DNA of 64,000 bases from Flavobacteriaceae bacterium (GCA_034523115.1 JAXHKS010000024.1:7846-71845), one strand, 5' to 3'; positions 1 to 64,000 are shown, counted from the first letter of the stretch. Notes: a model not told the origin generated them from the letters alone. Made by a program: numbers and translations.

Positions 1-420
1 CTCAAGGCATATTCTGCCATGGTCTACTCAACTGATAATTAACTAAAACATTCAAATTTTGTAATTCTCTTTCGAGATAGTGAAAAGTGAATTTTCGCAA
101 TTTTTTTATTCTCTTTCATAGCAATTTTTAAGAACTATTTTATAACGCAGGTATGATTGAATAATTGTTTACAGATGTCGATTTTATGCAAAAATACCTG
201 CTTTCATGGAGGAAATATTGATTTTTTCGTTAAAAAACGGCCAGAAAGTGCTTTATTTTTTTATTATTTATAATTTAAATTTACTGATCCGGAATTGAAT
301 GTCAAGCCAATAAAAATAGATTTAGAGGATATCTTTGGGATAGCAGAAAAGATTATCCGGGCAGTTGATGCACAAATCCAATAAAAAAGACGGATCAATT
401 GGGTCAAAAAAAGGGTAATT

Positions 421-1728
421 TTAATTCATATTTGCCGCGAAGGCCTGCACCTGATCCATCACGCGAAGCAGGTTCAAACCCCAAAGTTTGGCGATGTCTT
501 CTTTGGTATAGCCTCTTTTGACCAATTCAAGCGTCACATTCAAGCTCTCCGATGCATCATTCCAGCCTTGAATTCCTCCGCCGCCATCAAAATCAGAACT
601 GATGCCCACATGGTCTATTCCCATCAGTTTGACCATATAATCGATGTGATCAACAAAATCGGCCACATTTACAGGAGGAAATTTCTTTCTTGCAGCAGCC
701 AGATCTGCCTTGGCCAATTCCCTTATCTTACGAAGGGTTTCATCGTATTTTTATCTGATCCTCCTGCGAGAGCTTTTTTTCAGTCCAGTTCAAAATTGTA
801 AAATTCTGTTGTTGTGCATCAGGTTTTCAGTACCTTATCCTCAGCACCTTTATAGCGCATTATCCTTAACTTTGTTTACATAACCATCAAAATGCTACTG
901 TCTGAACCACTGCCGCCATTTTGTTTGATCAGCAAAAGCGTTTCGTCATCCAGGTTTTCTCGGGTGGTCACACAAGGCCCTGGCGGAAGAATGCGATGCG
1001 ATTACCGGCGCTTTTGATAAGCGGATCATCTCCAAAATAGCTCCTTTTGAGGGGTGTGAGACATCAATCATCATGCCTATCCTGTTCATTTCGGCAACAG
1101 CCTGTTTTCCTAATTCACTTAAACCATTGTTGAAAAGCCATTTCTGGTCCTTTTCACCTGTATTGGAATCACTGAACTGGCTATGTCCCTGATGGGCAAG
1201 CGACATATACCGGCCGCCGAGATCATAAAATTTTTGAATATTGGAAAGATCGGTTCCCAAAGGATAGGCATTCTCTATACCGATCATGGCTACTTTTTTA
1301 CCCGATGCATGAATTCTTATTATATCGGCAGAATTAAGTGCCAACTCAATTTGATCAGGTGCGTATTCCTTAGTAAGTCGTTGAATGGCCTCGAATTTTT
1401 GCATGGCATTCTGGTAGGCCTTTTTGTATCCTGTTTCATCCAGATTCCCCTGTCCGGTAAATACAATAAACCAGGCAACATCCAATCCGCCACTAACCAT
1501 TTTCGGCAAATTCACCTGTGACGACAAACGTTGGGTGTAGTTTCTGTTTTTCTGAAAGTTATTTACATCGATATCGCAATGGGTATCAATGGTAATAACC
1601 TCATTATGAATGATTTTCGCCTTTTCTTTCAAAGCCGTTTCCGGATTTGCACCCTGGGCAAAAAGACCTATATTATTGATTAGTAGAAAAAAAATCAGAA
1701 TTGACTTGAAATACCCGGATATACCCAT
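421..1728 (-). CDS. Secreted membrane dipeptidase (peptidase M19), broken by read errors at ~717-950
   Basis: Signal peptide; IDTHCD, IGIEN, MMIDVSH, IASHS in 946..1728; DHIDY...HVGISSDFDGGG in 421..717; two fragments of one M19 amidohydrolase. Confidence 0.9.
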
Positions 1729-2186
1729 TTTTGTAATTTTAATTTGAAAGCCTAATAATACAAAAAACCAGACATTAATTAGGCCTTAATACAGATAAAC
1801 AGATAAATTCCGGGGAACACCGCCCGTACGCGTCGGCCCCCCCTCCCCTCCCCTCCGCCCCCCCGCGCGGCTCCCCTCCGGGCCCTTCCGGCCGGCTCCC
1901 CTCCCCTTCCCCTAAGTTTGCCTGAAATGCCTGCGGCGGGATAAAACCGGATAGAAGAAAAATTTACAATACTAATCAGGTCTGGGTGGGAATATTTCAA
2001 TAAAGAGATCCAAATCCACCAATTTTGCAGGTAATTACGAATCTGATGACTTCTATTTAAATACGTATTCTTTGCAGGGTCTTAAGGTTTCAATTTTAGG
2101 GATTTAGACTTAAAATCACCCCGATTTTTAGCCCTTGAACATTGTAAAAATTATCAAAATATTTAAGGCTGTTTGCTTTATATAGT

Positions 2187-2194
2187 TACATTTG
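2187..2194 (+). promoter_or_regulatory. Bacteroidota -7 promoter element (TACATTTG) for the leu operon
   Basis: Matches TAnnTTTG, 38 nt upstream of leuC ATG. Confidence 0.6.
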
Positions 2195-2232
2195 CCTGCC
2201 TTAAAAAATGGCTGATAAACTAAAAAGTGAAA

Positions 2233-3629
2233 ATGGGAAAAACATTATTTGATAAAGTCTGGGATGCCCATGTGGTAAAAAAAATTGAGGATGGGCCGGA
2301 TGTAATTTTCATCGATCGCCACTTGATATCATGAAGTAACGCAGTCCGGTAGCTTTCTTGGGACTCAAAACCAGGGGAATACAGGTTTTGTTTCCTGAAA
2401 AGACTTTTGCTACTGCCGATCACAATACACCAACCATCAACCAGCATTTGCCGGTTGCGGACCCTTTGTCTGCAAACCAGTTAAAAGCCCTTGAACAAAA
2501 TGCCCGTGATTATGGAATCCGTCACTGGGGATTGGGACACGAAAACAATGGCATCGTGCATGTGGTTGGACCGGAGAACGGGATTACACTGCCGGGTGCG
2601 ACAATTGTTTGCGGGGATTCTCATACTTCTACACATGGGGCTTTTGGCGCTATTGCTTTTGGAATTGGAACCTCAGAGGTAGAAATGGTGCTTGCCTCAC
2701 AGTGCATTATGCAGCCCAAGGCAAAAAGCATGCTTATAAAGGTAAATGGCAAACTGCAAAAGGGCGTCACCCCAAAAGATGTTGCGCTTTTTATCATTTC
2801 GAAACTATCAACTTCAGGTGCCACAGGATATTTTGTTGAATATGCAGGCGAGGTATTTGAGAGCATGAGCATGGAAGGCCGCATGACCGTGTGTAACCTG
2901 AGTATTGAAATGGGCGCCAGGGGAGGAATGATCGCACCGGATGAAAAGACCTTTGCTTATATAAAAGACAGAACCTTTGCTCCTAAAGGAAAGGAATGGG
3001 ATAAAGCCATGGATTATTGGAAGACCCTGAAAACAGATGAGGATGCCAAATATGATAAGGAATTTGTTTTTGACGCCGCACTTATCGAGCCCATGATCAC
3101 CTATGGAACCAATCCGGGAATGGGTATTGGCATCAGCAAAGATATCCCTGAAGCGGAAATGGTAGAAGGAGGTAAGGTGACCTATATAAAATCCCTGGAT
3201 TATATGGGCTTTCATGAAGGAGAACCCATGCTTGGAAAAAAAATCGACTATGTTTTTGTGGGTAGCTGTACCAACGGAAGAATTGAAGATTTCAGGGCTT
3301 TTGCCTCGGTGGTCAAAGGAAAAAGAAAAGCCAAAGACATTACAGTTTGGCTTGTACCCGGATCGCATAAAGTCGAGGACCAGATCAAAGAAGAAGGAAT
3401 CCTGGATATTTTAACGGAAGCCGGATTTGTGTTGCGTCAGCCCGGCTGTTCGGCCTGTCTGGCTATGAACGACGACAAAGTTCCGGCAGGTAAGTACGCG
3501 GTGAGCACCTCCAACAGAAATTTTGAAGGAAGGCAAGGCCCAGGGTCAAGAACCCTGCTGGCGAGTCCTTTGGTGGCAGCTGCAGCAGCAATAACCGGAA
3601 AAGTGACTGATCCAAGAGAGCTTTTATAA
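2233..3629 (+). CDS. leuC: 3-isopropylmalate dehydratase large subunit (indels near 2325-2345)
   Basis: Starts [15 protein letters not shown] at 2233; [36 protein letters not shown] motifs. Confidence 0.97.
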
Positions 3630-3662
3630 ATCGAGTATCAATAATGAAAATAACAAAAGTTT

Positions 3663-4258
3663 ATGGCTTACGATAAATTTAATGTTTTAAAGAGTACTGC
3701 TTACCCTTTGCCTATTGAAAATGTGGACACGGACCAGATCATTCCGGCCCGTTTCTTAAAGGCTACTGAAAGAGTGGGCTTTGGGGATAATTTATTCCGG
3801 GATTGGCGTTACCATCCCGATGGCTCTTTAAAAAAGGATTTTGTGCTAAATGATCCAAAATACAGCGGCAGAATTCTGGTAGGCGGAAAGAATTTTGGTT
3901 CGGGCTCTTCCAGAGAGCATGCGGCCTGGGCAGTGTATGATTTTGGATTTCGTTGTGTGATATCCAGTTTTTTTGCCGACATTTTTAAAAACAACTGTTT
4001 GAATATAGGTGTGCTTCCTGTACAGGTAAGTGAATCTTTTCTGGACCAGATCTTTGAGCAGATCTACAAAGATCCTTCCACCAGCCTTGAGGTGGATTTG
4101 AATGAGCAAAAAGTAACTTTGCTGCCAACAGGCCAGAGCGAGCAATTTTCGATCAACGGTTATAAAAAATACAACATGCTCAATGGTTTTGATGATATAA
4201 ACTATTACAAAATTTGAAGGCTGAAATCTTGGAATTTTCAAAAACCAGACCTTTTTAA
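3663..4258 (+). CDS. leuD: 3-isopropylmalate dehydratase small subunit (indel near 4200)
   Basis: NVDTDQIIPARFL, NFGSGSSREHA; shifted frame continues ...LKAEILEFSKTRPF to TAA 4256-4258. Confidence 0.95.
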
Positions 4259-4282
4259 AAGGATTATTTATTGTGTAGCCCC

Positions 4283-5805
4283 ATGAGCAAAAGAAAAATA
4301 GAAATAATGGATACCACCCTCCGCGATGGAGAACAGACGAGTGGTGTGTCCTTTACTGCCTCAGAAAAACTGACCATTGCGCAGCTGCTTTTGGAAGAAC
4401 TGAAGGTCAACAGATTGAAATAGCCTCGACAAGGGTTCTCAGAAGGTGAATATCAGGCAGTTAAAAATATTACCGGCTGGGCAGCAAAAAAAGGATTTCT
4501 CGATAGAGTAGAAGTGTTGTCATTTGTTGACGGAGGATTGTCAATTGACTGGATGATTGAAACAGGAGCCAAAGTGCAGAACCTGCTTACCAAAGGGTCT
4601 TTAAACCACCTTATCCACCAGCTCAAGAAAACACCTGAGGAACATTTTGCCGGATCGCCCAGGTCGTGAACCTGGCAGTGGAGAACGGCATTCAAACCAA
4701 TGTGTACCTTGAAGACTGGAGCAATGGAATGAGAAATTCTCCGGACTACGTATATCAGTTTCTTGATTTTTTACAGACGCAGCCGATAAAAAGGATTTTG
4801 CTTCCGGATACACTGGGTGTGCTAAGCCCCAGAGAAACATTTACCTATATTGACGAGATACGCAGGCGCTATCCGAAAGCGCGTTTAGACGTTCATGGGC
4901 ATAATGATTACGATTAACCGTTGCCAATGTAATGGAGGCCCTTTACGCAGGCGCAAACGGCATACACCTCACCATCAACGGGATGGGGGAAAGGGCTGGC
5001 AATGCACCCCTGGCAAGCGTTGTGGCTGTGATCAATGATTTTATGCCAGACCTGGAAACGAAGGTGAATGAAAAGGCATTGTACAAGGTAAGTCGCCTGG
5101 TGGAAACATTTTCGAGTTTTAGAATTCCTGAGAACAAACCAATTCTTGGAGATAATGTATTTACACAAACGGCGGGTATTCATGCAGACGGAGATAATAA
5201 AAAGAATTTGTATTTTAATGACTTATTGCCTGAGCGGTTTGGCAGAAAAAGGAAATATGCCCTGGGGAAAACCTCCGGCAAGGCAAATATTCAGAAAAAT
5301 CTGGAGGAACTGGGTTTGCACCTCAGCGATGCGGATATATTGAAAGTTACCAACCGCATCATTGAGCTGGGCGACAAAAAAGAGGTGGTGAGCACAGAAG
5401 ACCTGCCTTATATTATTTCGGATGTGCTTCACAACAACCAGCTTGAGGAAAGGATCAAGGTGAACTCATCTGTTTTAACGCATTCGAAAGGCTTGCGTCC
5501 TTCCACCACCATCTCCCTGTCGATAGACGAGGAGCATTTTGAGGAAAATTCTCAGGGAGACGGACAGTTCGATGCCTTTATGAAAACACTGCATAAAATT
5601 TATTCCAGGAAAGGCCGCGTTTTGCCAACCCTGATAGATTATGCCGTAAGAATACCGCCCGGATCAAATTCAGATGCCCTATGCGAAACGGTTATAACCT
5701 GGCAACAAAATGACCAGGTATTCAAGACAAGGGGGCTGGATTCTGATCGAGACAGTTTCAGCCATCATTGCAACGCAGAAAATGTTAAATATTATAAAAC
5801 ACTAA
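4283..5805 (+). CDS. cimA: Citramalate synthase (LeuA/CimA family, Leptospira/Bacteroidota type), several indels
   Basis: [10 protein letters not shown] at the start, [34 protein letters not shown]-terminal regulatory domain GDGQFDAF. Confidence 0.85.
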
Positions 5806-6866
5806 ATGAAAATAAATATAGCCTTGTTGGCAGGAGATGGAATTGGCCCTGAAGTTATCGATCAGGCTGTAAAGGTTTGTGATGCCGTAGCCAGAAAATT
5901 TGGGCATGAAATAAAATGGATGCCCGCACTTACAGGTGCTGCAGCCATTGATGCCAGTCAGGAGACCCCTATCCGGACGAAACGCATGAGATCTGCCTGA
6001 AAGCAGATGCAGTTCTGTTTGGTGCCATTGGTCATCCAAAATATGACAACGATCCGGGTGCGAAGGTAAGACCCGAACAGGGTTTGCTCAAAATGCGCAA
6101 AAAACTGGGTCTTTTCGCCAATATCCGCCCTACCTATACCTTTCCCTCACTAATCGATAATTCTCCCTTAAAAAGAGAACGTATAGAAGGCACGGATCTG
6201 GTCTTTCTCAGAGAGCTCACCGGTGGGATCTATTTTGGAGAAAAAGGCAGGACCGATAATGGCAATGTGGCTTTTGACCATTGCGTTTATTCGAGAGATG
6301 AAGTGAAAAGACTGGCCAAAAAAGGATTTGAACTGGCCATGACCAGAAGGAAAAAATTGTGCTGTGTTGATAAGGCCAATGTTTTGGAAACATCAAGGCT
6401 TTGGCGCGAAACAGTGCAGCAGATGGCCAAAGATTATCCGGAAGTGGAAGTGAGCTACGAGTTCGTAGATGCAGTGGCCATGCGCCTTGTGCAATGGCCA
6501 AACAGCTATGACGTGCTGATAACTGAAAATCTTTTTGGGGATATTCTGACGGATGAAGCTTCAGTTATTTCAGGCTCCATGGGCCTGATGCCTTCGGCTT
6601 CCGTTGGAGAGAAAACCTCATTGTATGAACCCATACATGGCTCATATCCGCAGGCAGCGGGAAAAGATATAGCGAACCCGTTGGCCACAGTTTTGTCGGC
6701 CGCCATGATGTTTGAAGATGCTTTCGGACTGGTAAAAGAAGCTGAGGCAATCAGAAATGTGGTCAACAAATCCCTGGCTCTGGGCATTGTAACAGAAGAC
6801 CTTTCCAACAAAGGCAAGGCATATAAAACGAGTGAAGTAGGAAACTGGCTCGCTACAAATTTATAG
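5806..6866 (+). CDS. leuB: 3-isopropylmalate dehydrogenase (indel near 5960)
   Basis: LAGDGIGPEV, RELTGGIYFG, VDKANVL, NLFGDILTDEA, EPIHGS. Confidence 0.97.
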
Positions 6867-6887
6867 TTTTTTACATCCTTTTAACTG

Positions 6888-6928
6888 AACGATCCGGTTT
6901 TTGAAAAGATTATCGGATCGTTTTTTTT
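6888..6928 (+). terminator. Intrinsic terminator after leuB
   Basis: AACGATCCG...CGGATCGTT stem followed by a T8 tract. Confidence 0.8.
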
Positions 6929-7016
6929 GTTAGCTACTGTAAATCAATGGTTAAGCCTGTAAAAAATACAGAGAAATTTTTTTCGAAAAAATTGCGAAAC
7001 AACCTTATCAATAGCC

Positions 7017-7024
7017 TATTTTTG
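7017..7024 (+). promoter_or_regulatory. -7 promoter element (TATTTTTG) for the helicase gene
   Basis: TAnnTTTG match 21 nt upstream of ATG 7046. Confidence 0.55.
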
Positions 7025-7045
7025 TAACTTGGTTTTTCGGAAAAA

Positions 7046-8568
7046 ATGGTATTGACTGAACTTGAAAAAGAAGATAGAAAATTAGGAAAAAAACTTTATG
7101 ATTACCAGCATGGAGCTATTGATAAGATATTTGAACATATCAATACCTATCCTGACAATTATAATTTATTGTACCAGTTGCCTACTGGCGGCGGTAAAAC
7201 CGTAATCTTCTCCGAAATTGCCAGAAAATACATTGCAACTACAGGAAAGAAGGTACTGATACTCACCCATAGAATTGAACTGAGCAAACAAACCTCACAG
7301 ATGCTGATCGAATTTGGTGTTTCCCAACAAGATCATTGACAGCAACGTGAAAGTGGTTAGCAATGACGATAATTACCACTGTTTTGTGGCGATGGTGGAA
7401 ACCCTTAACAACCGCTTAAAAGAAGGGAAGGTTAGTCTTTCAGATATCGGAATGGTGATCGGTGGATGAGGCACATTACAATTCCTTCAGAAAATTGTTT
7501 AAATATTTCGAGGCCTGCTTCATTTTGGGTGTTACAGCCACCCCGCTGAGCTCGAACATACTTTTGCCCATGCACCAGATCTATAAAGATCTGATCGTAG
7601 GGGAAAATATAAGCACACTGATTAAAAACGGATTTCTGTCTGAGGCAGCTACTTATGGCTTCAATGTAAGTTTGACCACTTTAAAAGTTGGAATTAACGG
7701 TGATTACACTGTAAAGTCTTCTGAGGAGCTCTATGTGCAGACTTCCATGCAGCATAAGCTCATAAAGGCCTACGAGCAGGAAGCCCTGGGAACCAAGACA
7801 CTCATATTCAATAACGGCATACAGACATCTCGATATGTTTACGAAACCTTTTTATCAGCGGGTTACAAGATCAAATACATTGACAATACTAATACCAAGG
7901 AAGAAAGAAGAGAAATTTTAAAATGGTTCAAGGAGACGCCTAACGCAATTCTTACTTCAGTGGGGATTCTTACCACGGGTTTTGATGAACCCTCAATTGA
8001 AACCATCATCATCAACCGGGCGACCAAATCTTTGGCCCTTTATTTTCAAATGATAGGCAGGGGCTCAAGGGTTTTTGGCAAAAAGAATACATTTCGCATT
8101 TTAGATCTCGGGAATAACGTTGCAAGGTTTGGTTTATGGACAGATCCCATTGACTGGAAGTATATTTTCAACAATCCGAATATGTTTCTGGAAAGTCTTG
8201 AAAGCGATGAGGAAATTGAAAGTAAATTTTATTATCAGATGCCGGATGAGATAAAAAGCAGGTTTTCGAAGACTGCCATCCTGGGATTTAATATCAAGGA
8301 TGCCTATACGGAGGTAATGAATAACGGAGGAAAATCAAAAATGGCCCTTGAATATTCTATTTCACAGCATGCAAAGATGTGTATAGAGAATGCCGCTAAC
8401 CTGCTTGAAGCCTATGTGCTTTCAGGCTTGTTAAAGGAAGATATCGCTTACCGCATCAAACAGTATTCCTATTGTATCATGAAGAGCTCGGAAAACTACT
8501 TAAAATGGCTGGAAGAGGACTACAACCGCCAGTTAAAGGTTAAAATTGCACAGGATTACAGGCGCTAG
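7046..8568 (+). CDS. SF2 DEAD/DEAH-box helicase (indels near 7320 and 7460)
   Basis: Q-motif YDYQ, Walker A LPTGGGKT, DEAH, GVTATP, TGFDEP, QMIGRGSR. Confidence 0.92.
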
Positions 8569-9377
8569 TATTTTGTCCAGAATTCCCTTTTCTTATTGAG
8601 CTCAGTTTCTGTTTTCTCGTATTCTTCAACCGGAACGACTTTTAAAAATGAAGGGTGTTGCTCAATGGCAAATTCCAGTTTTGTTACGATATCATCCACA
8701 GAATCATTTTCGTAATCAATTTCCATGGGTGGTTTAATCACCAGGGATTGCAGGATTCCGGTTTTCTTCAGAAACAATCCCTTTTTATCAAAGGACCTTC
8801 TGAAACCATCAATTACGATGGGAATAACTATGGGTTTGTTTTTGAGGATGATATGCGCTGTACCCCTTCTGATTGGCTTAAAAGGAGTGGTTGTGCCCTG
8901 TGGAAATGTAATTACCCAACCATCGTCCAGTGCCTTGGTGATATTGGAAATATCGCTCATCTTTACCTGCTTGTTTACATCTTTACCCTTTTCTCTCCAG
9001 GTCCTTTCAATAGAAACGGAACCGATATATTCCATGATCTTGGGTAAGATGCCGGCACGCATGGTTTCCTTGGCAGCAACATAATAAATATTCAGTTTGG
9101 GATTATAGAGATAGCCTATATCCTTTATATTATCAACCCTTCCGCTCAGGGAAGCATTAAAAACATGCATCATGGCGGCTACATCTGCAAAATAGGTCTG
9201 GTGGTTGGAGACGAACAACACGTTAGTGGGAGGAAGATCGCGAATTATTTCAGATCCGTCTATTTGAAGTTCATTAAATCCACGATACCTTCTGTGTGAT
9301 ATCAAACCTAAAATCTGAATAAGTTTTTTCTTGATGAACAAACTCTTTCCAAATACATCTTTCTTAAACAACTTCAT
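8565..9377 (-). CDS. Lysophospholipid/1-acylglycerol-3-phosphate acyltransferase family protein
   Basis: SNHQTYFAD (HxxxxD) and ITFPQGT motifs; its stop overlaps the helicase stop on CTAG 8565-8568. Confidence 0.9.
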   Translation of the reverse strand: MKLFKKDVFGKSLFIKKKLIQILGLISHRRYRGFNELQIDGSEIIRDLPPTNVLFVSNHQTYFADVAAMMHVFNASLSGRVDNIKDIGYLYNPKLNIYYVAAKETMRAGILPKIMEYIGSVSIERTWREKGKDVNKQVKMSDISNITKALDDGWVITFPQGTTTPFKPIRRGTAHIILKNKPIVIPIVIDGFRRSFDKKGLFLKKTGILQSLVIKPPMEIDYENDSVDDIVTKLEFAIEQHPSFLKVVPVEEYEKTETELNKKREFWTKY

Positions 9378-9417
9378 CTTTCCTTAATTGGTCGGCAAAA
9401 ATAAATATTTTTGCGGA

Positions 9418-10047
9418 TTATATAGAATTTAATAAATCTTTTATTTCACTTAATATCATGGCAGTAGCCCCAGACTATATGGTTATTGAGCTGAAAGCAG
9501 GGTATATTTATCTCTTCCATGTAGCTTGTCGACATCCTTTTTGTGGTCAATGACCGGTCATTTAACAGCTCACTTACCGGAATTTCCAGAATTTCTTCCA
9601 CTTCATGGTTCTTTTTAAATTCTGGTTTAAAGGGAACTGTGGCTAAAAAAGTATGCACCAGAAAATTGCTCGGTGGTATGTAGGTATTTGTGATTTGTCT
9701 GATCAAATTGACATCTTTTTGGTTTATACCGGTTTCTTCATACGTTTCACGCAGCGCTGTGAAAGCCATGTCGATATCATTTTTTTCCATTTTACCACCT
9801 GGAAAACTGATCTGATCGGCATGTACCCCTTATAGGAGGCTCGTAAAGTTAATAAAAAAGTGGTATTGTGGAACTTGTCCGGATAAAAAAGAGCAAGAAC
9901 AGCAGCCGATTTTGGCCGTCTGAGATGAATTTCCTCCTGACTAAGTACTGGCCGGCCTTCGGGTATCATTTTAAGTTGTGAACTCAGCCCTCCAAGAGAT
10001 ACTTCTGATAATTTCTGTACATTTTGCTCAAAAAAGCGATAGTCCAT
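9418..10047 (-). CDS. NUDIX hydrolase, CoA pyrophosphatase type (indels)
   Basis: SAAVLALFYP, QISFPGGK...ALRETYEETG Nudix box, YIPPSNF, C-terminal IVWG..AMILSE. Confidence 0.88.
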
Positions 10048-10170
10048 TAAAAAGCGTATTTTTGTAATACCCAAATGTACTAAAAAATAGAAAAATCGGG
10101 CAAAGATCTTCCTGAAATCCTATGATCTATAAATCTAATACGACTGTAAAAAACAAATAAAATTAAGCAT

Positions 10171-11313
10171 ATGAAAATAGGAATTGTTTGTTATCCTACC
10201 TACGGTGGAAGCGGTGTTTTGGCAACAGAGTTAGGGATAGGCCTCTCAAAAAAGGGCCATGAAATCCATTTTATTACCACCCATCAACCGGTTAGACTGG
10301 AATTCCTGAGTGCAAATCTGTTTTTCCATGAAGTTTTTGTTGAGGAGTATCCCTTGTTTCATTACCAGCCCTATGAACTGGCACTGTCAAGCAAGCTTTT
10401 TGAAACGGTCATAAAATACAATCTGGAGATCCTTCATGTTCATTACGCCATACCGCATGCGTATGCTGCCTATATGACAAAACAGATGTTAAAACAAAAG
10501 GGTATTAATATTCCCATTGTCACTACACTGCACGGTACTGATATTACTCTGGTGGGCAGCCATCCGGTTTACAAGAATGCAGTGGAGTTCAGTATAAATA
10601 ATTCTGATGTTGTGACTACGGTTTCCAAAAGCCTGAGAGATGATACCATAAGGTTGTTCAATATAGAAAAGGAGGTCAGGGTGATCTATAACTTCATTGA
10701 CTTTGATCACCGTAAAGATTTGAATGAAATGGATTGTATTCGTGGGACGCTGGCTGCTGCCGACGAAAGGATTATTTCACATATCAGCAATTTCAGACCT
10801 GTAAAAAGAATTAAGGACATTATCACCATCTTCGAAAAGATACAGCAGAAGGTCAAATCCAAATTGATTCTGGTGGGTGAAGGCCCCGAGAAGGAAGGCG
10901 CTGTCATGTACGCCAAAGAAATAGGCGTAAAGGATAAGATTCTTTTCCTGGGCAACAGTGATGAAATCCATAAAATACTCTGTCATTCAGATCTTTTTCT
11001 TTTGCCTTCCCAAACAGAAAGTTTCGGTTTGGCTGCGCTGGAAGCAATGGCCGTGAGAACCCCTGTGATCTCTACCAATTCCGGCGGATTGCCCGAAGTG
11101 AATGTACAGGGAGTCACAGGCTTTTTAAGCAATGTGGGCGATTGTGAAGAAATGGCTAAAAATGCCATTTACATATTGGAGGATGAGAAGAGACTGGAGG
11201 AATTTAAAGAAAATGCGTATCGGAATGCACAGCGGTTTTCAATTGAAAAGATCCTTCCGCAGTATGAAGCCGTTTACGCCACTGCACTTTCAGGTATTCA
11301 GGCCTTGATTTGA
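10171..11313 (+). CDS. bshA: N-acetyl-alpha-D-glucosaminyl L-malate synthase (bacillithiol synthesis)
   Basis: MKIGIVCYPTYGGSGVLATELG, HVHYAIPHA, TLHGTDITLVG, HISNFRPVKR, ESFGLAALEAM. Confidence 0.95.
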   Translation: MKIGIVCYPTYGGSGVLATELGIGLSKKGHEIHFITTHQPVRLEFLSANLFFHEVFVEEYPLFHYQPYELALSSKLFETVIKYNLEILHVHYAIPHAYAAYMTKQMLKQKGINIPIVTTLHGTDITLVGSHPVYKNAVEFSINNSDVVTTVSKSLRDDTIRLFNIEKEVRVIYNFIDFDHRKDLNEMDCIRGTLAAADERIISHISNFRPVKRIKDIITIFEKIQQKVKSKLILVGEGPEKEGAVMYAKEIGVKDKILFLGNSDEIHKILCHSDLFLLPSQTESFGLAALEAMAVRTPVISTNSGGLPEVNVQGVTGFLSNVGDCEEMAKNAIYILEDEKRLEEFKENAYRNAQRFSIEKILPQYEAVYATALSGIQALI

Positions 11314-11316
11314 GTT

Positions 11317-11961
11317 TCAGAACAGATCGAGTTGCGGTGATGCCGGAAAAATTCTTTTTGCCACAAGTGCCGGGGATAAAGTTTTAAAGTTTTCCAGCGG
11401 TGCCTGCTGCAGCCAGTGCTTTTCACTTTCCTGTGTAAGTATAACCGGCATTCTTTTTTTAGTGTTATGGATCTCACTCATCAGGCTGTCTGCCTGTGTC
11501 GTTAGAACAGCAAAGGTATGTATCTCCAAGGCTTGAACCGGATCTTTCCACAGAGACCAGATCCCGGCAAAGGAGAACAGACTTTCATCTTTTAATCCGA
11601 TCTCGTATTTTTCTTTAAACTTTCCCTTGGAATCCAGCCATTTCCATTCGTAAAAACCGTTTGCCGGAATCAGACACCTGTTTTCGGTAAATTCTCTGAA
11701 TGAGGCTTTTGTTTCCAGTGTTTCTATTCTTGCATTCAGGGTGTATTTTTTAATTGTATCGTCTTCAGACCAATTTGGAATTAATCCCCAACTGAAAAAA
11801 TCAAGCGCAGACGGATTGGCAGAACAAATAACCGGGAGCTGCGGAAAATCAAAGGCCTTGATTTCATTATTTGGAACATAACGGCTTTTATCAATGAAGG
11901 TAGCTTTAAATCTGCTCTCAATTTCTTCCGCTTTTTTTGTGAGTTTGGAGTAGAAACACAT
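11317..11961 (-). CDS. SOS response-associated peptidase (SRAP/HMCES/YedK family)
   Basis: N-terminal Cys2, WGLIP, NARIET, RCLIPANGFYEW, IH...RMPVIL. Confidence 0.93.
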   Translation of the reverse strand: MCFYSKLTKKAEEIESRFKATFIDKSRYVPNNEIKAFDFPQLPVICSANPSALDFFSWGLIPNWSEDDTIKKYTLNARIETLETKASFREFTENRCLIPANGFYEWKWLDSKGKFKEKYEIGLKDESLFSFAGIWSLWKDPVQALEIHTFAVLTTQADSLMSEIHNTKKRMPVILTQESEKHWLQQAPLENFKTLSPALVAKRIFPASPQLDLF

Positions 11962-11967
11962 ACTTTA

Positions 11968-12780
11968 TTATTTAACACGATTCACCTGCTCATCACCGAT
12001 GAGAAACTGCAGGTTCTTTTTGTCAAAATGTATCAGGGTATTGTCGAATAATCGGCCAATATGGTCATTCTCTATAAGTTCTTCCGGCGAACCCGAAATA
12101 ATACCCTGCTCATTCATTAACCAGATTACATCGGCAATTTGCAGGCCCAATTGAATTTCATGCGTGGAAATCAGGATACATTTATTCAATTCACGGGCAA
12201 GTTTTTTCAGCAAATGGAAGGTCTCTATCTTGTGGTGTATGTCCAAATGGGCCGTGGGTTCATCCAAAATAATGAGTTCTGTGTTTTGTGCCAGTGCCCG
12301 GCAGATCATTACCCTTTGTACCTGGCCATCACTCAGTTCATCTACTTTCTTATCCCATAGTTCCGATAGATTGGTTTGCTGTAGGGCAAGATCAATTTCT
12401 TTCTTGTCTTCCTCCTGCAATTTGCCCAGCCAGTTGGTATAGGGATGCCTGCTCAGGGCTACCAGCTCATAAACGCTTAAGTTGCTGGCTTCAGGTTTTT
12501 CAGTGAGTACTACGCTGATTTTTTGAGCAATTAGCTGCCTGGATATATGCTGCAACAGGGTTTCCTTCAACCAGATCTCACCCGACAGTGGTGGCTGGAC
12601 GCCAATGAGCGTGCGCAAGAGGGTTGACTTGCCAATCCCATTCTTTCCCATAAGACAAACAAGTTCACCGGCCTGCAATTCAAGCTGTAAATCTTTGGCA
12701 ATTATTAGATTCACAGCTTTCTTTTTATAGCCGATCACCAGGTTTTTTGCAGATAATAGGGTCGTTTTGTTTCTTGTCAT
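11968..12780 (-). CDS. btuD: Cobalamin/iron-chelate ABC transporter ATPase
   Basis: GKNGIGKST, LSDGQVQR, ILDEPTAHLD; context with cobalamin riboswitch locus. Confidence 0.85.
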   Translation of the reverse strand: MTRNKTTLLSAKNLVIGYKKKAVNLIIAKDLQLELQAGELVCLMGKNGIGKSTLLRTLIGVQPPLSGEIWLKETLLQHISRQLIAQKISVVLTEKPEASNLSVYELVALSRHPYTNWLGKLQEEDKKEIDLALQQTNLSELWDKKVDELSDGQVQRVMICRALAQNTELIILDEPTAHLDIHHKIETFHLLKKLARELNKCILISTHEIQLGLQIADVIWLMNEQGIISGSPEELIENDHIGRLFDNTLIHFDKKNLQFLIGDEQVNRVK

Positions 12781-12793
12781 ACCTTTAAATATC

Positions 12794-13822
12794 TCAGGAA
12801 AGTTTTCGTTTTTTCATCAGTAGCCAAATCACTACAGGAGCACCGAACAAAGAGGTAATTGCATTGATTGGCAGCACAAAAGCTGAGTTAGGTATTTGGG
12901 CAATGGTGTCGCAGATCAGCATAACAATAGCGCCGATAAGCAGCACGGCAGGGAACAGTACTTTGTGGTTGCTGGTTTGTAAGAGCATTTTTGTAATGTG
13001 CGGTACAGCAAGGCCTACAAAAGCAATTGGACCTGCAAAAGCCGTGATTACCCCTGTAAGCACGCCTGTTATTATAAGTATTTGGTTGCGGGTAGCGGGT
13101 ATGGACAGGCCAAGACTTTTCGCGTAATTTTCTCCGAGCAACAGGGCATTGAGTGATTTGATATTGGGAATGGCCCAAAGAAGGCACAAAAGGTATATCC
13201 CTGACAATACAGGCAGCGCAGACCAGCCCGTATTTCCCAGGCTACCGAAGCTCCAGAATATGTATTGTTGTAAATTTTGGGCGGAACTGAAGTAAGACAG
13301 AATGCTGATAACCGCCGTAGTAAAACTTCCGAACATCAGGCCAATGATAAGCAGTGCCATGGTGTTTTTTATATGACTTGATACGGCCATCACGGTTATA
13401 AGGATAAACATGGCACCAAGAATTCCGGCAATAACAGTGGCAATCTGGTTGTTCCCCAAGGCCAAATATTTTCCTCCCAGAATAGAAGAACCCAAAATAA
13501 GCAGGGCAACACCCAAACTTGCCCCGGAACTGATGCCCAACACATAAGGTCCGGCCATAGGATTTCGAAAAAGGGTCTGCATGAGCAAACCGCAGGCGCT
13601 TAATCCGGATCCTACAAGCACAGCTGTGATCGCCTTAGGCAACCTGTACTGGGTGATAATGTAGGTCCAGGTACTGTTATCTGAAGGAATGCCAATGATG
13701 TTTTTGAGTATTTCCAACGGAGGGATGGAAACAGATCCCAAACTGAGGTTTAGGATTAAAAACACCAGTAAAGTGATGGCAAGCAGCAGAAAATTAAAAT
13801 TAGAAGTCTTGATCGGATTCAA
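12794..13822 (-). CDS. btuC: FecCD/BtuC-family ABC permease
   Basis: RLPKAITA, QTLFRNPMAGPYVLGISSGA, GPIAFVGLAVPH; multi-TM. Confidence 0.88.
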   Translation of the reverse strand: MNPIKTSNFNFLLLAITLLVFLILNLSLGSVSIPPLEILKNIIGIPSDNSTWTYIITQYRLPKAITAVLVGSGLSACGLLMQTLFRNPMAGPYVLGISSGASLGVALLILGSSILGGKYLALGNNQIATVIAGILGAMFILITVMAVSSHIKNTMALLIIGLMFGSFTTAVISILSYFSSAQNLQQYIFWSFGSLGNTGWSALPVLSGIYLLCLLWAIPNIKSLNALLLGENYAKSLGLSIPATRNQILIITGVLTGVITAFAGPIAFVGLAVPHITKMLLQTSNHKVLFPAVLLIGAIVMLICDTIAQIPNSAFVLPINAITSLFGAPVVIWLLMKKRKLS

Positions 13823-13853
13823 TTATTTGATTACAAAATTAACAATCTTTTGT

Positions 13854-15012
13854 TTAATTTCCAGTGGCAATTGGATCCAGAGGTTCTAAAAAGTATGGAT
13901 CATAACCGGGAAGTAATTCCGGATGGGCTATTTTTATAATATCTTTTAACACAATATCCGGCACTATGGGTGCTAATTCGAGAAACAAGATTCCTCCGTT
14001 ATTTCCTTTCTTTTTTGAAAAAGTGAACACCTTTTTTTTTTTGAAAGGGATTAAAACTGGAGTAATGCGAATTACTGTTTCCCATTTCCTCATAATTGGT
14101 AAAGATACCTGATCCTAACCAAAGATCCGCATTTCCGGCTACATCCAGGACAGACTCCAAGCCCATTACCAGGCTACCTGTTCCCGGACTGTCTTTCCAG
14201 AAATAACTAGTGTTGGCATCTTTAAAAAAAGTAGCCATAAAGCTTTCCCCGGCTGGCAAATTCCATTTGTCCTGAAATAGCGCACCTGTGAGTACAGTAG
14301 GACTTTCTTTTGCCTCCAAAGCCAGTTTTTTTGCAGTCAGATAGTTACTTTCAATCTTTTGAAAAAGACTATCCGCTTTCTTTGATTGATCAAAAAGGGC
14401 TCCAAATAATTTTATCCATTCAGCCCTGCCCAAAGGCGTTTCTTCCAGCCAATCACCGTTAAACAGCACATTTACATTTAGCGCTGCCATATTTTTTGAA
14501 GACTGGATCATTTTTATCCATGGTAAAGGCAATTACAGCCTCCGGCTGGAGGTGGATCAGAATTTCCATATTCAGATCCTGAATATTTCCAATTCTGCTA
14601 CTTTGCCCTGAACGATTCTTTCCAGAGTTCTTTCAGATGAAATATAATTGGTTTGAGGAAAACCTACCAGTGTTTGTTCCTGATCAAAAAGTTCGATCAT
14701 GGGAATATGCGTGGTAGAGGTGGCAACCAATCTTGTTAGGGGTATATACATTATGTTTTCACCGGAGATTTCATCTGGAATGGCTGCAATCTTAGGAACC
14801 AAATAATAAATAATTTCTTCTGTTGCACCGGGATACGGATTTTTTATAATTAATTTACTATAACCATCAAGTATTTGTAAATCAAAGCCATTAGCGTGTT
14901 TTATTGCAGTATTTACTTCAATATTACTTTTACCTGTTTGTTCTCCGGCAGAATTATTTTTACACGAAATAAATCCATTTATTATAACAAAAATGCAGAA
15001 AAAGAATTTCAT
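13854..15012 (-). CDS. btuF: ABC substrate-binding lipoprotein (BtuF-like), three fragments
   Basis: Lipobox FISC, RLVATSTTH, DWLEETPLGRAEWIK, PDIVLKDIIKIAHPELL; first gene of the ABC operon. Confidence 0.82.
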
Positions 15013-15097
15013 TTTAAAGGTAATTAACACCTCAATGTTACGAAAATATTATGCTTTAAAATAATAATTAAATTAAATTTTATCGGGATAATTTAAT

Positions 15098-15105
15098 TAC
15101 ATTTG
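15098..15105 (+). promoter_or_regulatory. -7 promoter element (TACATTTG) directly before the riboswitch
   Basis: TAnnTTTG match a few nt before the riboswitch 5' end. Confidence 0.65.
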
Positions 15106-15111
15106 TGTCAA

Positions 15112-15292
15112 ATTTTGGTGCTGGGTTTTAATCATTTTTTAAAACTCAGAAAAAGGGAATCCCGTTTAAATCGGGAGCTGTCTCCGCAACTGTAAGCTCA
15201 GCCATTTATTTGGTGCTTGTTGAAAATCTATGGTCACTCTGTTTTTCAGGGGAAGGCATTCAACAGGACGCAAGCCAGGAAACCTGCCAGAT
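15112..15292 (+). ncRNA. Cobalamin riboswitch
   Basis: Ordered hallmark motifs TTGGT...AAAAGGGAATCCCG-AAATCGGGAGCTG...CCGCAACTGTAA...CACT...GGGAAGG...AAGCCAGGAAACCTGCC; lies 5' of a BtuB-like gene. Confidence 0.93.
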
Positions 15293-15333
15293 TTTTTAAT
15301 CTGTAATATTTTCGGAAGAAAAATATTTAAGCA

Positions 15334-17165
15334 ATGCGAAAAATAATAGCAGCCTTTCTTATTTTATTTTTATTCGGCCAATATGGGATTGCTCAATTTG
15401 ATTCCATCAATGAATTGGAGGAAGTGATGCTTTATGGCAGGTTTTCTGATGCGCTGCAATCAGGGTACACGAATGTGACTTTTTCCGATTCAATTCTGAG
15501 TACCGAGCTTTCGGGTCTGGGTCATTTTTTGCAAAAAGAAACTAACTTGTATTTTAAAGAATATGGGCTGGGGATGGTTTCTACAATTTCTTTAAGGGGA
15601 TCTACCGCCGCTCAGACTGCGGTATTTTGGAATGGAATACCGGTCAATTCTTTATTGAATGGACAAACAGACTTCAATTCAATTGGCATTAACGGTTTTA
15701 GCGCGCTCGAGATCAAAAAAGGAGGGGGCAGCGTAGTTCTTGGTAGCGGGGCTGTGGGAGGCGCAATTAATTTGACAAACCAGATTCAATTTGGCAGGGG
15801 AATCCAATTGAGGGTCACAGGCAATGCAGGCAGCTATGAGACCTATGTGGGGGCGGTGCAGGGAGTATGGAGTGCGGACAATTTCTACGCCAAAATTTCG
15901 GCAACTTATGGACAAAGTGATAATGATTATCCGTATCCTGATACCGATATGAAGAATGAAAATGGACAATTTAAAAACGTCAGTTATCAATATGTGCTTG
16001 GAAAACAAATCAATGCGTCTAACCTGATCTCTTTTTATGGCGCGAACATAAAAAATGACAGGAATTTGTCCGGAACCCTGACTGCACCGCGGTAAATCTG
16101 GTCTGATTACAGCCTATAACAGGCTGGCATTGAAATGGAACAATACGGGGAGCAGTTACTCAAGCACTTTGAGTACCGCTTACCTGTTGGAGAATTATGA
16201 CTATTATCCGGATAAGAGGAAGCCGGAATTTAACGAAAACAAGGGCAGTAATTTTATTTAGGCAACTTATGACCTAAGTTATTTTTTAAGCAATAATACG
16301 CGTTTTAGCCTGGGGATGGATTATAATGCTTCCCGGGCAGAGGGGAATGATCTGCCAACAAGCAAAATGGATAGGGTGGAGGGTTTTCTTATTTTTGGCA
16401 GTAGCTTAAAAAATAAGCTATCCTATAATATCTAGTGCAAGAAAAGGCTTCTCTTCTGAATATTCTATACCGTTTATTTTTGCCGGTGACGTCCTTTATA
16501 AAGTGTCCAAATACCTTGATATTAAGATGAACGCCGGCACAAATTACCGTTTGCCAACATTTAATGACCTGTACTGGCAACCGGGAGGCAATCCTGATCT
16601 GAAACCGGAAGACAGCTTTACTTCGGAAATTGGCCTACTTTTTAAAAAAACAACCTGGAATCTTGAAGCCACAAGCTTTTTGATAAAGAATGAAAATTTA
16701 ATAAAATGGATCCCCGAACAGGGAGATTTTTGGGTACCCCAAAATATTCAGAAAAGTAGAAATTATGGGTTTGAATTGGATTTTGAATACAAGTTAAAAC
16801 TTAATGAACACCACTTTTCGTTTGATAGTCAATATACTTATGTGAAATCAGTTGATATGAATACAGATATGCAATTGATCTATAATCCGGAGCACAAGGC
16901 CAATCAGGTGCTTCGTTATCAGCGTGGTACCTTTGGCCTCGAATACAATCTTGCCTATACAGGCAAAGTGTTCACAACAACCAGCAATACCCAAAGCCTG
17001 GATCCTTATTGGTTGTCTAATATTTATGCAAACTACAATCTTGGCCAGTACAATTTGAATTTTATTTTATCCTTAAACAACCTTTTTGACCAGCCATACC
17101 AGGTCATAGCCTACAGGCCTATGCCCGGTCGTAATATTAATTTAACTATCAATTATCAAATTTAA
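15334..17165 (+). CDS. btuB: TonB-dependent vitamin B12 receptor (indels 16090-16500)
   Basis: Plug SLRGSTAAQTAVFWNGIPVNS, GSGAVGGAINL; barrel YRLPTFNDLYW...GNPDLKPE; C-terminal PMPGRNINLTINYQI; downstream of the riboswitch. Confidence 0.9.
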
Positions 17166-17170
17166 CTAAC

Positions 17171-18229
17171 ATGAAAATTTTACATTATTATTTATTTCAG
17201 TATCCTGCTTTTTTTATTCGGAAGTTGCACAGACGATAATGAAAGCTCTGAAAGTGACGGCGCCTACGAGAATGGATTTTTTATTACCAATGAAGGACCT
17301 TTTAATAATGGCACCGGTACCATAACCCATGTGTCTGAAGATGGTTTGGTAAGCAATGACGTATTTAAAACTGAGAACAATGCTGATTTGGGAAATATCG
17401 TCCAGTCCATGCATTTGGCAGGAGACAAGGCCTATATTGTGGTCAATAATTCTAACAAGGTGGTGGTTGCTGACAGAAACACGATGAAAACTATTACTGA
17501 AATGAAAGGAATTAATGTGGAGTCTCCCAGGTATTTTGTTTCACATAATGGAAAAGGATTTCTGAGTAACTGGGGAGATCCGAATAATCCTTCCGATGAT
17601 TTTATCTCGGTGGTAGATTTGAATTCTGACCAAATTATAATCGACAATTTCGGTGGGAGAGGGGCCTGAAAATATGCTTATTCACAATGGCTTACCTTTA
17701 TGTGAACCTCGAAGGCGGCTACGGATTTAACAATCAGGTGGTTGTGATAGATCTAAAAGAATTAAAGGTTGTTAAGAACATCCCTGTGGGCGATGTTCCT
17801 AATTCAATAAATGAAGATTTGTCAGGGAATATCTGGGTGCTTTGCGGAGGTAAACCGGACTGGACGGGAGTGAAACAGCGGGTAAGACTGATTAAGATAT
17901 CCTCTCGATAATGAGATTCTAAGCAGTTTTGATTTTGAGATGACAGAGCACCCACAACACCTGACCTTATGAATGATGCCATTTTTTACAACCTCAATAA
18001 CCAGGTGTATAAAATGTCAATTAGTGACCAGAGTTTGCCCGAAGTTTCTTTTAAAGGCATTGAAGGTAGTTTTTATTTTATGACCGCTCATGAGGGGGAA
18101 ATATTCGCAACCGATGCAAAGGATTACCAAAGTGAAGGAAACCTCTATATTTATAATGCTGCTGACGGGGCTCTGTTAAGAACGATCACTACAGGTATTA
18201 TACCCGGATGGATTGCTTTTCAGGATTAG
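17171..18229 (+). CDS. btuG: Surface beta-propeller lipoprotein, BtuG/YncE (DUF5074) type, several indels
   Basis: Lipobox FGSC followed by acidic TDDNESSESD; FITNEG, KAYIVVNNSNK, SPRYF, ATDAKDY, TGIIPG; follows btuB. Confidence 0.8.
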
Positions 18230-18233
18230 AAAT

Positions 18234-18270
18234 AAAAAAAAGCTGTTTATTTTACCAAACAGCCGTTTAT
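18234..18270. terminator. Probable terminator between convergent genes
   Basis: GCTGTTT...AAACAGC stem preceded by an A-tract (T-tract on the minus strand). Confidence 0.55.
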
Positions 18271-18293
18271 ATATTTTTTATTGAATATGACCT

Positions 18294-20764
18294 TTAACCA
18301 CCCATCATTTCCATGTCACCATTATCAAAATTACGGTTCATTTCCCTTTTCTTTTTCTGGTTGAAACGGTAGGTGAATGAAAGGCGAAACTGCCTTTGCC
18401 TCCATTGGAACTCACTTTCGGAATAGAAAGTATCTGTAAGAGTCTCCATTTCCCCTTTTTCGGGTGTTGAAAAGGTCACTGATGTTAAAAGTAAGTGAGC
18501 CATTTCCCTGCATTATATCCTTACTAAAGGCCATATCCGTTGAGAACATTCCTTTGTATTCATTTTGCGCATTTTCATTAGGACCCATATACATCATGTT
18601 TGTTTGCCAGTCAATTTCAAAGGGCAGAACAACCTTTGCGCTAAATCGGGTAAACCAACTTAGGGTTTCTGCACCAAAATCTATATTATTATAAAAACCG
18701 CTTATTTTATTGTCAAATAGGTTGAACGATAAATTAAATCTCCAGTTTTTAATTGGGGTATAATTGGCGGCCATTTCAAAGCCAAAACGATCTTCAGTAC
18801 TCAAATTTATTGGAGATCTTTTTAAAATAGGAATACCATCCTGGGTATTGTCGCCAGTAGCTTCAGTAACCATTTGAAAGATGTCTGTTGCGTGATTAAA
18901 ATAAACTGAAGTATTAAAAGTTACTTCCTTCCAGCTTTTGGAATACCCGAGTTCAACAGCATCGGTAATAGAGGGATCTAAATAGGGATTTCCCTGGAAA
19001 ATATTTGTTTCACTGGTTCTTGACGGAAAAGGATTGATCATTCTGGATCTGGGTCTTCTGATCCTGCGGTTATAACCCAAAGTAATATTTTCCCGTTCAC
19101 CAAGTTCATAGGCCAGGTTTATCGTGGGAAAAAAATTTGTATAATTTTTATGTGCTTCTAATTCCGGCCTGTCAACTATTTCGATATCAATATCAGTTGC
19201 CTCCATACGCAAACCAAGCAGACCTGAAAATTTGTTAAACTTCTTTCCGTACTGGGTGTAAAGGGCATGAATTTTCTCATCGTAATTGAAGATATTGGAC
19301 AGATTTTCATCCAGCACGAATTCTGCCGGACTCATTTTCAAAATATTGGGCATAATCTGTTGTCTGGTCAATGATATTGCTCCTGAAACCCGCTTCAAAT
19401 TGTTGGTCATTTTTAAAAGGCAGCACATAATCTCCCTGAAATAAATATTGTTTTTGAGGGTCTTTTGTCATAGGCTTTTTCACCTAGTTTTTCAATATAC
19501 ACAGGGAATTGTTCCTCTTCAGTGATAAAAGTAAAATTATCACGATAATTATCTTCCAACTGGAAGTCAAGATTTAATTTATGTCCCGAAGTATTGAAAT
19601 TATTCAGATAATTTAAAGAATACTGCCAGTTGGAAGATTCATTATCTTCTTCAGATTCTCTCAGATAAAAGTTGGATTTAATAAAATTTTCATCATAGGT
19701 GGTCGTTTTGTTTTCAGCTATCGCCACTGCCATCGGAACCCTGATAGAGAATACTCCCTGTAAGTGAGCTTGTTTCGGTGATATAATATTCCATACCAAA
19801 ATTGATATTGAAATTGCTGGAGACCCTATTAATATCGCGATCTTCAATCAAAAATGGCGCAGTCTGGGAATTGAAAAATTCAGTATAATTATAGGAACTC
19901 CCCGGTGAATCGCCATAACTGTATCCGGTATTGTTGAAAAAGTTAAATTTATCCTTTCTGTAATTAATACTGTATGATCCGCCTGCACTGGTTGGGAAGC
20001 CTGCATTAATGGTCGCATTCCCGTTGAAGCCATCAGCCGATCCTTTTTTTATGATGATGTTGATAATTCCGGCCGTGCCCTCTGCGTCATATCGGGCAGA
20101 AGGGCTGGTCACAACTTCTACTTTTTCGATCATTTCTGCGGTAAACTGCCTCAAAGCCTCATTATTTGACTGACCTACGAGACTGTTTGGTTTGCCATTG
20201 ATCAGAATTTGTACGTTTTCATTACCTCTTAAACTAACCACACCTTCTACATCAACAGTAACTGAAGGTACATTGTTGAGCACATCCGCTGCATTACCAC
20301 CTTTAACAGTCATGTCCTTACCTACAGTATATATTTTTTTATCAAGTTTGATCTCTACGGTACTTTTTTCAGCGATCAACTGTACTTCCTGCAAGGATTC
20401 AGAGTCTTCAGACAGGACGATGGTTCCAAGGTCCGTATCTTTATTAATGGTTTGATCAGATTCGCTGTGTAGTCTTAAAAGAAATAAATTCTACACTAAT
20501 ATGGTATTCTCCTTCAGGTACAAATATTGAAAATTTACCTTTAGCATCTGTAATACCTCCTAAAACACGGTTGCCTTTTAAGGGCTTAATAACAACTGTT
20601 GCGTATTCAAGAGGTTGTTGGGTACTTTTTTCAATGACTTTTCCTTTTATTTCGAAGGTCTTTTGATTTGGATTTTGGTTGGGTCTTGCAGGCATCTCTT
20701 GACCTTTGATATTGAATGTTGCCAGAAAAAATGCCAGAGAAAAAATTGTAATAAGTGTTTTCAT
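18294..20764 (-). CDS. TonB-dependent receptor / outer-membrane beta-barrel family protein, five fragments
   Basis: Signal peptide, CarboxypepD_reg-like N-domain, plug GGNAADVLNNVPSV...SPSARYDAEGTAGIINI, barrel QGNPYLDP, C-terminal FRLSFTYRFN. Confidence 0.9.
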
Positions 20765-20895
20765 AAAAGTATTTAAAGTCTACGAATTTTTAGACATGCA
20801 AAAGTACTTTGGGTTTAATCCTGAATTTGTTAATACTGTGTTAAATATATTTTTTAAAATATCTACAGAATTTAGGAGGATTATAGAAATTATAT

Positions 20896-20903
20896 TATTT
20901 TTG
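20896..20903 (+). promoter_or_regulatory. -7 promoter element (TATTTTTG) for the small membrane protein
   Basis: TAnnTTTG 16 nt upstream of ATG 20920. Confidence 0.55.
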
Positions 20904-20919
20904 ACGAAAATATTTTATT

Positions 20920-21090
20920 ATGGACATGGAATTATCACATTTTTTAGGTTACCTGGCGTTTATGGGGATCTTTACCTTGGGTTTTTGGTTGATGATTTTT
21001 CTGACAGCCTTTGTCATTCCCTATTGGTTAATTGGTAATTTTATGGAAGCACGAAAATTAAAAAAGGAAGCTTCAAAGAAATCGGCTTAA
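20920..21090 (+). CDS. Small 56-aa membrane protein (below the ORF-track cutoff)
   Basis: MDMELSHFLGYLAFMGIFTLGFWLMIFLTAFVIPYWLIGNFMEARKLKKEASKKSA; long hydrophobic segment plus basic tail; own promoter element and terminator. Confidence 0.75.
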   Translation: MDMELSHFLGYLAFMGIFTLGFWLMIFLTAFVIPYWLIGNFMEARKLKKEASKKSA

Positions 21091-21106
21091 TTGGTATAAA
21101 GAATGT

Positions 21107-21135
21107 AAAGGGTTTGGTTTCAAACCCTTTTTTAT
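21107..21135. terminator. Bidirectional intrinsic terminator
   Basis: AAAGGGTTTG-GTTT-CAAACCCTTT perfect stem followed by Ts, between convergent genes. Confidence 0.8.
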
Positions 21136-23566
21136 TTGATTAAATTGTCATCCAGTTCAAAAATATTCTTATTGACTTCGCCTGAACGGTTTTTGCTGTT
21201 TCTCTTCGCTGCTCCGTTAAATCGGTAACTGAAGGATAAAAGCAATTGTGGATCAAAAAAGGCATAGCTGTTGGTTTGAATGCCTGCCTCCATTGATTCA
21301 TAATAAATTTTTCTGGAACTGAAGACATCCTTTGCGGTAAATGTCAGGGAAGCTTTCGACTTGAACAGATCCTTGCTTAGTGCGAGATTCACAAACTGAA
21401 TGGCCTTGAGTTCTGTTAAACCTGTTGTTTTTGGGGACTGATACGTATAATTGATCTGAAACTTCCAGGTTTCAAGAAATTTATAATCGGCAATTGCATT
21501 TCCATATAACACAAAATCTTCGGTATCATAAGCAGCATTGGTCGTATTGATAATCTCAAAGTAATATGGGCTAAGCAAAGCCCTTAACCGCAACGCGTTT
21601 ACCGGGTTGTAAACCAGGTCTATTTCTACGCCGTATTGGTTCATATCGCCGTTATTAACAGGTTTTCTCGCATATATATCATAACCATCCGCAGTTTGAT
21701 TCCCTGTATTTTCAAGTACTGTTAGTATTTGATCTTCATCCATTGAAGCAAAAAGAGCGGTATTCATGGACACTTTGTTTCCGAATTTTTTAAAGTATTC
21801 TGTCACAAAATAATTTGGTGTAGTAAGGTTTTAAATAGGGGTTGCCCATGACAATAAATCGCTCGTCAGTAAAGGAAATAAAGGGGTTTAACTGCGCAAC
21901 CTCCGGCCGGCTGATAGATCGTGAATAATATAATGTAAACAGGCTTTCATCATTAAAAGTATAGCCAATATTCACACTGGGAAAAAAATCGGTGTATCGG
22001 TCTGTGGTTGTATTGTTAAATGTATGATCGGAAATACTGATGTCTGTATATTCTGTTCTCACTCCCAAAGAAAAATTCAAGCTTTTAATCTCTTTCGAAA
22101 AGCTGGCATAAGCGGCATACACTTTTTCGTCATAGGTCAAATTATTTTCAAGGCCTATTACAGGTTGATATTGCAATAAAAGCGGGATCATACTCAAATG
22201 CCCGAAACGTATTTTCATAGTCCCTCAAATTGGCTTTAACTCCGGTTTCAAGCAATCCAAAATTGGTTATTGGCAAAGCATAGTCAATTTGGAACATGCC
22301 TGTGGTATTGCCCTGATCAGTTGTAGTTTTTTGCCTTAACAGATCTTCTGATGGAATAATTACAGTATTGAAAATATCTGTAAGGTTATTAGATTCTGAA
22401 CGATCGTATTTAAGATCAAAAGATAAAAAATGGTCTTTTGTCTCAAAAGATGTGGTATAATTTAAAAGAAGTTCAAAAAAACTGTCATCGGTATTGTCAT
22501 CTGCATTTCGTGTAATGTTTTATCAGTGACAATTCCTGAGTTAAAATCGGAAAGCAGTGAGATCCGAATCGTAATTTTTATTGGAGACACTGTAAAGAAA
22601 AGAAGAAGTAAGCGAGTTCTTTTCATTGATTAGAAACTCACTCCCAATATTAAATAAGAAACTGTTTCTTTGCCTGTTGTCATCGCGGGTTTCAAAAAAA
22701 ACAGGTTCTTCTTTGGGATCTATAAGGGAAAATTGTTCAATCTCACTGTATTTTATCTGATCATGGTGATTAAAGCCTGCAGTGGAAAACACATTTATTT
22801 TATCTCCTGTATAATTGATGAATGCCGAAACTCCATCATCATCAGGTACACCGCCATGAAATTCTAATGTTCCATTATACCCGTCACCTATCCCTTTTTT
22901 TAAAACAATATTTATGATACCGCCTCCCTGTGCATCGTATTTCGCCGATCGGGAGATGATTTCCACTTTGCTGATCGAATTGGCCGGAAGGTTCATTAAA
23001 ATATTCTGATAATTGCTCTGCGAGGCAAAGGGTTTTCCATTCATAAGAACAGTCGCTTCATTTCCCCTGATCATTAGTTTTCCCTGGTCATCTACCATAA
23101 CAGTGGGTGTATTTTCCAGAACAGTAATGGCATTTCCCCCCAGATTTGCGATGTCTTTATCAGCACTGTAAATTTTTTTGTCAAATTTGTATTCCACCAA
23201 ATCACCGGTTGAATTGACTTCGACCTCATTCAGAATTTCGGCATTCTCTTCAATCTCAAACACCCCAAGATCGAGGTCGTCATCAATATTTAATTCATTA
23301 ATAACAAATGGTTTAAATGATAAAAACTGAATCGTTAATTTATAATTTCCATAGGGCATTTCCAGTAAAAAATTACCCAGGTTATCTGTAATGGTACCAC
23401 TGAAATTTGAATCTTTTAAATTTAAAAGTGTGATGGTAGCATAGGGTAAGGGCTGATTTGTTTTTGCATCACGGACTGTGCCATTTATTGTCGCTCTTTG
23501 GCCCTCGTTTTGGCCATAAAAAGCGCAGGAAAGAAAAAGAAATATAATAATTTGAATATACTTCAT
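21132..23566 (-). CDS. Second TonB-dependent receptor / outer-membrane beta-barrel paralog, fragmented
   Basis: MKYIQIIIFLFLSC signal, plug GGNAITVLENTPTV...SAKYDAQGGGIINIVLKK, MGNPYLKP, C-terminal LLSFSYRFN. Confidence 0.88.
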
Positions 23567-23657
23567 TCTGTACAAATCAATCGTTAAAAGTAGAGAAATT
23601 ATTTTAGGCACCTCTTAAGGTTATTTGGTAATTTAAATACTCATGGAAAACCATGAG

Positions 23658-24014
23658 TTATTCTGTTTGCGATTTTAAAATTTCGAGTATATTTTCTTTG
23701 GGTCTGCCAATAGCTGCTTGATTTCCCAACACAACAATAGGTCTCTCAAGCAACACAGGAAAATCTCTGATCCCTTGATATATTTGCTCGTCAGTCAGAT
23801 TTTTATTTTTAAACTTTTCCTTCCAGATTGCCTCATTCTGGCGAACAAGACCCATCGGCTCAATATGGAGCTTTTCTGCCAAAGATTTCAATTCAGATAT
23901 TTCTGGAGGATTATTAAGATAATCTCTTATCTCAAAGGTAAGTTTTGAATCTTCAAGCAGGGCCAGTCCTTCCCGGCTTTTTCTGCAACGGGGGTTGTGG
24001 AATATGGTTAACAT
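23658..24014 (-). CDS. arsC: ArsC-family arsenate reductase (glutaredoxin-type)
   Basis: HNPRCRKSR, LLERPIV, AIGRP. Confidence 0.85.
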   Translation of the reverse strand: MLTIFHNPRCRKSREGLALLEDSKLTFEIRDYLNNPPEISELKSLAEKLHIEPMGLVRQNEAIWKEKFKNKNLTDEQIYQGIRDFPVLLERPIVVLGNQAAIGRPKENILEILKSQTE

Positions 24015-24223
24015 AAGGTTTGTTTTTAGTCGGACAAATATAAATGATTAATTTAAAATTTTCTATACTCCCAGAAGGTACAAGAGACCTTTCCCATCAC
24101 TTTGCGCATTCTGGCTTTCATTTAGGGAGAGATTCGGTTATTAAAGTAGTGAATAAGAACATGAGCCAATAAAGTTAAATAGCAAAATACCAGTATCTTT
24201 GCCTGTAATTTAAATTTTTTAAT

Positions 24224-24988
24224 TTGATCCTCACTGATACACACGCGCATCTCTACGCAGAAGATTTTAATGCAGACAGGGAACTGGTTCTGAAAAGAGC
24301 GATAGATGCCGGAGTGCAACGTTTTTTTATACCGGCCATCGACAGTAATTTCTACCCCGCCATGCATGCATTAAAATTGATGTTTCCTGACAATATCTTC
24401 CTGATGGCCGGACTACACCCCACGCACGTCAAGGCCTATTTTGAAGAGGAATTGCGGGTTGTACAGGAACAACTTCAGCTGCATTCATATTGTGCCATCG
24501 GAGAGATCGGGCTGGATCTGTATTGGGATAAGTCACATTTTGATGAGCAACGTAGTGCTTTTAACACAACTTACCTGGGCCAAAGAAAAAAAACTCCGGT
24601 GGTCATTCACTGCAGGGACGCATTTGATGAAATCTTTGAAGTTTTGGAAGGGGAGGCGGACGAGAATTTATGGGGTATCTTCCATTGCTTTACAGGCACC
24701 TATGAACAGGCACAGCGGGCCATTGGTTTCAATATGAAGCTGGGTATTGGAGGAGCTGTTACCTTTAAGAATGGAAAAATAGATCAGTTTCTTGACAGAA
24801 TTGCGCTCGAACACATCGTTCTTGAAACCGATGCGCCGTATATGGCACCGGTTCCTTATCGCGGAAAGCGAAATGAAAGCCTTTATATTCTGCAGATCCT
24901 CAACAAATTAAGCGAAATTTACAAATGCCCGAAAGAGGAAATAGCCAGAATAACTACTGAAAATTCAAAGGCTGTTTTTGGAATCTGA
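24224..24988 (+). CDS. tatD: TatD-family hydrolase
   Basis: DTHAH, GLHP, AIGEIGLD, IHCR, FHCF, LETDAPY; -7 element TATCTTTG at 24194-24201. Confidence 0.95.
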   Translation: MILTDTHAHLYAEDFNADRELVLKRAIDAGVQRFFIPAIDSNFYPAMHALKLMFPDNIFLMAGLHPTHVKAYFEEELRVVQEQLQLHSYCAIGEIGLDLYWDKSHFDEQRSAFNTTYLGQRKKTPVVIHCRDAFDEIFEVLEGEADENLWGIFHCFTGTYEQAQRAIGFNMKLGIGGAVTFKNGKIDQFLDRIALEHIVLETDAPYMAPVPYRGKRNESLYILQILNKLSEIYKCPKEEIARITTENSKAVFGI

Positions 24989-25002
24989 GATGTACAAATT
25001 AG

Positions 25003-25488
25003 ATGGAAAATACAGTAACTGCTTATGTGAAAACACCAATTGGATTTGCCAGAATCACTGGAAATGATGACGGTATCTCTGAAATATCAATCGGTGATGA
25101 ATTCGGGAATCAGCCGGCAAATATACCTGATTGTATGGCTGAGGCGGTTGTGCAGCTGGAGGAATATTTTTTAAAAGAACGCACTGATTTTGATCTGAAG
25201 CTAAACATCAAAGGAACAGATTTTCAAAAAAAAGTATGGGAATTCCTGCGAAAAATACCCTATGGAAAAACCATGACCTATATGGAACAGTCCCTTTGTT
25301 TAGGAGATAAAAAAGCGATTCGTGCTGTTGCCTCGGCCAATGGTAAAAACCCGTTTTGGATTGTCATACCCTGTCATCGGGTAATTGGGAGTGACGGTGC
25401 ATTAACAGGTTATGCAGGCGGCATTTGGCGCAAAAATTGGCTGCTTCAACACGAATTGGCCATTTCGCAATTGCAATTGTTTCTCTGA
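25003..25488 (+). CDS. ogt: Methylated-DNA--protein-cysteine methyltransferase
   Basis: GTDFQKKVW, IPYG, RAVASAN, active site IPCHRVIG. Confidence 0.95.
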   Translation: MENTVTAYVKTPIGFARITGNDDGISEISIGDEFGNQPANIPDCMAEAVVQLEEYFLKERTDFDLKLNIKGTDFQKKVWEFLRKIPYGKTMTYMEQSLCLGDKKAIRAVASANGKNPFWIVIPCHRVIGSDGALTGYAGGIWRKNWLLQHELAISQLQLFL

Positions 25489-25546
25489 CTTCTGCAATTG
25501 CTGGAAAATTCCACTATTTTTGGTTTAGATATAGGTTGTTTTATAG

Positions 25547-28500
25547 ATGAAAGTTCGGATATTATTTGTTTTCCTGATCACTTGTTTTGCCGCTTTGGCA
25601 CAGGATGATCCCGGTAAACGGATCATAAAGGATTTGGTGGTTACTGACAGCATCCTTCAAATAGATAGCCTGAGCCTAAGTCCCTATGACTTTAAAATAT
25701 TTTACAACAAAAATATTGAGATCGCTCCATCCGGCTATTGGGTTGATTTTGCTAAGGCACAGTTGCATATCCAGGGGGGATCTCAATGAATTTCCAAAAG
25801 AAATCCGGGTTCAATACACCTTGCTTCCCGATTTCATCACAAAAAAGTATTCCGCCCTCGACCCGCGCATCATCAGCGACAAGACAGTAGATATTACGGG
25901 TTTATACTACCCGGAGAAGGCCAGGGGGCAGGTGAATGAATTATTTGGAGGATTAAATTCTACAGGTAGCCTGTCAAGAAGTATTACAGTGGGAAATAAC
26001 CAGGACGCGGTCATAAATTCTAATTTCAATCTTCAGCTGGAAGGAGAACTTTCAAAAAATGTATCTATCAGAGCCTCTATAACAGACAATAACATTCCTT
26101 TAAGTGATGGAGGATACACGCAGAGAATTCAGGATTTCGATAAATATACCTGGAGATCTACAGCAAAGACTGGACCCTTCAGGGTGGCGACATCAATCTG
26201 ACGAATACCGGAAACTATTTTATGAAGTTCAGCAAAAAGATCACCGGCTTGTATTTGGGGGCCAATCTTAATTCCGGTTTTGGAGATCTGTCTGTTTTTG
26301 CTTCCGGCGGTCGTGGTAAGGGGTAGTTTCAGCACCTACAAATTCAACGGGTCAGAAGGAAATCAGGGTCCGTACAAAATTGTCGGTGAAAATAGTGAAC
26401 AGGTATTTTACATCTTATCGGGCAGCGAAACGGTTTACGCCAATGGTATCCCATTAAAAAGAGGTGATAACAATGATTATATGATAGATTACACGAACGG
26501 TGAAATAATTTTTACACCCTTATTTCCTGTTAATGCGAATATGCGCTTTACCATCGACTACCAAATTGCTGAAAATAATTACACCAGATTTATCTCCTAT
26601 AACGGCATAAAGGTTTCCAATGAAAAATTGGATATTTCTGTCAATTATTACAATGAAACAGACTCTAAAAACAGGCCTGTGGTGCAGGAGCTCACAGAGT
26701 TCCAGCAAACGGTTTTATCAGAAGCCGGTGATGATAAACTCAAGATGATCAGTCCCTCAGCAGTCCCTGGAGCATATGCAAGCAATAAAATACTGTACAA
26801 AAAGATCCTGGTAGACGGAGCAGAACATTACGTTTACAGCAATGATCCGGCAGAGGTACTGTACGAAGTAAGGTTTTCTCAGGTGGGTAAAAACAAGGGT
26901 GATTATGATATAGTGACCACCCTTGCAGCCGGCAGGGTTTTTGGTTATGTTCCTCCCGCGGAGGGTATAAAGCAAGGCTCTTATGCCGCCCTTATTCAGT
27001 TAATTGCTCCTGAATCTTATCAGATTGTCGATATAGCTACCAAATATGAGCCAAATGAAAAAATAGAGCTCAATGCAGAACTTGCGGTAAGTGTGTATGA
27101 CCAGAATTTATTTTCAGATCTGGATGATAACAATAACAATGGCTTCGCATCAAAAATTTTATATGAACAGCTGCTTTTGGATAAACGATGGGATCTTCGC
27201 GGCAATATAAATTACGAATACATCGCTGATAATTTCAGAACCATTGAGAGGTACAGAAATATAGAATTTCTTAGAGACTGGAACCTCATTGATCCCCAGG
27301 CAATTTTGTTGCAGGACCAGCAGTTTGCGGCCGGGGGGCTCACTTTTTCAGATAAAAAAGAATCCAAATTGGTGTATCAGTTTGAAAACCTGCGTTTCAA
27401 CGAGGCATACCAGGGCACTAGAAACTACTTGTCAGGAGTTATGAAATTCAAAAAAACCAGAATTGATCTGAATTCAGCCCTGTTACAGTCAGCTACTGAA
27501 AAAGAAAAAACCAATTTTTTAAGATCCTATTTTGCTTTACTGCAAAATATTGGCAATGGCTGGGTTGGGGCTAAAACCAATTTTGAACGCAACGAAATAA
27601 CGGAAAAAAGGTACAAATAACTTAAACCTTTTGAGCCATCAATTAATTGATATTGATGGATTTACAGGAGCTAGGTGACAGCACCAAAACTTATGCCGAA
27701 AATAGGATATCGCTACCAAAAAACAGATAGTGTGAAGTTCAATGACCTTACCAATTTCAATCAGGCAAATACCTATTATGCAAAAATAAAATTTGAGCCC
27801 TTTAAGGACGGCACGTTTATTTTGAACTCGAATTACAGAAAGGTGAACAATAAATTCGATGATCAGGAAGAAAGTATCAATGGGCGGATGAGCTACAGCC
27901 AGGCTTTGTTCAAGAATATGATAAATTTCAATATCAATTACCAGACCCGTTCGGGCGTATTGCCCCAACAGGATTTTTCTTTTGTAGAAGTAGAACCTGG
28001 CAAAGGATTTTATTCCTGGATCGATTTCAATAACAACGGTATCCAGGAACTCGACGAATTTGTAGTAGCCGCCTTTCCTGACGAGGCAATCTATGTAAAA
28101 GTCCCGCTGCCGACAGTTCTTTATATCAGGTCTCATGAGAACAGGTTCAGCCAGGCGATTAATCTGCAGGCAATGTCTTGGAAGAACCAGACAGGATTTA
28201 AAAAAATAGCTTCCCATTTCAGCGATCAGGCATTTTTTTTAATACAATCCAATGAAAGAAGAGATGAGGGATCTATAAATTTTAATCCTTTTGGTTTTGA
28301 GGAGGGCCAACTGCTCTCGCTTGACCAGCAGATCAGAAATAGTTTATTTTTTAACCGTGGACTTCAAAAATTCAGTACAGGGTATCTCTTTCTTAAAAAC
28401 CGAAAAAAAAGTTTTTTTGCCGTTGATAACCAGGATGTATCAATAAGAACCCACGAAATTACTTTTTCGCATCGCATCAATACCTTCTGGCTTTTTGATA

Positions 28501-28965
28501 TGAATACTTCAATAAGCAATACCGAGTCTGAATCAACAGTTTTTTTCAATAGAAACTATGCCTTAGAGAGTTATGAGCTCAGCCCTAAGATCTCATTTTT
28601 TTTTGACAAAAAGCTCAGATTTGATGCGGCTTATACATTTAAAGACAAGGAGAATAAAATACAAACCATGGATAAGCTTGCCATGGATAAATTGAGTTTT
28701 GGAGGGCAATACACAAACCTGAATAAAATTACCGTTCTGGGCAATTTTAATTATATCAGGAATACCTTTGACGGAAATTCAAATTCTGTGGTGGGATACC
28801 AGATGCTGGAAGGTTTTCAGCCGGGTAAAAACCTTACCTGGAATCTGAGTCTCCAGAAAAGATTGCTAACTTACCTTGATTTGAACTTTAATTATTCCGG
28901 GTAGAAAATCTGAAACTTCCAATACCATTCATACAGGTACCCTTCAGGTAAGGGCAAGTTTTTAG
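25547..28965 (+). CDS. Large (~1,130 aa) uncharacterised outer-membrane protein, several fragments
   Basis: Signal peptide; GSLSRSITVGNNQD; GSETVYANGIPLKRG..NDYMIDYTNGEIIF; long amphipathic beta-strand region; ends ...GTLQVRASF* (TAG 28963-28965). Confidence 0.75.
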
Positions 28966-28966
28966 G

Positions 28967-29338
28967 TCAGTCGAATCCTTTCCATTCAATTCGGATGGAA
29001 CCATTTTTGGGATTGTCTTCATCTTCCCCGTTGTAGGCAATAAATTCGGGAACCAGATTATTGCGAACCTCGGTTTGGAAGTTTTTCCCATCACCTACAA
29101 TGGCTGTGTACTCCGCTGCACGATCCAAAACCACATCTTCGAGGATAATGGTTTCCCCGCCATTGGCACCGGTAAGTATGATATTGGCTTTAATGTTTTC
29201 GGCATTGATCACAAAGGAATGTTTTCCGGCATTTTTGAATTCATAGCTTCCCGATATCTCTTTCAAGTCTTCGTTTACCGAACATGAAAAAAGAATAAGG
29301 CAGTACAGGGAAAAAATTAATGTCCTCAAAAACAACAT
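28967..29338 (-). CDS. Small hypothetical lipoprotein
   Basis: Intact 123-aa ORF with lipobox LFSC. Confidence 0.65.
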   Translation of the reverse strand: MLFLRTLIFSLYCLILFSCSVNEDLKEISGSYEFKNAGKHSFVINAENIKANIILTGANGGETIILEDVVLDRAAEYTAIVGDGKNFQTEVRNNLVPEFIAYNGEDEDNPKNGSIRIEWKGFD

Positions 29339-29448
29339 AAAAAACTTTTTACCTATATAACGTAAAAGAAGCCTGATTTATTGTATAAGTAATTGATGGC
29401 CAGTAGTTTTAATATACAATCTTGCCTTAGCCACTTACAATGGCAATA

Positions 29449-32025
29449 TTATGCTGAATTACGGCTTGCATTGATGTTACCGAATAAGGACCTGGTAACA
29501 ATGGTTTCGTAAATTTCAATCAGTGTATCATTTCTTTTTCTTCAGATCTGAGTTCGTTCAGGCGCATCAAAGCATTTTGCTGAATGGTTAATAAAGGCAG
29601 CACTATAGACTCTCGGATCTCAACAGAAGCTTTCCCTTCAGGGTAGTTTTCCATAAGTTCTCTGTGATTGGCAAGTTTCAATGTCAGCCTTTTGGAAGTC
29701 AAAAACTCATCGTAAATCAATTGCCAGAAATCACCATATTCCGGATTGTCCTTCATGTATCTGGTTAGGTCGAAATTCGATTTTTTCATAGCCATCATGC
29801 TATTTTCAATGAGGCTTCTGAAGAATTTGGCGTTGTTGTACAAAGCAATTAGTTCATCAAAGCGACCGTTTTCTTCATATTTTTTAAGTGCAGCCCCAAC
29901 ACCGTAAAAACCGGGCACATTTTGCTTTAACTGGCTCCAGGAGCCAACAAAAGGGATGGCGCGAAGATCGGTGAAAACGAGTTCACTCGACTTTCCTCTT
30001 TTGGAAGGCCTGCTGCCTATATTGGTTTTCGAGTAGTAGTTTAAGGTACTTACATTTTCAAGATAGGGTAAAAATTTAGGGTGGTTTTTAAATTCTTCAT
30101 AAGCACGGTAGCTAAGATCGGCCAGGTCATTCAGCAGCACTTTTTCTTCAACATGCAGCCTGTTCTTGGAACCTTCCAGAATCTGGTTAGAAATTCCGGA
30201 GCTAATCAGCTGCTCGAGATTAAACTGGGAAGAATCTATGGTACCAAAATTGGAGCTGATCGTTTGCCCCTGCACTGTAAGCTGTATTTCCTCGCTTTCA
30301 ATATCAGGGCCCAAAGAGGCATAAAACTGGTGCGTCTTTCCGCCCCCACGCGCTGGCGGACCACCACGGCCATCAAAAAAGATGATTTTGATATTGTTTT
30401 TACGCGAGATTTCCGTTAGTTTTTCCTTGGCCAGATAGATTGCCCAGTTGGCTTTTAAATAACCGCCATCTTTTGTGCCGTCAGAGAAACCGAGCATGAC
30501 CACCTGTTTATTACCTCTATGTTTTAAATGCTTTTTATAAATCGTGTTATTGTAAAGCTCCGTCATCACTGCCTCAGCATTGGCCAGGTCATTGATGGTC
30601 TCAAACAGGGGTACTATGTCAATGGGAAGTTCCTGTACCATAACCTGATAATCGGAAGAGTGCAAAGACTTCGAATACATTGAGGGCACTCTGGTTGTTG
30701 CTGATGATATATCTGTTGGAGCCTTTTTCTCCATTGGCTTTCTGGATACTCTTTATGGATCTTACAGAACCCAAAGTATTTTTTGCAAGCCCATCTGTAA
30801 AACTCTCAGGTTCAAGGTCTCCTGATACTTTTTCTAAAACGCTGATTCGCTCTTTCGAACTCATTTCGAAATAATTTGCAGGCAGCAGACCCGGCTTGGC
30901 TTCGGAAATACTGCGAAGTACCTGGTTGTGAATTCTGCTGTCTTGTCTGATATCCAGCGTTGCAAAATGGTACCCGAACAACCGTACCTTATGCATCAGG
31001 TCATCGACTTCAGGTAAAAACAGCGATTGGTGTTTTTCGATAATTAATTTGCGGATGGTTACGATTTTTTCGAATAAATCCTCCAATGAAATAAGCGGTG
31101 CCTGGTTGGGGTTTGTGAAACTCTGGTAAAGTTTATTTTCAATTTCAACTACTATAGGTTCAACATTTTTAAATGTAAGCCTTCTTTTCAACCGCCTGAT
31201 ATCCCGGTAATAATTCCTCAAAGCTGCATTCCGCAAACGGTTGGCTACCTGCAGCGTGATTTCTGTCGTCACAAAAGGGTTTCCATCACGATCGCCCCCG
31301 GGCCAAAAACCAATGCTGATGATCTCATTGTCGATTTCCTTGTTTTCGTATATGTTGTTTTTTATGTAATGATAAATGTTGCTCACCGAATAGTAAAATA
31401 CATTTTCGAGAAACCAGGTGAGGCTGATCGCCTCATCCAGAGGTGTAGGTTTATCGTCTTTTAAGAATGGCGTTTTACCTAACTGGGCCAAAAGTTTTTT
31501 AATATCTGTAAGTTCGTTTCTCTCAATGGCCGAAGTGAGATCCGTTATAATGCCAAGCACTGATCCGGGATAGAACTGGGTAGGGTGGGCAGTTAAAACA
31601 ATCCTGACTTTAAAATCCTCCAAATACTGCCGAAGGGCTTCTTTTTTATTGCGTTCAAAAGCGATCTCTTTTGTGCTTCGAATGGTTCCAATGCCATCCA
31701 TATTATTCACGACCGGAAAGGCTGCATCTTCTACGGCATCAAACAAAACTACCTGACGTTCAATATATTGAATGAATCTGAACATTAAATTGATCTGCTC
31801 TTCTTCAGTTGGATTGTCATCGTACTTTTCAAAAAAATAATCAATAATCTGCCTTGGATTTTTTCCTTGAGCCAAACCCGATTCACAAACTTGTTTAAAC
31901 AAGGGCAGTAAAACACCCGTATCCCCGATATTGTCAAATGGCAAGGTGATGAAAATACTGTTGTATATTTGAAATTTCGATAAGACAAACTGATTAAAAC
32001 GGGTTAATTTGGGTTCAGTTATCAT
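29449..32025 (-). CDS. ppc: Phosphoenolpyruvate carboxylase (indels near 30650 and 29520)
   Basis: VLTAHPTQ, GGDRDGNP, VPLFET, VMLGFSDGTKDGG, FFDGRGG, LRAIPFVGSWSQ, C-terminal NASRNSA. Confidence 0.96.
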
Positions 32026-32154
32026 AATTTTGATGCTTTTGGCTACAAAAATAAACTATATAACTTAATAATGTTAATTTAAAAAAAATGATCTTTCTTT
32101 ATTTTATAGATTTTACGACTGTTATATCATTAAATATTTCTTACCTATTTAACA

Positions 32155-32185
32155 AAAAAAGCTGCTAATCAATAGCAGCTTTTTT
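32155..32185 (-). terminator. Intrinsic terminator after hsp20
   Basis: AAAAAAGCTGCTA-ATCAA-TAGCAGCTTTTTT inverted repeat. Confidence 0.85.
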
Positions 32186-32201
32186 AATGGTTTCAGTAAG
32201 A

Positions 32202-32618
32202 TTACTGCACTTCAATTTGTTTTGGTTTATAAACGACCACTTCCTTTTTTGGAACCAAGATCGTCAGTTCACCTGCATGGTAAGTAGCGGTAATCTTATC
32301 TTTTTCAACCAGGTCTTTGGGCAGGTTAAAGGTTCGCTTAAAGGAATTAAAGTTGTACTCTTTCAAATTGTATTTACCTTTTAATTCTTCCGTTTCGAAC
32401 TTTTTATCTGCACTTACAGACAAGACATCTTCCTCTATATCAATGATAAAATCTTTTTTTTCTAAACCGGGAACCGCCAGATGAATGGCATAATCGGTTT
32501 CGCTTTCAACAATATTGGCCGCCGGAATATTAACCGATGGGTCAATTGTCTGAATAGCTAGGTCTTTGAGAATTTCATCAAAAATATGGGGCATAAATGG
32601 GCTTTTTTTAACTAACAT
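32202..32618 (-). CDS. Small heat-shock protein (Hsp20/alpha-crystallin)
   Basis: PAANIVE, LAVPGLEKKDF, SFKRTFNLP, ATYHAGELTILVPK. Confidence 0.93.
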   Translation of the reverse strand: MLVKKSPFMPHIFDEILKDLAIQTIDPSVNIPAANIVESETDYAIHLAVPGLEKKDFIIDIEEDVLSVSADKKFETEELKGKYNLKEYNFNSFKRTFNLPKDLVEKDKITATYHAGELTILVPKKEVVVYKPKQIEVQ

Positions 32619-32660
32619 AATTTTTAAATTTTAATGGTTAATACTTTTATTTTAACAAAA

Positions 32661-32675
32661 GCAAAGGGTATGCCA
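32661..32675 (-). promoter_or_regulatory. Candidate sigma54-type -24/-12 promoter of hsp20
   Basis: Minus strand TGGCATACCCTTTGC = GG-N10-GC, 42 nt upstream of ATG. Confidence 0.6.
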
Positions 32676-32754
32676 CTGCATTTGTACTGAAAAAAAGTCA
32701 GTATAATTACTTTAGTTAATGTCATTTTGTCAATTGATTGTCAGATTTTTGAAT

Positions 32755-32789
32755 AAAAAAATAACCCCATTAAAAATAATAATGGGGTT
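32755..32789 (-). terminator. Intrinsic terminator after clpB
   Basis: AACCCCATTA...TAATGGGGTT stem with T-tract on the minus strand. Confidence 0.75.
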
Positions 32790-32839
32790 GGTGAATGATA
32801 AACTATTCTTCGCGAATAAGTTAAGGTGTCTAATCTAAA

Positions 32840-35427
32840 TTATTTGTTTCTGAATACGAATTTATCATTAAACGAATCTAGCAAAATTTCGCTTTGGGCA
32901 ACAATATTTCCTGCCAAAATCTCCTTTGAAAGCTCATTGAGTACTTCTTTTTGGATCACACGTTTTATGGGTCTGGCACCGTATTGCGGATCGAAGCCTT
33001 TTTCTGTCAAACTTTCAATAGCTTCTTCTGTTGCCGAAAACAGGATATTTTTTTCCTTCAACATCCGGGTTAGTAATTCCAGCTGCAGTTTCACAATTTT
33101 TGTCACCTCTTGTTTGTTTAGCGGAGTGAACATAATGATCTCGTCAATCCTGTTGAGGAACTCAGGACGAATGGTCTTTTTAAGCAAATCTACAACCTCA
33201 TCCTTTGTTTTTTCAATTACCTTTTCGCGTTCCTGCATATTGATATTCTCGAAATTATCCTGTATTATTTGAGAACCCATGTTCGAGGTCATGATAATAA
33301 TGGTGTTTTTAAAATCGGCAACACGTCCTTTATTATCGGTTAACCTGCCCTCGTCCAGCACCTGAAGGAGAATATTAAAGGTATCCGGATGGGCTTTTTC
33401 GATCTCATCCAGCAGGATCACAGAGTAGGGCTTTCTTCTTACAGCCTCAGTCAATTGTCCGCCTTCCTCATAGCCGATATATCCAGGAGGTGCACCAATA
33501 AGCCTGCTTACAGCATGCCTTTCCTGGTATTCGCTCATGTCAATTCTGGTGATTGAGGTTTCATCATTAAACAGGTATTCTGCCAAAGCCTTGGCAAGTT
33601 CTGTTTTTCCCACCCCAGTAGTTCCCAGAAACAAAAAGGTGCCAATGGGCTTTTTGCTGTCCTGCAAACCTGCCCGTGAACGTCTTACCGCATCTGAAAC
33701 TGCGCGAATTGCCTCGTCTTGTCCGATCACTTTCCTGTGCAATTCTTCTTCGAGCTGCAACAATTTCATGCGGTCGCTTTCGAGCATTTTTTGCACGGTA
33801 TGCCGGTCCATTTGGCCACAACTTCTGCGATATCTTCACTGGTGACCTCTTCCTTGATCATGGCAGTAGCCTGGTTCTTTTCGAGCTCTTTCTGCAGTAC
33901 TGCCAGTTTTTCTTCTTCTTTTTTAATTTTGCCATAACGCAATTCTGCCACCAGGCCGTAATTGCCTTCTCTTTCTGCGCGTCCGGCTTCCAGGGTGTAG
34001 TTTTCTATAGCCTTTTTGGTATCTTGAATATGGTCGACAATTTCTTTTTCACTGGTCCATTTTGCATTGACCTCATTTCTTTTTTCTTTCAGGTTTGCCA
34101 ATTCCTCTTTTAAGGAAGTCAGTTTTTTCTGATCATTTTCTCTCTTAATGGCCTCGGTCTCTATTTCCAACTGCATGATTTTTCTGTCGAGCACATCCAG
34201 CTCTTCCGGCTTGGAATTAATTTCCATGCGCAATTTGGCTGCTGCTTCATCTATCAAATCAATGGCCTTGTCCGGAAGAAATCGGTCTGTTATGTATCGT
34301 TTCGACAATTCAACAGCTGCAATAATGGCGCTGTCTTTGATCTGCACTTTGTGGTGGCTCTCATATTTATCCTTGATTCCTCTTAAAATGGAAATCGCAC
34401 TTTCAGTATCAGGTTCATCCACCATTACCTTCTGGAACCTTCTTTCAAGCGCTTTGTCTTTTTCAAAATGTTTCTGGTATTCATCCAGGGTAGTGGCCCC
34501 AATGGCCCTCAATTCACCTCTGGCCAGGGCAGGTTTCAAAATGTTTGCAGCATCCATGGCGCCTTCGCCACCACCGGCACCTACCAGCGTATGAATCTCA
34601 TCAATAAACAGAACAATATCGCCTTCTGCAGAAATGACTTCCTTAACCACTGATTTAAGCCTTTCTTCAAATTCTCCTTTGTATTTTGCCCCGGCAATAA
34701 GCGAGCCCATATCCAATGAGTAAATCACCTTGTTCTGCAAATTTTCAGGCACATCGCCTTTTACTATTCTGTGCGCCAGACCTTCGGCTATGGCTGTTTT
34801 TCCTGTTCCGGGTTCACCTATGAGAATGGGGTTGTTCTTCGTTCTCCTGGAAAGTATTTGCAGGATCCTTCTGATTTCCTCATCCCTGCCAATCACCGGA
34901 TCCAGTTTGCCCTCGTTCGCCAGCTTATTTAAATTTTTAGCGTATTTGTTCAAGGCATTGTAGGTTTCCTCTGCGCTTTGGGAAGTAACTTTATTTCCTT
35001 TTCGCAGCAATTCAATGCTGTTCCTCAGTTCTTTTTCAGTGATTCCGCTATCCTTGAGCAACTGAGAAGCGGGATCCTTGCTGCTGAGTATAGCCAGAAG
35101 CAAATGCTCCAGAGAAACATATTCATCCTTCATTTCCTTTGCGATCTTTTCGGCTTCCAGCAAGGTGTTATTTGTGTTTTTTGAAAGCATGATCTCCCCA
35201 CCCTGTACTTTAGGATAACTTTTTACAATACTCTCCAGAGTTTGTTTAAAAACAACAAGATTTACTCCTGATTTATTTAAGATAAAAGGCGTTACATTTT
35301 CGTCAACTTCGAGAATACCCTTTAATAAATGGGCATTTTCTATCTGTTGCTGGCCAAATCCATAAGCGATCTGCTGTGCTTTCTGTAGGGCCTCTTGTGA
35401 TTTTATGGTATAATTATTAAAGTTCAT
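32840..35427 (-). CDS. clpB: ATP-dependent disaggregase ClpB (one indel near 33800)
   Basis: [12 protein letters not shown] start, [20 protein letters not shown], coiled-coil M domain, [19 protein letters not shown]. Confidence 0.97.
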
Positions 35428-35456
35428 CTGAATTAATTTAAGTATTAATGCAATGG

Positions 35457-35471
35457 TCAAATAATATTCCA
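35457..35471 (-). promoter_or_regulatory. Candidate sigma54-type -24/-12 promoter of clpB
   Basis: Minus strand TGGAATATTATTTGA = GG-N10-GA, 29 nt upstream of ATG. Confidence 0.45.
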
Positions 35472-35609
35472 AAGGTTCAATACAATAAAATTATGCCAAA
35501 ATGACTGATAACACCAATGATTTATGCCTAATTGACATTATGGGGATTGTCTTAAAATAGTGTAATTTTGCTGCTTAAAAAACTACCTGAATTAATTTCA
35601 ATTTATCGA

Positions 35610-35957
35610 ATGACAAGCAACAAAGAATGGAATCAGATAAGCGACCTCAGCGACCTTAAGCTGATTAAACAAGAATCGAACAAGAAAAAAGTCCTAATTT
35701 TTAAGCACAGCACCCGTTGCGGTACCAGCAGGATGGTGTTGCGAAGTTTTGAAACCAAACTGACAGAATTGAATAAGAACTATGAACTGTATTACCTTGA
35801 TCTCTTGCAATACCGCGCAATATCAAATGCTATAGAAGCCGAGTTTCAGGTAAAACACGAATCCCCGCAATTGCTCATCATAGAGAACGAAAAAGCGGTA
35901 AACAGCGCAGCACATTACGATATTATTGAACTAACCGAATTGATGGTCAAAGGTTGA
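35610..35957 (+). CDS. ytxJ: Monothiol bacilliredoxin YtxJ/BrxC
   Basis: IFKHSTRCGTS, YYLDLL, VKHESPQ; -7 element TAATTTTG at 35563-35570 favours ATG 35610. Confidence 0.9.
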   Translation: MTSNKEWNQISDLSDLKLIKQESNKKKVLIFKHSTRCGTSRMVLRSFETKLTELNKNYELYYLDLLQYRAISNAIEAEFQVKHESPQLLIIENEKAVNSAAHYDIIELTELMVKG

Positions 35958-37251
35958 TTTTTTTCTTTTTGTTCTTCTTTTTAACCTTTTTAATTTCTCC
36001 GACGCATTCACCAAATCCTATACGTACCTCCTCATTTTTACAATAGCCTCTTAAAATAACGGTATCTCCGTTTTCAAGAAATGTTCTTTCTGTATTGTCA
36101 TTCAGTTTGATGGGTTCAGAACCGTTCCAGGTCAATTCAAGCATGGATCCAAAACTGTCCTTTGTTTCTCCGCTGATAGTGCCGCTTCCATAAAGGTCCC
36201 CGGTCCTGATATTACATCCATTGCTTGTTTGGTGGGTAAGTTGCTGGTAAACGGACCAATAGGTATTTTTGTAATTTGTATTGCAGACAACAGTTTCCAT
36301 TTCATTTTTTGGTTTGATAACCGCCTGAAGGTGAATGTCGTAGTTATTTTTTCCTTCCTGAAAAATATAAGGCAGGGGCTTGGGTTTTTGAACAGGACTT
36401 TCTACCCTGAAAGGCTGCAGGGCATCCATGGTGATGATCCAGGGAGAAATGGTGGTAGCAAAACTCTTTCCAAGGAATGGTCCGAGCGGTACATATTCCC
36501 AGGCCTGTATATCTCTGGCACTCCAGTCATTTAATAGGACCATTCCAAAAATATAATCTTCTGATTCTTTCAGGGAAATCGGATTTCCCAATTTGTTTCC
36601 TCCTGTTGTTAAAAATCCCAATTCCACCTCAAAATCGAGCGCACGTGTAGGTCCAAAGGTAATTTTATTATCCGTTTTGGATTTTCTTTGTCCGCGTGGC
36701 CTGCGGATTTTTGTTCCTGATTTCACTATAGATGAACACCGGCCATGGTATCCGATGGGTATATGCAGCCAGTTAGGCAAAAGCGGATTTTGCGGATCTC
36801 TGAAGAGTTTTCCGACATTGGTAGCATGTTCCTTACTTGAATAAAAATCTGTGAAATCGCAAACATTCACCGGCAAGAGCATTTCGACTTCATTTTCATC
36901 GAAAAGCACCTCTTCCCTATGTTTTTTATTATCCCTTAAAGCCGGGTTATTCAGATCAAAAACATCAGCAATTCTGTTTCTAACCAATAGCCAGGAGATT
37001 TTTCCATCGTCAATAAAATCATTCAGCGTATCCTGCATGAAAATGTCTTCGGTCAAAGGGATGCCCTCAAAATATCCTAACTGGTGTAGGGCAGCCAAAT
37101 CAATGCAGGTAGTTCCAATTTTTGTGCCGATTGTAATTACATCGTACTTGGTTATAAAAACTCCGAATGGAATATTTTGAATTGGGAAATCAGATTCGGG
37201 ACCAACTTCTAACCATGATTTTCTGTTGGGATCATTCGCCGTTATTTTCAT
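35947..37251 (-). CDS. fahA: Fumarylacetoacetase
   Basis: [57 protein letters not shown]. Confidence 0.95.
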
Positions 37252-37368
37252 AATGGGGGATTTAATTATGATAAATTAATGAGTCAAATATATAAGTTTA
37301 TCTCTATTTGCGAAATGATTTTATTATTTTTGACCGATTTTAACAAAAACTTAATTTTAATCGGCCAA

Positions 37369-38646
37369 ATGCAAAGAGATAAGCAAATATTTGACTTAAT
37401 AAAAAAGGAGAAAGAAAGACAATCACTGGGTTTGGAATTGATCGCTTCAGAAAATTTTGTGAGTGACCAGGTCCTCGAAGCTGCAGGTTCTGTGCTGACC
37501 AATAAATATGCTGAAGGATATCCCGGCAAGAGATATTACGGTGGCTGTGAGGTGGTTGACGAAGTAGAGCAGGTGGCAATCGACCGTGCCATGACCCTGT
37601 TCGGGTCGGTTTATGCGAATGTGCAACCGCATTCAGGCTCTCAGGCGAATGCGGCCGTTTATCAGGCAGTACTGCATCCCGGCGATGCCATACTGGGATT
37701 TGACCTGTCGCATGGCGGACATCTTACCCATGGATCACCGGTAAATTTTTCCGGTAAACTTTATAAACCTTCATTTTATGGGGTAGAAAGAGAAACAGGG
37801 GTTCTGAATTATGACCTAATCAAACAAAAAGCAGATGAATCTAAGCCAAAATTGATCATAGCGGGTGCTTCAGCCTACTCGAGAGATATGGATTTTGAAA
37901 AGTTCAGACAAATTGCAGACAGTGTTGGAGCGCTTTTGCTTGCTGATATTTCACATCCTTCCGGCTTAATTGCCAAAGGGATATTAAATGATCCGATGCC
38001 TCATTGTCATATAGTTACAACAACGACACATAAAACCCTACGCGGGCCAAGAGGAGGGATGATCCTTATGGGCAAAGATTTTGAGAATCCGCTAGGAGAG
38101 AAAACGCCTAAAGGAGAGATTAAAATGATGAGTGCCGTTCTAAACGGAGCTGTTTTCCCGGGTATGCAAGGCGGACCATTGGAACATATCATCGCTGCCA
38201 AAGCCGTTTCTTTTGGAGAGGCTTTAACAGATGAGTTCTTATTCTACCAGATCCAGGTTAAAAAGAATGCTGTTGCCATGGCAAAAGCCCTTGTGGAAAG
38301 GGGATATCACATCATTTCAGGCGGCACAGACAACCACATGATGCTGATCGACCTCAGAAATAAGAATATTTCCGGTAAGGAAGCAGAAAATGCGCTGGTA
38401 AAGGCGGATATTACTGTAAATAAGAATATGGTTCCTTTTGATGATAAATCACCTTTTGTTACTTCAGGAATCAGGGTGGGCACAGCGGCGCTTACAACAC
38501 GGGGATTAAAAGAGGCGGATATGGAAACTATTGCTGATTTGCTTGATAGGGTAATCGCCCAGCCGGGCAATGAATCGGTAATTAAAGAGGTATCTGAAAA
38601 AGTGAAGGCATTAATGGGGGGCAGGCCTTTGTTTGTCTGGAAATAA
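37369..38646 (+). CDS. glyA: Serine hydroxymethyltransferase
   Basis: [38 protein letters not shown]; -7 element TATTTTTG at 37325-37332 supports ATG 37369. Confidence 0.98.
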
Positions 38647-38682
38647 GCCATATACAGATTACTGAAAATTCAGCATTTATAC

Positions 38683-38720
38683 GAGCAAAAAAAAACCTCC
38701 AAAGGAGGTTTTGCTTTTTT
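38683..38720. terminator. Bidirectional intrinsic terminator
   Basis: AAAACCTCC-AAA-GGAGGTTTT stem flanked by A and T tracts between convergent genes. Confidence 0.85.
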
Positions 38721-39359
38721 AAAACTTGTAGTAGAAACTCAGGATTACCTGTTCAGGGTTTGTGTCGATTCTCACAACACCATTCTGTGAAGCACCGGCA
38801 GGATCGCCTTCAAAAGTTGCTTCCGTATCAGAAAAGCCTGTTTCATAGCGAAGGTCTGCACCAAATTTTTTCAAAAATTCTACCCCAATACCTATCTGGC
38901 CGTTTACGACCATAATCATCCGCATTTCGATACTTTTTTACATCATCAAAAGCCTCAGAGCTCGACAGATCTGTAATCGATCATATAAGAAAAAACAGGG
39001 CCTGCAATGATTCTACCCCAATGAAGTATTTTTAACCCGGCCAAAACAGGAACATCTATTTTATTCATCTCGAGGGCCTGTTTATTGCCATCCAGTTTGT
39101 AACTGCTTTCTGTGTGGGTGTAATTCAGTTCAGGTCTTATATAAAGCCATAGCGGTAAATTAATTTCGCCAAAAACACCAAAATGATAGCCTGCCTCTTC
39201 AATTGATTTGACATCCAGATTTCCAATAAATCCGGATACCTCACTCATATTCCCATTCGAGTTATTATTCACCCCTCCTTTAATACCAAAACTAAAAAGC
39301 TGGGCGCTGGCAGTACTTATTCCAAGTGCTAAAAATAAAAACAAAATACCTTTTTTCAT
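38719..39359 (-). CDS. Small outer-membrane beta-barrel (porin-family) protein, fragmented
   Basis: Signal peptide, FGIKGGVN, YIRPELNY, IDVPVL, ADLRYE, terminal SFYYKF. Confidence 0.82.
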
Positions 39360-39433
39360 GAGATTTAAATTAATTGATTAAGGCAAAAATAAGATTATTT
39401 CCTACACAAACAAAACTTGAAAAGGTTCATAGA

Positions 39434-40013
39434 TCAGAAATACTTTAAGAAATCATACAACTTTGCCGTGGGCAATCCCATCACATTAAAATAACTTCCT
39501 TCAATGCTGCTTATCCCTATGAGGCCTATCCAGTCCTGTATTCCATAGCTCCCTGCCTTATCCAATGTCTCGTATTGTTCAACGTAGTAGGTTATTTCCT
39601 CAGATTCCAGGTTTTTAAAGTAAACCCGGGTTATTTCATTGCTTACAATTTCCTTTTTGAGGCTAATGAGACAGAAAGAGGATACCACCTCGTGCATTTT
39701 TCCCGACAGTCCTTGCAACATGCGTTGCGCCTCTTGTCTTATTTGAAGGTTTGCCCAGGGCTTTTCCTTCAAGCCAGACTATAGTATCAGCGGTAATAAG
39801 CAGTTCATCATCATTGAGTTCCTCCAGAAAGGCCTCTGCCTTTAATTTGGCGAGATAGTCGGTAATCTCTTCACGCTGCAGATGGGAAGGGTAATTTTCA
39901 GGGATATCCCTGAGCCTTATTTCAAACTTTAGCCCCAGGTCCTTAAAAAACTGCTGCCTTCTGGGCGAACCGGAAGCCAAAATGATCTTGGTATTCTCTA
40001 AATTTTTTAACAT
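39434..40013 (-). CDS. maf: Maf-family nucleotide pyrophosphatase (indel near 39770)
   Basis: IILASGSPRR, ITADTIV, DKAGSYGIQ, GSYFNVMGLP. Confidence 0.93.
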
Positions 40014-40014
40014 A

Positions 40015-40920
40015 TCAAACAAACAATATACCCAGCATGCCGGTAAGCATAATGACTTTTAAAAATAAGGAACTTTTTTTATAATCTGTTTTTGTACTGT
40101 TGCTTTTTACCAGATACACAAAATACAACAAAGGCATTATAGCCGCAATAAGAAGATAAAGAAATAAAAAAGTATGTAAAGTATAGTTTTTTAAGGAAAA
40201 AATAAAAATCAATATACAGGTCGTTATTCCCGTGATCATAAGTACCTTATTCGTGATTTTAAAACCAAAACGCACCGGAAGCGTATCGCTTCCGGTCAAT
40301 CTGTCGCCTTCAACATCTTCCGCGTCCTTGCTGACCTCCCTTAATAAGGTAAGCAAAAAAGCAAAGGTCCCAAAACTGAGAACGTATTTAAAAACTACCA
40401 GACTGTTGCTGGAGGTTCCCGGATTAATTCCCGGAATGAGGTCGAAAAAGGCAATGATGATAATGCTAATAAATAGGAGCAAACCAATTAATATATTTCC
40501 TGATAAAAAACTATATTTTAAGTACTTAGAATAAATTACCAAAAGCAAAACTGTAAGTGGATGCCATAGGAAATTAATTGTTTTTCCTACGAAAAAGCTC
40601 AGGTATAGCCCAATGGCAAGTCCTGCAAGACTTAAGATGGCATAGGCAATTTTCGCAAGGGAAACACTTATGCTTTTGTTGATGATGACCTTTTCCGGTT
40701 TGTTGATGGTATCTGTCCTGACATCAAAAATATCATTGATGACATAGCCTCCGGCCATAATGAGCATACAGGATAAGGATAATAAAAAAAACTTGGAAGT
40801 GCTGAGAAAGGGGAGTATCGAATACTTTGGAAAAAGAGAAAACCGCAGCAGCAGGTGAACCAGCAATAGCATGATCAGGTTTTGCCATCGGATCAGTTGA
40901 AGCCATGGCCCAATTTTCAT
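40015..40920 (-). CDS. UbiA-family prenyltransferase (DGGGP-synthase-like)
   Basis: GYVINDIFDVRTDTINKP and REVSKDAEDVEGD Asp-rich motifs; multi-TM. Confidence 0.9.
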   Translation of the reverse strand: MKIGPWLQLIRWQNLIMLLLVHLLLRFSLFPKYSILPFLSTSKFFLLSLSCMLIMAGGYVINDIFDVRTDTINKPEKVIINKSISVSLAKIAYAILSLAGLAIGLYLSFFVGKTINFLWHPLTVLLLVIYSKYLKYSFLSGNILIGLLLFISIIIIAFFDLIPGINPGTSSNSLVVFKYVLSFGTFAFLLTLLREVSKDAEDVEGDRLTGSDTLPVRFGFKITNKVLMITGITTCILIFIFSLKNYTLHTFLFLYLLIAAIMPLLYFVYLVKSNSTKTDYKKSSLFLKVIMLTGMLGILFV

Positions 40921-41375
40921 TGGTGCTGTTTTTTTATTCTGTCGAGATCCCTTTTGCTATCCCTGTCTTTGATCGTTTCCCGCTTATCATGAAGTTTTTT
41001 ACCTTTTACCAGGGCTATTTGCAATTTGGCCCAGCCCTTGTCCGTGATAAACAGTTTTAAAGGTACTATGGTAATACCCACATTTTGTACCTCCTTATAC
41101 AACTTTTTAAGTTCTTTCTTTTCAAGCAGCAGTTTGCGAGCGCTCTTGGGCAGGTGGTTGTAGTAACCTCCGTGTTTGTATTCTTCAACATACATGTTAA
41201 TTACAAAGAGTTCACCTCCCTGGTTGAACTCACAAAAACTTTCGGTAATCCTGGCTTTGCTTTCACGGATAGATTTTATTTCAGTTCCGCCGAGCTGCAA
41301 TCCGGCTATATAGGTATCCAGAATTTCGTACTCAAAATGAGCTTTCTTATTCTGTATGTTGATCTTCTTTTGCAT
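40917..41375 (-). CDS. smpB: SsrA-binding protein
   Basis: NKKAHFEY, AGLQLGGTEIKS, RKLLL, TIVPLKL, GKKLHDKR. Confidence 0.97.
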   Translation of the reverse strand: MQKKINIQNKKAHFEYEILDTYIAGLQLGGTEIKSIRESKARITESFCEFNQGGELFVINMYVEEYKHGGYYNHLPKSARKLLLEKKELKKLYKEVQNVGITIVPLKLFITDKGWAKLQIALVKGKKLHDKRETIKDRDSKRDLDRIKKQHQ

Positions 41376-41447
41376 CATGCAAAAATAAACATTTACTTAG
41401 GATCAATTCATAGTATTTTCTGCAATATCAGGTTTTTCCCTAATAAA

Positions 41448-42257
41448 TCAATTATGCAGGTGGCTCCCGCATGAATAGCAATATTCAGCATTGTTCCTGT
41501 GCTTGTCCGCTGCGCAATTCGGACAGGACTGCGTATTTAATTGCAGGTCCTTATCTTGTTTTGTAAATTCGGAGGTAACAATACCGGTTGGGATCGCGAT
41601 GATACCATAACCCATCACCATGACCAGGCTGGCGAGGAATTGCCCCAAAGGAGTTTGGGGTGCTATGTCACCATAACCCACCGTGGTCAGGGTAACAATG
41701 GCCCAGTACATGCTCACCGGTATGCTGGTAAACCCACTTGCCTCTCCTTCAATCACATACATAATAGTGCCGATAATGATACACAGAATAATCACGGTGG
41801 AAAGAAATACCATGATCTTAAACCTGCTCCCGTATATGGCCTGCCTAAGTTTCTGCGAGGCTCCCACGAAGGAGCCCAATTTTAATATGGTGAAAATCCT
41901 TAAGAGTCTTACAGCGCGCAGCAACAAAAGGGCATGGGCTCCGCCGAAGAAAATAGAAATATACATAGGAAGGGTAGACAATAGGTCAATGATCCCATAA
42001 AAACTAAAAATATACTTTGCAGGTTTATTGACGGTTAATATACGCAATACATACTCTAACGTGAATAAAACGGTGATGACCCACTCTGAGTAATAAAAAA
42101 AAGCATGGTATTTTGCGTCCAGTGATTTTACACTTTCGAGCATCACCAACATGATACTCATCGTGATCACACCAATCAATATAATATCAAAGAGCCTTCC
42201 TTCCCTGGTATCAGATTCATAGATGATTTCATGTATTCTTTTTCTCCAGTGCTGCAT
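41448..42257 (-). CDS. Voltage-gated-type potassium channel
   Basis: S4-like LRAVRLLRIF, filter TTVGYGD, C-terminal CxxC...CxxC ribbon. Confidence 0.92.
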   Translation of the reverse strand: MQHWRKRIHEIIYESDTREGRLFDIILIGVITMSIMLVMLESVKSLDAKYHAFFYYSEWVITVLFTLEYVLRILTVNKPAKYIFSFYGIIDLLSTLPMYISIFFGGAHALLLLRAVRLLRIFTILKLGSFVGASQKLRQAIYGSRFKIMVFLSTVIILCIIIGTIMYVIEGEASGFTSIPVSMYWAIVTLTTVGYGDIAPQTPLGQFLASLVMVMGYGIIAIPTGIVTSEFTKQDKDLQLNTQSCPNCAADKHRNNAEYCYSCGSHLHN

Positions 42258-42384
42258 ATTACTTTATGGATTAATCCGCGATAATTTTATCAAACAAACG
42301 GTAATAATCGTTCAAGCTAAGATAAAAGGTTTATTGAAGAATAGAAAATAATTTTGAGGGACATTTATCTTGGCATAGCCACAA

Positions 42385-43464
42385 TTAAAAACGGATGATT
42401 TTTTCAACCATTTCATTCTTCAGATATTTTTGAAGCAAATGGTTAAACTGATTTGTAAAATTATTAACTGTGATTAATGACCGCAGTACTTCCGGATTGT
42501 TGATCTGGTAATTCAAATCTGTGAATCCATAGCCGGTAAGTTGGTTGTTTTCAATGAGAATTACCGACTTTTCCGCCAAATTTCTCCCTTTATCTATCAG
42601 GATCATATTGGGATTGCTGTATGGTGCCGATTTGGAAGTCTTTAACTTTTCTATATTGTATTTAGGCCGGTGAATTTGAAGGATCTCGAGGTATTTTATT
42701 TCTCTGATCAGTTTGCTTCCCGTTTCTTCAAAAGCCAAAGACACCATCTCTTTTCTTATCAGTCTGGCCTCTTCGGTGTTTTTTAGAAATAAGTTGTTAA
42801 CACTTTGATAAACACTTTTTCCTTTGCCTGTATAGATAATCTCCCTTTTGAAATTATAGATATAGAAAATTCCGGTCGATTTAGGCAGGCCTTCAAGAAT
42901 TTTCAACAGTTTCTTTGACATATCCCTTTCATTGCCTATTTTGATCGTTTTGCTGATAATCTCCTTATGCTGATCCTTTTGCAACAGAATCTTTAACAAT
43001 TTCAAGGTAGCCAGTGCATCGCCATCTGCCCTGTGTCTGTCACTCACGGGGATACCCAATTTTCTGCACAGCTTGCCCAGGCTGTAAGATTCCTGATCAG
43101 GAATTAATAGTTTTGAAAGCTCAACGGTGCATAGGGTAGGCCGTTCAAAATGAAAGCCCAGTTGTTTGAACTCATTGTGCAGAATCCGATAGTCAAAAGT
43201 GGCATTGTGCGCAACCAGGGTGCAATTTTCTGTCAATTCCACAATTCTCTTTGCGAGTTCGTGAAATTTGGGCGCCGTTCTCAGCATGGCCTCATTAATA
43301 CCTGTAAGCTGCACCACGAAAGGTTGGATGCTCCTTTGGGGATTGATCAGGCTCACCAGCTTATCACGGATTTCGATGCCATCATATTTGTAGATGGCAA
43401 TTTCGGTAATTCCCTCTTCATTGTATTTACCACCGGTGGTTTCTATGTCTAATATTGCGTACAA
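42385..43464 (-). CDS. DnaQ-like (DEDDh) exonuclease with C-terminal GIY-YIG-like domain
   Basis: TTG start before YAILDIETTG; VAHNATFD, HRADGDA; then GIFYIY...IIYTGK. Confidence 0.88.
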   Translation of the reverse strand: MYAILDIETTGGKYNEEGITEIAIYKYDGIEIRDKLVSLINPQRSIQPFVVQLTGINEAMLRTAPKFHELAKRIVELTENCTLVAHNATFDYRILHNEFKQLGFHFERPTLCTVELSKLLIPDQESYSLGKLCRKLGIPVSDRHRADGDALATLKLLKILLQKDQHKEIISKTIKIGNERDMSKKLLKILEGLPKSTGIFYIYNFKREIIYTGKGKSVYQSVNNLFLKNTEEARLIRKEMVSLAFEETGSKLIREIKYLEILQIHRPKYNIEKLKTSKSAPYSNPNMILIDKGRNLAEKSVILIENNQLTGYGFTDLNYQINNPEVLRSLITVNNFTNQFNHLLQKYLKNEMVEKIIRF

Positions 43465-43483
43465 ATTAAAGGCAGTGCATAAG

Positions 43484-44470
43484 TTATTTCTGGGTGATGT
43501 CGTCAACTGCGATCTGTTCCTTTCGGTTTACAATTTCCCAGGCGGTGTAAAAAATGAGGTTTGTTCTTTTAGCCAGAGCTTCGTAGTTAATTTTATCTGC
43601 TGTATCCGTTGGCTTGTGGTAATCCTCATGGGTTCCGTTAAAATAAAAAATAACCGGAATATTGTTTTTGGCAAAATTGTAATGATCGGATCTGTAATAA
43701 TACCGGTTTGGATCTTTCTCGTCGTTGTAGGTATAATCAAGTTCCAGGTTTACCGTTTCTTTATTCACTTTTTCAGACAAATTATGTAAGTCTTTGCTCA
43801 ACTTATCTGAGCCTATGAGATAGACATAATCAGGATTATTTTGATGCTTGTCATCAATTCTGCCAACCATATCAACATTCAGATTGGCAATGGTTTTCTC
43901 CAAAGGAAAGATAGGATGGGAGGTATAGTACTTTGATCCGAACAGGCCAATTTCTTCTCCGCTTACATGCAAAAACAAGATAGACCTGTCAGGATGCCTG
44001 CCTTTCATTTTTGCCTTTTGGAAAAGTCTGGCGATCTCCATCAGGGCAGCATTTCCTGAGGCATCATCGTCAGCTCCAAAATAGATATCTTCTCCCTTTG
44101 TGCCCAGATGGTCATAATGGGAAGAAATCACCAATACTTCATCCGGATATTTTGATCCTTTAATAAAGGCTACCACATTTTCCGCGCTATCCTTTGATTT
44201 GCCGTTAAAGAATTCAAGAGGGATTATTTGCTGGTAATCCGCGTGCCCGGCCGGTGCTTCCAGTTTGAGATTTAAATAATAATCTGCGAGATAGGCTGCA
44301 GCCAGTTTTTGTCCCTTTTCACCTGTTTTTCTGCCACCAAACTCCGCTGAGGCAAGTTTGCTTACATGTTGTTTCAGGTTGTTCTCGTCACTTGTGTATC
44401 CTGTGTATGACTGTCCGGAACTGCAAGCGATCACAGTAAAGATTAATAGAAATAAGAATATTTTTTTCAT
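43484..44470 (-). CDS. M28-family metallopeptidase lipoprotein
   Basis: MKKIFLFLLIFTVIACS lipobox; SSHYDH, GADDDASG, SGEEIGL, NVDMVG, RSDH, DYHKPTD. Confidence 0.93.
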   Translation of the reverse strand: MKKIFLFLLIFTVIACSSGQSYTGYTSDENNLKQHVSKLASAEFGGRKTGEKGQKLAAAYLADYYLNLKLEAPAGHADYQQIIPLEFFNGKSKDSAENVVAFIKGSKYPDEVLVISSHYDHLGTKGEDIYFGADDDASGNAALMEIARLFQKAKMKGRHPDRSILFLHVSGEEIGLFGSKYYTSHPIFPLEKTIANLNVDMVGRIDDKHQNNPDYVYLIGSDKLSKDLHNLSEKVNKETVNLELDYTYNDEKDPNRYYYRSDHYNFAKNNIPVIFYFNGTHEDYHKPTDTADKINYEALAKRTNLIFYTAWEIVNRKEQIAVDDITQK

Positions 44471-44608
44471 TTTGATAAGCATAAGTAGGTTCATTATAAG
44501 CCAAAAAACAAAGGTATCGTTTTGTCCGTTTAAACCGGAATCAATATTAACATTAAGGGTATTTAAACCAGCACGCATCATTTCCGGTAAGCGAGTTTTT
44601 TTTCTGCG

Positions 44609-44993
44609 CTATATTTTTTTGGCAGTCATGGAGATCTCTACATGCACATATTTGGGCAATGCCGCAACCTGTATTGTTTCCCGCGCCGGCGCATAGTCAG
44701 CTGTAAAATAACTGCCATAGGCTGCATTTATTTTGGCAAAGTCGTTCATGTCAGTAATAAAGATGGATGTTTTGACAACAGATGAAAAATTCATACCGGC
44801 AGCTTCGAGGATGGCTTTCAGGTTTTCCATTACCTGGATTGTTTCAGTAGTAATATCAGCTGTTTTAAGTATCTCCGGTTTTTGGATCTATCGCGATCTG
44901 ACCTGAAATAAAAAGTTGGTCACCGGTTAAAATTGCCTGGCTGTATGGCCCTATGGGAGCCGGTGCTTGCGGGGTATTGATTACTTTTTTCAT
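44609..44993 (-). CDS. ridA: RidA/YjgF-family imine deaminase (indel near 44870)
   Basis: [44 protein letters not shown]. Confidence 0.92.
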
Positions 44994-45084
44994 TTGTCTG
45001 GTATAATTTTAAATTTTGTTTAATATTTTGTTGATAATGATTTGTCGGTTTAAATCGTTTAAAGCATTTTTCAATTCAACAGCG

Positions 45085-47726
45085 TCAGAATAACCTCTTA
45101 TCCGGTTTTGATCTCTGGTCGTATTTCAGATCGCTTAAAGCAGAGGATTTTACGCCTATGAAAAAATAATAAGTCGCTCTGTCACCGAAAGGAACCCAGT
45201 TAAAACTAAACCTCCAGCTGTCGAGATCGCGTTCAAAGCGCAATTGGGTGTAAGTTACACCTTTTCCCACAAAATCATAGCCTGAAGAAACACCTATCCT
45301 CCATTTCGGAGAGAATCCGATATTCCCGTCCATCTGCAATGAATTCGTTGAAATGGAGTTTTGTCCAATTGAATTGGAGAAATTGAATGAATATCGCATC
45401 GACACATTCCAGGGCATTTTGCTTTTGTATAACTCAGTTACTTTAACTTCCTCCTTTTTATCCGTATTTATGGTCTGCCTGTTATCAGCGATTCTTCTTC
45501 CCAACATGGGATCAGCATAGGGATCTTCTATTTCATTCCTGTCATCAGTACTTGTCTGTTTTGTTTTGTTTTTTCCTATTTCATTGCTCGAAATGGAGTA
45601 ATTTGCATTCATCCCCGCATCGGTCAACCTAAACAGGCTACCTCCATTATTGATATTGAACTTGTTGATCCTGCTTCCATTGGCATTTATGGCATAAGGA
45701 TCCAAGGAGGCATTAAAGTTTATATTCAGTTTGTTTTTTAAAAGCTGGGTACCGGCCGTCATTCTCACAGGGGCCAGCTGCATGGAGTCGAGCGCAAAAT
45801 TGTAATTGGTCGAAAAATTGAGGTTGTTCAACAGGATGAGTTTTTCCGGATCTTCATCATCTTCGGCATCTTTCTTCATCATTTTTCCTTCGAAGACATT
45901 GTCCAAAGAAAATGCGACCGAGTTGGACTCTCCTCTGGAAGGTCCTCCAAAAATCCCCTGCTCAAACCTGTTGTATTGCTGGATATTCCTGGGGTCAATA
46001 GATGCCTGGTACTCATCGTAATAGGTGCCAAAATCGGGCCGGTAGCCATATCCAATGGAAGGCCTGACCGTATGTCTGATAGCGCGCAGCCTGCCTTTGT
46101 TGAAATTGATCATGCCATAGAGTGTGGTAGAGGCAGAAACATTGGCAGAATACTCACGGTAACTGTCAAAACCCTGAATGGTATCTATTTTTACAACTTC
46201 GTTAATCGTATCCCAATTCTTTTCGATGGTATTTAAATAAGAAACTTCCGTGTAGTTCACATTGGGTGAAATGGTAAAGTATTTGAAGGCCTTTAAATTG
46301 GTGCCAAGGCTTATATTTTGCTGTAGGCCGGACTGTGCATTTTTTAAAGCTTCTGAAGAAAATAATTCTTCTCCCGTAGTCGAAACCCTGTTTTGAATAT
46401 TCATGTTATAGGTAACTCCCATATTCTGTATGGGGTTTTTCTTTGGCCCGGATCGCGGTGCGAAAGGGTAGATACGATCCATGTTCAACTGAAGGGAAGG
46501 GAGGTTTAGATCTACTTTATCTGTATTGGTATTCTGCGTATGGGTGATGGAAGTATTCATATTAAAGGGGGTACCCTCAAATTTTTTGTAATAATTGACC
46601 GAGGAATTAAAGGTATTTACCAGATAAGAGGGAGAACTGAACTCATTATATGAATCCTTAAAGAAATCACTGCTACCAAAATTAACAGAGGCAGAAAAGC
46701 GCGAATTGGGATTTACCATGGCAGACTGGCTATGGGTCCACCGCACAAAATAGTTTGTGGTCTTGCTGTAATCCGGAAGCCCTAACGAACTGTTGATTAG
46801 ACTTTCATATCTCAAACTGAAATTCCCATTAAATTGGTATCGTTTCGCATAATTTGATTCCGTTCTGATCCCCCAGCTTCCATTTGTGTAAACATCTCCG
46901 AGCACTGCCAGATCCACGTAGTCATTTATGGCAAAATAATAACCGCCGTTCTGAAGAAAATAGCCCTGGCTGTTGTTTTGCCCCCAGGTTGGAATCAGAA
47001 ACCCCGAAGCCCTTCCCTTTGAAATGGGTGCATAGAAAAAAGGCAGAAACAGGGGTGTTGGCACATCGGCAATGACAAGATTGCTAAAGCCACCTACAAT
47101 TTTACTGCTTGGAACAACTTTTATATTGGAAGTGGAAATATAGTAATCGGGTTTGTCTTTTTCTGAGGTGGTAAACCTGGCCTTATTAATATAAAATACT
47201 GAATCATTCTCTTTTTTTGTCAGCTCACCCAAAATAAACACGCCCTGTTGTTCAATCCGTGAATTGTAGATCAGGGCCTTTTCTGTTTTAAAATTATAAA
47301 TGAGTGAGTCCTGCTCAGTTTTCTGATTACCCTGTTTAAATTGCGGTTTTTGAGTATAAACACCTGCCGTATCTATAATCCCTTTTGCAAAAGCCAGACT
47401 CTTTTTATAATCGATAATAATTTCCCCTGCCTTCAGTTCGATATCCCCATAAACCAGTTCGGCCTCATCGTAAAGGTATACCTGCTGGCTGATAAAGTCA
47501 CTGAGCACATAGTCTTTTGCCTTGTGTTTGATGTTGTTTTTTAAAAATTCCGGAGTAATTTTTGAACTGTCAATTTTTGTGGTATCCGTTTCTATTGCAT
47601 TTATTGATCACAGCCTTCTACTGACGGAATAGTATCCAGGTTAATTGGGTTCTGGCAATAAATGCCAGGCAATACAATGAATATTGTAAAGAAAGTTAAA
47701 ACTATATAACGAATGTTTGTATGCAA
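45085..47726 (-). CDS. lptD: Putative LPS-assembly protein LptD (Bacteroidota type), indels in the 5' part
   Basis: ADVPTPLFLPF, GYFLQNGGYYFAINDY, YTNGSWG, RDLDSWRFSFNWVPFG, LSDLKY; start TTG 47726 (alternative TTG 47777 overlaps a -7 element). Confidence 0.88.
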
Positions 47727-47871
47727 TACTTTAAATACTATTTTTGTACGAGAAAAAGCCTTCTTTTTGAATTGCAAACTTACATATATTTTTTTGCTGT
47801 AAAGTTTTTCAATTAGTAAAAAGTTGGATAAGGAAAGCAGGAATAATTTTTTGATAAAATTATAGATTGAA

Positions 47872-48931
47872 ATGAGAATATTTTTTATTTTTCTATTTTT
47901 ATTTTCTTCTGCAGTGGTTCATGTTCATGCGCAGAAGCCTTTTGTTGTAGTGCTTGATGCAGGTCATGGTGGCAAAGACCCAGGTAAAGTCGCCAAGAAC
48001 TATATTGAAAAAGACATTGCCTTGAGTATTGCCCTGCTTGCAGGAAAAAAATTGAAAGAAATTGATGGCATTGAAGTCGTTTATACCCGTGAAAAAGATG
48101 TTTTTATAGAATTAAAACAAAGGGGAAAGATCGCGAATGATGCCAATGGTGACCTTTTCGTTTCCATACACTGCAATGCACACAATACACCTGTCTCAGG
48201 ATCAGAGACCTACGCACTTGGGTGTGCATGCCAATAAGCAGAATTTTGAGGTTGCAAAACAGGAGAACTCCGTAATCTTTCTCGAAGACAACTACCAGGA
48301 AAAATATGGAGGATTTAATCCCAATTCGCCGGAGTCTGTAATAGGTATCACCTTGTTGCAGGAAGAATTTCTCGACCAGAGCCTGGGCCTGGCAAGTATT
48401 GTTGAAAGTAAATTTGCAGATGAGCTAAAAGTACCCAGCAGGGGAGTAAAACAAGCCGGATTTGTGGTTTTGCACCAAACCAATATGCCTGCCATTCTTA
48501 TAGAAACAGGATTCATTACCAACCCAAAGGAAGGCGCATTTTTACATTCCAAATCCGGTCAGGAAAAAGTAGCAAAAATTATCGCAGAGGCGGTGCTTAC
48601 CTATAAAAAGAATCTGGAACAGAATACGGTGGTTGAGGCGGCAAAACCAAAAAATACATTGGATACCACAGCCTCAGGCAAAAACCTGGAGGGTGTTTTA
48701 TTTAAAGTGCAAATTGCAGCCGGAGCTAACAAATTGGCCCTGAAACCTTATAATTTCAAGGGTTTAAAAAATGTTGAAATGGAGAAAGTAGGAAATATCT
48801 ACAAATACTATTACGGAAGTACAACGGATTACAATTCGGCGACCAAAAAACTGGCTGAAGCTAAAAAGAATGGATATCCCTCGGCTTTTATTATTGGCAT
48901 CAAGGAGGGCAAGGTAGTGCCGGTAAATTAA
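47872..48931 (+). CDS. N-acetylmuramoyl-L-alanine amidase (Amidase_3) with SPOR-like C-terminus (indel near 48220)
   Basis: VVLDAGHGGKDPG, FVSIHCNA, AILIETGFITN, FKVQIAA. Confidence 0.93.
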
Positions 48932-49009
48932 TCCGAGAAATAAACCGGAGTAATTTCTTGGAAGAATACCGTTATAATTTTGTAATATTGTTCATTAAAT
49001 TATCATATT

Positions 49010-49948
49010 TTGAAAATATCCAGGGAAATAAAAACAGGTATAATCGCAGTGCTGATTATAGTTTTGTTTATTTGGGGCTACAATTTTCTTAAAGATCGCA
49101 AAATACTGGATCGCAACCGAACCTATTATGCCATGTATGAGAATGTTCAGGGCCTGGTTCCTACCAGCCCTGTGCTGATCAACGGACTCAAAGTGGGCAG
49201 TATATCCAGAATCACTTTTCATCCAACAAAACCCGGTATGCTGGTCGTGCATATGGAACTGAGCAACGATATTGAATTTTCAAAGCAGACGGTTGCAGAG
49301 ATCTTCAGCCCCGACTTTATCAGCGGAAAATCTTTGCGTTTAAAATTGGTACCGGGGAGTGACCTGGCCCAAAGCGGTGATACCCTGGTCGGTGCCATAT
49401 CCACGGATATAATGGGTATGATCAATGAACAAATTGCGCCGCTGCAATCCAAGGTAGAAAGTTTTGTTGTGAACTCAGACTCTGTGATGACAAATGTAAA
49501 CAGGGTACTCGATGCAAGAAACCAGGAAAATATTGCCAGATCTCTTGAAAATCTCAACCAGACTTTGCAGCAGATAAAAAGTATATCAATGAAGGCAGAT
49601 AAAATGCTGGGCAGCAATGCCCCCAGATTTGACAGCATTATGGTAAATGCAAACCATGCCATGTCTGGTTTGTCTCAAATGTCCGATTCATTGCAAAAGG
49701 CAAATATTTCAGCCACTGTGGCGAAACTGGAAAAATCTATTAATCAGTTTAATACCATGCTCGACAGTATCAACCAGGGAAAAGGATCTTTGGGAAAACT
49801 GATGCATGATGAGGCGCTATACAACAATATGGAAGCTGCAACCAAAGAAATGGAAGCTTTGCTGAAGGATATGAAAGAAAACCCCAAAAGGTATGTTCAT
49901 TTTTCAGTTTTCGGAAAAAAGGAAACACCCTACAAAGATCCGGAATAA
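49010..49948 (+). CDS. MlaD/MCE-family protein
   Basis: N-terminal TM, GLVPTSPVLINGLKVG, helical tail, GKGSLGKL, NPKRYVHFSVFG. Confidence 0.9.
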   Translation: MKISREIKTGIIAVLIIVLFIWGYNFLKDRKILDRNRTYYAMYENVQGLVPTSPVLINGLKVGSISRITFHPTKPGMLVVHMELSNDIEFSKQTVAEIFSPDFISGKSLRLKLVPGSDLAQSGDTLVGAISTDIMGMINEQIAPLQSKVESFVVNSDSVMTNVNRVLDARNQENIARSLENLNQTLQQIKSISMKADKMLGSNAPRFDSIMVNANHAMSGLSQMSDSLQKANISATVAKLEKSINQFNTMLDSINQGKGSLGKLMHDEALYNNMEAATKEMEALLKDMKENPKRYVHFSVFGKKETPYKDPE

Positions 49949-50123
49949 AGGCTCTTTATTTGGTTGATAAGTTTTAATAATTTTTAGGGATCAAATGCGT
50001 TTGGTCATGAAAATTTATTAGTTTTAAATAGGATAAAATACAATACTTACTCTATTTAAATATTCGTGTTAGATTAATTTAATATGTTAATTATTAAATA
50101 GATATATATAGAAAAAAAATTAC

Positions 50124-51440
50124 ATGCAATTTCTTCCAAATATTCTGTTTTCTGTTATTCTTATCGCAGGAATTGTTTTTTTTATAAGAAATATAAAAAA
50201 GATAGTCAGGAATATTCGTTTGGGTAAGGCCCTGAAGAGATCAGATCACGCTTCTTTGCGTTGGCAGCATATGGCTAAAATTGCTTTGGGCCAGTCGAAA
50301 ATGGGTAAAAAGCCCGTCGCTGCTTTTTTGCACCTGATTGTTTATGTCGGTTTTATTATCATCAATATAGAATTGCTCGAAATTGTACTCGATGGTATCT
50401 TTGGAACCCACCGCCTGTTTTCTTTTTTGGGTATTTTCTATGACTTTCTTATTGGATCCTTCGAGATTCTCGCCCTGCTTGTTATTGTTGCTGTTGTTGC
50501 CTTTTGGATGAGAAGAATGGTACTTAAAATTCCCCGCTTTTGGAATAAAGAAATGACAACCTGGCCCAGAAAGGACGCCCTCAATATCTTGTATTTTGAA
50601 ATGGTCTTAATGTCGCTTTTTCTGCTCATGAATGCGGCCGACTATAGTTTGCAACAACTTGGAAATGGGCATTACCCCCAGGCAGGAGCTTTTCCTGTGA
50701 GCAAATTTATTTCCGGTATTTTGCCTGATTCTGCCGATGCCCTGATTTTGATAGAAAGAAGCGCCTGGTGGTTTCATATCATTGGCATTCTGGTGTTTTT
50801 GAATTACCTTTATTATTCAAAGCATTTGCATATCCTTCTGGCTTTTCCGAATACCTACTTTGCCAATTTAAACCCTCCCGGACAACTAACTAACTTACAG
50901 TCTGTTACAGATGAGGTTAAACTCATGATGGATCCTGAGGCTGATCCATATGCTACACCTGTGGATATGGAAACTAAGGTTATCGAAAAATTTGGCGCAA
51001 GTGATGTAACCGATCTTAGCTGGGTACAACTAATGAATGCGTATACCTGTACGGAATGCGGACGTTGTACAGCGGCTTGTCCGGCCAACCAGACAGGTAA
51101 AGAACTGTCGCCAAGGGCAATCATGATGAAAACAAGAGACAGGCTGGAAGAGGTAGGCAGAAATATCGATAAAAATGGTACTTTTCAGGAGGATGGAAAG
51201 TCTTTGCTGGATACAATCAGCAATGAGGAGATCTGGGCATGTACGAGTTGTAATGCCTGTGTGGAAGAATGTCCTGTTAGTATTGATCCTTTATCGATCA
51301 TCATCGATTTGAGGAGGTATCTGGTGATGGAAAAATCGGCTGCGCCACAAGGGCTGAACGCGATGATGACCAATATTGAAAATAATGGTGCGCCCTGGCA
51401 GTTTAACCAGATGGATCGCTTAAACTGGAAAGACTCGTAA
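50124..51440 (+). CDS. Membrane Fe-S oxidoreductase subunit (FadF/EtfD N-terminal half)
   Basis: Multi-TM N-terminus with His residues (FLHLI, WFHII, SKHLH) and two CxxCxxCxxxCP motifs. Confidence 0.88.
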   Translation: MQFLPNILFSVILIAGIVFFIRNIKKIVRNIRLGKALKRSDHASLRWQHMAKIALGQSKMGKKPVAAFLHLIVYVGFIIINIELLEIVLDGIFGTHRLFSFLGIFYDFLIGSFEILALLVIVAVVAFWMRRMVLKIPRFWNKEMTTWPRKDALNILYFEMVLMSLFLLMNAADYSLQQLGNGHYPQAGAFPVSKFISGILPDSADALILIERSAWWFHIIGILVFLNYLYYSKHLHILLAFPNTYFANLNPPGQLTNLQSVTDEVKLMMDPEADPYATPVDMETKVIEKFGASDVTDLSWVQLMNAYTCTECGRCTAACPANQTGKELSPRAIMMKTRDRLEEVGRNIDKNGTFQEDGKSLLDTISNEEIWACTSCNACVEECPVSIDPLSIIIDLRRYLVMEKSAAPQGLNAMMTNIENNGAPWQFNQMDRLNWKDS

Positions 51441-51463
51441 TAAAAAAAATAGTAAATTTGTAT

Positions 51464-52243
51464 ATGAAAGTTCCAACAATGGCAGAAATGATGGCAGAAG
51501 GAAAAACCCCCGAAGTTTTGTTTTGGGTAGGTTGTGCCGGGAGTTTTGACGACAGGGCCAAAAAAATTACCAGGGCGGTAGTCAAAATCCTGCAAAATGC
51601 CGGTGTAGAATTTGCTGTCCTTGGAACAGAAGAGAGTTGTACAGGAGATCCTGCGAAAAGGGCCGGAAACGAGTTTTTATTTCAGATGCAGGCCATGACC
51701 AATATACAGGTCTTAAATGCCTACGAAGTGAAAAAAATCGTGACTGCTTGTCCGCATTGCTTCAATACACTCAAGAATGAATATCCGGAATTGGGAGGAC
51801 ATTATGAAGTAATGCACCATACCGAACTGATCAATTCCCTGTTGAAAGAGGGAAGGTTAAAAGTAAGTTCCGGTGCTTTTAAAGGAAAACGAATCACATT
51901 TCACGATCCCTGTTATCTGGGAAGGGCCAACGGGGTATATGAAGCCCCCAGGGAAATCCTTGAAAAACTGGATGCAGCGCTGGTGGAAATGAAACGGTGC
52001 AAGTCTAACGGACTCTGTTGCGGAGCCGGGGGTGCACAAATGTTTAAGGAAGCAGAAAAAGGGTCTAAAGAGGTGTTCATTGAAAGGACAGAGGAAGCAC
52101 TGGAAGTAAATCCGGATACGATTGCCACAGGATGCCCATTTTGCAACACCATGCTGACAGACGGAATTAAAAATAAAGAAAAGGGGCACAGCATATCTGT
52201 GCTGGATATAGCCGAGCTCATAGCAACAGCCGGCGAATTGTAA
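51464..52243 (+). CDS. CCG-domain Fe-S protein (FadF/EtfD/HdrD C-terminal half)
   Basis: FWVGC, ESCTGD, TACPHC, FHDPCYLGR, CCGAGG, GCPFC. Confidence 0.9.
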   Translation: MKVPTMAEMMAEGKTPEVLFWVGCAGSFDDRAKKITRAVVKILQNAGVEFAVLGTEESCTGDPAKRAGNEFLFQMQAMTNIQVLNAYEVKKIVTACPHCFNTLKNEYPELGGHYEVMHHTELINSLLKEGRLKVSSGAFKGKRITFHDPCYLGRANGVYEAPREILEKLDAALVEMKRCKSNGLCCGAGGAQMFKEAEKGSKEVFIERTEEALEVNPDTIATGCPFCNTMLTDGIKNKEKGHSISVLDIAELIATAGEL

Positions 52244-52259
52244 ATAACATAATTGATTT

Positions 52260-52860
52260 ATGCCTTACGTTAACGAACAGGATCTGACCAATCTCTATAA
52301 CGAAGTTGAAAAGTCGAATGAGACGATCGACATGATTTCCGTTGCCCTGGCAGAAGAGGAAAAGAAAGTTTCCCTTCTTAAAAGGCACAGGGTTTTGTTG
52401 GGTGTGCTTGCCGTTTTGTTATCCGTTTTAATGATCTGGTCATTTTTACCTAAAGAGGAGCGTGTCTCAGAAGAATACCTGATCAGAAACAATTCAAGTA
52501 TCGTGAATACGGATACGCTGCATAATATGCAGTTGAAATCAGCAAATTTCGACAGAGAAATCGCCTATTCCGCCAATAAACTGCCCTTGCTCTACAGTGT
52601 GCAGATTGGGGCTTATTCAAATTTTTCCAGTAACCTGATCTCAGAGGGCCTCAATCAGATGTCAGAATTTGAGGAAGAAGGCCTGAACAAGTTCGCTATA
52701 GGTAAGTTCAATTACCTACAAGGAGGCCGTAGTGCTAAGAGATGATCTGAGGAAATTAGGGTTTACCGATTGTTTTATTATTGCCCGTTAGTACGGTGAA
52801 CCCATCAATATCACTGAAGCCCTCGAGCTGAGCGGTGAGGAATGGATCAGGGGCGAATGA
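52260..52860 (+). CDS. Hypothetical single-TM protein with SPOR-like C-terminal domain (read errors near 52710 and 52790)
   Basis: Coiled N-terminus, one TM, YSVQIGAY; shifted frame gives LRKLGFTDCFIIAR...EALELSGEEWIRGE*. Confidence 0.7.
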
Positions 52861-52875
52861 TTACAAAACTTCTTT

Positions 52876-53779
52876 ATGGCAGCAAATAAGTGGATAAACG
52901 CGGCACGCCTGCGAACGCTTCCTTTATCGGTTTCGGGTATTATTGCCGGTAGTTTTCTCGCCTGGTCTCAGGGATCTTTTAATATATTGATCTTTATATT
53001 CGCCATACTTACTACCATAGGTTTTCAGGTTCTTTCCAATTTTGCCAATGATTATGGCGATGGCGTAAAAGGTACAGACAATAAGGAGCGTATTGGTCCG
53101 GCACGGACTATCCAGAGTGGCCTGATCAGTCCTTCAGAGATGAGAAGGGCGATAAGGATCACAATTTTTTTAACGCTGCTGGTTGCTGTTATACTGATCT
53201 ATTTGTCTTTTTCCAAAGGTGAATTTCTTTTTGCCTTGCTGTTTTTTGTTTTTGGGAATTGCAAGTATTGCTGCGAGCCATTAAATATACCGTAGGATCA
53301 AATGCCTATGGCTATGTTGGTTTTGGCGATCTTTTTGTCTTTCTTTTCTTCGGATTGTTAAGCGTTTGCGGCAGTTATTTTTTGTACACAAAATCCCTTC
53401 CACTTGCTGTGTTTCTGCCGGCATTTTCCATTGGGTTTTTAAGCGCAGGAGTGCTTAACCTGAACAATATGCGCGATGTTGTTTCTGATTACCAGAACCA
53501 GTAAAAAAACCCTGGTTGTCAAGATAGGATCTGAATTTGCCAGGTATTATCATATCTATCTGCTGGTGTCGGCATTCTCTGTTTGCCCTTATATACAATA
53601 CAATTAATTTTCATTCATGGTATCAATTCATTTTTTTGGTGGTACTGGTACCCATATATTTGCACGGTAAATTTGTCTGGTTCAATAAAGATCCAAAGGA
53701 CCTCGACCCCAGAATTAAAAAGCTGGCATTAAGTACCTTCGCTTTTGCTTTTTTATTTCGCTTGGGACAAATTTTATAA
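52876..53779 (+). CDS. menA: 1,4-dihydroxy-2-naphthoate octaprenyltransferase, three fragments
   Basis: ARLRTLPLS, SNFANDYGDGVKGTD, IKYTVG..AYGY.GFGD, LNLNNMRD. Confidence 0.93.
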
Positions 53780-53781
53780 AA

Positions 53782-53797
53782 AATGATAAAAATCATT
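53782..53797. promoter_or_regulatory. Palindromic operator AATGAT-AAAA-ATCATT (Crp/Fnr-like TGAT-N4-ATCA), copy 1
   Basis: Perfect 6-4-6 inverted repeat 46 nt upstream of ATG 53844; identical copy at 56720. Confidence 0.65.
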
Positions 53798-53843
53798 TGT
53801 AATAAAAGATAAAAGTGTCTTCTTTGTAGAAGAAATCTAATTG

Positions 53844-54226
53844 ATGAAAAAGTTAGTCATTGTACATCTTTTTTTAAATCTTTATTTGCTGGCCCTGGTA
53901 GGGCCGGTGCTGCCGATTCTTGACTACCTCATTAACTATGACTATATCGCCAATGAGTTATGCATTAACAGAGACAAACCCATATTGGCCTGTAATGGCA
54001 AGTGTTACCTCGAAGGTCAGTTTAACAAGCAACAAAATTCCCAGGAGGAAAATCCTGTTCCACTTGTGCCCAAAGTAGATTTTGAAAGGTTTTTTACCTG
54101 GTAGTCAAATCATTTGAATACAAATTACTCGACTTTACAAATCAAAAGACTTCGATCATTTCAATATGTAAACTTCAGGGAGCATTAGTGCCCTTCTCCA
54201 TTTTCAAACCTCCCATTTACCATTAA
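53844..54226 (+). CDS. Cys-rich small protein with N-terminal hydrophobic segment and C-terminal IFKPP; candidate metal-responsive leader ORF
   Basis: YIANELCINRDKPILACNGKCYL; one missing base near 54097 joins it to an open frame ending ...VPFSIFKPPIYH* (TAA 54224-54226). Confidence 0.75.
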
Positions 54227-54296
54227 AATTCATAGTTAAAAATCTTGGGAAAGATTTAAATCAAAAAATTATAAATTTTAGTTTATACCAATAATC

Positions 54297-56576
54297 ATGA
54301 AGATAAATGATTTATTGGTTCTTGTCGTGCTGCTTTGCAGTTTGGCAGGAACCAGCCAAACAATTCTTTTTAAAGGAAGGTTATGGACGAGACCGGCCAG
54401 CCCGTTGAAAAGGCAATTATCAATTTAAAAGGCAGTTACCAAAGTTTTACTACGGATCAAAACGGAGAATACAGTTTTTCAGCAGATTCGGAAAGCATAG
54501 CCACCGTAAGCTGTTTGAATTACCAACCAAGAACGGTTGATTTGGTGCAAGACATGGAAATCGTCCTAAAGGAAGGCTCCATTGAACTTGACAATATTGT
54601 GGTTAAGGCCGATCCCTTGTATGATGTTCCGCATTCAAGCATTATTATTGATGAGGTTAAGTCAACAACCCAGCCAAGATCTGTCAGTGATTTGTTTAAA
54701 GACATTCCGGGTTTTGGAATCCAAAAACGGGGGGCTTATGTTGCAGAACCCATTTCAGGGCGTTTAGGTACGAGCAGCTGAATATTCAATATGACGGGGG
54801 AATGAGGATCACCAACGCCTGCCCAAATAGAATGGACCCATCACCACCCTATTATACCCGAAGAAATTGGGCAGATAAGAGGTCATCAAAGGACCTTTTT
54901 CAGTAAGGTTTCGCCAAAATTTTGGCGGGGTGATCAATTTGGTTTCTAAATCTGTAAATGACAAGGAAATGGGACTTTCCGGCACCATTGAGTGGCTGGA
55001 TGAAACCACAACAGCGGTTTTACCGGCAGAGGCTCATTGGTTCAAAGAGGAGAATCTTTCGACCTTGAACTCAACGGTTCCTACCGGAATTACGGCGATT
55101 ATGAAGACGGCAACGGAACAGAAGTTCCCTCCTCGTTCACCACAACTGACTATTCGGTCAAATTGGGCTATAACCCGTCAGAAAATCAGCGAATGCGGCT
55201 GACATGGAGACAATCCTTTTGCCGGAGACGTGGATCATGCAGGTTTGCCAATGAATTCACCTTATGACGACAGTTATATGGCAGGAATCGATTATAGATC
55301 ACAAAACCTACAGAGCTAATTACGGACATTACAGTAAAAGGTTTTTATTCTTATGTGGATCATCTCATGACCAATGAGAACAGGCCCAGTTTTGCAGTTT
55401 CCGGTTCTTCTTCCAATGTTTTTGCCACAAATTATGGCGGAAAGGCCGAAGTAGCTTTTAAACCTGCAGATAAAGTTTTGATATACACAGGTTTAGATGG
55501 TAACTTTACCTCAAGGGAAGGGGATAGGATCAGAACCATTAAAATGGCCAACGGACAACCATTGCCGAACCCGGTTGTGAAGGTAGATAAAATTTGGCAG
55601 GACGCAGTGCTTAACGATGTGGGAAAGATATTTTTTGCGGAAGGAAAACTGCTTTGTCCGAAACTTCCACCCTCACCATGGGCTTGAGATCGGATTTTGT
55701 AAATGCAGCCATCAACGATCCGGAAGCCGATTTTGAGACCCTTTATGGCGGAGAAATAGAGGATCAGTCAGAAGTGAATCTGGGGGGGAATATTTCGTAC
55801 CAGTATAACAAGCCATATTTTTAGATGGAATGCCTCTTTGGGCAGGAAAATCGAACTGCCGACATGATTGAGCGATACATCAACCATTTTAATGTGGGTA
55901 TAGACCCTTATGAGTATGTTGGAAATCCTTACTGTCAGACCCAGAGGTAAATTATCAGATGGAACTGTGGGGCCAATTCAAAAATGAAAATTATCAGTTT
56001 GGAGCATCATTTTTTTACTCCTATCTGGAAGATTTTATCTCAGCCATAGTAGATCCTGACCTACCCAGGAAATTCATGCCCACTATGGAGCCCAAATTCG
56101 CCAAAAGATTTATCAATCTGGATAAAGCCTATCAAACCGGTTTTGAGGCATTTTTCAATTATTATTTAACTGCCCAACTTATTCTGGAAACAGATATTTC
56201 CTATACCTATGGGCAAAATGAAGATTTTGATGAACCCTTACCGCAGGTAACTCCTTTAACAGGCCATATCGGAATTAAGTATGACCAAAAGAAATACTGG
56301 GTCAACTTGAAATCCAGACTTGTAGACAGCCAGGACCGCGTGGCGGTATCATTTGGTGAAGAAGAAACACCGGGTTTCGCAACATTTGATATCAGTGCCG
56401 GATTTGTGCCATTTAAAGGACTTTCCATCGGTGCTGCGATTTTAAATATCTTTGATAAAGCGTATTATGAACACCTCAATTTTGCCTATAACGGTGCTGA
56501 CCTTCTCAGTGGAAGGATCTACGAGCCGGGGCGGAATTTTACCTTTTACGCGACCTATAATTTTCAGTATTTATGA
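54297..56576 (+). CDS. OprC-like TonB-dependent copper receptor, heavily frameshifted by read errors
   Basis: Plug motif NACPNRMDP (54814-54840), barrel DHLM (55358-55369), IKGPFSVR, TPGF, C-terminal YEPGRNF. Confidence 0.85.
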
Positions 56577-56579
56577 AGA

Positions 56580-56603
56580 AATAGCAGGTGTTTGTCTGCT
56601 ATT
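56580..56603 (+). terminator. Hairpin after the TonB receptor
   Basis: AATAGCAG-N8-CTGCTATT directly after the stop; only a weak T tail. Confidence 0.45.
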
Positions 56604-56719
56604 CAATTTCTATTCAAAAAATAAATAAAATTCAAGTATAAAAATATTATTATTGCGTAATTACCTATAAATAAGTTGAATAGGTATATATTTTTATTTT
56701 AGATAATAAATTTATTAAG

Positions 56720-56850
56720 AATGATAAAAATCATTTGTAATAAAGATAAAATTGTCTTCTAGTAGAATTTTAATGGAAAGTTAGCCTCACACCCTTTTTT
56801 AATCTATCCGGGCGGGGGCCGGGCCGGGCGATTACCTCTCACTAGACTAT
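56720..56850 (+). repeat. Second copy of the operator/promoter and leader-ORF start found at 53782-53950
   Basis: AATGATAAAAATCATTTGTAATAAA(A)GATAAAA.TGTCTTCT near-identical; colinear islands AAAGTTAG, CTTTTTTAA, GGGCCGG, GACTATATCGC follow. Confidence 0.8.
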
Positions 56851-57164
56851 ATCGCGGCGGGAGGGACGAAACGATGGCCGAGGAGGTTATCGGAGGGGGA
56901 GCAAGCGGCAGAACCCCGATAGCCGACCCCTAAATTAGAAAAATTTCATTTCCGTTTTCTTAATTTCAAATCTGCTGTATATACGCTATAGAAATAAATA
57001 GCAAAAATAGTCTTTAATTAAGGCGTATAGGTCTTTCTATTTCTTTCCGGCGCCTCCGGGTTATAATTTCATTAATTCTTTGTAAGTTTAAATCCCGCTC
57101 GTATTCCCCTGCCTAAGGTATGGGTATGCTATATAAATTATAATCAATTAAATAATAACCATTT

Positions 57165-57560
57165 ATGAAAAAATAAATTAATTTTTTTATTATACTTTCT
57201 GCTTTTATTGCCTCTTGCTCCGTGGGGGCGGCGGGAGGCCGGACTATTAAAGGCGGATTTCACGATACCCTGGAGCGGAGGCGGGAAAAATTTATGCGGG
57301 TATAAGACATAACCTTCGCGAAAGATAATTTAACGGTAAATATGTTGAAAACACCATTTCCGAAGCCGGCATAGATCAACGGAACCATTCTTGTCCGAAA
57401 TATAGTTAATGCATGCGAGCAAATACAACCTAAGGGTATATAGTATTTGGATGTAAAGATAGAAAGGAGGGGATAGGACATTGAATTACAGTGAAAGATG
57501 ACTATTATGGTCAAGATGATATCGGGCCTATCGCCAAACAAAATGTATGAGTTTTGTGGC
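57165..57560 (+). CDS. Probable small lipoprotein in a very low-quality stretch; boundaries approximate
   Basis: ATGAAA start after an A-rich leader; nearby frame reads ..FFIILSAFIASCS (lipobox); remainder garbled. Confidence 0.35.
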
Positions 57561-57718
57561 TAGGAAAGAGGGGCTGAGCCGCCTTTCTTCCCCCCCTTTT
57601 CTTTCTCTTTTTTTTTTTTTCCATTGAAATCGTAGGCATAATTGCTTGTTAAATTTACTCCTTCTCTCCTTTTTTTTCCCTTCCCTCTTCTTTCTCCCCC
57701 TTCTAAAATAAGATACTT

Positions 57719-58458
<740 letters not shown>

Positions 58459-58620
58459 AAATCACATGAGATACTGACAATCAAGGAAATAGTTAGGCTT
58501 TCCGCAAAAGCTATTGTATATAATATATTACATGAAATGCCGGTTTTTATCAAAAAAACCATTGTGGCTTTATTCACAATTAATTAACTGGTTTTTCAGG
58601 TAGTTTGTTGGTTATATAGT

Positions 58621-58628
58621 TACCTTTG
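58621..58628 (+). promoter_or_regulatory. -7 promoter element (TACCTTTG)
   Basis: TAnnTTTG match 27 nt upstream of ATG 58656. Confidence 0.6.
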
Positions 58629-58655
58629 AGGAATTATTTTAATAATTCTTCATTA

Positions 58656-60460
58656 ATGACTACAAATACTTCAGCACATACTTTTCACATCCCGGTAATG
58701 GGTTTGGCTTATACCATAGACAGTCCTATAAGGGTTGCCAAATTTGGCATTGACTCCGTAATATCTATTATGGATGATGAACTTATCGAAAGGATGAATG
58801 CTTTTTATGCAGAAAAATTTCAATTGCCTTATAACGAAATATCAAGAAAAGTTCATGATTACAGGGCAAAAAGAATTACGGCTTACCTCGATCTGGTCGA
58901 TACCATTGTAAAGAAAAAGTTTGAGGATTTTAAAAACGAACTCACAGAAAGCAAAGAAAGCCTTCAGGAATTTATTGCAATGCTGCCCGGTACCTCAGAA
59001 CTGAAAACCGGCTTTGAGAATATATCTTTCAAAGGGGCAGCCTGCAAAACCCAGCTCTTGAATTACATAGAAAATAACCTTAGCCACGGGAACATTGATG
59101 TGAACATCATGACGAAACTGGATAAGGACAATTTTATTGGAAATGAGCAGCTTCCCGTTGAATTCAATGACGCACATGCCGCTTTAAAGAGGCTTCGCAA
59201 ACAGCAGGGTGAGTTTCGTGGTGCTTTCTGCCGGAATGAATCCCAGACTGTTCAGCTATTTTGAGCAGTTTAGGAGTTTCTTTCCAGATGCAAAAATGAA
59301 CTTAAGAAGAAAATCATACTTAAGGTGAGTGATTTCAGGTCTGCCATGATACAGGGAAGCTTTTTGGCAAAAAAAGGGCTGTGGGTGTCGGAATACCGGA
59401 TCGAATCAGGTTTAAACTGCGGTGGTCATGCGTTTGCAACGGACGGTTTCCTGCTCGGCCCAATCCTTGAGGAGTTCAAACAGAAAAAATCACAGCTCGT
59501 TGAAGCTGCCTATGGCCTGTGGGCCAAAGCGCTGGAGCTACAAAGGCGAATCTGGTACCCGGGCAACCACACAACTTAAAAGTACCGTTCAGGGAGGGGT
59601 GGGAACTGCTGAGGAACACGAATTTTTATTAACACACTACCAGGCAGACTCAGTGGGCTGGGGAACACCCTTTTTATTGGTGCCCGAAGCAACTTGAGTG
59701 ATCTGCTACCACGAAAGTTGTTGATGGAGGCAAAGGAAGATGATTTTCTACTCAGTTTGTCACCTTTAGGCGTTCCGTTTAATACCGTAAAAGGGACAAC
59801 CAATGAAGCCATCAGGGCGGAAAGAATCCTGGAACACGATGCGGGCAGTTCTGTCCGAAAAGATTTTTGGCATTGAGCAAGGAATACGATAACAAAGGGA
59901 TGTGCACTGCTTCCAGAAAATACCAGGAGATCAAAATTTCAGAAACTGGAAGAACAAAGATCTGAACTCTCCGGAATCTGTGTTTACCATAAAATGGATG
60001 TGATCAGAGAAAAAGCCTGTCTCTGTGGGGTCTGGCCAATGCGGCCTATCTGGAAAACCATATCTCAGTGTAAGGGTCAGGAACACGGGGTGGTCATTTG
60101 CCCGGGCCCGAATATGGCCTATTTTTTAAAGGAAGTATCACTGAAGAAATGATACAACATATTTATGGCAGGACCTCTGTAATGACCGACAGCAACAGGC
60201 CAAACATGTTTATCAAGGAATTGGGCATGTATGTGGATTACCTGAAAAACGAGATCGGTAAACATGGACATACAAAACAACAACCAGTTTAAAAAACTAA
60301 AAGCTTTTCAATCGAACCTGCTAGAGGGCATCGCCTATTACAAAGAAAAAGTCTCGCTGAGGCTAATTTCTTTGAATCCGGCAAGGATAAAATGGATGAA
60401 CAACTCCGTTTTTATGAAAAAAAGAGATTGAAAATATTTCTTTGGAGGTAATGCTTGATT
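58656..60460 (+). CDS. Uncharacterised ~600-aa enzyme-like protein, many indels; 3' end approximate
   Basis: Colinear fragments HTFHIPVMG, DVNIMTK, LKVSDFRSA, RIESGLNCGGHAF, VQGGVGT, GWGTPFLLVPEA, SPLGVPF, KACLC, ICPGPNMAYF. Confidence 0.75.
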
Positions 60461-60555
60461 TTGATCTTTCCAAAGATAAAACAAAAATTCAGTTCCTACA
60501 GAAAATAAAAATTGCATGATAATTTAAATTCACTTACTATTGTGAAAAATAGTTT

Positions 60556-61706
60556 ATGAATTCAAGTATTTCCCGCCTTCATGTAGTAGATGCGCTGCGC
60601 GGTTTTGCGCTGGTAGCCATTCTTCTTCTGCACAACCTAGAACATTTTGACTTCTATTACTTGCCGGAAAATTTGCCGGCATGGATGAAAACCGCTGGAT
60701 AAGGGGATCTGGGACACTTATTTTTTTATTTGCAGTAACCTATGCTATTTTCGCCCTGCTTTTTGGCTTGACCTTTTATATACAATCCAGCAACCAGCAG
60801 AAAAAAGGAAAGGAATTTAGCGGGAGGTTTATCTGGAGGTTGTTCCTTTTGCTTCTTTTCGGACTTTTCAATTCTATTTTTTCAGGGAGATATTCTTAGA
60901 GATCTATGCCGTTATAGGTATTGTTTTGGTCCTTGTCTCAAAATTCAGTGACAAGACCGTTTTTTGGATTGCGGTTGTACTGATGCTTCAGCCTTTGGAA
61001 TGGTTCCATCTTATTCAGGCCCTGCAAAATCCTGAGGCGCAAATTGGCCTATCCTGTGTCTTGGTCCTATTTTGGAAAATGGTTGCCATATATTCCCAGT
61101 TCATTGTTGCATACAGCCATCGGGAATCTGACCAATGGCAAAATAGCGGTGATGCTCTGGAATTATGAGAACGGAAGGTTTTTTCAGACTGCGTCACTTT
61201 TTATGCTGGGCATGCTGGCAGGCAGAAGGTCAATCTTCGAAATGTCTCCGGTAAATAAAGATTTTTGTGACACTTGCGTACCGCTGCATCATTTTTATCC
61301 CTCTTCTGGTGAAACTTGGGCTTCCGAAATGATCAGCAGTGAAGCTTTGCGCAGACCACTTGAAACAATCATCAGTTCCTGGGCAAATATCGCTTTTATG
61401 CTCGTGTTGGTAGCTGTTTTTTACCTGCTTTTCCGCAACAGTTATTTTCAGAAAAAGTTGGCTGTTTTTTCTCCTATTGGGCGCATGAGTTTGTCAAATT
61501 ATGTCTTCCAAACTCATCATCGGATCTCTTTATTATCGGCATCTGGATTGGCTTTGTACAAATACACCGGGGCTACCTACAGCCTGGTCATAGGCATCGT
61601 TTTTGCCACGATCCTGGGCCTTTTCAGTACCTGGTGGATGAAAAGGCACAAGCACGGACCTCTGGAAACCCTTTGGCATAAAGCCACCTGGGCATTTTCA
61701 AAATAG
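60556..61706 (+). CDS. DUF418-family (YeiB-like) membrane protein, fragmented
   Basis: RLHVVDALRGFAL, YAIFALLFG, IGRMSLSNY, HGPLETLW. Confidence 0.88.
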
Positions 61707-61986
61707 CCGGCTGTTGATTAATGTTGGTGATGCATCGCTGAATAAGTCAAAAGAGGTAACTGCATTTGTGGTTCAAACACAGCCTGATCAGCCATAAATA
61801 AAGGCCGGATTCCTTAAAATACTCGGCAAAAATCCAATTTCCCTATATTTAATTATTTAACATATTTCGATTTGAAATTTATGGAATTTATTATTTATAG
61901 GAGATTTCATTTTGAATACAGTAAATTTATCGGCTTTACAGCCAAAGTTTTAGGGCCTTTGCTTAGGGATTTTGACAAAAACGAAG

Positions 61987-61994
61987 TATATTTG
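61987..61994 (+). promoter_or_regulatory. -7 promoter element (TATATTTG) upstream of the radical-SAM gene
   Basis: TAnnTTTG match 79 nt upstream of ATG 62074. Confidence 0.45.
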
Positions 61995-62073
61995 AGCATG
62001 GCTTGATGAATCAGTGAACACAAGGATTCAACTGCTATATGGTATATTATTTTCTTCTCTAAATCATTTTGAA

Positions 62074-63649
62074 ATGCGTACAGATTTTGAAATAAAAGAA
62101 CCCCGATTAATAGATGTTAAAGAACTAATCCGAAAATACAATTATGAGGATGAAATAAGTGCGTCTATAGAAACCGAGAACCTGCTGCCTGGCGGGAATC
62201 CTGCACCGGTTGCACGCATGCTATCCGCAGCATTCAGGTTCAAGTAAAAGTTCTGAGTTTTTATTCAAGGAGAAAGACCATTATTCAGGTATAGAGGTTT
62301 CAGAGAAATCCTGTCCTGTTTGAAAAGAATGGCATTGATATAGGCTACCAGAAAGAGCGCGAATTTTTTCTGGAAGTGTACCGTTTTCTGGCAACCAAAC
62401 ACAGCCTGAATGCCATTGACTGGAATAACTTTGAAAAAGATTTCATGTTTCAGCTCATTTTTCCGCAGCCGGACATGATCAGCCGGGAAGAAGTAGCCAT
62501 TTATGAAGCTGCGAGAACAAAAGAAGAAAGGGCCAAAGTGGTGGAAGCCTACCAAGAAGACCAATCCGCACGACGGCCATCAAAAATTAAACAAACCCTG
62601 GTTTCTTGATGATGAGGGGCATCTGGAAGATCTTCAGGAAGCCAGCACAAATACCCCTCCGGTTCAACTGGTCTTTGACAAGACAACCCAGAACTGTTTC
62701 GCATTTTGCACCTATTGTTTTAGGCATGCACAGGTGCGGGGAGATGAGGATATGTTCGTGCAGCGGGATATAGACCAACTGCATGCCTATTTAAGAATAC
62801 ACCAGGAAATAACGGATATCCTGATCACAGGTGGTGATGCGGGTTATATCACCTACAGCAGGCTAAAACAATACGTCCTTCCATTTATTGAAGATGATAC
62901 CCTGCTTCAGATCAAAACCCTCAGGCTGGTTTAAGGGCGCTTACCTTTCAACCTGAACTGATGAAAGACGCTTACAAACCCATTCTGGAATCGTCTTCAG
63001 AAACTTATAGAAAACGGCCATCCAGGTGCTGTGGATGGCTCATTTTTACTCGCCGAAAGAGCTGTTAAATCCTGAGTACCATCGCTGCCATTACGCAGGT
63101 TGAAAAAATACGGACTTACATAAAAAGCCAAAGTCCGATTATGAACCACATCAGTTTGTTCTCTGATAAAAACGGAAAGGTAGATATAGACCGATCTGCC
63201 CAAAACTGGATAGACCTTGGAAACATCCTGGCCATGCTGGGCATAGGATTCCATTCGATGTATTGTGCCAGACCTACCGGTGAGCACCATTATTTCACCG
63301 CACCCTGGCGGATATCAACAAAGTCTTTCAGCAAGGTGTTTAAAACCCTGGCATCCATCAACCGTCCGTCAAGGTATATCACCATGACCTCTTCGGCAGG
63401 CAAGGTTTCCATGCTGGGCACGGCCATAGTAAATGGCTGAAAAGTTTTCGCCTAAAATTCAATGAAGCGAGGAATATGGACTGGATGGATAAGGTTTACT
63501 TAGCCAAATACGATGAAAAGGAAAAACCATAGACAAACTAAAACCCTACGATACTGAACAAATATTCTCATGAAGAAGAACTTACTATGATAGAAGATTA
63601 GCTGGCAGATGCTTTGGAAAAAGAGATTGTTAAATCTGAGCACGCATGA
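62074..63649 (+). CDS. KamA-family radical-SAM/PLP aminomutase-like protein, many indels
   Basis: FQLIFPQPDM, SQHKYP, CFAFCTYCFR (CxxxCxxC, 62695-62718), DILITGGD, WMAHF, MTSSAGKV. Confidence 0.85.
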
Positions 63650-64000
63650 TCAATAAAATAATGGGGAGTGCCCATGAAGCAGTAGCCGACATTCATGACG
63701 GGGCTACTGTCATGATCAGCGGCTTTGGAGAGGCCGGGAGTCCGATAGAGTTGATCCATGCCTTAATTGATCTGGGAGCAAAAAACCTCACGGTTGTGAG
63801 CAACAATACGGGCAGTGGCAATGTGGGCCTGGCCGCCCTCATAGAGAACCCGGCAGGTTAAAAAAATGATCTGTTCTTTTGCGAGAACGGCAAACTCAAC
63901 CGTATTTCCTGATTTGTACCGAAAAGGCGAGATCGAGCTCGAACTCGTGCCTCAGGGCACACTTGCCGAAAGGATCAGGGCAGGGGGTGCCGGCATTCCT
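63646..64000 (+). CDS. 3-oxoacid CoA-transferase subunit A (PcaI-like), truncated by the window end
   Basis: MINKI...[52 protein letters not shown]; ATGA overlap with the upstream stop. Confidence 0.9.

Follow-up and report, generated by a model that had tools for sequence, protein, structure and literature searches.

A small leader ORF with three invariant cysteines and a Pro-Pro end (positions 53844..54226, + strand) precedes a gene for an OprC-like TonB-dependent receptor (54297..56576, +) in the window, the 64,000-nucleotide stretch of a Flavobacteriaceae bacterium that was analyzed (GCA_034523115.1 JAXHKS010000024.1:7846-71845). The leader belongs to a family of the phylum Bacteroidota that stands in first position before copper-type genes, and published data for one relative, F. 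psychrophilum, reveal regulation between leader and cargo. The explanation that we favor, at slightly better than an even chance, is that the leader is a cis-acting, copper-sensing arrest peptide, similar to CruR of Bordetella pertussis, through which copper would switch off importer expression via Rho. Stalling, copper as the ligand, the periplasmic location and Rho are the parts of this explanation that we infer.

The first-pass annotation had described an ORF of ~127 aa after repair of one indel near 54097. In the window sequence, the frame opened by the ATG at 53844 ends at a TAG at 54102-54104, and the terminal SIFKPP (54197-54214) lies in a frame other than that of the leader start, followed by IYH and a TAA at 54224-54226. 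The best homolog among the matches listed, P0001, is a continuous protein of 127 aa with 88% identity over the 5' part and the end SIFKPPIYH. It is encoded by a genome of the same genus (G413), which is syntenic with the window and 87% identical to it. The two leaders differ by one base at ~54097, as the repair had supposed. Both the leader and the 755-aa receptor are intact in G413. Compared with it, the window has 17 indel events within the receptor, and 6 more in the adjoining upstream gene (which we take to be menA-like) and its 3' flank. Since G413 is intact and the window carries many indels relative to it, the leader break is most likely a consensus error. That leader and receptor are true pseudogenes in the window strain is very improbable: both are frameshifted in the assembly and no public contig spans the leader break, but this assembly (G000) is error-rich and 82% complete, most and indeed nearly all window genes are fragmented, housekeeping neighbours included, and the syntenic relative is intact.

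The leader can be divided into four parts. A hydrophobic helix, either signal anchor or signal peptide, occupies residues ~4-30 (53853..53933) by AlphaFold and hydropathy. It is followed by the cysteine cluster C40-x9-C50-x-G-x-C54 (LCINRDKPILACNGKC; 53958..54005), a predicted metal-binding sensor that is invariant in 147/147 aligned sequences, and by a linker (54106..54196) that keeps its length without sequence conservation and whose C-rich, G-poor mRNA is a possible Rho-loading stretch. The candidate arrest site, SIFKPP-IYH-stop, lies at 54197..54226, with the PP codons at 54209-54214. The hydrophobic N-terminus and the C-x9-C-x3-C cluster noted in the first pass were found again in the window leader and in its homologs, and the coordinates agree with its SIFKPP three residues before the stop and its distance of 70 nt to the receptor, whose ATG is at 54297. 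The A/T-rich intergenic stretch (54227..54296) contains neither a promoter nor a terminator match.

The receptor, frameshifted in the assembly, has an N-terminal CarboxypepD_reg-like domain. Its G413 ortholog matches OprC of P. aeruginosa (PDB 6FOK) at E 7e-43; ACPNRMD and DHLM of the ortholog line up with ACPNRMD and DHIM of OprC. CxxxM-HxM is the reported copper site of OprC (PMC8610252), and the alignment confirms the window positions of both predicted halves, CxxxM in the plug (ACPNRM, 54817..54834) and HxM in the barrel (DHLM, 55358..55369), as had been proposed. The best family for the G413 receptor is TIGR01778, at 272.9 bits and under the cut-off of 472.45, which places it outside that family. 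Thus, in OprC/NosA of Pseudomonas and in the window receptor the two motifs align residue for residue, and the reported low-oxygen expression and copper repression of OprC/NosA agree with the control predicted here; the window receptor differs in its extra N-terminal domain, in scoring under the family cut-off and in that its copper transport is a prediction. We consider it an OprC-like, predicted copper importer.

A homolog search with the leader returned 206 matches. Among the 120 listed, C-x9-C-x3-C was present in 120/120 and PP in the last 15 residues in 119/120. The family profile comprises 5,822 clusters at 50% identity and was found in 110/401 genomes of Bacteroidota; all 140 matches outside the window genome were taken as the locus set. 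CxGxC occurs in 138 of these 140, preceded by a cysteine at x9 in 110 and at x6, x7 or x10 in 28. PP lies within the last 16 residues in 137/140 members, as compared with 2/388 control ORFs from the same loci. Among the 137, FHPP ends 57 and FRPP 18, and RAPP/RGPP none; in the clade nearest to the window leader the motif is LLRPP/LFRPP, among the matches listed. The terminal IFxPP predicted for homologs was therefore too narrow, since most have F[HR]PP, although the terminal PP itself is kept. The distance from the last cysteine to PP is 61-74 residues in 136/136 scorable members, mostly 65-70. In an alignment of 147 sequences with 20% mean column identity, only C40, C50, G52, C54, P123 and P124 are invariant, and the prediction that an HMM would find the Cys triad retained held for all of them.

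At the N-terminus, 134/138 members reach a 17-residue hydropathy of at least 1.6. In the AlphaFold model one long helix covers residues 2-30 with pLDDT above 90, short helices surround the cysteines and the C-terminal half is unstructured; residues 1-68, which are well conserved, have pLDDT mostly above 75. On these grounds, with export judged by hydropathy, the N-terminus is predicted to be a membrane-targeting or export segment. No Pfam or NCBIfam family matched the leader family, Foldseek found no PDB match for the leader model, and VIA-align gave just generic helices, all below Z 5. DUF6769 (two weak matches among 142, E 0.036 and 0.0022) and DUF6660 (an atlas neighbour at 0.89) were set aside as leads only. 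One subfamily (L058, L059, L060, L070, L072, L074 and similar loci) has C-x10-CDGFC, a His/Asp-rich linker and xSPPP ends, and precedes genes for SCO, PCuAC and a barrel that carries GHAP...GDHxH as an N-terminal motif.

The nearest analog is CruR (Bp2923), a DUF2946/PF11162 protein encoded as the leader of cruR-crtA(bfrG)-bp2921, in which the Cys motif and RAPP are reported to be spaced by a fixed ~45 residues (PMC9426467) and for which arrest in vitro is described (PMC12992588). Both leaders are the first gene of a copper-import operon, with an export signal, a Cys motif, constant spacing, a PP only a few residues from the stop and a C>G stretch inside the ORF, and their cargo types overlap (TonB receptor, PepSY_TM, SCO, PCuAC, MbnP/MbnH). 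In contrast, PF11162 matched 0/142 family members at E 0.05 or better, CxxC of CruR is replaced by C-x9-CxGxC and RAPP by F[HRK]PP/LRPP, the spacing is 61-74 rather than ~45 residues, and the family, in Bacteroidota, often uses a leaderless GTG start. Of the features that define DUF2946 leaders, the family shares the first position in a copper-related operon with an N-terminal export segment (by hydropathy), and it lacks the HMM match, CxxC and a RAPP ~45 residues on. By analogy the family would work like CruR, yet it falls outside DUF2946, and the first-pass view of an analogous, sequence-distinct leader stands. In the phylum sample, a PF11162 search of low sensitivity (2/14 control genomes detected) gave weak matches in 5/201 genomes, three of which also have family members, on other contigs. 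An hhalign comparison of the family with one weak PF11162-like stretch, a single sequence and hence of little weight, gave no match.

CutF of Rhodobacter capsulatus and the CutF-like proteins are similar in being under 150 aa, with a targeting segment at the N-terminus, CxxxC, PP among the last 15 residues and a neighbour on the same strand, and the window leader fits the rules on length, PP and neighbour (127 aa, PP at 123-124, a gap of 70 nt with a neighbour limit of 1,000 nt). CutF differs in its output, since with copper it opens a Shine-Dalgarno hairpin and so switches on a detoxifying oxidase, whereas the cargo here consists of uptake and assembly genes, with no efflux pump or multicopper oxidase among the 59 representatives that were scanned for families after the downstream proteins had been clustered and no enrichment of cargo-start hairpins. 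Öztürk 2023 listed 5,334 CutF-like proteins in silico, in 29 clusters and 19% from Bacteroidota (PMC9973294). The earlier statement that no experimental description was known for Flavobacteria must be read beside this computational list, which may or may not include the present family. The RAPP-class arrest peptides (ApdA, ApdP and the RQH family; PMC10987492, PMC12992588) likewise combine an N-terminal localisation signal with a C-terminal PP motif upstream of a regulated gene, whereas RAPP/RGPP is found in 0/137 of our family. According to the available part of a 2025 survey, RAPP/RGPP leaders of copper genes are lacking in Bacteroidota (PMC12992588), and the available parts of PMC10987492 and PMC12914433 do not describe the leader family. 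Beyond the CruR, CutF and RAPP papers, the literature searched held no description or test of it; subscription papers and File S1 and Fig. S6 of Öztürk may bear on its novelty. Control of copper uptake in Bacteroidota is little described, and if the favored explanation is true, the family would fill the RAPP/RGPP gap, though with a sensor and an arrest motif of another type.

The promoter lies before the leader. TAnnTTTG was present within 70 nt of the start in 68/126 well-defined leaders and 5/126 control stretches, and before the cargo start in 2/118. In the window, an imperfect Bacteroidota -7 element (CTTCTTTG; 53819..53826, +) predicts a transcription start at ~53831 and a 5' UTR of ~13 nt. 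With a relaxed -7 pattern, the start codon follows the box by 4-5 nt in 32/77 leaders, and it is GTG in 22 of these 32; 4-5 nt after the -7 box is the reported position of +1 (PMC6847099), and ~5.5% of F. psychrophilum mRNAs are reported to be leaderless (PMC9723704). Typically, then, the leader is predicted to head the transcript, often as a leaderless message. A GTG exactly at the transcription start is common in the family (L200:4515-4886 and 31 other loci), and THC0290_1633 is annotated 11 codons short. Because the GTG sits at the transcription start, such members are probably mis-annotated with shortened N-termini.

The first cargo genes of the 140 loci are MbnP (33), YtkA-like lipoproteins (24), MetA-pathway-type barrels (23), OprC-like receptors (23), other TonB receptors (21) and others (16). 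A copper hallmark (MbnP, SCO, PCuAC, OprC-like or COX1) occurs within the next four ORFs in 105/140 loci, and 35/140 are without one in the stretch fetched. These neighbours are the set described for CruR (PMC9426467). CxxxMD is kept in 43/44 long OprC-like receptors. Part of the cargo has no obvious link to copper (siderophore-like receptors with PepSY, DJ-1, AraC and superoxide dismutase). Homologs had been expected directly upstream of metal transporters; they do stand first before copper-type genes, but most first cargo genes are not receptors. The median leader-cargo gap is 103 nt over the 140 loci. In 8/140 matches, merged as second leaders, tandem units each have their own leader; clusters with a leader before each unit are L040, L046, L050, L088, L096, L097, L119 and L144. 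If the favored explanation is true, the family marks MbnP/MbnH-like operons, YtkA-like lipoproteins, small barrels and PepSY-linked receptors as a copper-uptake regulon. The small outer-membrane barrels (L034, L055, L061, L134, L200:7137-8099) often carry CDxCGC right after the signal peptide and belong to no family beyond a weak Phenol_MetA_deg match.

Published expression data for F. psychrophilum (PMC9723704 and rows of its supplementary files 3, 4 and 6) allowed leader and cargo to be compared. The species has two family members. Leader 1 (THC0290_1633; profile match E 4e-27) has a mapped start site 33 nt upstream of the annotated start, where it coincides with the G of a GTG codon in the same frame; reading from there gives a leaderless ORF of 123 aa ending FHPPSIIL. 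In the rows available, this site is the only 5' end listed for leader 1 and the MbnP gene, so that one promoter serves both. Leader 2 (THC0290_0922) precedes the genes for a TonB receptor and a membrane protein, and no start site of its own appears in the available part of the map. The strain sequenced at L200 is not that of the published data; gene lengths and gaps match.

Co-expression cluster B76 consists of 9 features, all downstream of the two leaders, at loci 0.8 Mb apart, and includes neither leader. That it holds exactly the cargo behind the two leaders is a new observation on the published data. The leader mRNA is steadily expressed. Between the two loci, the ratio of cargo to leader is correlated (r 0.78; 32 conditions that are not independent). 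In serum, the cargo falls by 3.45 and 3.65 log2 (~11-fold), and the leaders by 0.55 and 1.0 (2-fold or less); blood, mucus and plasma act in the same manner. Fresh water and NaCl are among the repressing conditions as well. Since B76 holds the cargo without the leaders and serum lowers the cargo far more than the leaders, control likely acts after transcription initiation, between leader and cargo, in this one relative. To that extent the data bear out the first-pass claim that the leader controls the gene downstream. At locus 2, the cargo lies up to 4.1 log2 below the leader in repressing conditions. At locus 1, each of the 64 arrays gives a weaker signal for the leader than for its cargo, and the segment between the two follows the cargo closely (r 0.98). 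A leader below its cargo is not what plain termination would give; probe effects or 5' turnover may account for it. Arrays labelled hydrogen peroxide and low oxygen are mid-range for the cargo. Iron limitation was rejected as the inducing signal, as an iron chelator slightly lowered both cargo sets. Copper is named in none of the 32 condition labels, and for mucus, plasma, chelator and low oxygen the matching controls were deduced from the published fold changes. A term search of the F. johnsoniae ribosome-profiling supplement gave no match.

RNA structure between leader and cargo was compared for the first 110 of 137 leaders and 91 controls. Strong structure (z below -2) around the leader stop occurs in 30% of the leaders and 43% of the controls, and hairpins at the cargo start are rarer than in controls (19% vs 42%). 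Neither an intrinsic terminator nor a conserved start-site hairpin is enriched, and both were rejected as candidates. The window intergenic region forms a modest hairpin over the receptor start (z -1.56). The linker mRNA has C>G in 122/136 leaders, as compared with 112/302 controls, and amino-acid composition accounts for 0.16 of the 0.21 skew, about three quarters. The skew fits a Rho-loading site as in cruR and is weak when taken alone.

In the favored explanation, the nascent chain would enter the membrane by its N-terminal helix and the ribosome would stall at the terminal FKPP. When copper is scarce, the stall would let transcription run on into the OprC-like importer. Copper bound by the three cysteines would cause the exported N-terminal part to fold and to pull the chain, releasing the stall; the release would expose the C-rich linker mRNA to Rho, and the transcript would end before the receptor. 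Sensing is probably periplasmic, because with 61-74 residues between them and the PP end the cysteines would already have cleared the ribosome tunnel and the translocon. Analogy with CruR does not imply this, since CruR is reported to sense copper in the cytoplasm with a dispensable signal peptide (PMC9426467); periplasmic sensing is reported for CutF (bioRxiv 10.1101/2025.02.05.636593). The explanation is supported by the invariant Cys, Gly and PP, the free linker of fixed length, the promoter before the leader and only rarely before the cargo, the copper hallmarks at three quarters of the loci (105/140), the tandem leaders, the composition of B76, the paucity of cargo-start hairpins and the C>G linker. 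Against it we count the loci without a hallmark, leader 1 below its cargo, leader 2 without a start site of its own, the mostly compositional origin of the C>G skew, the window hairpin and an end in HPP or KPP rather than RAPP. HPP alone is a weak pause motif.

The locus 1 arrays, which look as if the 5' part had been trimmed and the remainder made more stable, would suit the same copper-sensing arrest leader with a different output, mRNA stability or translation initiation, where the stalled ribosome would shield or open the message and its release would lead to decay. Some intergenic hairpins, at the frequency and window z value given above, and the precedent of CutF, which acts by unmasking a start site (PMC9973294), also speak for such an output. 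We regard it as unlikely, as termination would produce just such a drop of the cargo below the leader as is seen at locus 2, cargo starts are less often structured than the controls, and Bacteroidota are reported to lack Shine-Dalgarno sequences (PMC6847099). A cis-acting arrest leader might instead respond to the periplasmic thiol-disulfide state, another soft metal or export capacity. The repressing conditions differ in many ways and the cargo includes the genes without an obvious link to copper, but copper hallmarks mark most loci, three invariant cysteines would fit Cu(I) binding better than disulfide pairing, the hydrogen-peroxide-labelled and low-oxygen arrays are mid-range and the iron chelator gave no induction, which makes a signal other than copper unlikely.

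Quite improbable is an ordinary membrane-anchored periplasmic copper chaperone acting in trans, with an incidental PP end and an operon controlled otherwise. The conserved, confidently folded residues 1-68 and the steady leader mRNA would agree with a chaperone, but it leaves unexplained why PP is invariant and set at a constant distance beyond a linker of free sequence, why each unit has a separate copy before it and why the leader is absent from the co-expression cluster of its own operon.

Extending the favored copper-sensing, Rho-dependent leader to the phylum, we propose tentatively, at somewhat less than an even chance, that Bacteroidota independently evolved a phylum-wide copper regulon without a transcription factor, in which thousands of often leaderless, GTG-started periplasmic sensors with three cysteines, a non-RAPP F[H/R/K]PP arrest and Rho termination would read copper across the inner membrane and, acting in parallel, co-regulate scattered operons.

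The window promoter also carries the palindrome ATGAT-N4-ATCAT (53783..53796, +), a CRP/FNR-like box centred at ~-41.5 from the predicted transcription start. In 16/68 promoter-bearing leaders there is a TGA-N6-TCA box whose end is 29-31 nt upstream of the -7 element. Across the window genome, 30 nt is the commonest spacing from box to -7 element (16 sites, against 2-11 for other spacings); 26 sites lie at 30-31 nt, and the scan covered the 17 whose ORFs reach at least 100 aa. The boxed genes are ccoN, hemG, two ferredoxin oxidoreductases (PFOR) and genes for HydG-like, PhsA-like and Crp/Fnr proteins, plus unrelated or unassigned genes; boxed loci were seen on contigs C10, C9, C13, C14 and C19 (L208, L211, L212, L213, L215, L217, L218). 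The box at ~41.5 nt is a probable mark of a low-oxygen regulon in this genome under a putative CRP/FNR-like regulator, and in the window promoter it probably adds low-oxygen activation, by a putative activator, together with the cbb3 oxidase (ccoN). The F. psychrophilum leader loci were not induced by low oxygen. Therefore, the FNR-like layer would be lineage-specific.

Three other stretches of the window are unusual. Within 56721-57560 the promoter and the start of the leader recur in noisy form (62 nt, 89% like 53770-53830), and after this copy comes a fragment that resembles a YtkA-like lipoprotein (E 1e-5 to L181); this is absent from G413, and other genomes of the genus have leader-receptor or leader-YtkA-receptor at the site. 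The stretch is either another unit headed by a leader, with its consensus in poor state, or a chimera of strains. At 57570-57810 there are long low-complexity runs of T and of purines, also absent from G413, which are probably failed consensus. Gene fragments at 62376-63440 resemble a radical-SAM KamA-like protein.
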